Assembly (NCBI GenBank): GCA_038496445.1
Contig: JALMLS010000448.1
Location: 277,296-341,295 of the forward strand
Length of the DNA stretch: 64,000 nucleotides
Direction of reading: 5' to 3'
From: Trichosphaerium sp. ATCC 40318
Taxonomy: Eukaryota > Protista > Tubulinea
Numbering within the stretch: position 1 is the first letter of the stretch; each line of letters begins with the position of its first letter. The notes below the pieces were generated by a model that had not been told where the DNA came from, made no database searches, and worked only from the letters and a program-made list of their open reading frames with translations. This document shows positions 1 through 64,000 of the stretch, in pieces. The position numbers were made by a program, and so were the translations under genes.

Positions 1-3000
1 AGTATGTTACTTCTATTGTATAACCCCTAATAACGGGTTTCTCTCTTCCCTGTTGTGACGAGGGCAAAAGCAATAAAATATCTTCTTGAAAAGAGGATAA
101 AGTAGTGCTGCACACTTACCAGCAAGCATACCAATGTTGTACATTAGCGCAATTATAACTAAGAAAGAGAATACTAATTGAGCGTCTCCAATATTTTTTC
201 TTTGAATCTCTTGTTCATACGATGATCCTGACTTGACGATAATATCAAGTCTAAATAAAATACATTAATAAAAACCAAGAAAAAAAAAGGAAAACAACAT
301 CAATCAACAACCCATCAACTGTTTCCCCCTTTTGTTGTGTAACATTGGATGTAAGAAACAAGGGAAATGTTGAGACATATTTTGATAATTGCACTTGAGT
401 GATGCCCAAGTAACAAGAAAATCAGGAAAAGGTGTCAAAGTTGTTGATGATGTTGGTTTGTAGATAGAACGTACCTAAAGTTGTATTCTTCCACATTTTG
501 TAAATCAAAACCATGTACTTCTGGAGCTTTAATATAACTATGTTTTATAATAGTATGCGCAAAGTATCCTACAACAAAGACAAAGTCACAAGTTTTGTTC
601 AGATAATTTACAAAAAAAAACCCACTCACCTGTAATGTCTTCATTAGTTATACGTATTATGGGAGTGGATTCTACCAACAATTCTATCTTTGCACTTGGT
701 AGAAATCTACCAACATCAGATATTGTCATAAGCTCCTGTGAACCTTGTAGAAAAGAAAACATTAGCACTGTCACAACCAAAACAATAATCAGCCTTAAAT
801 GTACCTTTTGTTGTAAAGTTTATCTTGATGGCAGCAAAATTGGGAGACCAACACTCTGTTGAAAGAAATGAAAAACTCATATTTGTACCATCTTTAAAGC
901 TTTGATCAGATTCTAGAAATTGTATAGCATATGTGTTTTCTGCATACATTTCAAAATCAACATTTTGACTGTTAGTATTAAAAGAATACCAACTGCGGTC
1001 TGACTTGTTACAATATGTAACATTCATACCGACCCACTCAATTGTGACCTCAGTGTATGAATTACTATTGGGTAAAAGTGTTATTGTTCAGAAACATGTT
1101 GAGAAGCTTACCTTTGGAGGTGTTTGTAAAAATCCAAAACATTATGAGGTGCTGATGCCAACAACTCACTTGATGTTTCTCGTAACACATTCAATGGCCT
1201 TATAGACTCTGCTCCAATGATCATTGGTTCTCTTTCAAAGTCAAAGTAGATGTACAGCATGCACACAATACCAATAATACAAAAACCAATGGTACATATT
1301 GTAATCAAACCTCCGATCAAGTTACCTTTTGTTTGATACTTACCATTAACAATCAGTGGTGTTTTATTCATATCCATAGACTTGAGCTTATCTAATAGCC
1401 ATGTATTACCATTTTTGGTACATACAAGTACGATCAACAGCAACAGCAAAATGAGAGAAAAATTTGCTATTGTCATCCAAGGAGCAGGTCCGTTCTTGTT
1501 AAAGAGTTGATCAAGGAATTGCTTTTGTACTGACTTTGGTGTCAACTCTGTAAAAGGGAACCTCAGTGACTGTGCTGATTCTGCTAAAGTTTCTTCATCA
1601 AAATTCATTATAGATCCAGGTGGACATGTTTTCTTTTTTTTTGGTGTACAAAGCGCACACGATGACATAGTTTCGTTTTTGTAATAACCTAGAAAAAAAT
1701 AAGAAACATAAATTGTTGATGTTCTCCTTTCAATAACACACGTGTTTCAGTTGAAGTATGATGTTTATAAAAGACACAACATTGTTTATGGTACTTGGAG
1801 AAGTAATCTTACGTTATTCTTACCTTGTTTGCAGAAAGTGCAAGGCATGAGGTTTAGTCTAGTACTATCAACCTCTTTTCCTTGTCCGCAAGAAGCTATA
1901 AAAACATCATTTCCTGCATAATGTGGCCGTTGATTGAAACCAACACTAATTGTAAGACGGCAAGTTAAAATCAAAGTGTAGAAAATAACACGTGCTCTAC
2001 TTTGGGCTTTGCTCCCTTCTCAATGCTTAATGATCCATTTACTGAACTTCCAATATATAAGCTTCCTTTTACTTGTACAACACGCTGTATAGGACGAGGA
2101 CCAAGGGTATCACGAAATGGATAGTACGCATAATATTCAGATATTTTTTTAAGGCGGGCTTGTTTACTTGTCGGACTGCTAAGTGTCCAGCAGTACAAAC
2201 AATACTTGCTCTTTTAATAAAATTTGTTAGCACATATAGTAAGGTATTGAACATACGTAGTTAAGATCATACAGATAACAAGATAGGTGTAAATCGCAAT
2301 AAGAACCATAGTGTTCACTGGGTCGTGACCAAAGAGCAAACTCTGAATAATAAGCTTGACTAAAGCAACCAAGCGTTCTATCAAGACAAAAATAAAATGG
2401 AATGACCCACAATACATCGTATGCACTTATTACTACAAGTGCATCGTTTTGTATTCTTTCTAACAATAATAATGAGATGTAAAACTGAGGAAGAACTTTA
2501 CTTTATACATGAAAAAAAAGTTGGTTTTCGAAACACCACACAACATTACGCTTCTAAATAACAAGTGTAGAATTTGATGAAGACTAAAATACTATGGAAA
2601 GGTTGATTTTTATGGTGTAGTGACCCAAAAAAGGGTAAACGAAAAAAACATCAAATAAACCGTACTGGCATAGACTGTAAAGTCTTGTGGAATTGAGTAT
2701 CCTTCAACCTCAATTTTATAAAAATATGACCTATTCCATCGACCATTCAATGTTTTAACCATTGATAAAATACCCAGTTCCTCGTCATTTTTAACACCAA
2801 TCAACTATGTCAGATTAATGAATCGATATTTTTTAAAGTACAAATGAAATAGAAGTTCTAACACACAACGTACCCATAGACGCTCAAGTTCATACTCATA
2901 TCGTATGTTTTTAATAACAAATCCTTCTTCTTCATATTCAATAAAATGCCATGAGTTAATAGTACCACCCGAAACATTAAAAGAAACAGCACGTGTGAAT

Positions 3001-3562
3001 AAATTAATCACAACTGTATCGTTCCATGCTTCTACAATTGAATCAAAGTGGTATGATGTTCCATTCATAATACTACTCCATTTCACAGTTGACTTTTGCA
3101 CAAGTTGTTTCACGTCATCCTCCCATTCCCAAATTTCTACAGATTCACGGAATGTAAAAAAGAAAGCGTCTTGCTGACACCCCAGTTAGCACGTATTCAT
3201 CCCAATTAATGGTTAAAGAAGCTTTGAAACGTACATTCACTCTAGCGACGCTTATTATGGGAGAATAGAAGCGTGTTGTGTTACAACCGAAATAACCATT
3301 GTAAACGAATGTGGCTTTGTGCTTATTAGGTTTTGCGATAGTTTTGTATGCGTACCATTGTTATAAAGGGCTATTACGTTCTGGAATCGGTCTTGAATAA
3401 ACTGTGATTCTTAAAAGGTATTAGTACGCTTAATATTAGACCATACGCCTCACCTAATGGAACCAATGTTGGTTTATCGTCTTTAAACATACATTGCGCT
3501 TCTAAGCCCTCAAAAATACTCACAGCGAGCAGAAAAACAATCAATGTACACTGTCGCTGCAT
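1..3562 (-). CDS. Multi-exon surface/membrane protein 'gene A', copy 1 (signal peptide, large ectodomain, Cys-rich segment, ~3 TM helices); stop codon cut by the window edge
   Basis: ATG at 3562 with signal peptide MQRQCTLIVFLLAVSIFEGLEA. ORF fragments join across GT-AG introns. Contains CTFCKQG...CALCTP..TCPPGS, three hydrophobic segments and the C-terminus ...RGYTIEVTY. Inverted paralog of 20970-24647. Confidence 0.75.
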
Positions 3563-3841
3563 GTACCTTTTACAATCAGACCGTGAGCTTAATTCGCTTA
3601 AACTGTTGCTGCTTAACTTAACAACGCCGGATTTTCCGGATTATTATCGATATGTTCGTACACCATGTGTAAGGCTATGTTGCCTCAAGAGTAATTCTAT
3701 GTTAGCACACAGTTTTCATCTTACTTGTACTTCGTACTCATAATGTGAGATGTGTTGAACAGGTTTTTTACCTGAATGAACAACAAAAAGATAGCACGAC
3801 TTTTAGCACCGAACGAAGAATGTGCACATGAATGTTGCTAT

Positions 3842-4855
3842 TTATTGACTATCACGCTTTGCACAGTTGCCACTGTTAGGATTGCAGTACAAGTTTGGCA
3901 TTAGCCTTCCAGTCCATTTTGCTCTTAATCCAGCGATAGCATTATGGTTTGAGGATTGATCCCAAAAGCTAAATCCGAACTTTTCTCGATGAAAAAATGG
4001 ACCAACATGTCCTCCCCAGAATCCCTCAGCAATTAAAGTATTGCACAAAGAGCGAGACCACTTTAAAGACCAAGGAATGTTTGACTTTGAAGCACCAAAA
4101 GCACCTTCAGCGCCCTGTACAGTAGTACATGGAGGGTGACCAGGAGGCAAGTATGGTACTTGATCTGCAGGCGAAGGAATGAAAGTAGCACCACAGTGCG
4201 CGTTTCCAGATCCTTGGCAAGGACCGTATGCGCTTCCTGTAGTACCAGGGTATGCAGCGTCCCACATTGTAGTATGCTTACGTTGTTGGCCCCACAAGGC
4301 ACGAGCGAACATACAATGATCTTTCTTCACTTGTCTATCAGCACTAGTGTATCCTAAACAACAATGTGAGCTTTTTGATTAAAACGCTACGTGATTAGAA
4401 AACGTACCAACAAGTGCTCTTACATGGTTAATCGCAATACGATGCCATTCATCGACTTCTGCTTTGGTTGGGTTTGCATTGTCGGCAAAAGGTTGATGTT
4501 GGTAGAACACCTCGCGAATACCTCTAATACGATCGACACTTGGACAAATAGCTTTCCAGAACGCTCTTTTAGACATTGTAGAAGGGTCATACGTTGTTAC
4601 ACCGTCCCATTCTGAGTGACGCCATGCATTTTGTGAGATCCAACCGACGCCATCAGGGTCATGAGCGGTGTTTACTCCTGAAATCGCTTTTGCGTTCATT
4701 ATCGACCAATCTGCTTGGTCTGGGGTGTATTGTACAAGAAGTGTTGCTGCAGTAGACAGTACAAATATACATAGTAGTAACGTTGCTATCAAAGAGTTAG
4801 AATCCTCGCAGTTCATAATTCTATTTTCGTTTTCATAGGTACCGGAGGTTTTCAT
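3842..4855 (-). CDS. Secreted Cys/Gly/Trp-rich protein 'gene B', copy 1 (possible CAP/SCP-like fold), 3 exons
   Basis: Spliced MKTS|ATLLLCIFVLSTAA...VRALVG|YTSADRQVKKDHCM...CAKRDSQ*. CAP-like motif order: INHVRALVG, GAEG, GGHVGP, EKFGFSF. Paralog of 25863-26965. Confidence 0.75.
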
Positions 4856-5454
4856 TTCAGAAATAGGTGTTATCACGTGTTGTTGTTTTGAAGTGTTGTT
4901 TGTATGATAATTGTATAAATGATATGTAGTCTGAAAAGTGTCGAGTTTTACCCGTGCACAATGTCACTGATCGCGCTATAAATAGTTGTAAATACTAAAC
5001 TGTTATTCCAATAAAATGAAGCGTGCTAGCTGTAGCTAGTGTGCCGCTATTTACATAAAAACAAAATTGGGTACTAAATATGATAAAGAATCCTGCAGTA
5101 CCGAAATAATCATCGCAATGGGTAGGTATGTTTTATTAATATGATTTATGAACAAGAAGTTTCGCAGTATGACATATTCTTTATGGATAGATTAGGAGAT
5201 ACTATCACAACCAAAAACCACTTGGAAAACACGTGAACCAAACGTAAGAAGTACATCTCTTTTAGGACCACCTTCTAACGAATCTTGCGGGAAAAGATCG
5301 AAACAGTTTGTGTTTTTTTCGGACTGTTTGGGGTGTATAGTATCAGTTAGCAGCTTTGATTTTATCCATACTTGATAACCCGTTACCTTTTTAGGGGAGA
5401 ATTGGGAAATGATATATTTCTGCTTGGTATCTGTTCGTGATATGCCCGCACCCA

Positions 5455-5588
5455 AACGAACGGGTCGTCACGCAAGATACAACGAAAGGGTCATTCACAC
5501 AAGATGAAACGAAAGGGTCGTTCACACAAGATGTAACGAAAGGGTCGTTCACACGAGATAAAACGAACGGGTCGTTCACACAAGAAAA
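5455..5588. repeat. Tandem array of five 26-27 bp units, consensus AACGA(A/C)GGGTCGTTCACACAAGATxx
   Basis: Units start at 5455, 5481, 5508, 5535 and 5562. There are no unique spacers. The consensus unit has an internal AACGA/TCGTT inverted repeat. Confidence 0.95.
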
Positions 5589-7248
5589 CTGCATTTTTAC
5601 TGCATTTTATAAGTTGTTAGAATAACACTCATTTCGCAGTATTTAGCATATTGACCTCTACATAATCCATGAGAGGCTTGTTGGCAACTTATTCGTTTTC
5701 GGTATTTAGATCTGTTTTATTTTTGGTTTTCTTGTCATGTAAATAAACCTCCGTGCACTAATCTCACTGTATTTCAATAACCAGCACTGTCGCTATGATG
5801 TTCCCTAGGGCGTTATTGAGGAATGTAAAGCCAACATCCTTGAATAATAGCCATGTTATGGCTGTACACGTGTTTTACTCCGTTACAGACGTTTGGGTAA
5901 ACGTCTGTTGGCTTCGTATAAATCAACAACAACATCAACCGACAAAGCTTAAACAACATGGCAAGCAGCAATCACCCACATCCCACCCAAACATTTCCGG
6001 TTCAATTTGTTTTTATAAAACTGTAAAAACCTTTTTTTTATTTTCCAAGTGTTCTTGTATAATATAACAAATACTTGGCGCTGCGCTAGAGCCACAAGAC
6101 ATTTTTTATTCCTCCCAACGTCGTCCTAGTTAGTGTTCCTTGGGTAGTTGATAGAAGAAAGTCAACTGAGAGTGTTAGAACTCTAACATAATAGAAAATC
6201 AAGGTAATCGACTTCCGGCAAACAAGGTGTTGCTAGTTTTATCTGGGCTCATGGAAATTTGCCTAAAATCGTCAAGAGCACTCTCGAATATGCGGCGGTA
6301 CCTGTTTCGTATTATAGTTCTGGAGTGTTTGAAAAGTCTTGGTCATCTAGCTGCCTTTTGAATTTGTGAAGTTTCCTTCCAAAGGCTGTTGCAACTTCTG
6401 TCGTCAACATCGCTCTATACAATAATGTCATAAACAATTACAGCAAGTCCATGACAGCTCTAAGCGGTTGAATAATGCACTAGATTGTAAATGGTTTATG
6501 GTGTAAGGATTCACCTGTGTACCAGCACGATCTGTTATCCATTGAATTTTGTCCTGCAACAATGTTGAAGGGCACACGAAAGATGAGAATACGTGTAAGA
6601 GAGACGTGGCCTTAGTTGTAGGATAATAGCGTATTTATTAAAGGCATTATGTACATAATTCAGAGAAATACATATAATGTCATTATCGAATATCATTAAT
6701 CTCATGATTAAATGTAATCAGAATAGTAGCATATGCTGTTGCACGTTACATATCCAGTTTTCTGGCCTCAGTGGGTGTTGGAGTGTAAATGGTTATGTTT
6801 GAGGACCATTTTTCATTGTCGTACATACCTTTATGCGTAGCAAAAAAACTGGGCCAAACAAGAAAAAGAAAGCTCTCTGAAAAAGGGTCAGAATTGAGCA
6901 ACGTTCAGATATAAGATTGAATTGCGTAACGAATGTGAAATAGCATAGTTTCCAAATATGTAACAAGAATACTTAATACCTACTAACTACTGCCGTATAC
7001 CTTAGCTACGGTTATAAGACGTTGTAAATAGTACAAGGTAAGGAGAAATCTAATTTATTAACTAACTTATATACATAGGTTTAAGTAACTTCGTTATCTG
7101 AATGATAGCGAATGGCAAATACAACAAGGTCATATACGACAATACGAGAAATACAAAGCCTTGGTAAAATTTGCTCTGACGAGTTTAATCACAAAGACAT
7201 ATCAACGAAAGATTAAGTTTATTTGTCTTACAAAATAGTAGTAAGAGC

Positions 7249-8833
7249 TTAAGCGAGGAAGCTCTCGAATACTTCGTTTTCACCACCTTCGAAGATACGA
7301 GTAATTGGTACCCAAGCTGGTTTACCATTCTTGGCGAGGTACTCAGCAGCGTAGAACAAAGCCTTTTTCTTTTCACCAGTTGATGAATCTTTGCCAACCC
7401 AAGCGAAAACTTCTGGACCTGGAAGTAAAAGTTAATATAGTTACTCAAGTTTATGTTTGGTTACACCAAAAATAACGTACCAACATCGAAGATGAAGACA
7501 TCCTTTGAGTCGAACATGTCACGCTTGATTGCGCCCTTTGCGACTTCAGTGAAAGTGAAGGATCCAGACTCGTCAGAGAGTTTGTTTAGAACACATGATA
7601 CCTAAGGGTCAAGATAAGTAAATAACAAACCGCTAACATCAAAAAACTCGGCATGTGGCAGTTCACGTACACCAATCTCTTCGTCTTTTTCTACGGCATC
7701 CTTTGACTTGATGTCTCCGGCAGCGCCTTCCAAAGCTTCGTAGAATTTGGCACAATCATCATCACCTTCTTCAATGACAACAGTAGTTGGTTTACCACCA
7801 CGCTCATCATCAATAGCACGTGTCAATTGAGCGGCTTTACCCTTTTCGGCAGCACCAGATTTTGAACCGTTCCATTGAGTGATAGTCAATCCTTGGTCAA
7901 GAATGAAAATATCACCTAAACATTTTATAATTAGTATCTTTTTTCAAGATCACGTGATTAAATTATTTTTGGTGTATCAAAAAAATGCGTACCTGAGTTC
8001 ATGGATGCAGTGGCGAGAGGTACTTCACGTACAACAACGTTGTTAACCTTACCCTTGATCCATAAGAGACGTGGTTTGTATTCCTACAGTCCATAGGTTA
8101 GTACAAGAAAAAAAACAAAAAAAATGGCGGTTGAGGAATCTAGAATCACATGCACATTTACCTTTTCTTCAACGTGGGTGAAACCGCTATCTACACCACC
8201 TTCGAGAATCTGTATTGGTGGATCGGCGAAATACCCTTGGAAGAGCTTGGATTCGTGATCCTAGCAAAAGTTTTAATTTTTGGGCGAGAAAGAAAAACTT
8301 TACAAACCTGAACTTCACGATGTTGAACAGGAGCGCCGCCGAGCAAATCATCAAGTTCTACTGTCTATTCATTCTTTTAGCACGATAGAAGGTTAACAAA
8401 AGGTCGTACCTTGTAAGCAGCAGTACCGGCTTCGTCTTGCGTGGTGTACCTTTTCCGGAGGGTTAGTTTACAGTCTAGGCGAGGCGAGAGATGTTTTAGG
8501 CTCAAACTTACTTTCCAAGCCAAAAGTGAACGTCGTAGCAGTCCTTGTTACCCTTTTTATAGGTTTTCAAGACAATGTATGAGTCTCCGCTGTAAAATTT
8601 ACCAATGTCGCATTTTGTGAGCTTGCGGACGTTGAACTTCTCAATTCTCCAGACTTGAAGAGGCTCTTTACCAGCACCTTGCCACTATAATAACTTTTAG
8701 GATAAAAGATACAACTTCAAGTCCGTACAGCGTCTTCGGATTCAGCGGCAGCTGTTTTGATCTTTTTTTCGATATCGCTACCGAATAGAGCGAGGTTTGT
8801 ATCGGCTACGTTGTATTCCTTTTGCTTTAACAT
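7249..8833 (-). CDS. Severin/fragmin-type three-domain gelsolin-family actin-severing protein
   Basis: MLKQKEYNVADTNLALFGSDIEKKIK..., [66 protein letters not shown]; about 9 introns. Confidence 0.93.
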
Positions 8834-9585
8834 GTTGGTGAGATGCTGAAAAATGACCGTAACGGCATCGCAAAATGTGTACTGATACACGTAACGCCGT
8901 TGGCGCTTTGTGACGCTATAATGGTGTTCTAGGATTGCACTTCGCAACGTGTTCGTTATCAGTTGCGCGTTGACACTTGAATGTGCACCATGTGCAGTTC
9001 TCAAGGTCTGGAAAAGGGCCTACGGACAAAAAAAGATCGCACAACGCAAAAAACAAAAAAATGGAAGAAACACACTGTTTTTTCCCGACAATGCGTGTTA
9101 CCCTTGAAGCATCTCCTTGGAGAATAACTCTTTGACCGATTTATGTGTTTGGTGGTTTTTCCGTTATGAATTTTTTTAATATTACGCTACACGTGATAAC
9201 TTCGCCCAAAAAGGCGTAATTTAGCGTCGTTTCATTTCTGTAGTCTTTTTTTAGTAAATGGTAACAAAAACTCTGCGTTTCACCTTTTTTCTAGCACTAC
9301 TATCTGCTTACGCATTATTTATAGTAGAGAACACTAGAGTTCTCGTGATACAAGGCGCTAAAAAAAATATTGTGCCTTGTGTCACTATTGAAGCGCTTCT
9401 ACAACTTTAAGAATGTTGTTCTAGGCGTCGCTATGCCTGTTACAACACACTCCGGCAAGGAAAAAAACTTGTAACTCCTGTAGCATCAAGAACGTTTTTA
9501 TGTACATTTTATTCTATTAGCATTCTTTTATACAAACCCTCTAATCTACCCATCCTCTAGAAAGCCATTTTTTTTCAAATATTCA

Positions 9586-12035
<2,450 letters not shown>

Positions 12036-12467
12036 GCCAGCACCAAAACTACTGAAAATTCACCTTTTGAATTGCGCTTGGAGTAAAATCCAAAATTGGC
12101 GTACTTAATTCAACTTAAGGCTTACTCGCCAAAAATGAAACGAGAAATGTCCTTTGATGATAAAATACTGTTTACTACTAGCCTTGCCAAGGACAACAGC
12201 GCACTGAACTTAATTATCAGTGAAGACCGTTACAAAAAAACATTTCACGTGTCCAGCACTTTATTGGTTACCATCACACTATGCCTGCTTTGATAAACTG
12301 TTATGCTGCCTATACACTGCAATCGCCATTTGATATATTATCAATGTGTATGGTGGTATATTCACATCAAGCAGCAAAGTGCAACAAAGCAAACAAAAAG
12401 TATGCTGTGCAAGTACCGTCTCAATGGGAATATGGAAGTCGCTGATTTCATCTGTTTAGTTCTAATT

Positions 12468-13800
12468 TTAGTCTGCCCAGTGTGGACCACGCTTGTGTGA
12501 AGATTTCTTTTTTCTTCGTCTGTTATTATTACGTTTATCATTCCGTCCCTTCTTGTTATTATTTTTACGTCCTTCGTCACCAGCTTGTTTCATGGATGCT
12601 TTACCAAACATTCTTATCTCATAAGCTACTAGTTGTTCCATGAATCCAATATTTGGTAAACAACGCTCGTTTCTCTCTGTCAAAAAAGCATAACAAAGAT
12701 CAAGAGGTTGTTTGTATGAGTACATAAGGTATGCTAGTACTAGGGCTGATGACCTGCTGACACCTAAATATATACAATTCAATACTCTGAAATAAAATCA
12801 TTGAATGTAAATTGGGTGGGTAAAGATTGTGGTAAGACCTGACAAAAAACCAAAACGAACTCGGTTTTTAGTTGTCAGATTTTTTCCTTTTGCGTACCTC
12901 CTCTGCAATGTACAAGAGTAACACCTCCTTCTTTGCGTGCCCCATCTAGATAGTGTAAATTTATTAAAAATGTAGCGTCATAGCTTACCAATAAACCTGC
13001 AAGTCTCGTTAAAGTACTCACTTATTTTAACAAATTTTCTATCTTCTACTGGGAGATCCAAGTATGCTAATTGGTCTCTGAAATAACTTGGCTACAAGAG
13101 TTACTTAAATAAAGCCAATGTAATAGTAATAAACACATACAACAACTCCGTCTGTAGCATTGACAACATGCGTTACACCACATGACAACAAAAAAGATAT
13201 TCTTTCAGCTGTTATATCTCTACCCTGAACTAGAAAAGGCGTGACTTCTTTGAGACCATACTTCCTTGTATTAAGGCTGTACTCTACACCACGATAAGTA
13301 TCACATGAAACAAGACATAAGCCTTACCTGTAGGGAAAGGAATAGGACCTGACGCCTCTTCTTCGTCATCATCAGTTGTGTCTGTAGTTTCTTCGTTGTT
13401 CAATTCCACATCATCTTCGTCTGTGTCTTCGTCTGTGTCTTGGTCTTCGTCTTCCTGCTGATCACGTGAGACTGTGAATCGAGAATTTCTAAGCGTACAA
13501 CATTGAAACTAAGCCACAGTTTTATGTTATCTTTGCTTTCGGCTATGTCTTTTAGGTTTGCTTCTCTGGAATGATCTTTAGATATTTTGACGCGTGTTGA
13601 AGAACGTACGTCACAATTTGTACTTTGTTTCCTAGTTTGTCTTCGAAGTGAATTACAATCGTTTCGTCTTCGTGTGGTAGAGCAATTACAGTTGAAATAG
13701 ACGTTTTTAAGGCTTCTACCGATTCAGTAGATACATCTATGCTCTGGGAGGTGTCATTTACGTAGACTTCGCATGTGCGGGTTATAGAAGGCTTTTCCAT
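12468..13800 (-). CDS. Dual-specificity protein phosphatase with an N-terminal PB1-like domain and acidic linker
   Basis: Spliced active site LVHCRG|GVSRSSALVLAYLM and PNIGFMEQL; ITHVVNAT-type motif; D/E-rich linker. Confidence 0.85.
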
Positions 13801-13963
13801 GGTGTAATAAATGTTTAGCTGAAATTTAGTGAAGGATTACTCAAATCAAGATAGTACTACCTTCACCAGTTTTGGCTTGAGTTTCAGCTATATTCTGACA
13901 GCTACAATGAAAATGAAATAAGTTGAGACTTAACCGTGAAAAAGTTTGTCGATTTGAAGCACT

Positions 13964-16900
13964 ATGTTTGATGCCGCACGGGCATCATTCGCTGGTACAA
14001 AGACCAAGGTGTTCAGGGAGATCCAGATCCCTGTTGGTGTCACTTCACCCAAACTCCAAGAATATTCACTCCCACAGCCACGAGATTATAATATTGAGCC
14101 AATTGCTACTGTAGCAGAAAAAGCGGGTGGATTTACGTTTGCTCAAGGCAATCGGTATATAATATGGTACTGACGCTATTGCGCGGCCAGAAGTAACAAA
14201 AAATAGGCGGGTAAGTGGACAAACGCTCCAGCTAGAAGAACTGTACGAAAATCATGATCTACACAACAGCGCTGTATCGTTGAGGTTCCCCGGTGCGTCA
14301 ATACTAGGTTTTAGCACGCTTTCTGTTTATTTTTATTAGAGACGTTAGTTGGTTCAGTAGCTATATCAGAGGATCCCACAAGTGCGCACGAAGGTACAAT
14401 TGTAACAGTAGTAGCCTTCAGTGGCACAATATACCACTTTCGATTCTATCACCCCAAAGTACGCTAAAACATACACAACGCGACAACTCAACAAAATATA
14501 GTCTATGGAAGAAAAACATTCGAGAGACGCAACACCTGACTCAATATTTGCGTATATACGTTCATCAGACTTTGCAGTACGTATTCTATGCTTTATTTAA
14601 CAAAATAAAACTCTTTTTTTCAAATTTTAGCGCGAGCTTTTCAAAAAAAAATCGAAAAAATTCAAAAACTCATTTATACTAACTCGTAATCTACTGTAGC
14701 AATCACTGGTAAGGCGAGATGCATTAAATGGTGCTAGAGCAGTTAGTATTGCAAGCTATTCAATGTATTCTGTCGCTGTAAGCGCTAGTAATGGGTAAGA
14801 TGTTTTTCTTTTGTTTTTTTTTCTTTTGTTTTTTTTTTTCAGTTGTTGGCTTTCTATTATTTATCTAATACTGCCCCTAAGGTCGGTGTTTATCATGAAG
14901 TTTCAAGTACGAGATAGTGAAAGCTTATCGTGCAATACAAAGGCTGAACTTAAGCAATCAATCCTCACATCATTGTTTCAACGCCGTTCGCCTATAAAAG
15001 ATATGAAGATCCATGAGTGTACAACAATGCGTACTAAATTAATCGTAACACTGGATGAAAACCATAAACTTTGTATTTGGGATGCAGAAAGAAGAGTAAG
15101 TGAAGACCAACATCATTCTTTGAAATGTCAAGTTCTGATTTTTTTATTTTTTTCTTAAAGGCTTGCATTACTTCAAAAGTCATTCAATGGGATTCATACG
15201 GTTCTGGTAAAGACTTACCAAAGGCACAAGGTATTAGATAATTTTTGGTGTAATTTATACTTATCACGTGCCATACACGTGAGAAAAAAGAGAATCAAAT
15301 TTAGGTGTGGTAAATACTGACGCTGTTATTGTAGAAATCTTGGATAGCAGACTAGGCTTGTATTCGTTTGACAGCAACCTTTTCTGTTTGGTTGTTTATT
15401 TATGTCGTGAAGATTCTTCCCAATTTCAAATATACAGATGTGCTATTAATAATAACCAATTAAATGCACAAATTCATGCAGTATCATATTACGAACCAGA
15501 CAGGCTTGTAGATTTTGCAGTAGATGATGGATTCTTATGGGCAATGTGGTGTGAAAAGTACGTACAAAATTGTGGAAGTTACATATCTCAAAAAACTAAT
15601 ATTTCTTGTCTCTGTAGGCACGCTGGAAATACTCTGTTCTATAACTTGAAGAGACTACATTTTGAATTATCTGATCCTATCCAAAAGATCGATTCTATGG
15701 ATTGTGTTGCACACAAAGCTGTTTTAAACGTAAGTACCCTGTAATTTGATAGTATCTAGCTTTTTGTTGATGCTGACTCACGCCTGTTTAGAATTGGCAT
15801 GGTGCTTCTTTATCAGAGCCTAGTGAAGTAGTAGAGCTTTTAGACGCATTATACGACGCTGAGCATCCTCCAGAAGATATGTTTTTAGAGGTAGAATATT
15901 AGCTGTTTATTAAGTATTAATTCCAACCATCAAGGCAATTTTTCATCCAAATCGCTTCTCTAAAGAATGCATATCTATCGCTTTATATGAATATAATGGT
16001 GTTAATATGAGTGGTGCCACTTTATACATGCTACGCGAAGCTGCTGTACAAGCAGTAGCTAACAGAGTACGAAACAGCCGTCAGAAAAAATACAAAAACA
16101 GGCGATGCTTTTGTTCGTTATTCGAACAGTTGCACTTCTTCTCCGATTTCTCTCTTACACTCAACTCTAATATATTTTTCTGTAGGTAGCAGTAGCAACA
16201 GAAATGGGTGATTACGTTACAGGCTATGATGCATTCTTTAATCAATGGGCATCATTCTTACAATGCTGCTTAACTGCTTACCTTAAGGAATCACAACCTC
16301 TTGGTATCTTTTGTTCGGGATCAGTTGGACCAGTTATTGTTAGACAAGGAGCTCTATCTTTTTTGAGAAACTGTAATACCTTGGAGGGATTTTATATTCA
16401 ATTCTATTGGAATAGCAATGGTGGGTTTAGTAGCGTTTCAACTGTTGAGAGATATATGCTTTCTCATGGATATGCTCATACTGAGCATATGGATTTACTT
16501 CAGCTCTTGACTTGCGCACGTGTGATTCATAGCCAGGTACCATATTTTGTGGTCAATGACGTTTGAAAGCTTGCTTACACATGTGTAGGTTGGTCATGTT
16601 GGTATTGCTGCGTTTGAAGAAGATATGTTGTATCTTGGAGTAAGAGATGCAATAGTTAGGCCTGTAACACAACTTGTGTGTCCATCACAGTACGTCAATT
16701 AGTATTTTTTATAGGGATGGCTTCTTACTTAAACTTGTTTTAGAGCAGACGCTGGTGATGAAAAAGGTGAACATGCTAGAGAACCTTTCTTGCCGCCTTT
16801 TATACGTAAATTCAAGTCTATAAAAAGACCAATTGAAACTCTACGACTCATTCTTAATCTACTGGAGGACTTTGAACTCAACGGAGAGTATGCGTTTCTA

Positions 16901-19900
16901 ACCATCTTGGAAAAAGTAAATTCGCGTTAATATCTTCCTTTTGACACAAACGTGATAGTTTCCAACAGTGTTGTTAATAGCCTTGTTTTTTAGGGAACTG
17001 AAAAACTTTGGTAATCATCCTTCAACTGCAAGCTTTTGTGATCATTGCATATCTCATGGTGTCCGTCAAATACTTCGGTCACGTTATGTGCTTAGTCTTA
17101 GTGTTGCACTTCTTATTTACCTATTGGCTCGTATTCGATTAGTGGTACCAAAAAAAAAGTTACTATAAGACATAAAGTCTAACTATTATGTTTTACAGAG
17201 TGGACTTAGACTTAATGAATATAAAGTGGTTATGAATGAATTAGAACCAAAAGTATCAAAACTGTTGCGTACATTCTATGTTCTCAATTGGTTATCAAAG
17301 CAACGTATTGAAAATACAACAATAGAGTACGTTCCTTATTCTCTACTTTTTTCCAGGTTAAAGACATTTGTTAACCTTCATTTCAAGCTTTGATAATTTG
17401 GCTACAATGACGAATAGACACTTAACAATGACTGGTACACGTACTAATGGTATTCAATCGTCTGCAAAGACTGATGGCATGGATTTCTTGCATCATTACT
17501 TCTTGAAGAGGAATAAAGCAGTAAGGCTTAAAATACCAGAGGATGAACAAAAACAATTTCGTTCATCCATGCAACTCATAGCACGAATGCAAGTAAAAGT
17601 ATTATTTGCTTATCACAACAGCAATACATCAGTTATTGAGCATTTCAGTGATAGCAAACAATTCACACTCATGCATGTACGTCATTTTTTTTAACAACTG
17701 TTAAAGCTTTAAAAAAAAAAACCCATACTCACAGAAGATTCTTTAGGATTTTATGTCATTGCTAGCAGACACAACTGGTTTTGGGTGGCATTATCTTGGT
17801 GAAAGTTATCTTCATTTACGGATGTATGCTAAAGCATTTGATTGCTTTGTTAAGGCGTCATGGGATGTTGGTGCGTTTTAAGAACTTATTTTTGTCAATA
17901 ATTATTTCAGCCAAATAGTAATGACTTCTCTGTAGAGAATGGACGTCCTGAGCTTTATCGTTTCCTACTCGATCGTGGTTATAAACCTAGAGCAACTAAT
18001 ATATCAATGGGAAAGGCTTTAAACGTACGATACCAGAGCATGAAAACAACGTCTTTGGATTCCTTTTTTTATTTCATATCTTTATTACAAACAACTATTA
18101 TTCTTTAATCAATAGTATGTCATTATTGTCAATAACTTATCTATTGTTCTTAGATTATTTTGAATCACAAGGGGACAGATATTATTGATGAGACGTTACC
18201 AAAACATCGTGGTGTTCCATTGAGAAGAGCAAGATATACATACCTTAAACATTACTGGTATGAGGTCATTAATTTATTCGCAAGCGCAGAACAGTATTCT
18301 TTTGCTGTTCAAGCAGCTCATCGTGCGTTGATGGCCACAGACCCAAAAGACGAAGTTGCACTTGTACGCTATATATTTTTTCTTATTTTTTTCTTTCTTT
18401 TTCCTTGTACCACTTATCAAAAACTAACAAATACTGTTTTTTAGACGCAACTGTGGACTATCATATTTTTACGACAACTGGAACTTGGAGAATATGATGA
18501 CGCATACATTGCAATTAATGCAAACAAAGCAATGTACGGGTTAATGATAACATTGAATGATGCACATCATTCAACTTAAGCACGAATCCAATTTTTTTGT
18601 TTGCCAAAAGTCAACGCAAATGTTTAACTTGAATGATACGCACAATAACCTACAAGTAGATGAGTGTAATTTCTTTTTATTAATTTTTATTGTATAGGTG
18701 TGCAGAAAGGCTTAGACGATTCCTAGTTGTGATGGCTGAGAAAGGAGAATGGAGAAAGATGATAAGGTACCCATTTTTGGGTATGGAAGATCAAGTACAC
18801 AAAGAGCTATTGATGAGGTACAATAAGACACATAAAATTGATTTCCATCTCATTTTCCTCTTAGAAGCCGTAACAGCGATGTAAGCGAGCGACCTAATTT
18901 TTACCATATTCTATACTCCTTTCATTCCGTAAGAGGAAACTACAGACAAGGTACAGTACAAATAATAATATTGAAAGACGATTGCGGGAACTACGCTGAA
19001 AACTTTCTTTTTGTACTTGCTTTTCTAAAGATGATTTAGCTGCTTCGGCTATGTATGAATATGCCGATAGGTGCTCTATTGAGACACATATGTTGGGAAT
19101 AGAATCCATGGAACGTCAGTCACAAGTACGTTAACTTTAAAATAGTTTTCTAGTTTGGAAAGCTACTCACTGGTTTATGTCTTTATTTCTCACATCCTCC
19201 TAGGGTCTTGTTTCTGCTATTAGCGCTTTATCACTTGCAAGAGATGATTTTGCATATGTACTGATGAGACCAAGAGATACACTTATAATGAAGCGACCTG
19301 TCTCGCCAAAGCGTAAATACTACGCTGGCAAAGAGTACATGGCCGAATTAGATGCAACAAAATGTACGAAAACAATTCCGCTCACTACTAGGGTTGTATC
19401 GCATATGTGGTTTACTTATCCACCATTTCTTGTAGTTACTCCTGGCGTTGTTGTTATCACTATTGATGAGATACGGCGGAAGCAACTTATTGTTAGTTGT
19501 AGTATAAAACTTGCAAAAAAAAATCTAAAGCAAGATGAAGACTCTCGTGCGTGTTCCCTTTATTTTTTCTTTCTTATCAAACTCTAATAAGTATCTTACG
19601 CTGTTATGTAGCATCTATTCTGGGTAATGACAACCCATTGCATTTGTGTGATAAATTGCTTGAGCAAGGATTCATTGATGAAGCTTTTTCTATGGGCAAG
19701 TTGTTTAAGTTTAATCATGATGAAATGGCAAAGATATTCGTATATATGACGAATATTTGCTTGGAGCTTGATGGAGTTGATCTTGAGGCAATAGAATCTC
19801 CTTGGGCTCTTCGATTAGGTATGTATTTTAGCTATTTTTTGACTAAGCACGAGTCTCTTTCCCTTTGTTTTGGAGTTTCACTTTATTTCTTTTGTACTCT

Positions 19901-20620
19901 CGCTTCTGTGATTATTAACGGTTTTCGTTAGCTCGTATATACCAAAAACCTAGTGTGGTAGCTTGGATGAGGTTGAGAAAGTATTTAGAAGACTATAATT
20001 CTCAGTACACAAACTTTCAGTGCGTCCTTTATTTACAACTTTTTCTGAAGTTTTACTTGGAATTCTTTTGTTTTGTTCGTGTTCGTTTCATTTTATGGCT
20101 CTAACTGATTTATAGCTACCACTTGGTAGCCGCAAAGAGGATACTTACAGCAGCTCCTGATACAAGATTAAAGCCATGGTTAATGAATGCGTTCAAACGT
20201 GAAGGTTCAGAAGATAAATCACATTTACTTATATCTCTTCTCATACAATTCGAGTCATACGAAGAAGCCTGTAGGCTTGGTATATATATGTTCCAAAATG
20301 CCAGAGAGGTACTTACAAATTTTGACATACACACATGCATACTAGCCAAGAATATTACGAAAAAGGGAAAAAAGACAGGCTCGAAGCCTTGTTTCTTCAT
20401 TTTTTCTTCTTTTTTTTTTTATCTGATCCATTTATTTTCTTAGGCTCTAAGTGATTCTAAGACGACTTTCATATCTTATAATGTCGTTGATAATATGGAG
20501 AAACGTATCAATACATTCATGAGAAATAATACCTCTGATCAAGCAAGAAAGGATATACTAGAAAAAGATATTTGGCCTGATTACAAAGCCGCAAGAGATG
20601 CTTACTTCAGGTCCTTGTAG
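13964..20620 (+). CDS. NUP160: Nuclear pore complex protein Nup160/Nup120 (many introns)
   Basis: N-terminal NRYIIW|RVSGQTLQLEEL..HDLHNSAVSLRFP, HKLCIWD, AIFHPNRFSKECI, LELGEYDDAYIAI, LRRFLVVMAE, AASAMYEYA and KPWL motifs, in the order and length typical of Nup160. Confidence 0.85.
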
Positions 20621-20969
20621 GGCATTCAAACAAGACTGTTGATTCAGGTGTATGATTATCCACTTGGGGTAGTTAGTAGTAACCCAACCAATAGTACAAA
20701 AAACAAAACGTTGAAAAAAACGAAGGAGCATTTAGAACCCACGTGCACCTCTTGCTGTAATTGATCTAGTGTAAGATAAAAAAATTTGATGAAAAAGTGC
20801 TGTCTTAAAAGCTTGAGGACGGGTTCATGTTGACTAGGTTTGGGCTTATAATACATAGCCATTGGACAATAGTCGAGGTTGTTCTTATCTGACTAATCCC
20901 GTATGGCTTGTTAAGTATTGACAGCTTAAGCGAATGCAAAAAAGCTGTTATCAATAATACGAACTCTAC

Positions 20970-23900
20970 ATGCAGCGGCAGTATACGTGGATTGTTTTTC
21001 TGCTCGCTGTGAGTATTTTTGAGGGCTTAAAGGCGCAATGTATGTTTAAAGACAATAAACCAACATTGGTTCCATTAGGTGAGGCGTGTGGTCTAATATT
21101 AAGCGTACTAATACCTTTTAAGAATCAAAGTTTATTCAAGACCGATTCCAGAACGTAATAGCCCTTTATAACAATGGTACGCATACAAAACTATCGTAAA
21201 ACCTAATAAGCACAAAGCCACATTCGTTTACAATGGTTATTTCGGTTGTAACACAACACGCTTCTATTCTCCCATAATAAGCGTCGCTAGAGTGAATGTA
21301 CGTTTCAAAGCTCCTTTAACCATTAATTGGGATGAATACGTGCTAACTGGGGCGTCAGCAAGACGCTTTCTTTTTTACATTCCGTATCTGTTGAAATTTG
21401 GGAATGGGAGGATGACGTAAAACAACTTGTGCAAAAGTCAACTGTGAAATGGAGTAGTATTATGAATGGAACATCATACCACTTTGATTCAATTGTAGAA
21501 GCATGGAACGATACAGTCGTGATTAATTTATTCACACGTGCTGTTTGTTTTAATGTTTCGGGTGGTACTATTAACTCATGGCATTTTATTGAATATGAAG
21601 AAGAAGGATTTGTTATTAAAAACATACGATATGAGTATGAACTTGAGCGTCTATGGGTACGTTGTGTGTTAGAACTTCTATTTCATTTGCACTTTAAAAA
21701 ATATCGATTCATTAATCTGACTTAGTTGATTGGTGTTAAAAATGACGAGGAACTGGGTATTTTATCAATGTCTAAATCGTTGGATGGTCAATGGAATATA
21801 TCGTGGTCCTACGAAATTGAGATAGTTGAAGGATACTCTATTCCACTAAACTTTACAGTCTATGCCAGTACGGTTTATATGATGCTTTTTTTTGTTTGTT
21901 TTTTTTTACTTTTTGGGTCTCTCACCCACACAACTCAAAGGTTTTCTCATGCTTTTGTTTATTTCCATCATTGATACCATGGTTGTTGTTGCGTTTATGA
22001 AAGCGTAGTGCTTTTGTAAGTGTGGTTTCAGAACCAACATGTTTACTCGATACTAAAAAAGCACAACTACTTTTTCAATATATCTATATTCTTTACGTCT
22101 CATATTTATTTGTTTTAGAGAGAATGTATCGTAAATATGCACATCTAATTATAAATTCTTATGACGTAATTACCATAAAGCCATTTTATATTTGTCTTGA
22201 TACAGCACTTGAATGCTTTAATCTAGATGAATATGCAAATTTTATTCTTTTTGACAGCCCGGATCAGTACATTGGATATTATTGTGACTTACACCTACCT
22301 TGTAGTATGTATCAAAATAGTGTACGTTCAACTAGTTTATTCAATCTTAAGGCTAACAAGTTTTTGATTAACAGAATGAGTATTGCTTGTATTGCTGGCT
22401 AAACAGTACAACAAACAACCAAATACAACTTGTTCAGATGGGTGTTTATTCACTAGGGAGAGCATTTTATCCTTCTCATGATACCCTTGGTCCTCGTCCT
22501 ATACAGCGTGTTGTACAAGCAAACGGCAGTATATATATTGGAAGTTCAGTAGATGGATCGTTAAGCATTGAGAAAGGACCAAAACCCAAAGTAGAGCACG
22601 TGCTATTTTCTAGTAACAGTGTTGATTAACTTACTGTTTTACAATTAGTGTTGGTTTCAATCAACAGTCGCATTATGCAGGAAATGATGTTTTTATAGCT
22701 TCTTGTGGACAAGGAAAAGAGGTTGATAGTACTAGACTAAACCTTATGCCTTGCACTTTCTGCAAACAAGGTAAGAAAAACGAAATTTACTCTGTGTTTT
22801 TTTGAAATCTGTTTTGTTTTGTCTCGTCAGACAGTTTTGCTTGATTACTTCCAAGTACCATAAACAATATTGTGTGTCTTTTATAAACATCATACTTCAG
22901 CTGAAACACGTTGTGTTATTGAAAGGTTTCTTATTTTTTTCTAGGTTATTACAAAAACGAAACTATGTCATCGTGTGCGCTTTGTACACCAAAAAAAAAG
23001 AAAACATGTCCACCTGGATCTATAATGAATTTTGATGAAGAAACTTTAGCAGAATCAGCACAGTCACTGAGGTTCCCTTTTACAGAGTTGACACCAAAGT
23101 CAGTACAAAAGCAATTCCTCGATCAACTCTTTAACAAGAACGGACCTGCTACTTGGATGACAATAGCAAATTTTTCTCTCATTTTGCTGTTGCTGTTGAC
23201 TGTACTTGTATGTACCAAAAATGGTAATACATGGCTATTAGATAAGCTCAAGTCTATGGATATGAATAAAACACCACTGATTGTTAAAGGTAAGTATCAA
23301 ACAAAAGGTAACTTGATCGGAGGTTTGATTACAATATGTACCGTTGGTTTTTGTATTATTGGTATTGTGTGCATGCTGTACATCTACTTTGACTTTGAAA
23401 GAGAACCAATGATCATTGGAGCAGAGTCTATAAGGCCATTGAATGTGTTACGAGAAACATCAAGTGAGTTGTTGGCATCAGCGCCTCATAATGTTTTAGA
23501 TTTTTACAAACACCTCCAAAGGTAAGCTTCTCAACATGTTTCTGAACAATAACTCTTTTACCAATAGTAATTCACAAACTGAGGTCACAATTGAGTGGGT
23601 CGGTATGAATGTTACATATTGTAACAAGTCAGACCGTAGTTGGTATTCTTTTAATACTAACATGAAGAGTTTACACCACAACTTTGACACATACGCAGAA
23701 AACACAAACGTTACACAAGGAATAATATCCTTTCAAAGCTTTAAAGATGGTACAAATATGAGTTTTTCATTTCTTTCAACAGAGTGTTGGTCTCCCAATT
23801 TTGTTGCCATCAAGATAAACTTTACAACAAAAGGTACATTTAAGGTTGATTACTGTTTTGGTTATGACAGTGCTAATGTTTTCTTTTCTACAAGGTTCAC

Positions 23901-24647
23901 AGGAGCTTATGACAATATCTGATGTTGGTAGATTTTTACCAAGTGCAAAGATAGAATTGTTGGTAGAATCCACTCCCATAATACGTGTAACTAATGAAGA
24001 CATCATTACAGGTGCGTGGGGTTTTTTTTTGTAAATTATCTGAAAAAAACTTGTGACTTTGTCTTTGTTGTGTAGGATACTTTGCACATACTATTATAAA
24101 ACATAGTTATATTGAAGATGGCCTGAGTGCTTCAGAGTTAGAACAAAATAATGAAGAATACAACTTTAGGTACGTTCTATCTACAAACCAACATCATCAA
24201 CAACTTTGTCACCTTTTCCTGATTTTCTTGTTACTCGGGCATCACTCTCAAATGCAATTATCAAAATATGTCTCAATATTAACCTTGTTTCCTACACCCC
24301 ATGTTACACAACAAAAGCGGAAACAGTTTGATGGGTTGTTGATTGATGTTGTTTTCCTTTTTTTTTCTTGGTTTTTATTAATGTATTTTATTTAGACTTG
24401 ATATTATCGTCAAGTCAGGATCATCGTATGAACAAGAGATTCAAAGAAAAAATATTGGAGATGCTCAATTAGTATTCTCTTTCTTAGTTATAATTGCGCT
24501 AATGTACAACATTGGTATGCTTGCTGGTAAGTGTGCAGCACTACTTTATCCTCTTTTCAAGATGATTTTTTATTGCTTTTGCCCTCGTCACAACAGGGAA
24601 GAGAGAAACCCATTATTAGGGGTTATACAATAGAAGTAACGTACTGA
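20970..24647 (+). pseudogene. Gene A, copy 2; probable pseudogene or silent copy with a 2-nt deletion near 21385
   Basis: Inverted paralog of 1-3562. Copy 1 reads TTC CGT GAA TCT GTA GAA, whereas copy 2 reads TTC CGT ATC TGT TGA (premature stop). An assembly error cannot be excluded. Confidence 0.65.
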
Positions 24648-25862
24648 ATGTTAAATAAACACTTTGTAAATAAATAACATGTTGGCAGCTGTTTAAAATA
24701 CACTCTGATGCGACTCAACATTTTGATTTTGCTTCAACGTTAAACTTGTATACTTGTTCTTTCAAATACCATAAAAATATGAGCCAACATATCAGGTGCT
24801 CAATCTTATTTACTTGTTTTGTCGCGTTCAATGCGAAATCTAGCCAGTTGCGCATACTTGATAATAATCTAAGGATTACGAAAAGCACGTGAAAGTTGAA
24901 GTGAAAGTTAAAAATCCTTTGCTCGAGTAACATCACTGTCTTCCATCGAAAAACTGCCAAACGCATTACTTTAATTGATGATAAATATGAATTATACCCA
25001 TTGATGTATGTAAAGGATTGTACGCCTACTTCTCAATTGTTAGGTATTTCAAATACTCATTAAACGGGTCTTTATTCCGGTACTGCGCTAGCGACAGTAC
25101 AAAATCCGCTAGGTAGATTATTAAGGAGACTTTTTATTGTAGAGAATCTTATCCAATAAAAAGAGCGTCAGCAGTATCTTTTGAATCACGTGAGTTTTTA
25201 TTTGACAAGTCTTTTCGTATTTGTCACTCTTATTATGTACTTCTCTATTATAATTTTTAGCAATGTAGAAGCGTTCGCACTGTGCGATGTATTCTAAAGT
25301 CAAGAACTTTACATTAACTTTTGGGCTTTGCCTTCGGGTTTTTAGCGATTATTGGGTGACTGCTGGGGGAAACCCAAAACTATTGGTCTGCTCAAAACCA
25401 TTTATAAGACAACTGTATGAGTAGACAAAGCGTTTGACCACTAGGGAGATTTTGTGTGTGGAGTTATTCACATTCGTACGTTTCACCTACAATCTTGTGT
25501 GTACTATTTTGCGCTGAGTGGCTGTCGAATGCGTAGGCCTATTTTCCCTGTAATTGATTGTATAATAAGAGATGTTTTGATGAAACGTTTCTACCGTTTC
25601 TGATGTTCCTAATGTTTTTCTTGTTAGTAAATGAGTTTAAAGCTTCCACTGGGCGCTCTCTCGAGCATGGCAACCTTTGATTACAGCGCCTTTTTCTTCA
25701 AAAATACGTACGGATGTGAATAACTCCACAAATACCGCAGGCTTGTTTTATGTAACTAGCGCACTAAAAGTAAAAATCCAAACATTTTCAGAAAACTCAC
25801 AAAAAACACCATTTTTAAAACACAGAACTGACAAAACATCACGTGATAAACCATTACCCAAA

Positions 25863-26965
25863 ATGAGTATTTCAGGTCAGACATAAAGATATTTTATCTC
25901 GACAAAACTAACACCCTTTCGCTAGTGCTGCTAGTTTTTTGCCTCTATGTGTCGTCTGCTATGGCTGCAGAAAATACCCTAGGGCTCGTACAATACACCC
26001 CAAACCAAGCAGATTGGTCCATAATGAACGCAAAAGCGATTTCAGGAGTAAACACCGCTCATGACCCTGATGGCGTCGGTTGGATCTCACAAAGCGCATG
26101 GAGTAGCTCAGAATGGGACGGTGTAACAACGTATGACCCTTCTACAATGTCTAGAAGAGCGTTCTGGAAAGCTATTTGTCCAAGTGTCGATCGTATTAGA
26201 GGTATTCGCGAGGTGTTCTACCAACATCAACCCTTTGCCGACAATGCAAACCCAACCAAAGCAGAAGTCGATGAATGGCATCGTATTGCGATTAACCATG
26301 TAAGAGCACTTGTTGGTACGTTTTCTAATCACGTAGCGTTTTAATCAAAAAGCTCACATTGTTGTTTAGGATACACTAGTGCTGATAGACAAGTGAAGAA
26401 GGATCATTGTATGTTCGCTCGTGCCTTGTGGGGCCAACAACGCAGGAAAACTACAATGTGGGACGCTGCATACCCTGGTACTACAGGAAGCGCATACGGT
26501 CCTTGTCAAGGATCTGGAAACGCGCACTGTGGCGCTACTTTCATTCCTTCGCCTGCAGATCAAGTACCATACTTGCCTCCTGGTCACCCTCCATGTACTA
26601 CTGTACAGGGCGCTGAAGGTGTTTTTGGTGCTTCGAAGTCAAACATTCCTTGGTCTATAAAGTGGTCTCGCTCTTTGTGCAATACTTTAATTGCTGAGGG
26701 ATTCTGGGGAGGACATGTTGGTCCATTTTTTCATCGAGAAAAGTTCGGATTTAGCTTTTGGGATCAATCCTCAAACCATAATGCTATCGCTGGATTAAGA
26801 GCAAAATGGACTGGAAGGCTAATGCCAAACTTGTACTGCAATCCTAACAATAATGGGTGTACAGGCGCCCGAGACGCCAACCAACAAAGTGCCAGCAATC
26901 GCCTTGTTTTCACTTTTTCTTATGTAGTTCTTTTCTTTGTAGCACTCGTATTAGCACACGCTTGA
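25863..26965 (+). CDS. Gene B, copy 2, with a C-terminal hydrophobic tail (GPI-anchor-signal-like), 3 exons
   Basis: Spliced MSIS|VLLVFCLYVSSAMA...; core nearly identical to copy 1; ends ...QQSASNRLVFTFSYVVLFFVALVLAHA*. Confidence 0.8.
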
Positions 26966-27189
26966 TGTAGTACATCTATGCTCAAATAAACCTCAAGTCA
27001 CAACACCATCTCTTTTGTTCCTTTCAATGTTTTGATGTTAACAATACAGGTTGGTTAACGCAACAGGAAATGTTGTAGAAATATACTAGTCAAAAATGCC
27101 ATGTGACTCTTTTATACAATAGTGCAAACTTAAGGGATGTCGATTAACTAGTGCAAGCTTACTTCTCGCGTACAAACCAGGCTACAGTG

Positions 27190-28054
27190 GTTTATCGCAA
27201 CACTCTTATTATAGAAATGGTGTTTTCCATGGATTGTTCAAAACGTGGTCTGCTGACGGACATCTATGGCGGAATATGACTTTCGTAAACGGAATACATG
27301 AAAGAGAGTGCAGGATTTATCATTTTAATGGTTCATTGAAGTGTAGTCAATATCTTGATGGCAAACTTCATGGAGAGTACAAGAAAATGTATAGCTCTGG
27401 TAATATACATACCCATTGTTTCTATAATATGGATAAGAGAGAGGGATCGTACAAGCAATGGAAGAACAAGGATGCTCATCCGTGTATTGAGAGTACTTAC
27501 CCCTATGATAAACGCATAGGAAGGTACAAACGAAGGTATAAAAAAGGTGAATGTGTACTACTTTGTACCTATAATCATAGAGATAAGCAAGAAGGTGATT
27601 GCAAAATGTGGTATGGCACTGGACAATTGAAAAAACATTGTGAGTACATCAACGGGGAAAAGTTTGGCGAATCAACAATGTGATACAAAAGCGGCCAAGT
27701 GAAGAAGTTACAAAACTACATCAATGGTGTTTTAGAAGGAGAGGTCAAAGAGTGGTATGAAAGCGGTCAAGTGAAGAAACAACAAAACTACGTCAATGGT
27801 AAGCTCGGAGGAGAGAGCAAACAATGGTATGAAAGTGGTCAATAGCAGCTACACCGAAACGAAGATGAGGACAAAACGTGGTATAAAATGGTCAAATGAA
27901 ATCACATGAGTATAGCACTGATGATAAAAGATGTTGTAAGACATGGTACGAAAATGGTCAAATACAGCTGGACATAGCATATAGCAGAAACGGAAATGGA
28001 AAAGAAGCAACACAATGGCATCAGAATGGTCAAATTAAGAGAGTTTTTAACTAG
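27190..28054 (+). pseudogene. Intronless MORN-variant (YwqK-like) repeat protein, decayed (5' end approximate)
   Basis: Repeats of Y.NGK.HG..K.WY.NGQ.K continue past a TGA at 27681-27683 (a Trp position), a TAG at ~27843 and a 1-nt frameshift at ~27885, and end at TAG 28052-28054. Confidence 0.85.
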
Positions 28055-28192
28055 CGAATATTGACAGGCTTAATTTTCTGCTAATTTTCTCAAACTTCAA
28101 ACCACAATTTTTTTTGCATTTCAAAACGTTAGACTCAAAAATGATTCCGCGTTTTGTTCCTTTGAGATGCAATTTAGAGTATAGTGCTTCAT

Positions 28193-28264
28193 CGTTTCTT
28201 GACTGAGAGGTTAAAGTAATATGCTAATAACATATTTTCGCTGGTTCGAATCCAGCAGTAACAA
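28193..28264 (+). tRNA. tRNA-Ile(AAT), atypical and AT-rich, imperfect acceptor stem (possible pseudogene)
   Basis: D arm ACT-GAGAGGTTAA-AGT; anticodon arm ATATG-CTAATAA-CATAT (AAT at 28226-28228); T arm GCTGG-TTCGAAT-CCAGC; acceptor CGTTTCT/AGTAACA with two mismatches. Confidence 0.75.
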
Positions 28265-29225
28265 ATTCTAAGCACACCTCGCTATCATCTCTTTATTTTG
28301 CAGTTACAATTGTTTGTTGGGCGTTTGCTTGCCAAATTAACTCAATGCACCAAGAAATACAATCGATTGTTGCGTTACTATTTTGCCGAGGAGAACTGCA
28401 ACACGTTTATGGTTGAAGTACCTCCACAACTGCTGCGGTGCTCTTAAAGGCTGCACCAAGTCGGAGTTCCAAAGATCATTCACGGCTATTGCGGACGCAC
28501 ACATACCCTATAAGCTTTGAACGGCAATGTAGCACCTCCACATGGCATATGTCACGATTGTAAACTATCCGATTGCTCAGAGACTTACTTTGAAAAAAAA
28601 CCAGGTTTGTAGTGTTCAATGAATCTTCTTTAGATTGGCTAACATTGTCAATATAAGGGAGACACGCTTGGGAGGAAAGACGCTCAGTCTTTGGTGGCTC
28701 TAGCATAGCCACACGAGCGGATTTATTCCACATTTAAGAACACTCGTGTGATTGCAAATGTGTTTGAGGGAAAATTTAGGAGACGAATATAACGTATCGT
28801 TATGACTACCAAGCATGCAAAAAAGTTAAGAATTTTCTTTGTTGCTGCAAGAAATGTCGCACCAAGCCTACTGTACAACGGATTATGAAAATTGACGGAA
28901 CCAGAGAGCGTAATGCAATTGTGAAGAAACTACAAAAAAAAAATATTTTGAAAGTGTTTTCTCTTCCATGGTCAAGGGCGAAGTCTTGAACTATGATGAA
29001 ATGGTCATATGTGACACTTGCCAAGTATTTCCACTTCCTTTGTGATTGTACACTCCCTAGATTGATAAAAAAACAACTCACAGAACCAGCAACAATAAAT
29101 AACAAAACGCAGGAACTTTTTTTGCATCAAAAAAATTCGCTCCTTTTCTACTTTAGCTATTGTATCATAAATATTTAGGACAGCATTTTGGTATTATGAG
29201 AAGCTTTATTAATTTGGAAAGCAAC

Positions 29226-32101
29226 TCAAGCAGAATAGTCATCAGAGTCCGAGTCATTATCTTGAAAACTAAGTTGTGTATTCTTAGTCTCTTCACGTGT
29301 TTTACGTAAAGCTTCATCCTCTTCTTTGTCTTTCTCCTGTCTATCATTATATACTTTGAACCAGAAAGGACTTTCTTTAGTCTTATCAGCATACTTCAAC
29401 AACGCTTCCCTTGGATCCTCACCTGAAGAAAAAGAAAAAAAGTCAACAAGACATCCACACAAAAAAAAACCAACAAATATCACGTGTAACAACACGTGTT
29501 ATGATATAATATAGTAAAATATATCTAACGTACCAAACGCTTCTTTTCTGACCAACTGTTTGAGTAAATGCTGTGAAACGCTTGTTCCCAACTTTCCTCC
29601 TTTACCCGGACCAGCAACAGGTGCTTCTGGTCTAGCCGATAATCTAGGGTCGAGTTTTGCCTTTTTTCGTTGTGTTTGGCGTGAAGGTTCATCCCTGAAC
29701 ATCTTTATAGCATGTGGTGTCTTGATACGAACATAAGACTTATTTGTATCCTCGATTGTTCTCTTCCTAGCTTTTTTCACAACACTCAAAAGAACACCCT
29801 TTGTCGAGTGTTCTGGAGAGTATAAACAGTGCACGTGATTATCAGCACAACCCACAAATATTTGATTAATATGGTCATTCCATGCAATAGCAATAACAGA
29901 ATCCTGGGATACAGCTAAACAAATAAATCAGCACAACAATGAGAAAACAAAAAAAACACTCGCGACATGCTCAAGCGGACTGTCCATACAGTCTTTTTGA
30001 TTAGAACACGTACGTAATCGTTTTACAATCTCAAGTTTCTTCTTATCAACAAACACAAGATCTCCTGTTCCTTCTCCACGACGACAAGAAGTACCACAAA
30101 CAATTAGATCATCCTTTGGACTAAACAAGCAACTACTCTCATCATAGCGATTACTCAAGTCTGAGAATGTCTCCAAAGGTCTAGTAAACTTTCTTACATC
30201 CCATACTACAAGATACAGTAAACAAACAAATCCATTACGGACAAAAACTCCTCAAATGATGTACCTTTCAATGTGTCATCACGGCCACGAGAGATAAGTG
30301 TACGAGTATCTGAAGAGAAAGCTAAACTTGAAGTATCTGTTTTAGGTGTATGCGCTTTAAGTGCTTGCTTCTTAGCACGGGTATATGGTCCTAGAGATTA
30401 AAAGTTAATAGCTGATAGCATAAACATTGCAGACTGAAGGGGTTCTTTGAAGGGAATCGAGAGCTTCACTCTTGAGAGATTGCGTACCTTTACCAGAGTA
30501 TAGATATATACCACCATCTTGCGATGCAGCAGCAATGTATTTATTATCTTTAGAGACAGTGAACGTAGATACAGGCACTTTAACAACGCCGCCACGATTT
30601 CCTTTTACTTTAATTACTTCTTTTTGTTTACCAGACTCATAATCCCATATTCTATCATAAAAAATAAGCCACCATACGAACACATAACGTATGGTCACCA
30701 TGGAATAAAAGAAAACCATGATGGAAACCAAAGAAGAACAAGAAAAACAAATTTCCAAAAAAAAATAAACTGTCGAATGAAACTTGGCTGTAGTTGGATA
30801 TAACCTAGCTTACCTTACTGTAGAATCAAGTGACGATGTTAAACAAAGTTTATCATCTGTTGGATGCCACATACAATGTGTCAAACCGCCAATATGACCT
30901 GAAGTATGCTTCATATCTGCAATATACATATACCCTTTCGCAAACGTCTGTACTTTCTTTCCATCGCGTGTGAATACTCTAGCTTGCATACCAGCAGGTG
31001 CCACTATAAATCTTGATCCCTTTTTAGAGTAGGAAAGAGCTTAAAACGTTAGAAGAAAGCAAAACAAAACAAAAATATAAAATGACGATTAACGCCCAAA
31101 GCAAGCTTCTAATCGCTTGTTTTTAATTGATATATACGTATAAACACATACCTTTAATAGGTTGACCTTCCATAGGTTCCAAATCCCTGAAACAACTCAA
31201 CCGTTGATCCATACCAGCAAAATTCCAAAATCGACATTTATAATCTAAACCTCCAGAGATCATACGACTCCCAGTTTTATCAATAGTCAATGCTGATACA
31301 GCTTTTGTATGACCTTTTAAAAGGACTTCATGTGTTATAGGTAAATCATAAGGATCATCTTCTACCTCTTCATCAACTTCGCCCATAATGACATCCAATC
31401 CTGTTTTTTCTCTTGGTTTTTTTCCAAAACCAGGTTCAAGTTGTGGAATTGTATCAAACCCAAACTTCAGGATTGGAGCAGGAGCTTTATTCTTTGCTAT
31501 ACGACGCTCCTTTATTTCATCTTCTACTGTCTTTGAGGCTGGTACCTAGAAAGAAGCTGTGTAAGAGAAAAAAACGTCTATTTGCAATAAATGAGAATAG
31601 GCAAAAAAAAAAGTTCTCAGACGCGTTTTAATGATCGAGTTGCTATGGTATTTTTGATTAAGAGGTTTTTTAACTTACTACTTTTCTACGCCTTGTTTTT
31701 TCGTAGGCTGAATTCTTAATATCTTCAACTGTAGGTTCTTGAAAGTCTATTATTTGTGTTGCTTGCGCCATAACAGTTTTTTTAACTGGTTGTTCTGTTT
31801 TCAAAGGTTAGTTTACATTATTGGTGCTAGGAGACGCTCTTCTTCGCGAAATAAGACATAAAAAGGTGTAACGAATAATTATTTCACGTACTTGGTCGAC
31901 GTCTGCCAAAACCCTTCATTTCGCGCAGTTTGCGCTACATAGGTGTTAGAAAAACAGTAGTAGCGAGATAAACGAAGCTGTCAATGAACTGTATAACACT
32001 GAGTGCGTATGAATGCACAGCGTTAACGACACGGTTTTTTGACTATTGCGTATTTGTTTCTAAAGCTTTACCATCTCTTCGAGTTCCTCTTCGTCTTCCA
32101 T
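29226..32101 (-). CDS. WDR70: WD repeat-containing protein 70 (gastrulation defective 1 homolog)
   Basis: LPITHEVLLKGHTKAVSAL..GSRMISGGLDY..FWNFAGMD, KGYMYIADMKHTSGH, RIKTPHAIKMFRD, GPGKGGKLG, EDPREALLKYA. Confidence 0.92.
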
Positions 32102-32665
32102 TGTGACAATAAGATAAAACGCCTATTGCTTGCCTTTTCTAACAAAACTAAGTCAACACTGGTGTTTATTGCCCTCCGCTGTTTTTCTACATAGTTTTTT
32201 CTCGCAAGAACCACTCGCCCTCAGGAGCTGTCCGTCTCAAACGCTTATAACAGCCACGTGCAATTTTACTACTCTTTCAAAAAGTGTCTACAGTATTAGA
32301 GGAGTACCAGACGGTATATTTGGGTCCCAAACAACATTTTGCTGTTTGTTTAAGCAACTATTTTTGTTTTGTCTAAGTCACTGAGTTTCTGAATTTTTTA
32401 TTCGTAGCTTAATCGCCATCGTTTCTCGTTGTTAATTAATAGGTACGACGTCCTCACCTTCATAGTATATAGCCGCATTAGCATAAAAGCCTTTCAAATC
32501 AGCACATTTCTATGTATTTATTTTACTACCGCTATTGGCGTAGCGCGTGGCGTAATTTGAAGCTATTTTATGATACTTTGTATCGTTTCTCGAGATTTTC
32601 AACTGGTGTTTTAATCTTGCCTAAAATCGCTTCATATCGCTCACATCACCGTAGATTCTAGAAAA

Positions 32666-33123
32666 ATGAGCACAGAAAATCCAACAGTTGAAGGAGGTGA
32701 GGCACAACCAGAAGGAGAGAACCGCGCCATATACGCAAAAGTATTGAAAGTTCTTGGTCGTACAGGTACAGAAAAACGCTAAAATATGAAAACAAAGCCA
32801 TTTTATGGCAAAAGTGGTATAAAGTTATAAATCTAACTGTTAAAAGGCCGACGTGGTGGTGTTACACAAGTTCGCGTTGAACTAATTTCCGAAGGCGATA
32901 AGAAGCGTGTTATGTTGAGAAACGTCAGAGGACCAGTCAGAGAAGGTTCGTTAGCCTCTAATACGCTACACAAAGCGCATTATCGAAAAAACATTTTTTG
33001 GAAGCGTCAATTCCATCAAAATTGCCTCATTTACGTTGTATTAATTGTTTAAACACTTACGTTGTGACAGGTGATATCTTATTTCTACTCGAATGCGAGA
33101 GAGAAGCACGCCGACTCAGATAA
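32666..33123 (+). CDS. RPS28: 40S ribosomal protein S28 (eS28), 3 exons; absent from the ORF track
   Basis: Spliced MSTENPTVEGGEAQPEGENRAIYAKVLKVLGRTG|RRGGVTQVRVELISEGDKKRVMLRNVRGPVREG|DILFLLECEREARRLR*. Confidence 0.96.
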
Positions 33124-33504
33124 AAAACATGAAAAAAAACAGTCACTTTGTAAAATGCTGTACACAAAGAATTTTGTTCTCGACGAGAGTGTTATTCATT
33201 ATTTGTTATGATTAAACATAAATTAAAGAACGAGAATATTTTTACATAAGTACAATCGTCTTGTTTTATTATTATTGAAACATCTTTGTTTGAGAGCTTT
33301 GTTTGACGCGACTTCTAGTTCGTGCATTGTTTTGACAAAAAAAAAGAACAATGCCTTCTTTCATAAGTCGCCCTCTTTGCGTTTGATACGAGATCGCATT
33401 CATTTGCGCCAACGCCATGGACTAAATATGTACATGAATTTGTTTCTACGCATCATCCAATTGTATCTTTTTTTAAATGTTAATTATCACAACGTTATGC
33501 GTGG

Positions 33505-33840
33505 TTATTGTTGATGCGTTTTAGCGTACCTTTGTGTTTGAAGCGTTTTTTCTAAATTATCAATTGTACCAGACAAGTATGTTTTCGCCTGTTGTTTTCG
33601 TTGGTACTGCTTGAATTGGTCTTGTTGCATTTTTTGCTGCTGTTTGAAGGCTGCTTCAGCTGCGTCTGCTGCAGCATCAGTTTTAGGAGCTCCAGGTCGT
33701 CGAAATCGCTGGGTGGCGTGTACTACACGATTTGCGAGGCCACGGACAAATGTTTGAAATACTGGGCTCTTTAATATCTGTGGTACGACGTACATACGCG
33801 CAGCGTTGAATAAGAGCCTGAGCAACGTCTGCTGCCACAT
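33505..33840 (-). CDS. Small basic helical protein, possibly MRX7/NCBP2-AS2-like mitochondrial protein
   Basis: Single ORF MWQQTLLRLLFNAARMYVVPQILKSPVFQTFVRGLANRV. The ILKSPVFQTFVR segment resembles, from memory, the yeast Mrx7 motif. Confidence 0.5.
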   Translation of the reverse strand: MWQQTLLRLLFNAARMYVVPQILKSPVFQTFVRGLANRVVHATQRFRRPGAPKTDAAADAAEAAFKQQQKMQQDQFKQYQRKQQAKTYLSGTIDNLEKTLQTQRYAKTHQQ

Positions 33841-33978
33841 TGTATTCACCTGTCACTTTACTTTGGCTTAAGCAGTGAAATCATCTTTCTTTTTGTTGAA
33901 ATAACTACTACGTGAGCTCAACAACAACAGTAGATTGTTACATTTATATTTTTTACAAGTTATTACTGTTTTGGCGGT

Positions 33979-36460
33979 TTAAACCATATCATTAATGAAG
34001 CTAAACGTGGGATCGTAGTTGTCTAGGCTCATGCTATTGTGCAACGGCTCTAGTTCATCCCAGAAAGATTCATAGTCTGCACTATTTGTTAAACAGTCTG
34101 CAAAGGTACTATCTTGGACAGTAGACGGTTTTGGTCGCGTTGGTTTCGCCTTATCCGCTACACTCTGGTACCGCCTTCGTTTTTTAACGCGTTTTGGTTG
34201 TTTCTTTTCCTTTGCATCCTTTTTAACAGGAGCACGTTTCTTGGTACGTTTAGAGCGTGGTGCTGTCTTTTTGACACGCTTTTCCTTATTCACGTCAGTC
34301 TTTTCAACCAAGAGCACAACGTACCTTCTTAACTCCTTTTTTACACGCACTAGATGGTACTGGTGCAACCAATACTGAACCTGACGCCAAGATATGCTCT
34401 TGACACATTGTGTCATTCGTTAAAGGTTGCGGTGGTTCTAAAAAGGCGTAAGGGAGTGATGGTACGCCATTTACAAGGTTGTATTTGTACCATATGTCAA
34501 CCGCGATGTTGAAGCGCTTCGTCCCTGTAACTCGAAGTGATGTTGTAGGGGATAATTAACATTTGTTTTTTGTTGTTGTGGTGGCTTTGTAGATTCGCAC
34601 CAAGACATAGTTCTTCTCATTTGTTGTGTTTTACGCCGTTTATTAGGTGATGAACTAAAAAGAGAAGTTTGAGCACGTGTTCAAAATGCGTAACTAAATG
34701 AAAAAAGCATGGCGATCGATTTTTTTTGTTGAGGATAAGAAGAAACTCTTCGAGTTTTTATTCCTCGTCTTGAACACTTGGAGTACCTCAATTCACCGCT
34801 TCCTCGCTTATTTGTTACAGGTCGTACAATGCTGCAATTTTTATTCAGATCCAAGCGCTACATAGCACGTGATGGTTAGATCTTTGCTTGATCAATAAAA
34901 AAAAACGAAAAGAGAAGTGAGTAATTTGCGTACCTGAGCTTGCATTGCAGGTGGAGCGCTGTGAGTAAGTGCAAACGAATGCCTGCGTGCCTATGGACAC
35001 GTAAATACTATTGCTGAAATTGATCAGGGATAACGCACTAGTACAGGCGCTGGAGGGTAGTGATGATGACTGCTTCTGCCAGAGAACGGTGCTTGTATGT
35101 ATCTCGGATAGTTTAAGTAGTAATTGTTATCGTATGGCTGTACATATCGATTATCAACTCTTGGCGGTGCTAAATAATTGATATGAACATCAAACAATTT
35201 TATACAGATTCCCGTAAGGAAACTTGTTTTAACACGTGCGGTTGGATTAAACACGTTTAACCAAACTATTTTGTACTTGTTTTAATGCCGTACATATAAA
35301 TAAAGCCTGTGGGGCATGATTCCGCTCTCTGTATGTATTCTCTTCCCTGTATGCCATAAGAAGCGTTTTTTTGTTCTATTAGTGTTTTAATGAATTGAGT
35401 AGTAATGTAGGTCAAAAATAGTTGAAATAGGGTATTTATCATGGTAGAAGAAGCGTAAGGTGAACTATGTTCTTAATTGGCGCCTTATGATTTCGGCAAT
35501 TTCTTTTTAACGTACGATTTTGGCACGTGTTACACGTGGTCGTTTATTTTGTAGTACGTGTTATTCAATAACAGTAACTGATAAGAGTTTTATTGTTCTG
35601 AAATAACTTAGCTGTTTAATTAAGTTCAGCTGAACCACTGTTAGGTAGGGTAGCACTGCCTCTTCACTGGTAGTAAATGATATGAATTCCATTTTGTTGT
35701 TAACTTGTATCACAGAACAAAGACAGTTCTATAATTAAAACGGATGTATGCATGGTATGTTGGTGATAGTTGTACAGGTAATACTCAATTGTATTGCAAG
35801 CGTGGTGATTTATTTTTGCGTTTTAGTAGAAATCAGAAGCTACCTTTGACTGTCATCTTGAAGGTTAGAAAAGGCGCAAGAAACATGCTAAATGGTATGT
35901 CCGTAGTTGTTCGGGAGTAGGTTTTGTCTCTTTAACGTTGTTAAAATGGTGTGCAACACGCAACAAAGTAGTGCGATTCTAAGATACGAATGTGAAATTA
36001 ATATTGTTCGTGGTGGTGTAAAAGAATGGAATATCTGTTACATGTGTATGATTACCGGTGCACGAGCTCGCGAACAAACGCTTTCCCGCAAGTGATCAGA
36101 GCAAAGGATTCATCTACGTCTTCATTCGTTTGTTCAGTAGATGGCAAGGTTTGTTTTTGAGCCTCCTGCTTAAACGTGTATAGGATAGTGAGTAACTGGT
36201 TAGCGAATTGTAAAACTACACAAAGTAGAAATGGAGTTTTCTTATTTTTTTTCCGGTAAACTACTGGCAGAGTTGCTACACTTTAGTAATCGCGTGTTTC
36301 TAGACGCTCTTGAACATACACTCTACTTGAACGTGTATGTTTTTTTTTGGTGGAGATAACGCTGGAACGTGAGGCTGTATTGTGCAACACTAAAATAATA
36401 TTGTGCGTACCCTTCAAGTCACGACATTATCTGAAATAAGGCATAGTGATTTTGATTATC
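33979..36460 (-). CDS. Multi-exon low-complexity, basic (probably nuclear) hypothetical protein; 5' end uncertain
   Basis: Exons from ~35370 downward splice in frame: ...QALFIS|PPRVD...PPAPVL|ARRHSF..MQAQ|RLDLN..GELS|SSPNKRRK..LTY|EPPQ..GVKK|EKRVKKTAPR...INDMV*. Exons upstream of that are not resolved. Confidence 0.55.
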
Positions 36461-37470
36461 AGCATTGTATCTATTGTGAGCGAACCAAAGTCTACTGAGG
36501 GTCATTAATCCTACGCAGTTTTCGAACGGTTGCCAACCGCGTAAACCGGTCAGTATGTAGATCACGGAAAGCGCTTGTATCCTATGGGTCGCAACAAGCT
36601 GATGAGCAGTGTTTACGCGTTTTCAACTGTGATCACTGTTGTTGGTGCATAACCAGCTCAAAAGAGCTTTAAAGTATCGTGAATCTAAGAGGTATACGTT
36701 GTGGGTCTTGCTAATGCATTAGAGTCTACAAAAAGAAAAGGCAAATGCTATTTTGAGCTGAAAGAGCACCAAAAAGGTTACAGTGGCACTACAGTTATGC
36801 GATCATCTCTCATAATACATACAAGCCTGTTTGAGAGCAAGAGTCAACTGAAAATCGGTAACGGTACGATCACGTTTTTTTTGAAACCGAAAAGGCAGGT
36901 AACAGGTTCAAATCGCCGCCAACGCTATAATTCATTTACGTTATAAAATCGAGACATGTTTTGAGTGACAAGCGCGTGAGGGAAGCTACAATGGAAAGAT
37001 CAACCTTTTTTTGGATCAGAACAACACAAAAACACCTTGCTTTACATTAATAACATAGCCCCAGTAAAAAAAGGTTGATTACGCAAATTCTCGGTTCTCC
37101 ATATTCTTATTGCCTTAATATCCATTTTAAATATAGAATAGCCTCAAAATACGCGTAGAAGACACCACACGGTAACGCAGAAACCGGTGTATGTTGCATT
37201 TAAGTCTTTTTTGAATTTCACTTTTTTTCACATTTGTTTCTCAACAAGGTACTCTCGATTTACTTCATAACTCCACATCTTAAGTCTCAACATCGAAATC
37301 CGTATATATGCTATCATTTCGCCTTGATATGCTTTGATTAACCTGTACAACGCATTGGACCGGTTTTCTCAAAAACCGTAGCAAACCACAATTTTTTTGC
37401 AATAAGAAATTACTTTATCTAGTGGAAGCATACGAATACTACAACTATAATATCTATACTTCTGCTTGAC

Positions 37471-37740
37471 ATGTCAAGACTACTCCGAGCAGTGCGAAAG
37501 TACGCTCGTAAAAAATACGATTCTCTACTGGGCAGACCATTAGTGATTAAAGTCACGGTCACAGTCCCTAAAAGCATCCTGGTTCAAACCAGACCAAACT
37601 ACACCTACGCTCTGACTTGGGACCCACAGGTAGAAGACCTCTACTACCCACCTACAGGCGTATCAAATATCATAATGATATCCAGCTACGACGACGATCT
37701 AGCAAAAATGGCATTCGAAGGCGGAAGCCCAAGAATGTAA
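37471..37740 (+). CDS. Intronless 89-aa orphan ORF followed directly by an A-rich tail (retroposed or mobile-element-like)
   Basis: Codons mostly end in A/C (CTA, CGA, GCA, TAC, GAC), unlike the T-ending host genes. The stop codon runs into (A)n-CC tracts at 37741-37797. Confidence 0.5.
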   Translation: MSRLLRAVRKYARKKYDSLLGRPLVIKVTVTVPKSILVQTRPNYTYALTWDPQVEDLYYPPTGVSNIIMISSYDDDLAKMAFEGGSPRM

Positions 37741-37797
37741 AAAAAAAAAAAACCAAAAAAAAAAAAAAACCAAAAAAAAAAAACTAAAAATCCAAAA
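37741..37797 (+). repeat. Interrupted poly(A) tract, (A)nCC repeats
   Basis: AAAAAAAAAAAACC AAAAAAAAAAAAAAACC AAAAAAAAAAACT AAAAATCC AAAA. Confidence 0.9.
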
Positions 37798-38142
37798 CTT
37801 TTGCTAGAAAAAGTCCCTTGCAACAACAAGAGGCGGTTGCACCCTTTTTGCTATCAACCTAGTAAGCAAAGTGAAATTGCTCCTTGAATTGGAGGAAGTA
37901 AGGAAATTATTTTGACACTTTCCTTTTTTGTAGACAATCCAAAAAAGCTATTCCAACAATTTGATTTATCACTAGTACCTCCTATACCAGACTTGATGTA
38001 ATGCGCTTAAGATGTGTTCTACAAGTGTGCTTACCCATGATAATTATTTGGGCGACAAGCAGCTCCGTAAGCTATTCTCTTCTGAGTGAATTCGTCAATT
38101 TTATTCGTGCTACCATTTCTCAACAATCACAACGTACTGCCC

Positions 38143-39163
38143 ATGAGCAAAAAATTAGAGCTTTGGTCCGATTCTACGCCTAATGGATGGAAGGTAGAGC
38201 TTATGCTTAAAGATTGCGGTATTCCGTTCACCGTACGTTACAAATGACGTTTGATTTCGTAAATAACGCTTATGCGTTCTTCTGTAGTTCAAGAGGGTGC
38301 GTATCGCGCGTGGGCAACAATTTAGTGAAGAGTTTCTTGCTATTAGCCCCAATGGTAAAATACCGGCAATAATAGACTATAACAATGGGCAGCGTATATC
38401 TGGTAAGCCTTTTTGATATAAAACTGTGACCATACAACCGGCCATACTTACAAAACTTTTCAAGTATTTGAATCTGGTGCTATTTTGGTTTATTTGGCTC
38501 AAAAATACGGAAAGCACCTTCCTAACGCAGTGGATCATCCACTAGAAAATGCTCAAGTACTCCAGTGGTAAGATTACACTGACGAGTGTTAAAAACAAAA
38601 GTCACGTGATCAATTATTCGACTTACTTTTTTTTGTTCGGAAAAGGGTTTTTTGGCAAATGTCAGGTTTTGGTGCAATGCTTGGACAGGTATGAATGAAT
38701 GGATTTGTCTGTGTGGTCCCTTATTTTTATCTTAAAGGCGCATCACTTTAGGCGTTATGCTCCAGATCCTATTCCGTACGCTATCGATAGATATACACGT
38801 GAAGCAAATAGGTTGTATGGAGTGTTAGATAAGGCTCTTTCAAAACGAAAATATGTTGCAAGCGATACATTGTTTAGTATTGCGGATATAGCAATATGGC
38901 CTTGGGCTATATTTCATGGTATACAAGGCGTTGACATAGGCACGGGTTTTTTTTGTCCTCACAGGAGTCTGAAGTAACTTGAAAGTTTAGAAGAATATCC
39001 TAATGTCAAACGATGGTTTTTTATGCTTGTTGAGTCAAAACCTCATTTCAAGGAACGATGGACAAAATTTGTTGCTTGGGATAAGGCTATGAAGAATGTG
39101 AAGGTACCAGATGAAGCCAAAAAGATACTGTTTGGACCGAAGAGTATAAAAAGCAAACTATAA
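38143..39163 (+). CDS. Glutathione S-transferase, YfcG/Nu-class (Ure2p-like), C-terminal SKL
   Basis: STPNGWKV, FLAISPNGKIPAIID, VFESGAILVYLA, YAIDRYTREANRLYGVLD, SIADIAIWPW; ends ...KSIKSKL*. Confidence 0.92.
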
Positions 39164-39591
39164 ACTGCGTCATGGTAGCACGAAACAACGTGCAATTATT
39201 GTAAATTGAGAATCACGTGTGTTAAAATAAAACATCCATGGGATTACTTCTACTAAATTCTTAATTTTTATCATATCTTTAAGCTAGCGACCAATAAGTG
39301 ATCTTGCAATCTCGTAAGGATAGCGATACTAACTAGCGATACCAAATTGCTTTACTTTGTGGGTAGTAATCGATTCAAGTTTATCCTATCCTTGTAATTA
39401 ATTTCAGTGCCTTGGACGGTTGTCAGCGTACTACAAGTTAGTAATATTGCGTATGGTAATACATTGACTTACCATAAAATACATTTTTGGGGCGAAAAGT
39501 TGAAAGACAAAGGTAAATGAAAAGTCAAATCCACTTGAGTGAACAATCTAACCACAAACGAAGTACTTGGCATTTTATCTTAAATCAAACC

Positions 39592-41068
39592 ATGAGTGGC
39601 TCTTCAGCTGTTCCGTGCTTTATTCTATTTACATCACTAGGTATTTTTATACACGTTAAAGCAAGAGCGAAACGTTTTTTTAAACCTTCTGTAGTTATCA
39701 ACGTGGTAATAGTGGGAGCTTGTCAAAACGCACGTGATTGTGGGTATGGAGGCAAATGTGTTAATTCCAAGTGCGAGTGTTTTCCAACGTGGAAAGGTAA
39801 ATGAACGCTTCTAGAAAACCCAATTGTCTTAAACCAAAAAGATGCACTAACGCGCCTGTTTAGGCAACAACTGTACTCTCTTTAACTTGGAGCCTGCAAA
39901 GACTTCCAAAGCATTTTACAGACCTCAACAATCAAGTTGGGGAGGATCTGTACTCAAAGGAAGTAATGGTTCATACCACATGATGGTTGCTACAATGGAG
40001 AATAATTGCGGGCTAAATTCCTGGGAGTGTAACAGTGCAATCAGTACGTGTCAAATCACTTTCAAAAAGCCAGTTCATTTCTTACTTTCTTACTGGTGTG
40101 AAGCACATGCTATTGCCAACAATCCTCAAGGACCATATGAAGAGCAGAAAACTATTCTTGAAGCATTTGGTTCAAACCCAACACTCCACTATGATCCTGT
40201 TGAAAAGCTTTATCTTATATTTCACATTGGTCTGTACGTATTTTGTAGTATGTACCCAAGATCACTTATTACGTAATCTTAAGAGGCACTTCATACAAAA
40301 AGCGGATGCATTGCATCAATGGGGTTACAAACGGCACGTGTGGTAGCACAAGAAGTAGCAAAATAGGCGTTGGTGTTGGAATGAGTGCTCCAAATGTTTT
40401 GTATAGTCCAAGCCTTGATGGTCCTTGGAAGGAATTCGGAGAAGGAAGCGCATGGGTATTCAATAACCCAGCACCTTATATATTCCCAAACGGCATGATA
40501 GATATATTTCTTTTACTGCACGTGATTTGCAATGGGCTAACGATGTTGAAATAGGGACCGTTCTTATGTTCTACAAAATAGGATGCTCAAGTCAAGTATT
40601 TTGTAGACAGTATGCTGTAGCGAGAGCACCTCATTGGCGTGGACCTTATACATTCATTAAAAACCTTCCTGTCTATGGTGAAGATGCGTATGTCTGGCGA
40701 CAACCAATCGATGGTAGATACAAGTCTGACGTTTTTCGTTTCCTGTCACGTGTTAACTTGACTTAGGATCATTTCATATGCTTGTTCAAGGTGGCAACTA
40801 CCTACCTTTTATTCATTATAATGGTCACTGGCACACTGCTTTTTCACCGGATGGATTAAACTGGGAGTCATCAACATGGGCACCAGTATTCACAAATACA
40901 ATCCCACTTGTTAATGGTACAAAATTAACTTTCCCACGTCGAGAGAGGCATCAGTTATTGTTTAATGATCAAGGGTGGCCTTCTCACTTGTTCAATGGTG
41001 TAACAACAGGATATGAGGACTTCAGTTACACTTCAGTACAACCAATAGCAGTACCCAAGACAGAATAA
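39592..41068 (+). CDS. Secreted protein with an EGF-like domain and a GH43-like five-bladed beta-propeller glycoside hydrolase domain
   Basis: Signal peptide, CGYGGKCVNSKCECFPTWKG, SSWGGSV, GPY, NPT, NNPAP, GEDAYVW, RRERHQL. Confidence 0.7.
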
Positions 41069-42007
41069 ATAGCAAGATACATCGCTCTTGCATCTTCTTT
41101 AGCACCAATACTATTTCTTTGTTTTTGCTTTTTCTAGTTGTTCTTGGACACTTCGACTTCTTGTGGTGTTCAACATTCACTAACAGACCAGTTATTTGGT
41201 GAGTAGGTGCTTTGACTGAAAAAGTAAGTTGAGAGCTGATTAGGGTTTGTGGCCAAAATTGACACGCTAGGAGGTTTTGAGATCTGGTTGTAACTTTCGT
41301 CCTTTTTTGAAAGTTGATGATACAATAAAGTTCAGAGTGTTTTTCCTTTGTTCGTTTTGCTCGTAATAACGTACATACTACGCTGGTGATACCTTCGATA
41401 TACGCTTGGTCCATTTCATAAGCTTGCAGAGGAGAATTACGCTTCACTAATGCTGTTTTTTTTTGCAGTATCTTCGCTTATTTTGGCACGTTTTTGTGAG
41501 TTTTGAAAGTTTACTTTTGAATGTTTGTAATACCCACTAGAATGATACCAAGTATGTCTTTGTAAAGGCGTATTCGTTGACTTTCTAAGTAATTTCTCAG
41601 GAGAAATCTGGCTATATTTTTATTACGTTTTCGTTAAAAAAGAGAAGAGCAACATCTCTTCGTTTTAACAAATAATTTACAGTACCTAGATATTGTATGC
41701 AACCGGTAAATTGGTCTAAAACATCAGACGGTACGCTAGATTCTAGTTTTTGAAAAAACAAAACAGAAAAAACCGCCAAGCGTAGAACTCCTCGCAAACT
41801 TGACTAAACGAGCCAAAACTACCTTGATTATGATCATACCTAATCCTTCTTTCTACAGACTACATTTGCGACCAAGTTTGGAAAAGCCTTGCCCATTAAA
41901 ACCCTCTAACAACATTATTACTATTTGGTACGTGACACGGGATCAGTTTTTTTGATAATGGTTCCCGAGAAACTTCTGTGTACTAATTTTTTTTTTTACA
42001 GAAAATT

Positions 42008-43949
42008 ATGTCAACTCAGAATTATAATAATCCTCTAAGTAAACAGCAAGTTGCTGCTCTTAAACCGTCGCAAGTGCATGGCGTCCTCAAAAGGACCATG
42101 TTGGTCGATGGTTTCGACATTGTGCGTTATCTGTCTTTCCTCAGTTAAGGTACTTTTCTTACTTTGTTTTAAAGGTCTACGACATGGAGAAAAGTAAAGG
42201 TATGCATATTGTCGATCAGACGACCGGCAAGACCTACCTCGATTTCTTTGGCTTCTTTGCTAGTTGGCCAGTAGGCCACAATCATCCGAAGATGAGTGTA
42301 AGTCACGTTTTAATACATTTCTCGTTGTAACTTAAAAAATTCCCAGACTCAAAAAACCTGATTTTTTTGATGTAGGAACCAGAGTTTAAGAAGAAACTTA
42401 GCGCAATTGCGGCGCATAACCCATCTAACTCGGATATCTACACTGTAGCTATGGCTCAATTTGTAGCCACCTTTGAACGTGTTGTAATGCCACCAGCATT
42501 CAAGGTACACGCAAAAAGATAAAACCTTTAAGTGGTTTCGATATTGACTTTGTTGTTAGCACCTTTTCTTCATCGCTGGAGGCGCCTTAGCTGTTGAAAA
42601 CGCATTGAAAGCAGCTTTCGACTGGAAAGTAAGAAAAAATCTTGCCAAGGGACTTGGAGAGCGCGGAAGCAAAGTAATCCACTTTGTACGCATAGTGCTT
42701 TTGGTTTTCTTCTTTTCTTCTTTGTTTTTGTTTCTTTCTTTCGCTGCATTTTTACTTTTCTCATACGTTTTTAGGTTAACTGCTTCCATGGACGTACAGG
42801 TTATACCATGTCCTTAACGAATACCAACGATCCTCGAAAGTACATGTACTTCCCACGGTTCGACTGGCCTCGTATTCCAGCGCCTTACGCTGAGTTTCCT
42901 CTAACCGGAAAGAATCTCGAAAACACTTTGAAACGTGAAGCTCAGTCTCTTGCTATCCTTCGTGGATACTTGACGGCAAACCATACTGATGTCGCTTGCA
43001 TTCTTCTTGAACCTGTACAAGGCGAAGGTGGTGATAACCACTTCAGACCTGAGTACTGGCAAGAACTTCGCAAAATCGCTGACGAGTTCGAAGTAAGTTT
43101 CAGACTGACTTAAAGTTACTCCTCTTGTGCTTACACTTTGATTTTCTAGGTTCTTCTCATCGCTGATGAAGTTCAAGCCGGAATGGGACTCACTGGAAAG
43201 ATGTGGAGTTATGAGCATTATGGCGTTGCACCTGACTTGATATGCTTTGGAAAAAAAGCGCAAGTCTGTGGATTCATGTCAACTTCACGCATTGAAGAAG
43301 TAGAGAATCATGTGTTCAAGGAGTCATCTCGTATTAATTCTACGTGGGGTGGTAATCTTGTCGATATGGTACGTTACAATTGTTAGCCGTCCAGCCACTC
43401 AGACGCGTTGATTCAAGTCTGTTTTTTCGGAAAGTTTAAGCTCATTTTTTTTAAAGGTCCGCTCTCAGCAATTCCTTGAGATTATCGAAGAAGATAATCT
43501 TGTAGAGAATGCAGCAAAAGTAGGCTCATACCTTCTTAAGAAACTAGAACAGCTCCAATCGGTACTTACTTTCGACCTATTTCTTTTTGGATAAGCTAGA
43601 ATTTTTGCTAACAACTTTTTTCTAGAAGTACTCATCAATTATGTCAAACGCTAGAGGAAAGGGCCTAATGTGCGCTTTTGATTGTAAAACACCTGCTTTA
43701 TGTAGTAAGATAATTTCTGAGGCATACAAGCTTGGTGTTATGCTCATCTCATGCGGTACCCAAACGGTAAGTTTGACTGAATCAAAGTTGTTTGCAACTA
43801 TTTTTTTCTGATCATGTAACATACAACTTATTCAATGTTTCAAGATCCGTTACCGACCTTTCTTGGATTGCGAGAAACGTGATGTGGACGAGATGGTATC
43901 TGTTCTCGGAAAAGTATTGGCTCATGTATCTACAAGCGCTAAGCTTTGA
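42008..43949 (+). CDS. lat: L-lysine 6-(epsilon)-aminotransferase (class III PLP aminotransferase), C-terminal AKL
   Basis: [116 protein letters not shown]. Confidence 0.92.
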
Positions 43950-44578
43950 ATTAATCATCAAAAACCGAAATGCTACTGCAATGGTGTTTGAAAAAAACCC
44001 AGAATTTTATTGGTATTTACCTGTGTTTTGGATAGAAAAAGTTGAATGTTTAAAATGAATAAATCACACAGTTTTTGATGACAAGAACGACCACAACATG
44101 TTTCTTTGCTTTTTGACATTAAAACTCTTACAATTGCCTTCTGAATAGTTCATTGTGCGCGCTATGACGCACATGTTATACCCAGCTGTTGTGTTTGTTC
44201 ATCTTAACTGGATACCAACCTACATACATAATACAAGTTGTAGCCATAATTACAGAGAAGGTGCGCAATGATTTAAAAGGCTACAAAAAAGACATGGAAG
44301 ACTAAACATAATAAAGTCAAACTCCTCTTCACATTCACTGTTTGTTAATAAGACTTTGATCAGTTTCTTTTAGTCATTTGTTTTTAATGTTAATCGCATG
44401 CTGTCTTTCTTTGCTACACCAGCTATTTAATTGCCTATAGCTTAGATCCAATCCATAAGAAAAGCCACGTTGCCTTTAGACAGTGGGTTGTCATATACAA
44501 TTTTATTTGGAAGATTTGTTGTTGCAATCAAGATGAGAATATTTTGAGAATTAGGACAGCATTTTAAAATATGCAACG

Positions 44579-44617
44579 TAATACGCGCATATTATGTCAC
44601 ATAATATGCGCGTATTA
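44579..44617. repeat. Perfect 39-bp palindrome (19-bp arms, 1-nt centre) within a CATAAT/ATTATG-rich patch
   Basis: TAATACGCGCATATTATGT-C-ACATAATATGCGCGTATTA. Confidence 0.95.
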
Positions 44618-44825
44618 TGCGTCGTAATATGTGGTGAGACATACACATAATACACTTATAACGTCACATTGCTTTATTACGTATACTGACATAATATATC
44701 GTACCTATTATGCTTTTAGAGTGTTACTATGTCTCCAGCGCTTTTTCTGTTACTTAAGGACAATCGAAAAAAAATAGTCCACACGAAGTAATCTCGCTTT
44801 ATATTATCAAAGAGTATCAAGAACT

Positions 44826-46020
44826 ATGTCTACGAGTACGATAAAGCGTAAATACAAACGCCCAACAGAGGAAGCAGAAATCTTTCAATGTGAAGGCTGC
44901 TCGGACCTTTTCGCTGTACAATATGATAAAACAGAGCTACCCAAGACTGACATCGTCTGTCATTGTCCTCACTCATCATGTACAAAGCTATTAACAGTTT
45001 CGTTATCAGCCACTGAACGACGTACTGAGATAATAGTAGCTTTGTGAGTTCTAACTAATACTTCTTAGGGTTCAAAATACGCACTAAGTGTCTTCACGAG
45101 ATGTCTCGACAGTTTTTACAAACTCTATGCCACAAGCAATCTATAACTACCACATATTCAACGGTATCGACTATGGTAGCTATCCTATACGCGCTTAGAG
45201 AAAAGATGGAGATTGCTCCTTTAAAGCTAGGACATGAACAGGGTATTTTTTTTTCCATAAGATAGCTACTGGCAGCCTTTTCTAACTTCACACATAGAAG
45301 CTCGTCATCGCCGTAGATTGGTTGAGAGACTGTCAAGTTTTAGAAAGAGATCAAAAATCTTCTGAGGAGCAGAGTAGTGAAGGAGGCGAGGAGCTAGAAC
45401 CTCATACAGATGCTGTCGTTGCTATTTTTGCCCAATGGGAAAGTAGCAAAAGAACATAGCGCTTTAGAAACAATCACAATTACACCTCGTCCTACCACTA
45501 AAAACTTGGAAAGCGTAGGAAACCGGGTACTTGAGAGAGTTGTTAGAGTTTTGGATAATAACAATGTGAAACCAAATTGCAGTTTTGTGAACCGAGGACA
45601 TTGCGATTTCACAATCTGCTTCCCATTCAAAAATAATATTTATGTTTCTCTCTTGCGACTTCTTCATGGATATAGGAAATTTATTTCCTTTCATTTGGGT
45701 AGTCATTACGTACTCGTTTCTGGTTTTAACGCGAAAGAAACTTCAGAGGACATGCAAGCGTTGCAAAAGCAATTTGCTGACTACTTCGAAGTAAATATTG
45801 TCGGTTTCAAACGAAACACAGGCACCATGGGTCTTGCTCTAAATTCTTGCACGTGGGTTTTCGATGAGCCGTTGAGGCTTCTAGAGGATGCCAGTTGAAC
45901 GTTGACCGCCCAGCTGATACTGCATTACTAATAAAAGAGCTTGTGAACGGAGGGTATAATAACTCGGAGAAGATAAACAAAAAAGAAGGAATGGATGACG
46001 GTACTGTAGTTTTGTGGTAA
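44826..46020 (+). pseudogene. Fragmented ORF(s) with an N-terminal CxxC...C/H zinc-finger-like motif; function unknown
   Basis: FQCEGCSDLF...CHCPHSSC, followed by open segments in shifting frames that do not splice cleanly. Confidence 0.35.
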
Positions 46021-46441
46021 GAGTACTTTTTATAGTAATCTGCTATAGCCACAAGCGTAAAGGATGCACGGAGAAGATTAAGAAAACGCAAGGCTTCAGT
46101 TCCGTTAACTGACAGCGAGAGAAAAAGGCGGAAGAGCAAGAAAAGTAAAGGTGAGTAAACACACAAATCTTTAGATATTTAATATCTCTTCAGCCCTAAG
46201 TCGAAAAGAATAATGCTAACGTAAATGTAACTCAACACATTTTCAGTTTGTTCATCATTGGCATTGTTTTTCACGAACGTTGTTTTGCAAAGGAGACAAG
46301 AAATAAACATGTAATACTTTAATACAACTGATTATAAAAAAACTTTTGGACTTTTTATTATACACCTCCGCGTCCAGTACGGGGTACAGAAATAGTTGGG
46401 GATACATACTATTTTACATGGTAAAATTGTGTTATATTTTT

Positions 46442-49400
46442 TCAGTTTGAAACGTGTTGTTCTGAGGAAGCACTTCCTGTTTTGATTTGAATATCAACTT
46501 GTTCCTTTTCTGGTTGAAATCTTTGTCTTAACAAGTCAACGACATTAGGGAAAGCAAACCACTCTGGAATATCTTCACCGCCTTTAAGACGGCGTCTGAA
46601 TTCAGTTCCTGAGAGTTTAAGAAGTTTGAGTCCTAGAAAATAATTGTAAGTCACGTGATCAGAGTTTGAAGAAAAAAGTTTTTGTACCTTTTTCTTTTGC
46701 TTCTTCTTTTGGTACATATCCCATTTCTTCTGTGTATACCATCTCTGCAGAAGGTACAACCTCGATACCGAGCTCTTTCTCGTATTTTTTAGCGAAATCT
46801 TGAGCGTCGAATGGACCATAGAAGTCGTCACCAGTACGGGTACTCTTGGTGCCGGCCATATCGCGTCCAATGATAAAGTGAGTTGCTCCAAAGTTTTTAC
46901 GAAGGACCATATGTTGAATGGCTTCACGAGGACCTAGATAGGCGTAAGAAATAGTTTGAGGAGTATGTAAAAAATTGAACGTACCAGCCATCATCATGGA
47001 GTAAGGCAAGTAAGCCCACATGAGTCTGTTATCATTGAGTTCTTCTTGCAATACTTCATAAGTTTGGTGACGTTGGAATCCATCAATATCACCAGGTTGT
47101 GTAGGACCACAAGTAGGGTGAACCAAAATGGTTGACTAAAAGAAATAAATAAGAAACTGTTTAGCAAGTTATTTTGGCGTACATCTGGGATAGTCTTTTG
47201 TGCTTGAAGCAATAATTGGTAATGCGCTTTGTGGATTGGGTTACGACTAAAAGTAGTGTCAATAACGATAACATGGTTGCGAAAGAGAGTAGTGGCGTAC
47301 CATTGGAAGGCAATAACTTTCTTATCACTTGGAAGATTCTTTCTTAGCTCTCTTGGAGATGCGTATTGGATTCCATCTGTTCTTTGAGGTGCTTCGAGAC
47401 CTACGATATCACCACCAATGTAGAATTTACCCTTGTTGTTAAAGAGTTCATAGACACCAGGATGATCTGGAGACTCAGTTCTGAATATCTCTTGTGCCTC
47501 TTCGAATTTGTTTGGAGCGTAAACATCTTGAACTTTGAGAACAGCGACGTCTTTACCCTTGTATGTAAGCAGTACACTTTGTCCTTCTTTAATATCGGTG
47601 CGGTTGGTATCAAGGGTAATAGGAATTGCCCAGATTTGTTGCTCTGGAAGGCGCATATCTTTGACAACGCTCGAGTATTCCTTGTTGGTCATGAAACCAG
47701 TCAAAGGAGAAAATCCGCCCTGTGTTCAAAATGTTAGGGAAATTCACACTAGCATTCTAGTTGTATCACTATTTTTTTTGGGTGTTTTTTGAAAATCGTA
47801 CGTTACATAGAAGCTCAACATCACATGCTTGACGTTCATTCAATTCAATAGAAGTTGACGTTTCTTTAACGATAGCTTGTTTCTTCTCTTCATTTTTTTC
47901 GTACAAATCGACGAGGATACCGCCATGTGGTGCACCTAATAATCATGTTAAGATTTTAATTTTTTTTTGGGTATCACGTGCGGCGTAATAATTATTCCGT
48001 TGTTTACAAAATAACGTACGTTCATGTTTTGCGCGAGTGTGGATACCACATTCAGTATTAGCAAGGCGAACGAAGCGACCTGAAGAAAAAAATGTTAGCA
48101 GTTGGAAATTTCTTATTTAGTGATAGAGAAAAGTAAACGTTTTCTTACCATCTCTTTCGGTTTCGTGGGCTTTTACTGGGACTGATGTATGAACGTCGCC
48201 GAAACTCTTCCATAAGTACACATGCTTTGCTTGAGGTTCGCCAGCGCGTTCTTGCTCGGTAGCACGCCAGTAAGGTTTTCCAAGGTCAACTTTTGTCCAT
48301 GGTTGGTTTGGTAAGTGTCTTTCAAGAGCGTCAATCTCTTCATTTGCTCTGACTATTTTTACAAAAAAGTAAGCCGAAAAGTTCATCTTACATTAACTAC
48401 AATGTTAAAGGATTTGATAAAAGTAAACTGTAACTGCATGCAAAGATTACGTAAAAAAATGTCATGTGAAAAGTAATAAAAAAACGTGCACTGTTCCCGC
48501 TAGAAATTATGCAAAAAAAAACAGAAAAAAAGAACTGAAGTTTTTACGTACAGATGACGTTGTGGCGCTTGTTAAAAGGTACGTCGTATTTATCAACGTA
48601 TGTGAGAACGTCTTGCCAGCTCCATGCAGCAAGAGGGTTGAATGTTTGCTTTGTAGGCTCAAATACATCAAGATTGACACGAGCATGCGCTTGATCCATA
48701 CGACGCCCAGTAATCAAGATTTCTTTGCCTTGTGCATCAAGACCACGGTTGAAAGGCTCTACTTTTGAGTGGAAATCAAAATCAGCGTGGTTCATGGCGT
48801 TATCTCCATCAGCGTAGCCGAATTTCTTGATGAAATCTTCCTACACATAAACGTCAACAGATTGAAAAAAGATTCAAACAAGAAATTTCTAACTGTCAAA
48901 ATAATTTACGGGTTTTACGCAATTTCTCCGTAGTATGCGCGCTATGTACGTACTTGTGTCTCACATCCTTCTGGAAGGTATTTAGGTATTGTACGACCGT
49001 ATTTCTGCTCCATAGCGGTCCAAACAGCGTGGGTTTCTGGAAACAAGTGCAAAGTATCCACACCAATGACTTTGAAACCTTCCCACACTTTCGGTGTTGT
49101 GCGATGTATCAAGTCAACAATAGCATTGTCGCTTACAAGGAAAGCAGATGCAAGTACAGCACCTACGAGGTAATGTTAAATAAATGTAAGATGAACAGAA
49201 CATTCTTTGCAGTGCAGACTTGAAAGTTCAGAAAAGTTTGAAAACAATTCACGTGTTGCGAAAAGGTTTAACAGGAAAAGACGTTGTTTGCATCGCTTTC
49301 CCCCAAAAGAAGACGGAAGTGAAAAGTTAAAAAAATTATTTGTGTACCTTTGCCATCTGCAGGGAGATGCTCATTGACGTCTTTTGCGAACTTGTCAATG

Positions 49401-49510
49401 AGATTTGTTGTATTATCAGCATGAACAGCGTAAGTTCTTTTTGTAGAATTTTTAGAAACAAACTTCTTTTGAGCTGCAGCTCTTGTTGTAGTTGTTGCGT
49501 ATCGTAACAT
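46442..49510 (-). CDS. Fusion protein: mitochondrial-type presequence + APS/PAPS reductase (CysH family, Fe-S-free) + ATP sulfurylase (Sat family)
   Basis: Reductase motifs VDTLHLFPET, KVEPF, ITGRRMDQ..R, NPLAAWS, SFGDVHTS, ERDGRF..TECGIH. Joined in frame via TRAKHER to APHGG, ACDVELL..GGFSPLTGFM, AFQCRNPIHKAH, HPTCGPTQ, GPREAIQH...RKNFGATHFIIGRDMAG, LSGTEFRRRL. Confidence 0.92.
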
Positions 49511-50162
49511 TTGCTGATAAGAGTGGTATCTAAAACATCAAAAAGTAAGCTAACATAGAAAGCGTACAAAAAGGTTTCTAATGCGCTGACACGTGGATTT
49601 GAAGCGTAAAACAGCGTATAGAAAAGTCACGGGAACATAAAACAACGAAAAAGAAAAGGCCTTTTTGTAAATAACATAGCGTAGATGACCTTGAATGGTA
49701 TCTAATTATTGCGTACATGATGCTCTTGATGTGTGGATGCGTTGCAAATGACGGTGGAGGTATTTTATCCGCAGGTAAGTGTAAAAATGTGTACCACGGG
49801 AAAAAAAAAATGTCTTAAAAAGGAAGTTTTCTACACCACGCTCTCTTTACATCTTTTTAACGGCTGCAAAATGGTTCATAAACAAACCCTAGTGAGGCTA
49901 ATACACATGAAAACCTCTATGAAAATGACAAGGTGATGTTTGTGCGTAACAAGAGCTATATAGAGGCGTAATGAGGCGAAACGTTGAGAAAAAAACACAA
50001 AACGTTTCTGACGAATAGTCATGCTCCTTTTTTTCCACCGTTTTGTGCGTCAGTGCGTTCAAAACCGCGTGGTAAAAACTTGTATGAGAAAACTGCGCAA
50101 AAAACTCTTTTTGGGCGGAAATTTCTTGTCTGTTCTTCACAACGCGCTCAGTACACTGAAAT

Positions 50163-52621
50163 ATGATTACAAGTCGTTTTATACTTGTTTTGAGTATACT
50201 TGGATTAGTTTTACCCGCTTTATCTGCCGCTCCAGGATTTAAAGCTACATTGACGCAACGAGGTACCTGGAGCTAATTTATAGCGTATGAGCACTGTTAA
50301 CTGATTTTTTTAGGCGTTTCTTACGCAAAAGACGTTGGGTTGGAGGTTTTGAAACAAAAACTATCTCAAATCACTGTCCCTGAGATAACGTACGTTAAAA
50401 CAAAGAATCGAATTGTACTACGAACAATTCTGTTTTTCTTTTTGTTGTTTTGTGGAAAAGCGCTAAAAACCCTTTCAAGTGGTAAAGAACATGTTACTAT
50501 TATCGGTGATATAGATTACACGCTTTCAAATGTACGTTAAACCAAATACGATGTAACCGTTTTCTCCTTTTAATTTGACTTTTCCTTAGATAGTAATTAC
50601 CGATGTATTGCTTCCTACTAGTGTTGCTGAGATTGAAGCTAACAAGGATGTCAAAATATCTGTGTACGGAGTACTCTACTGCTTGTACAACCCTTCTAAC
50701 GCCATCACTAGATCTAAATCATCAGCTAAAATGACCTTGAGTTGGACCTACCGCGAGGAGAACTGGCCGCATGTTTCTGGTTCAGGTTAGCTTTTTTTTA
50801 GTTTTGGAGTACCTCAGGAAAAAACAATCACGTGATTTTCTATTTTTTTGAACTAGTTTTAACGTCTGTGTTTAGGTACAGCTGATGTGAGTATGAGTGA
50901 TTTTGATATTACTATTACTGTAACTCTTGGTGAAGTTACAGGCAAAGCAACAGTACGTTGATAAATAGTGTCTGTCAGTGTAATATCGAGAAAAAGGCTT
51001 CGGTCTATTTTTTTTTTGTTGTGTTTGGAAATTTCTGTTTTGCTTTCTAACCTATTCAACAAGGTCTCTTCTTTGGTTGCTAGTGTAGACGTTAACAATC
51101 TAAGTATAACCGTCCATGGTGGTCCAAGGTAAAACCGAAGAAACCAATCACACAGAAAAAGTATCAAACTCTAACTGTTTTAACCAGCTGGTTGTACAAC
51201 CTTTTTATTGATATCTTCAAATCGTATATCGAAAGCGCAGCAAACACAGCAATAGCTAATGCCATTGAAAACGAGAAATCTCAACTAGACAGTGTAATAG
51301 CTACAATTCCAATAAGCTACACACTAGGTACCACTGACTTCTTTTCATCTTACCAAAAAAAAAAAAAGCAAGTTGTTCTAAAAATAGTTTAGAAGACGAC
51401 AATGTGCCACTAGCAACGTTAGGCTTTGGATTGACAACAGCACCTATTATTGGGTCTAATTACATCTCATTATCTGTCGCTGGTGTATGGTCAACCGTCC
51501 CAGGAGGTGCAGTATCACCTTACACGCCAACAGCTATGCCAACACTCGATACAACTGAAATGCTTGAGGTACATGACAAGTTTTCTTATTTTTTGGCTTC
51601 TATTTAAATCATTGTTCCTCCAAACCCCGCTAGTATATTATGTTGTGTTACACGACATTTTGGGAAAGCGAGGATCTGATTGTTAAACTAAAGAGGTTTT
51701 TATGTTTGTTTTCTTTTTTAGGTCACTTTAGTACCGTATGTTTTCGACAGTGCAATCTGGGTATTGTGGAAGGAAGGAAAATTAGAGTACACTGTCACAC
51801 CTGCTGATGTTCCTGCGACTTCTCCTGTAAAGTTGAATACAACAAACTTCAAGGGTTATGTACCTTTGTTGTACCAAAAATATCCAAACAAAGGATTAGA
51901 GGTAAGAAATGTTTTGTTTTTCGTTTAGTTGTAGTAAAGGCTAACTCTTTAATTCAGATCAAGATCACTCCTGGAACACCTCTTCCTTTGACTAAAATGA
52001 ACTCTTCTGGTATAACGATTAACCTCAAGATTGATATGGAAGTGTAAGGATGACGTCTATTTAAATTATATTTCCTGAAAGACTAATTTTTTTTATGTTT
52101 TTTAGGATGGTCATTGTTGATAATAAAACTATTACACCAGCTTTTATTCTTGAACTAGATGTTGTAGCCTCAGCAAAAGTAAGTCATTATTCAATTCTCA
52201 TATGTTACTAATAAAACTATAAAGGCGACATTGAATAATACAGCGATAAGTATTAATCTATCACATGTTAGCGATTCAGCAACGCTTAAAAAGTCTTATA
52301 TTGGTACTTTTGATCCTACGACTTTGGAGACTGTAATCAAGTTTTTGCTCACTGGAGTGTTATATCCTTATGCCAATAAGATAGCAAATAAGGGATTTGA
52401 TTTACCAGTCGTTCCAGGCACGTGATTATGAAAGATCGCCTGAAGCGTCTTTACTTTCCTTTTTTTTTTTCTCTTCTTTCTTGAAGTTTTTTGCTTGTTT
52501 TGTCTTACTGTTATCTCTAGACGTCAAGCTTAATAACCCTACTATTATATATGGTAATGGTTATTTATCTGTTGCTTCTGATATTACCTATGTTCCACCA
52601 TCAAGTGTTGGTGTTTACTAA
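50163..52621 (+). CDS. BPI/LBP/CETP-family (TULIP) lipid-binding protein
   Basis: Signal peptide, APGFKATLTQRGVSYAKDVGLEVL, GDIDYTLSN, SWLYNLF, YVFDSA, YVPLLYQKYPN, LYPYANK....GFDLP; about 13 introns. Confidence 0.88.
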
Positions 52622-52902
52622 GTAGCAAAATAAAAACAAACCCCGTTGCATTCTTTTTAGCAAGTCTTTCATTCGTCAATGATACCTTGTTTGGTTTTGA
52701 GATACGCAGGATATTTTTTAATAGACAGAGTTTACTTTTATACTCTTTGGTCCAACGTTCCCTGAGGTTTTGAATCAATAAGCATAAAAACCATTTTTTA
52801 ACCTTGTATGTGAATCACTAACAAAATGGCTTTAGAAAATGGTAACGAAAACACGTGTGAATGAGCAGATGAAAGTGTTTATTACAGTATAATATTAACA
52901 CT

Positions 52903-55900
52903 TTACTCAGCGTTCAAAAAGAATAATGGAAACTCATCTATTGGCGTTGGACTATAAAATGTTAGCACTAAGCTCAAAAATGGATAAAACTAGAGAATGT
53001 TTTTTAGCTTACATTGTTTGCTTTCCAGGTTCAAATGCCTTTTGAGTGTAGTGATGCACCTAGCAATATTAAAGGTAATTTAAATTATTACGCATACCCA
53101 TGTATATCCTTTAGGTAGTGAAGGTAAGCATACCTCTCTTGACTTGGCTTGATACTCCAACACTATGGTTATCAGGCAAACATCTTTTTTATCGGTTTCT
53201 TTGTACCTGGAGCGACTAGCCAATCTGGACCGAACATATATTGATCATCAGCTGATGCGCAAGGATCATTTTGAAAATCCCAGAACATTGGTCGAAGTAC
53301 AGGTATACCTGTCTCGGAGGCAATCTTCATCTAATAGCAAAAAAATTTGGTTACAAAAAACTGCTTGATTAAGTGTTTAAGTATATACGCACGTGTTTCA
53401 TGACGTAATCTCTCAATTGCTCTCGAAGCAGTATAACTTTTGAAATAACAGCATACGCAGTATCGCCAAATTGCCAAACCTAAGAGAGTTTAAGGAATTC
53501 CAACAAAGTTGAAAGATTACCTCATTAGGACCTCCAGAACCACCGCATGTACTACTGTTAGGGTCAAAAGGACTCCGGTGGCCATGTAGTCTGAACTAAC
53601 ACGTCACGTTTAGTAAATACAAGCATACTTAAACCAAGTTACCAATGGGCAGAAAGCACCAAACTGGAACCTAAGCAAAAGTGTAAAAATCAGAATTCTC
53701 TAGAAGTTATTTAAACTTACCATCTTACAATCAATTCTTGAAACTTTGGGTCCTTGATGTTACCTCCCTTGTATCTTTTGTGAAAAGCTATTTAGGAACA
53801 GAAAAATACTAACCTCGTAGCCGCCAATATCGGTGGTCCACCAGTACAAGCCTGCAATTAAAACGTTACCAAACATGTCAAAAAATCCAGCAAAAAATGT
53901 ACCTGACATTGCTACGTTTTGAGCTACCCTTACTTGGATTGCTAATTCAGCGAAAGTTGAAGAGATATCCCCACTCCACACGGCAGCGCCATAACGTTGA
54001 CTACCTGGATATCAAATCAGCAACATCACAGAAGATTCATTAGAATAGCTTTTTTTCTACAAAGACAGATTGTTTTGTACCAGCCCATGCGCTTCTGCTC
54101 AGTAACACAACGTCTTCCTCTCCTTCACCTTTTAATCCATCATAGAACTAAGAAATTAACGGCAAAAGCTATCAAGATACTAAGGTATGACAAAGTAAAT
54201 ACCGTTTGTTGATGCATTAGAGGATAAGCCATTCCTAACAAAATAAGAAAATATTACTTGTTATTTTTAAATGTACCAACTTGTTCGTCTTGCCCAGCGG
54301 CATAGTACCATTTACCACTAAAGATAGAAGTCAGTTATTATTAGACTTGCTAATGAAATTATTGATAACTACAAGTGTGGCACCTTGTATCAGGTAGAAA
54401 ACGTTGTGGTTCGTCAGCATCTAACCAGTACATCTTAACACCATTATCATAATACCCTTTCTTAACTTGATCCCAAACAAACTATAAAAAAAAAGGCTGT
54501 TAGAATCCTTGTTGCTCATCCAAAGCGCTGAGATATGCACATCTACGTACTCTAAAAAACGATATATTAATAGGTAACAAAGAAACAGCTTAACAAATGA
54601 ATCTTACTTTCTGGCATCAGGATTGAAAGGATCGTAAACATAAGAGCTAAAAGGGAATGGTATACCACTTGAGTTCATTACAAGGTATCTAATATAATTA
54701 TATTAATTTTGTGTCACAAACAGTAGCAATGAGCTACTTCAGAAACGTACTTATTGTCAAACATTGTTTAAAGTTATGGCTTTTTTCATCAATAATCGGC
54801 CACACTGACACCTTTTCATTTATTAGACGTCTGTTTGACACACGTGATTTTTTTTTTTTTGACCCTTACCATAATTTCTGTTCCGTGGCCGTTTAGGTTT
54901 TGAACCATTTTTGATGGAGTCTCCCAGCAAGCAGGGTTAAACGACCAGTCTCCAAAGTTAACCCTAGATTTTCTTAGTTGTTTTCATAAATAGCTTTGAC
55001 TTACCAGTTGAAGTAGTCTACAACAATAACGCTTAATGGTAGGTTCCTTTATATTGTGTTAACATTTTAGGATCATACAAAATCAAATACCTTGTATAGT
55101 ATCCATCAGCTATACTGAGTAACTCAGTTTCGTTCCTGTATCTGTTCTTACATTGCCAAAATCCTACCTTAAGTTTAGCTATGTAATAATGCCGCATGTG
55201 ATCACCTGAAGCATGAAAAGGCAAGATTGGCGGATGACCTGTTGCGTCTACGTAATTGTGCATTATTTCGGAGTAATCTAGGTTGCTTGAAGACGTTGTT
55301 GTAACCCAAAAATCTCAAAATAAAATGTTAATAGTCCACTTTATTGAGCAGCTTCTCACCTATTTGAGTGGCACCATTAGATACCCATGTAGTTCCATTA
55401 GCTAGTATTGATATTGATCCAAAAGAAGGTAAGTTCCTAAGGCAGAAAATCAGACAATACAGAAGAGTCTGTCAGATTGTAAACAATTCTTATTGCGTGC
55501 CACAAAAATCCATATCCTGCCGAAGACTGATAAAAAGGAATACTAATATCAGCTCCTCTTGAATAAGAGTATATTTGGCTTCTCTGAAATATATGTGTAT
55601 AAGGTTTATTTTGAAGTTTGCCTGTTCTATGCTCGCCCAAACCATAGATGTTCTTTCAGAAAATCAACAAAAGTTAGGTAAAAAAAAAAAGCAAACGACG
55701 CACTTCATCTTGAGGTTCAAAAGATATAGACGCCTTTGATGTCCCTTCAACTGTATCTGCGCTACCGAAGGAGTGACTCATTTCTCGTAACAAAACCTGG
55801 TTCCGGTTGTCAGCACTTTTTGTCACGTGACAAAGATCGTTTAAGTTGTTGTGCCTTTTTATCAGATACGCGTGTTACAACGAGTTTGCCATTTTCGACA

Positions 55901-56275
55901 GTTGCTGCAATATTTCCGTTTGAAGTGTAAAACGGCTTGTGATTGATTTCCGCGCTGTAAACCAATTAGAAGAGATTCTACTTGGCTTGAAGGTGACGTA
56001 CTTTGTACTTTTTGGTGGGTTTGGGAGTAATGCCTTTATTGAACTTAAAGTGGTTTAGGATTGTCTAGCGTACCTGCACAGCCAAATTTTTAGGTTCTCC
56101 GCTTACGGTTATCCGAATACGAAGTGAATCCGTCCCCCAAGGGTCTATTTGAGTGACGCTTGGCTCACCAAATACCCCCTAAAAAGGGTGAGATAGTTTG
56201 ACACGATTTTATGTGTACCAGGGAGTTCGCGCTATATAACACTGTAATAAGTGTTAACAATATCTTTAGATCCAT
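52903..56275 (-). CDS. Secreted glycoside hydrolase family 31 (alpha-xylosidase/alpha-glucosidase-like)
   Basis: IYGLGEH, GYGFLWNLP, GFWQCKNRYR, VIVVDYFNW, YWLDADEP, VWSGDI, WWTTDIGGY, RWFQFGAFCP..RLHG, PNEVWQFG. Confidence 0.92.
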
Positions 56276-56971
56276 TTGAATACTAAAGCAGTTGGTTGTG
56301 TAACCGACAATCTTGAGAAAAACGTTTCGGATGAGAACTTGTTTGAATTATCATTTTCCACTTTACACTAAATTATTTTGGCTTCTGTATTGGGCAATCA
56401 CGCATCAAACCATAGATCATAAATGAGCGTTATTGGAGATCATACTTGTACAGTGCTGAAGCGTTTTGGAAACGATAAAAACGATGTTCACAACGGGATT
56501 TAAATCACGTGGCTTGACCATCGAATACGCATAGGCGTTGTCAGCAACTCACTGAGTAGCGAAATAACAAAAGGTGATGTACTACAACGGTCTAGTCCAA
56601 GAAAGAGCAAGAGTCCCTGTTTGATGTCGACTTTCATTTAAAACAGGTCATATTTTTAGACAAGAGCTTAAAATTTTGAGTTTTCTAGGCGCTTATGATC
56701 ACGTAAACCCTTTTGTTGTATAAAGAAATGGTACGTAATTGGCTGTTTTATAGGACTTTGCCGACCAAATCGTCCAAGGAAAACTCATAATTTTATGATT
56801 TTGTTAGTCGATTTTCTTCCACTGTTGTTTTCTGAGATCTCGCCAGTAGTTTTCCTTAGCAAAACTATGCATACTGAGATGTTTTACAAGCGCTGACTCA
56901 TTTTAGTCACAGATAGTCCTGCATGCAGTTTTTTTACGTCACTTTCAAACAATACGCTATTAAACGACGAA

Positions 56972-58233
56972 ATGATGATAACAAGAAGCAAACGGCGGCG
57001 CAGAGCACCTGTTACGCCTGTACTAGTGTAAATAACCTATTTTCCTTCTTTTTCTGTAATTCTTCACGCAAATACCGATTTATTAACTTCTGACGCGTTT
57101 GTTATAGGAATACGCACTCAATATTCGATTTACCGTCGGAAATAATAAAAGAAATTCTAAATTTCTGCCCTTCGACTTTACCAACAGCGCATTCATGTCA
57201 ATACCTTTATAAACTCATTGTAGAGCATATAGGGTATAGAAGAATCTATATAAAGACAGAAGAAGACTTTAACGTCCTTTCAAAAAGTCCTCTACTGAAG
57301 AACACGTTTGTTTACTGCCATTTCGAAGAGGCAAGGAATAGGCATATAAAAAAACTATCAGGTATCCAAAGACTATGTCTTAGGAAATGTAAGAAAGTAA
57401 CAAATATGGGTATAAGATCGTTATCTGGTATACAATTTCTTAATATAAGACAAACAACAAAGATAACTCATAAAGGACTTCGTGCACTTAAAGGAATACA
57501 AACACTTTTAGTTTATGGATCAAAGAGTCTAACAGATGAAGGTCTTAAGGCTATTTCAGGTGTACAAAAGATAGATATCGGTCAGTGTGAGAAAATAACG
57601 GATGAAGGTATACGTCATTTATCAGGTGTTCATACAATAGATCTTTACGGTACATCTGTTTCTGAGAAAGGACTTAGAGGTATTTCAGGTGTTCATACAA
57701 TAAATCTATCTTATTGTAAGTCAGTTACAAATGAAGGTGTCAGAGCTCTTGCTGGTGTTTATAAGATAAATCTCACTGGCTGTACTAGAGTATCAGATGA
57801 AGGCATTAAGGCATTAAAAGGTGTACATACACTTAACATTAGCGGACTTGATATCACTGATAAAGCGATATCATCACTTGGAGGTGTTTATGATATTGAG
57901 CTCTCCAATTGTGAAAACGTCACTGATGTAGGTATTAAGGCGCTTAAGGGTGTTCATACTATACATATTCGTCATTGTGATAAGATTACTGATGAAGGTA
58001 TTAAAGCTATTGCTGGCGCACATACGATTGATATGACTTTTTGTTCTGCTATTACAGATGAAGGTGTTAAGTCACTTGCTGGTGCTCATACTATTTGGAT
58101 GGATAGGTGTTTTCATGTTACTGATGAAGGTATTTCTGCTCTTAAAGGTATTAAAAAGATAAGTGTTCTTGGGTTGACAAAAGTAACAAAGGAAGGTTTG
58201 TCTGTGTTGCAAGGTGCAACAATTTACAGTTGA
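56972..58233 (+). CDS. F-box + cysteine-containing leucine-rich-repeat protein (2 exons)
   Basis: MMITRSKRRRR..V|NTHSIFDLPSEIIKEILNFC (F-box), then about 13 repeats of ~22 aa (L.GVHTI.L..C..ITDEGI.AL). Confidence 0.88.
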
Positions 58234-58605
58234 AGACACTACTATACAACTTCGTGACATTGCAGTGGATAGTCGCTCACAGGTTTTTTGCTTTCTAAGA
58301 GATTTTGTCTGCAAAATGACGTTTTGTAACGCAGCAATTGTTTTAGTTAGTATAAAGTAAATTTATTGTAAAGCACGTGTTTACTACTTTAAAAAAAACA
58401 CGTGACAAAATTCCCGTTTAGTTTCGTGAGCAACAGGCCGAGAGTACATAGAAACAAGGGCCGTGATGGATTCCTAAAGATGCCTTATGGTCTATCATCT
58501 CGATTTATGTTACCTTAGCTCCGAGTGAGGTATTAAGCGAGACGTTTAAGCTATCATGTATTGGAATAGTCAAACGACTTCTTCAACCCTGAAGCAAACC
58601 AAGCG

Positions 58606-59177
58606 ATGTCTGTTGAAAATACCACAAGCCAGACTGAGTCAGCATCAAAAGGCGCAAAAAGCGTACAAATAACTGATCCCAAAGAGTTAAAGCAATACGA
58701 AGCCACTATTGAGTTGCTAGTAGGTGTTGGATACTATAAAGCAAGCGACACTACTTTAACACCTTTTGATCGAGTTATTGGAGGCCTTTGCTTTTGTATT
58801 ACAAATAGTAGAGTAAACAGTGATGTTATACTTACTTTTAAAGAGCGTGCCGGCATATCACAAAAAATGTACCTACCATCTTCCTTGAAAACTTGATGAT
58901 AATTCTTTCTCTTGATGCAGTTTTGCTGGCAATTATATTCTCGACTTTACTGATATGCTCTGGACCGCCTTTTGGCGTAAGCTAGACGTCCTTATAGCAC
59001 ATGTCAAGTCTTAGAGTTTTGATAATACTTACTTTATTGTGTAGGCAATTATGTGATAATGTGATAGGGGCTTTGAAAAAAATGCACTATCCAAGTCGTA
59101 TAGATGCACATGAACTTATGTACCTTAATTATGTCAATATCCTACCGATACTAAAATGGCTTGAGAAACACATGTAA
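58606..59177 (+). CDS. CCDC93-like N-terminal (NN-CH) domain only, ~130 aa, 2 exons
   Basis: IELLVGVGYYKA....LTPFDRVIGGLCFCIT, ISQKM|QLCDNVIGALKKMHYP..IDAHEL..LNY..ILPILKWL; stop codon followed by AATAAA. Confidence 0.7.
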
Positions 59178-59806
59178 TTGACCTAATAAAGTCTACTCCC
59201 GGGACAGTTTCTTGTAACAGTAGACTGTTAGACAAACAGAAATGGTTGTTACAGCGACAAGTGAGAAACAAAATAAATGTTGACAACATCAGCTTGTTTC
59301 AATTTAATTGTATGAACACCATGAAGACAAGACAGGTCACTCAGATACAGTATTGTGAGAAACGATAATTTTAGTGTTTTTAAGCAAAGACTGTTTCAGC
59401 ATCTTGCAATCAGAAGACATTTAGTTCTTTGCAACGAAAGTTTAACAAAGCAAATATTGTACCGAATAGTATTGCCAAAAAATCGAGAGACTGTTGTACC
59501 TCTTATACGCTCTGTTTTGCATAAGTACCGTAAACTTGTGTTAACGTCTCTGCAGGCAGGCGGTGAATTGTTACTTGATTCATCATTATACAAGGTACTG
59601 TAACCCCTTTAAAATATTAGTTGTGCATGTAACTGAACAGTGGACTTAAAAACAATACTAGGCCACCAAAACCTCAAGAAAGGGAAAAAACCACACACAT
59701 CTTCAATGAGTTTTCTTGGTATAAACTTTCTGCTTTTTTTCTGCTATTGACTGTTATTTCTGTGATAATACCTTAACTACGTTAGTCTTTTCACAGCTTT
59801 ATAGTG

Positions 59807-60457
59807 ATGTCTAATACTATGCAAGTGTTCTGCCAGCTTCCACAAGTAGTGCGAGAAGCACTACGTGCTTTTCGGACAGAAACAATCTGTATAGCACCAA
59901 ACAGCACTGTTTATGACCTCAAAAAGCTTCTGGAGGTTAAAACTGGCTTTCCAAGCACTTTCATTCGTATATCGGATAAAGGCTGCAGAAAACGTTATAC
60001 AGACACTGACGTAATAGACAAGACGTATAAAGAGCATACATTCAGATATTGGGTCCATCCAACGATATTGCCCGACCACGACATCTATTCCGATCCACTC
60101 ATGACCAGCATCCCACCACGCAAGTGTGAAGGGAGACAACTACTCTATTATGCAGTTTGTTACCTCCAAGAAAAACACGTGGAGAGATTGCTGGAAACAG
60201 GCAAATACGACGTCAACAGTTATGATAGCTCTTTTAAGTTTACATTCTTAAATCAACTATGTAGTGGCAACAGCGGTGCAAATATGTTTTACAGTGGCGA
60301 AAATAGAGCCAAGTTTAATGCCATTGTACTCCTTCTCCTTGCTCATGGAGCTAGAAATGATATACCTGATACTTTCGGTAGAACACCATTACAAAATGCT
60401 GAAAAAAATAACATGACGCCAATTGTGAAGCTACTGAAGGCTCACTTTAACTTGTAA
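59807..60457 (+). CDS. Intronless ubiquitin-like domain + ankyrin-repeat protein
   Basis: MQVFC....TICIAPNSTVYDLKKLLEVKTGFPSTFIRI (Ubl); LLYYAV...VERLLETG.YDVN and IVLLLLAHGA..DIPDTFGRTPLQNA...IVKLL (ankyrin). Confidence 0.85.
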   Translation: MSNTMQVFCQLPQVVREALRAFRTETICIAPNSTVYDLKKLLEVKTGFPSTFIRISDKGCRKRYTDTDVIDKTYKEHTFRYWVHPTILPDHDIYSDPLMTSIPPRKCEGRQLLYYAVCYLQEKHVERLLETGKYDVNSYDSSFKFTFLNQLCSGNSGANMFYSGENRAKFNAIVLLLLAHGARNDIPDTFGRTPLQNAEKNNMTPIVKLLKAHFNL

Positions 60458-61196
60458 ATGTTAATACAATCCATTATTGAGCTATCACGTGTCTATACTT
60501 TATTGGTGTTGGTCATACCTGATATGCGGAAAATAGGAAACAGAACATAGTACATCCAAACACATTAGTCACGTTTTTTAAGGCATAATATCTGAACATG
60601 CTTCGATGGAAGCAACAGAGACTGTACATGCTTCTTGCCCATACTCAAATATATCCACTTTTGGCATGAAGCTGTCACAACAGTCTGTATCAAGGTTCTC
60701 ATAAACAAAACTCAATATCTCAAACTGTTGGTTGAAACAAAGTATCCTCCCTAGATTAACTCGGAAAAAAAGAGGAAAGCTCTATTTCCTTTAGTGCACG
60801 GTCTTGCGATAAGCTAGGCTGAACCTGATACCACGTTAACTTATGTGTTCTAACCAGGAGCATAAAATACGGTCACATATTGCCCTTGACAAACCACACG
60901 CAGGTGAGTCTTTTGTTCCGATCACGTTTAGAAAGCGATAGTGTTGGCTTTGTAGGCTCGGTGTTGCTAATCCCTCCGGCTCTAAGTTGTTTATTGTTTC
61001 CAAGTTCCATTCTTTAATCAGGTAAATTATATATGCAGGTTGTTGCATTTGTTAGTATATGGAACCAACTCTGATTGTCACGTGTGTAGACAGGTATTAA
61101 GAGAACGAAAGAATGCGTACGCCGCAAACTAGCCTCAAAAGCCTATTTAAGCGATAACTTAACCGTACCTTAGCGCTACTTGTTTCTAACCTCTAA

Positions 61197-62532
61197 ATGT
61201 CACTTGTTAACGTCAGCGTAACAGATAAGGTCTGCTTGATATCAATTAACCGTCAAAATGTACGAAATTGCGTAAATGGGCCAACTGCCGTTAAATTAGG
61301 TATGACTACGCATGATACAATACGCTGTGAAGCGCTAAAAACTGATTAAACGTTTTTATTATTTGCAATGGTAATCTACGTATTCCCACTAACTTTGTAC
61401 TCAGCGGAAGCGCTTATAGCGTTTGACAAGAACCCAAAGCTATGTGTTGCTGTTTTATATGGCGAAGGAGGATGCTTTTGTGCAGGTGCAGATCTCAAGG
61501 CAGTTTCAGCAGGCTGGGTATTTGTTACATTCAGATTTTTTGTCAGTTTTTAACGACATTGTGTTCAGAAAGCCAAGGATGGCCTTCAACTTGTGCCAGT
61601 AAAAAGTATTCCTGAGAAAGGACCTGACTACGATACAACAGGTAAGCATGATAGACAAAGAAACCACTTGTTGCAAAAGTGACATTAAAACAAGGACCGA
61701 TGGGGTTTTCAAGGCTGCTCTTAAGCAAACCAGTTATAGCAGCTGTTGAAGGCTTCGCCGTCGCTGGTGGGCTTGAACTTGCTTGCTGGTGTGATATGCG
61801 TACAGCAGCAGAGGATGCTGTTTTCGGAGTGTTCTGCAGACGATGGGGTGTACCTCTTTTAGATGGAGGAACCGTAAGTACAACTAGGTTTTTATTTTAA
61901 CTTGAGTACTAGACCCGGCTACCAAGACTTATTGGGCTTTCACGTGCTATGGATATGATTCTTACAGGAAGGCCAGTAACTGCCCCAGAGGTACTAGTAT
62001 TCTTGAGATAAATTTTGGTTTACAAAACACGTAGGGATTGTCAATGGGTCTTGTCAATCGGGTTGTACCCAGAGGTAACAGAATGAACTTTTATGTTTTC
62101 TAACAATGACAAGGCACAGCTGTTCTTAATGCTGTAGCGATAGCAAAGCAGATTTCTTCATTCCCACAGGTATGTTTCACAAAGCTGCAGTGTAAGAAAA
62201 CTAATGTCTACCTCCAAGGCAACAATGCGTGCCGACAGAATGTCAGCAATTCGTCAGTATCAACACGGAAACATAAAAGACGTAAGTTGGTGATTTTATT
62301 GCAATTACGATCCTTTTGTCTTAACTAAATTCAACACAAGGCTTTACGGAGTGAGTACGAATTAGGGGCGCCTTGTGCAGCTGATGCTGTTCGCGGAGCA
62401 ACTATTTTTGCTGTAAAGAAAAAAGTTCACATTATTTTGGGTTTATCACGTGATATTATTAACATAGTGTTCTTAGGTAGACACGGAAGCTTTTCAGAGT
62501 TCACTGGTGTTAAAAAAAAGTCCAAACTATAA
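61197..62532 (+). CDS. Enoyl-CoA hydratase/isomerase (crotonase family), C-terminal SKL
   Basis: ISINRQNVRNCVNGPTA, FCAGADLK, GPMG.SR..LSKPVIAAVEGFAVAGGLELA.WCD, FGVFCRRWGVPLLDGGT, GRHG; the GRHG frame ends KKKSKL*. Confidence 0.92.
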
Positions 62533-62699
62533 ACAAAGCAAAGGGCCAATAAAACGAACAAAACAGTCCTTGCAGCACTTCAATAAGCTGGTTTTTTTTG
62601 TTGTTGTAACATTTCGCTGAAATTATTTTAGCGTAAACCTTATCGGCTGTTACGCCGAAGTATAACCATTTTACTGCGAATGGTGGTGTTTTTGGTGCG

Positions 62700-63500
62700 C
62701 AGCGAGCAAAACTTTGAAATTTCTACCTTTTTGTAAGGGTATTTCTTGTTGTGACCATGTGGAACGCTACAGAGCTATTAGAAATGTACTTAACGACCGA
62801 AGAGCCTCGTTTGTTTCATTTAGATGTCGGTTGGTCACTGTTCTGGTGTTTAGTGCTTGGGCTTATCTATTTTATGGACCAAAGGTACAAACAAAGCGGA
62901 AATACGCGCCAAAATGAAGTTTAATAATTTACTAGTACAGATATGATTTATCTATGGTTCTTTTACCTCCATACGCCAGACGATATCGGTAGAGGTGCTT
63001 CAATGGGTATTGGGCTTGGTATTTACATGGTAGTCCTCAAGTACGTCATTTACGCGTAAAAACCATCGCAAACGCGCTAAATAGCGTTAAATACTCGAAT
63101 CCAAAGGTTTTAGTTCACTAACATTATCGATAGACCAATTATATCGTCGTTTTACTGTGAGAGCACTACCTTGCTTATTTTACTTGGATTTGTAGCATTT
63201 TATGAAGTGGGAGTTGTATCTAGGTTCCTATCTATCAATATGTGTGATGTACGACTATTTAACAATCCTGTAACGTGGTCATTCTTGTTTTCTTTTTAAT
63301 TCACTTCTAGGATGTTCTACTTGGTTCACACTACCTGATTCTTGGGTTTCCTCTTGGATTCATTGTACTAGCTACACAGTCACTTGGTTATTATACACAT
63401 TCATGGTTTGCTTTGTCAATTAGCTCTTTTGGTCCCTCTTATTCCGATTTGTTGGATTCTTTTTCATACTCATATCTTCGTTCCTATTGTTCGTGTCATT
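62700..63500 (+). CDS. Multi-exon polytopic membrane protein; exon structure not fully resolved
   Basis: Hydrophobic exons flanked by GT/AG (e.g. GASMGIGLGIYMVVL, LLILLGFVAFYEVG, LILGFPLGFIVLA). I could not fix the first junctions. Confidence 0.4.
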
Positions 63501-63962
63501 AGTATAGTTTGTATCCCTGCATATGTGCTCATTGAAGAAGAGTTTTTTGGGCCTCATTGGACTGAGATAGATACTTAATTTAAGCAAAGAAGGGTGCGTC
63601 AGAAACAAACTAGTTTCTCTTAAAGAGCTTGAATTGGTTTTTAACTTGTTTCCTCTAGTACAAATACCAGACTTTAAAAACGTTATATCAAACAATGAGC
63701 ACTAAATGATGAAATGTATACGAATACGTTCGCGGCAAACGTTTTCCGCTGAAGCTCGTTATAGGAGAAAAACTGTATTTTAATCGAAAGATAACTTTGT
63801 GTTTTTAAGTGAAGTTAGATTCTAATGAGGGCACTACAAGCGCTAACAGTTTTATTTACCACAAATGCAATTCATTAGGCTAACCTTTGCGCGATCCTTT
63901 TTTTTGCACATTCGAATTTTCTCAATCTTGATAGTCTTTTATCTTCTTTCTTTGTTTGGGAT

Positions 63963-64000
63963 TCATTCCTTCAATTGACCATTTTCATCCCACTCTTTTG
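63963..64000 (-). other. 3' end of a second MORN-variant-repeat ORF entering from beyond the window
   Basis: Reverse strand reads KEWDENGQLKE*, which matches the repeat consensus at 27.2-28.0 kb. Confidence 0.45.

Follow-up and report, generated by a model that had tools for sequence, protein, structure and literature searches.

Fusions of an N-terminal APS reductase (APR) to a C-terminal ATP sulfurylase (ATPS) are known from published work on dinoflagellates, on Chromera and on Capsaspora (Patron et al., 2008, PMC2275785; Prioretti et al., 2014, PMC4220642). Capsaspora, a non-photosynthetic organism, carries this APR(N)-ATPS(C) architecture, and none of the fusion proteins of this family has been assayed enzymatically (PMC4220642). 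The cluster-free type of APS reductase is represented by APR-B of the moss Physcomitrella patens (4BWV; PMC8173546), a free-standing enzyme with a crystallised chain of 283 residues. APR-B sequences are recognised by Y/FxxxxK instead of CCxxRK and by GDxxxT/S instead of GCxPCT (PMC2275785, Figure 4 legend), and reductase tails by the catalytic ECG(L/I)H and by R-x-G-R-(W/F) (PMC8173546). Sulfurylases joined to the next APS-using enzyme are also found in fungi (ATPS with an APS-kinase-like domain) and in animals (PAPS synthase), but in these cases a kinase or kinase-like domain takes the place of the reductase.

Two further systems have sulfate activation in mitochondria or organelles derived from them. 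Euglena gracilis has a sulfurylase and an APS reductase with mitochondrial-type presequences, the two being separate, plastid-derived Fe-S enzymes; sulfite reductase, too, is mitochondrial there (PMC2275785). In the mitosomes of Entamoeba and other Archamoebae, ATP sulfurylase resides in the mitochondrion-derived organelle of an amoebozoan, in a pathway that has an APS kinase making PAPS for sulfation and no reductase (PMC9796589; PMC7465240; PMC10711303).

The gene described here is located in a 64,000-nt stretch of the Trichosphaerium sp. ATCC 40318 genome (the window, to which all positions refer), and very probably specifies a single bifunctional polypeptide belonging to the APR-ATPS fusion family already described. 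It constitutes a transcript-verified APR-B/ATP sulfurylase fusion in a plastid-less amoeba without a detectable APS kinase. The architecture is not new, and its novelty was overstated in the initial annotation of the window, since the same layout has been published (PMC4220642) and is abundant in databases; the gene adds a member to the family. The background given in that annotation, a dinoflagellate APR-ATPS fusion and mitochondrial assimilation in Euglena, is correct (PMC2275785).

GENE MODEL AND TRANSCRIPTS

The gene lies on the minus strand and consists of 11 coding exons with GT..AG borders, the coding sequence running from 49510 to 46442 (2130 nt, 709 amino acids) and closing, in the spliced model, with a TGA stop at 46442-46444. 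The joined 709-residue model was assembled locally from the window and was used for translation, BLAST against fetched proteins, MAFFT alignment and tree building, while profile and structure searches were run exon by exon and then with the database relatives P0007 and P0241 as proxies.

All 10 coding introns are spliced out in the X1 contig (2275 nt, study P1) and in the X8 contig (2142 nt, study P5), the latter with 0 mismatches. Record 5 of X3 (study P2) is spliced over introns 48148-48080 and 48019-47936, and X5, on record as RNA-Seq, bears out three further introns. The 84-nt intron at the domain junction (47936..48019) is thus absent, as modelled, from contigs of three studies (X1, X3, X8). 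The initial annotation had proposed a single-chain fusion on one mRNA, with no stop between the domains, and had called for cDNA across 47930-48080; the X3 record and the X1 and X8 contigs cross the junction as predicted, the frame is open throughout, and the spliced reading, NTECGIHTRAKHERAPHGGILVDLY, is exactly the one it gave. Single contigs spanning the junction contradict two separate transcripts. Contigs of other strains differ from the window in 18 places, spread over both domains, and every one of these differences is synonymous in the modelled frame. At 47716/47799, X1, X3 and X5 have an odd 'GC..CG' joint equal in length to the canonical intron, which is tentatively ascribed to a variant beside the splice site that shifts the alignment, and not to another intron.

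Loose ends of X1 and X8 at 49529 resume at 49717 and onward, defining a 5'UTR intron at 49530..49716 (GTACGC...TTTTAG) and a 5'UTR exon whose contig-supported part is 49717..49789. The start codon at 49510 stands because there is no in-frame ATG in the 92 nt of contig-supported spliced 5'UTR. Since the next in-frame Met falls within the reductase domain, an intact shorter form from a later Met is ruled out. Downstream of the stop, the 3'UTR can be followed over 46355..46441, to the limit of the contigs (X8 ends at 46355, X1 at 46372).

REDUCTASE HALF

In domain order the protein has a PF01507 reductase, an 8-residue linker and a full ATP sulfurylase (PF14306 and PF01747); the exon-wise NCBIfam matches are TIGR02057 and TIGR00339. 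Coding exon 1 (49348..49510; joint 49160/49346, cut +2, in X1, X5, and X8) begins with the start codon and a 35-residue N-terminal extension (49406..49510). Exon 2 (48954..49162), bordered by contig joints, encodes the nucleotide-binding loop region with DTLHLFPET and matches PF01507. Exon 3 (48552..48840) encodes the reductase core (PF01507, 1.5e-11), including the TGRR arginine loop and FDFHSK (48763-48780, residues 145-150) aligned with CCxxRK, so that FD (residues 145-146) occupies the position of the CC pair. Among solved structures, both exons match moss APR-B best (4BWV; 4.2e-11 for exon 3), in keeping with the APR-B affinity suggested earlier.

Exon 4 (48149..48352), found whole in spliced contigs, starts with a family-specific insert of ~45 residues (~48215-48352) and continues to GDVHTS (48183-48200, residues 272-277) in place of GCxPCT. 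Searched alone, this exon gave no Pfam, NCBIfam or PDB match. The insert is conserved in every aligned family member and is shared with the dinoflagellate, Chromera and Capsaspora fusions, whereas the 4BWV alignment has no space for it. An alternative acceptor within exon 4 that would drop the insert was ruled out, as the contigs hold the full exon and the aligned family members retain these residues. Exon 5 (48020..48079) encodes the tail motif RDGRF, the catalytic ECGIH (48039-48053, residues 298-302; motif definitions in PMC8173546) and the start of the linker.

The reductase part has two cysteines in all, Cys121 and Cys299, compared with four to seven in the named fusion relatives, and lacks the two cysteine pairs that hold a 4Fe-4S cluster in Fe-S APS reductases. 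The earlier statement that Fe-S cysteines are missing while an internal catalytic ECGIH is kept holds, FD, GDVHT and ECGIH all having been located in the translation and the alignment. By its motifs the reductase half is of the cluster-free APR-B type, sharing with the moss enzyme the lack of cysteine pairs, the two substitute signatures and the ECG(I/L)H tail. It differs from the free-standing moss chain in that its catalytic tail runs on into the sulfurylase. No thioredoxin family match was obtained in any exon for the C-terminal thioredoxin-like domain of plant-type APR, the place of which is taken by the sulfurylase.

SULFURYLASE HALF

The canonical sulfurylase N-terminus (APHGG...) is encoded by exon 6 (47802..47935; PF14306), together with the start of the PUA-like domain and ACDVELL at residue 345. 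Exon 7 (47301..47719) continues the PUA-like domain with GGFSPLTGFM (PF14306, 8.6e-36; TIGR00339, 1.6e-37), and its match to yeast ATPS (1r6x, 1.2e-27) identifies the nearest solved sulfurylase. The active-site motif QCRNPIHKAH, with QCRNP at residue 492, is in exon 8 (47183..47246; Pfam and alignment), followed by HPTCGPTQPGD, with HPTCGP at residue 520, in exon 9 (46985..47135; PF01747, 4.2e-11) and by GPREA...GRDMAG in exon 10 (46688..46933; PF01747, 8.5e-25). Exon 11 (46442..46632; PF01747, 1.4e-07) includes the stop, and the protein ends ~25 residues past the sulfurylase domain. All sopT-type features are present, i.e., QxRNPxHxxH, HPxxGP, GPREA, GRDxAG and the PUA-like domain. The Cys-bearing motifs, as well as HPTCGPTQPGD and GRDMAG, are common to the window protein and the dinoflagellate half of the fusion family. 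Unlike fungal ATPS and animal PAPS synthase, the gene has no match to the APS kinase domain PF01583 in any exon.

FUSION FAMILY

Hundreds of database proteins, including those of a colponemid and of Creolimax, have the same layout with 50-66% identity; for proteins with all three domains, identity over full length is 53-66%. In local BLAST, identity was 53-60% over ~650-690 residues to proteins of Alexandrium, Togula, Gambierdiscus, Polarella and further members, and 53-56% over full length to the named dinoflagellate fusions. The fusions of dinoflagellates (Heterocapsa, Amphidinium, Alexandrium, Polarella, and others), Chromera velia and Capsaspora owczarzaki share with the window gene the domain order, the three Pfam domains and the linker. 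From ECGIH to the sulfurylase start, this linker reads HTR, 5-6 residues and PHGG in 11/11 aligned sequences, and its length is conserved across the aligned family along with the catalytic motifs of both domains. In the tree the window protein falls inside the family, in a clade with the EukProt transcriptome proteins P0241 and P0257 (support 100/100); this separate clade and the amoeba host set it apart from the published fusions.

SUBSTRATE OF THE REDUCTASE

The 70-Mb, 642-contig assembly yielded a single sulfurylase and a single sulfonucleotide reductase, and an assimilatory sulfite reductase is present. A second PF01507 match (contig C49) was discarded as a reductase, being an FAD synthase by its GYTSIG...PNP motif. 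Exon-wise six-frame searches of the assembly gave no PF01583 match, and the best TIGR00455 matches (E 0.2-0.5) were rejected by eye as APS kinases, being other P-loop kinases (on C8 and C31, one of generic P-loop type and one resembling gluconokinase). With no APS kinase detected in this assembly, the fused reductase probably takes APS and not PAPS, as had been proposed; sequence alone cannot tell the two apart, and the preference rests on the missing kinase and on the fusion to an APS-making enzyme.

That the reductase half might instead be a PAPS reductase of the MET16/CysH type, with no direct handing of APS between domains, is suggested by its best NCBIfam profile (TIGR02057, PAPS_reductase) and by the classical PAPS dependence of cluster-free enzymes (PMC2275785). 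It is nevertheless very unlikely, as the source of PAPS expected in the same organism for such an enzyme, an APS kinase, was not detected in the genome, the best solved relative, APR-B, reduces APS without a cluster, and APS reductase activity is high in extracts of a dinoflagellate that possesses the fusion (PMC2275785). Highly improbable is the reading in which two proteins arise by separate transcripts or internal initiation and the fusion is an artefact of assembly or annotation: the junction intron is spliced out in frame in single contigs of three studies, the linker is conserved family-wide in length and sequence, hundreds of independent transcriptome proteins are laid out alike, and no evidence was found in its favour. 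The presence of the fusion in a genome with no detectable APS kinase lends independent genomic support to the use of APS by the cluster-free reductases of the family, which the literature still calls unproven.

PROPOSED MECHANISM

By analogy with the family, the C-terminal ATP sulfurylase, comprising the PUA-like and catalytic domains, would adenylylate sulfate to APS, which the N-terminal cluster-free APR-B-type reductase would accept. Cys299 of ECGIH would attack the sulfur, forming an enzyme S-sulfocysteine, from which a thioredoxin-type dithiol would release sulfite. Where free-standing reductases end in a mobile catalytic tail, the fusion would have its 8-residue link to the start of the sulfurylase. 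APS formation is unfavourable, and fusion would place APS beside its consumer; we infer that APS may be truly channelled between the domains.

N-TERMINAL EXTENSION AND LOCALIZATION

The extension comprises 35 residues, of which the acid-free part is basic and hydroxylated with a charge of +7, the first acidic residue being residue 32. The earlier description of a basic, hydroxylated N-terminus ending in R-x-Y-A is accurate: residues 1-28 hold 7 K/R and 8 S/T, and RTYA at residues 25-28 is an R-x-aromatic cleavage-type motif. The extension is missing in the homologues Colp12, P0298, P0235 and P0226, which begin at the conserved helix, while the closest relative, P0241, has a similar one. The leaders of HSP60, IscU and ATP-synthase-beta in the same genome likewise begin with ML, are rich in T/K/R and free of acidic residues, and contain an R/K-x-Y motif; these three positive controls were judged by eye, mitochondrial malate dehydrogenase (internal exon only) and SOD (no clear first exon) being left out. 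The extension is thus predicted to be, probably, a cleavable mitochondrial presequence.

The partner enzymes appear different. The sulfite reductase hemoprotein has no leader, its predicted start being MAEQGVKFIE... after an A-rich start context, and the predicted start of the CysK-like gene lies directly at the conserved domain, so that both enzymes look cytosolic from predicted gene starts. Of the mitochondrial targeting claimed initially, the extension is therefore real by comparison with homologues and resembles genuine leaders, but the whole mitochondrial pathway is unsupported. On the same predicted starts, the presequences on sulfite reductase and cysteine synthase that mark fully mitochondrial assimilation of the Euglena type are lacking, and the window enzyme differs further from its Euglena counterparts in being fused and cluster-free. 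The Archamoebae may offer a parallel, but their mitosomal pathway uses an APS kinase and no reductase, whereas the window genome has no detectable APS kinase and a fused reductase.

Tentatively, and quite possibly, this aerobic amoeba activates sulfate and reduces it to sulfite in its mitochondria on one fused enzyme, with sulfite reduction and cysteine synthesis in the cytosol. The same bifunctional enzyme could instead be cytosolic, the extension being no functional import signal and the whole pathway running in the cytosol, where plastid-less eukaryotes (PMC2275785), fungi among them, reduce sulfate. The leaderless predicted starts of the sulfite reductase hemoprotein and the CysK-like gene and the several homologues without any extension are consistent with this, which is possible though doubtful given the acid-free, +7 extension of 35 residues, its close likeness to the leaders found on three genuine mitochondrial proteins encoded by this genome, the similar extension of P0241 and the lack of a later in-frame Met yielding an intact shorter protein. 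Alternatively, sulfite made in the mitochondrion may not serve cysteine, or not only, and may feed another organellar reaction, e.g., sulfonate or thiosulfate formation. The predicted compartment mismatch between the enzyme and sulfite reductase/CysK is the sole support for such a fate, which is unlikely in that the gene encodes the only sulfurylase and reductase of a genome having an assimilatory sulfite reductase.

If the fused enzyme is imported, assimilation would be split between compartments, a second mitochondrial case after Euglena. Sulfite made in the mitochondrion would need to exit the organelle, because sulfite reductase and the CysK-like synthase look cytosolic. Sulfite is a toxic intermediate, and its formation in one compartment and reduction in another would raise the question of sulfate and sulfite carriers. 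Import would also make a re-examination of the site of action of the dinoflagellate enzymes due. In many dinoflagellate homologues, too, the N-terminal extension looks like a mitochondrial rather than a plastid leader, and a whole branch of the APR-ATPS family might for this reason be mitochondrial.

Gene structure and transcripts

The fusion gene lies on the minus strand (coding sequence 49510-46442) and joins an N-terminal PAPS_reduct-type reductase to a C-terminal ATP sulfurylase (ATPS). Translating minus strand 46400-49560 in three frames and splicing the open segments across GT..AG introns yields 11 coding exons (49510-49348, 49162-48954, 48840-48552, 48352-48149, 48079-48020, 47935-47802, 47719-47301, 47246-47183, 47135-46985, 46933-46688, and 46632-46442, the last ending in TGA), totaling 2130 nt and encoding 709 amino acids. 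The introns are 47–199 nt long, and most begin with GTACG.

Contigs of four public sequencing runs (X1, X3, X5, and X8) were aligned to 46300-49700. All ten coding introns are absent, at the modeled coordinates, from a 2275-nt contig of X1 and from a 2142-nt contig of X8 that is identical to the window, and a 364-nt contig of X3, from a third study, spans both introns beside exon 5, one of them the interdomain intron (48019-47936, 84 nt). The domain junction is exactly as read in the initial annotation, with X1, X3, and X8 contigs crossing its intron as modeled. Three other introns are confirmed by contigs of X5, the sole run recorded as RNA-Seq. Contigs without introns cannot come from the genomic locus and are therefore cDNA-derived.

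Loose ends of the X1 and X8 contigs at 49529 run on into sequence starting at 49717, which places a 5'UTR intron of 187 nt (49530-49716, minus strand) 19 nt upstream of the start codon. No in-frame ATG is present in the contig-supported spliced leader, so Met1 at 49510 stands. The differences between the contigs of other strains and the window, ranging from codon 150 to codon 681 and including three in exon 4, are synonymous in the modeled frame in 18 of 18 cases, which indicates purifying selection in this frame on the reductase half and the sulfurylase half alike.

At the exon 6/7 intron (47716-47801), X1, X3, and X5 show a shift of 2–3 nt with GC..CG ends and unchanged length, probably an alignment displacement due to strain variation at the exon boundary. 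The gene (46442-49510) is found at 95–100% identity in runs from five studies under four organism labels, which may denote strains, synonyms, or co-cultures; one of these runs, X8, is identical to the window.

Domains and catalytic motifs

Exon-by-exon Pfam searches place PAPS_reduct in exons 2-3, PUA_2 in exons 6-7, and ATP-sulfurylase in exons 8-11, with no match for exon 1 or exon 4; NCBIfam agrees (TIGR02057/NF002537 for the reductase, TIGR00339 for the sulfurylase). Among solved structures, exons 2 and 3 score highest with 4BWV (30 and 46.5 bits) and lower with PAPS reductases, that of yeast included. 4BWV is the Physcomitrella APR-B, a cluster-free APS reductase (PMC8173546). Exon 7 best matches yeast ATP sulfurylase.

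Fe-S reductases carry CCxxRK and GCxPCT, and cluster-free enzymes Y/FxxxxK and GDxxxT/S (PMC2275785, Figure 4 legend). The window protein has the cluster-free pattern (FDFHSK and GDVHTS), and its only cysteines before the linker are Cys121 and the catalytic Cys299, so that a [4Fe-4S] cluster cannot be bound, in line with the loss proposed in the initial annotation. The tail motifs R-x-G-R-F and ECG(I/L)H, which position the substrate (PMC8173546), are present as RDGRF and ECGIH, and the sulfurylase retains QCRNPIHKAH, HPTCGPTQPGD, GPREA, and GRDMAG. The gene encodes one polypeptide, a fusion as had been claimed, that preserves the catalytic motifs of both enzymes and lacks ligands for a cluster.

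Only eight residues separate ECGIH from PHGG, where the canonical sulfurylase begins. Exon 4 encodes an insert of about 45 residues (48215-48352), without Pfam or PDB match, that follows the reductase core and precedes the GDxxxT/S motif; unlike the window protein, free-standing moss APR-B has no room for it in the alignment. Insert and linker are kept in all fusion-family members aligned, and the insert also in P0024 and P0025, relatives without ATPS.

From family knowledge, the C-terminal half would convert sulfate and ATP to APS and PPi, Cys299 of the N-terminal half would attack APS, and thioredoxin would then free sulfite (PMC8173546). The tether may favor hand-over of APS, and channeling is a candidate. 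Since the linker between the domains is itself the mobile catalytic tail, the lid would have to close, and thioredoxin to gain access, beside the sulfurylase.

The fusion family

With exon 3 as query, a full HMMER scan (cut-off 1e-10) returned 26 cluster representatives, including proteins of 674–764 amino acids matched at residues about 115–215, a length and position that mark them as fusions. Word-index searches with two fusion relatives as proxy queries listed well over 100 proteins of 650–700 amino acids with PF01507, PF14306, and PF01747, many from marine metatranscriptomes; named carriers are Alexandrium, Togula, Gambierdiscus, Polarella, Symbiodinium, Chromera, a colponemid (Colp12), and Creolimax.

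An ATPS-APR fusion was described in Heterocapsa; the reductase part takes a basal position in the APR-B clade, and extracts showed high APS reductase activity (Patron et al., 2008; PMC2275785). The layout with N-terminal APR was reported in Amphidinium, Chromera, and non-photosynthetic Capsaspora, and no kinetic data exist for fusion enzymes (Prioretti et al., 2014; PMC4220642). The architecture was therefore known, also outside algae; the novelty implied earlier was overstated, and the window protein, from an amoeba, is a new member of a published, widespread family.

Full-length identity (local BLAST) is 66% to database protein P0257, 60% to P0241, and 53–56% to dinoflagellate proteins. In a maximum-likelihood tree of 42 sequences, the window protein, P0241, and P0257 form a clade (support 100/100) nested in the dinoflagellate-containing half, separate from the other half with Chromera, Colp12, Creolimax, and P0021.

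P0025 (1422 amino acids, metagenome) joins an insert-bearing cluster-free reductase to a MET10-like sulfite reductase flavoprotein (POR_N, FAD_binding_1, and NAD_binding_1), with no sulfurylase. No mention of this second fusion partner was found in the cited papers.

Sulfur pathway and substrate

The whole assembly (70 Mb, 642 contigs) has one ATP sulfurylase, the fusion gene. Its sole other PAPS_reduct match is an FAD synthase. No APS kinase was found in these contigs with PF01583 and TIGR00455; two weak candidates are other P-loop kinases. If the pathway functions, a reductase with no supply of PAPS would have to act on APS. The absence of APS kinase is the strongest argument for APS specificity, and APS use, proposed in the initial annotation, is probable. 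Possibly PAPS is not made in this organism, which would exclude PAPS-dependent sulfation.

The hemoprotein of assimilatory sulfite reductase is encoded by one large, multi-exon gene (loci L008 and L010; contig C100, about 16385-22150, minus strand). It is of fungal MET5 type, with PFOR-like, flavodoxin-like, and NIR_SIR parts. CysK-like and CBS-like genes are also present, and serine acetyltransferase gives a weak match. A cystathionine-beta-synthase-like gene at C123 about 102500-104100 (L028, minus strand) has a CPH heme-binding-type motif in its N-terminus.

N-terminal extension and location

The conserved part of the family opens with a helix (..I..F..V..HLP.DGKG), at which Colp12, P0298, P0235, and P0226 begin without extension. 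P0241 extends about 44 residues beyond it and the window protein 35, with charge +7, eight Ser/Thr within the first 28 residues, the first acidic residue at position 32, and an R-T-Y-A motif. As organism-specific controls, first exons of three definitely mitochondrial proteins of the same genome, HSP60, IscU, and ATP synthase beta, were read by eye. All three leaders start with ML, are T/K/R/N-rich and acid-free over about 30–35 residues, and resemble the fusion protein's extension; HSP60 ends in ..KPYA ahead of the conserved GKD, IscU in ..RNY ahead of HERV, and ATP synthase beta has ..RRYP.. within.

For the mitochondrial pathway suggested earlier, the fusion protein has a plausible candidate leader, but none is predicted on two later enzymes. 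The predicted sulfite reductase hemoprotein start (MAEQGVKFIE) has an A-rich context, no acceptor site, and no presequence, and that of the CysK-like gene falls directly at the conserved domain; both speak against a fully mitochondrial pathway. Import of the fusion protein itself into mitochondria is, judged from its leader, somewhat favored.

The Heterocapsa fusion enzyme is listed in the literature as plastidial. Extensions of many dinoflagellate-type proteins (P0175, P0190, P0202, P0188, P0007, and others) are Arg-rich and acid-poor with R-F-S/R-G-F-type ends, and they look more like a mitochondrial presequence than a signal-plus-transit plastid leader.
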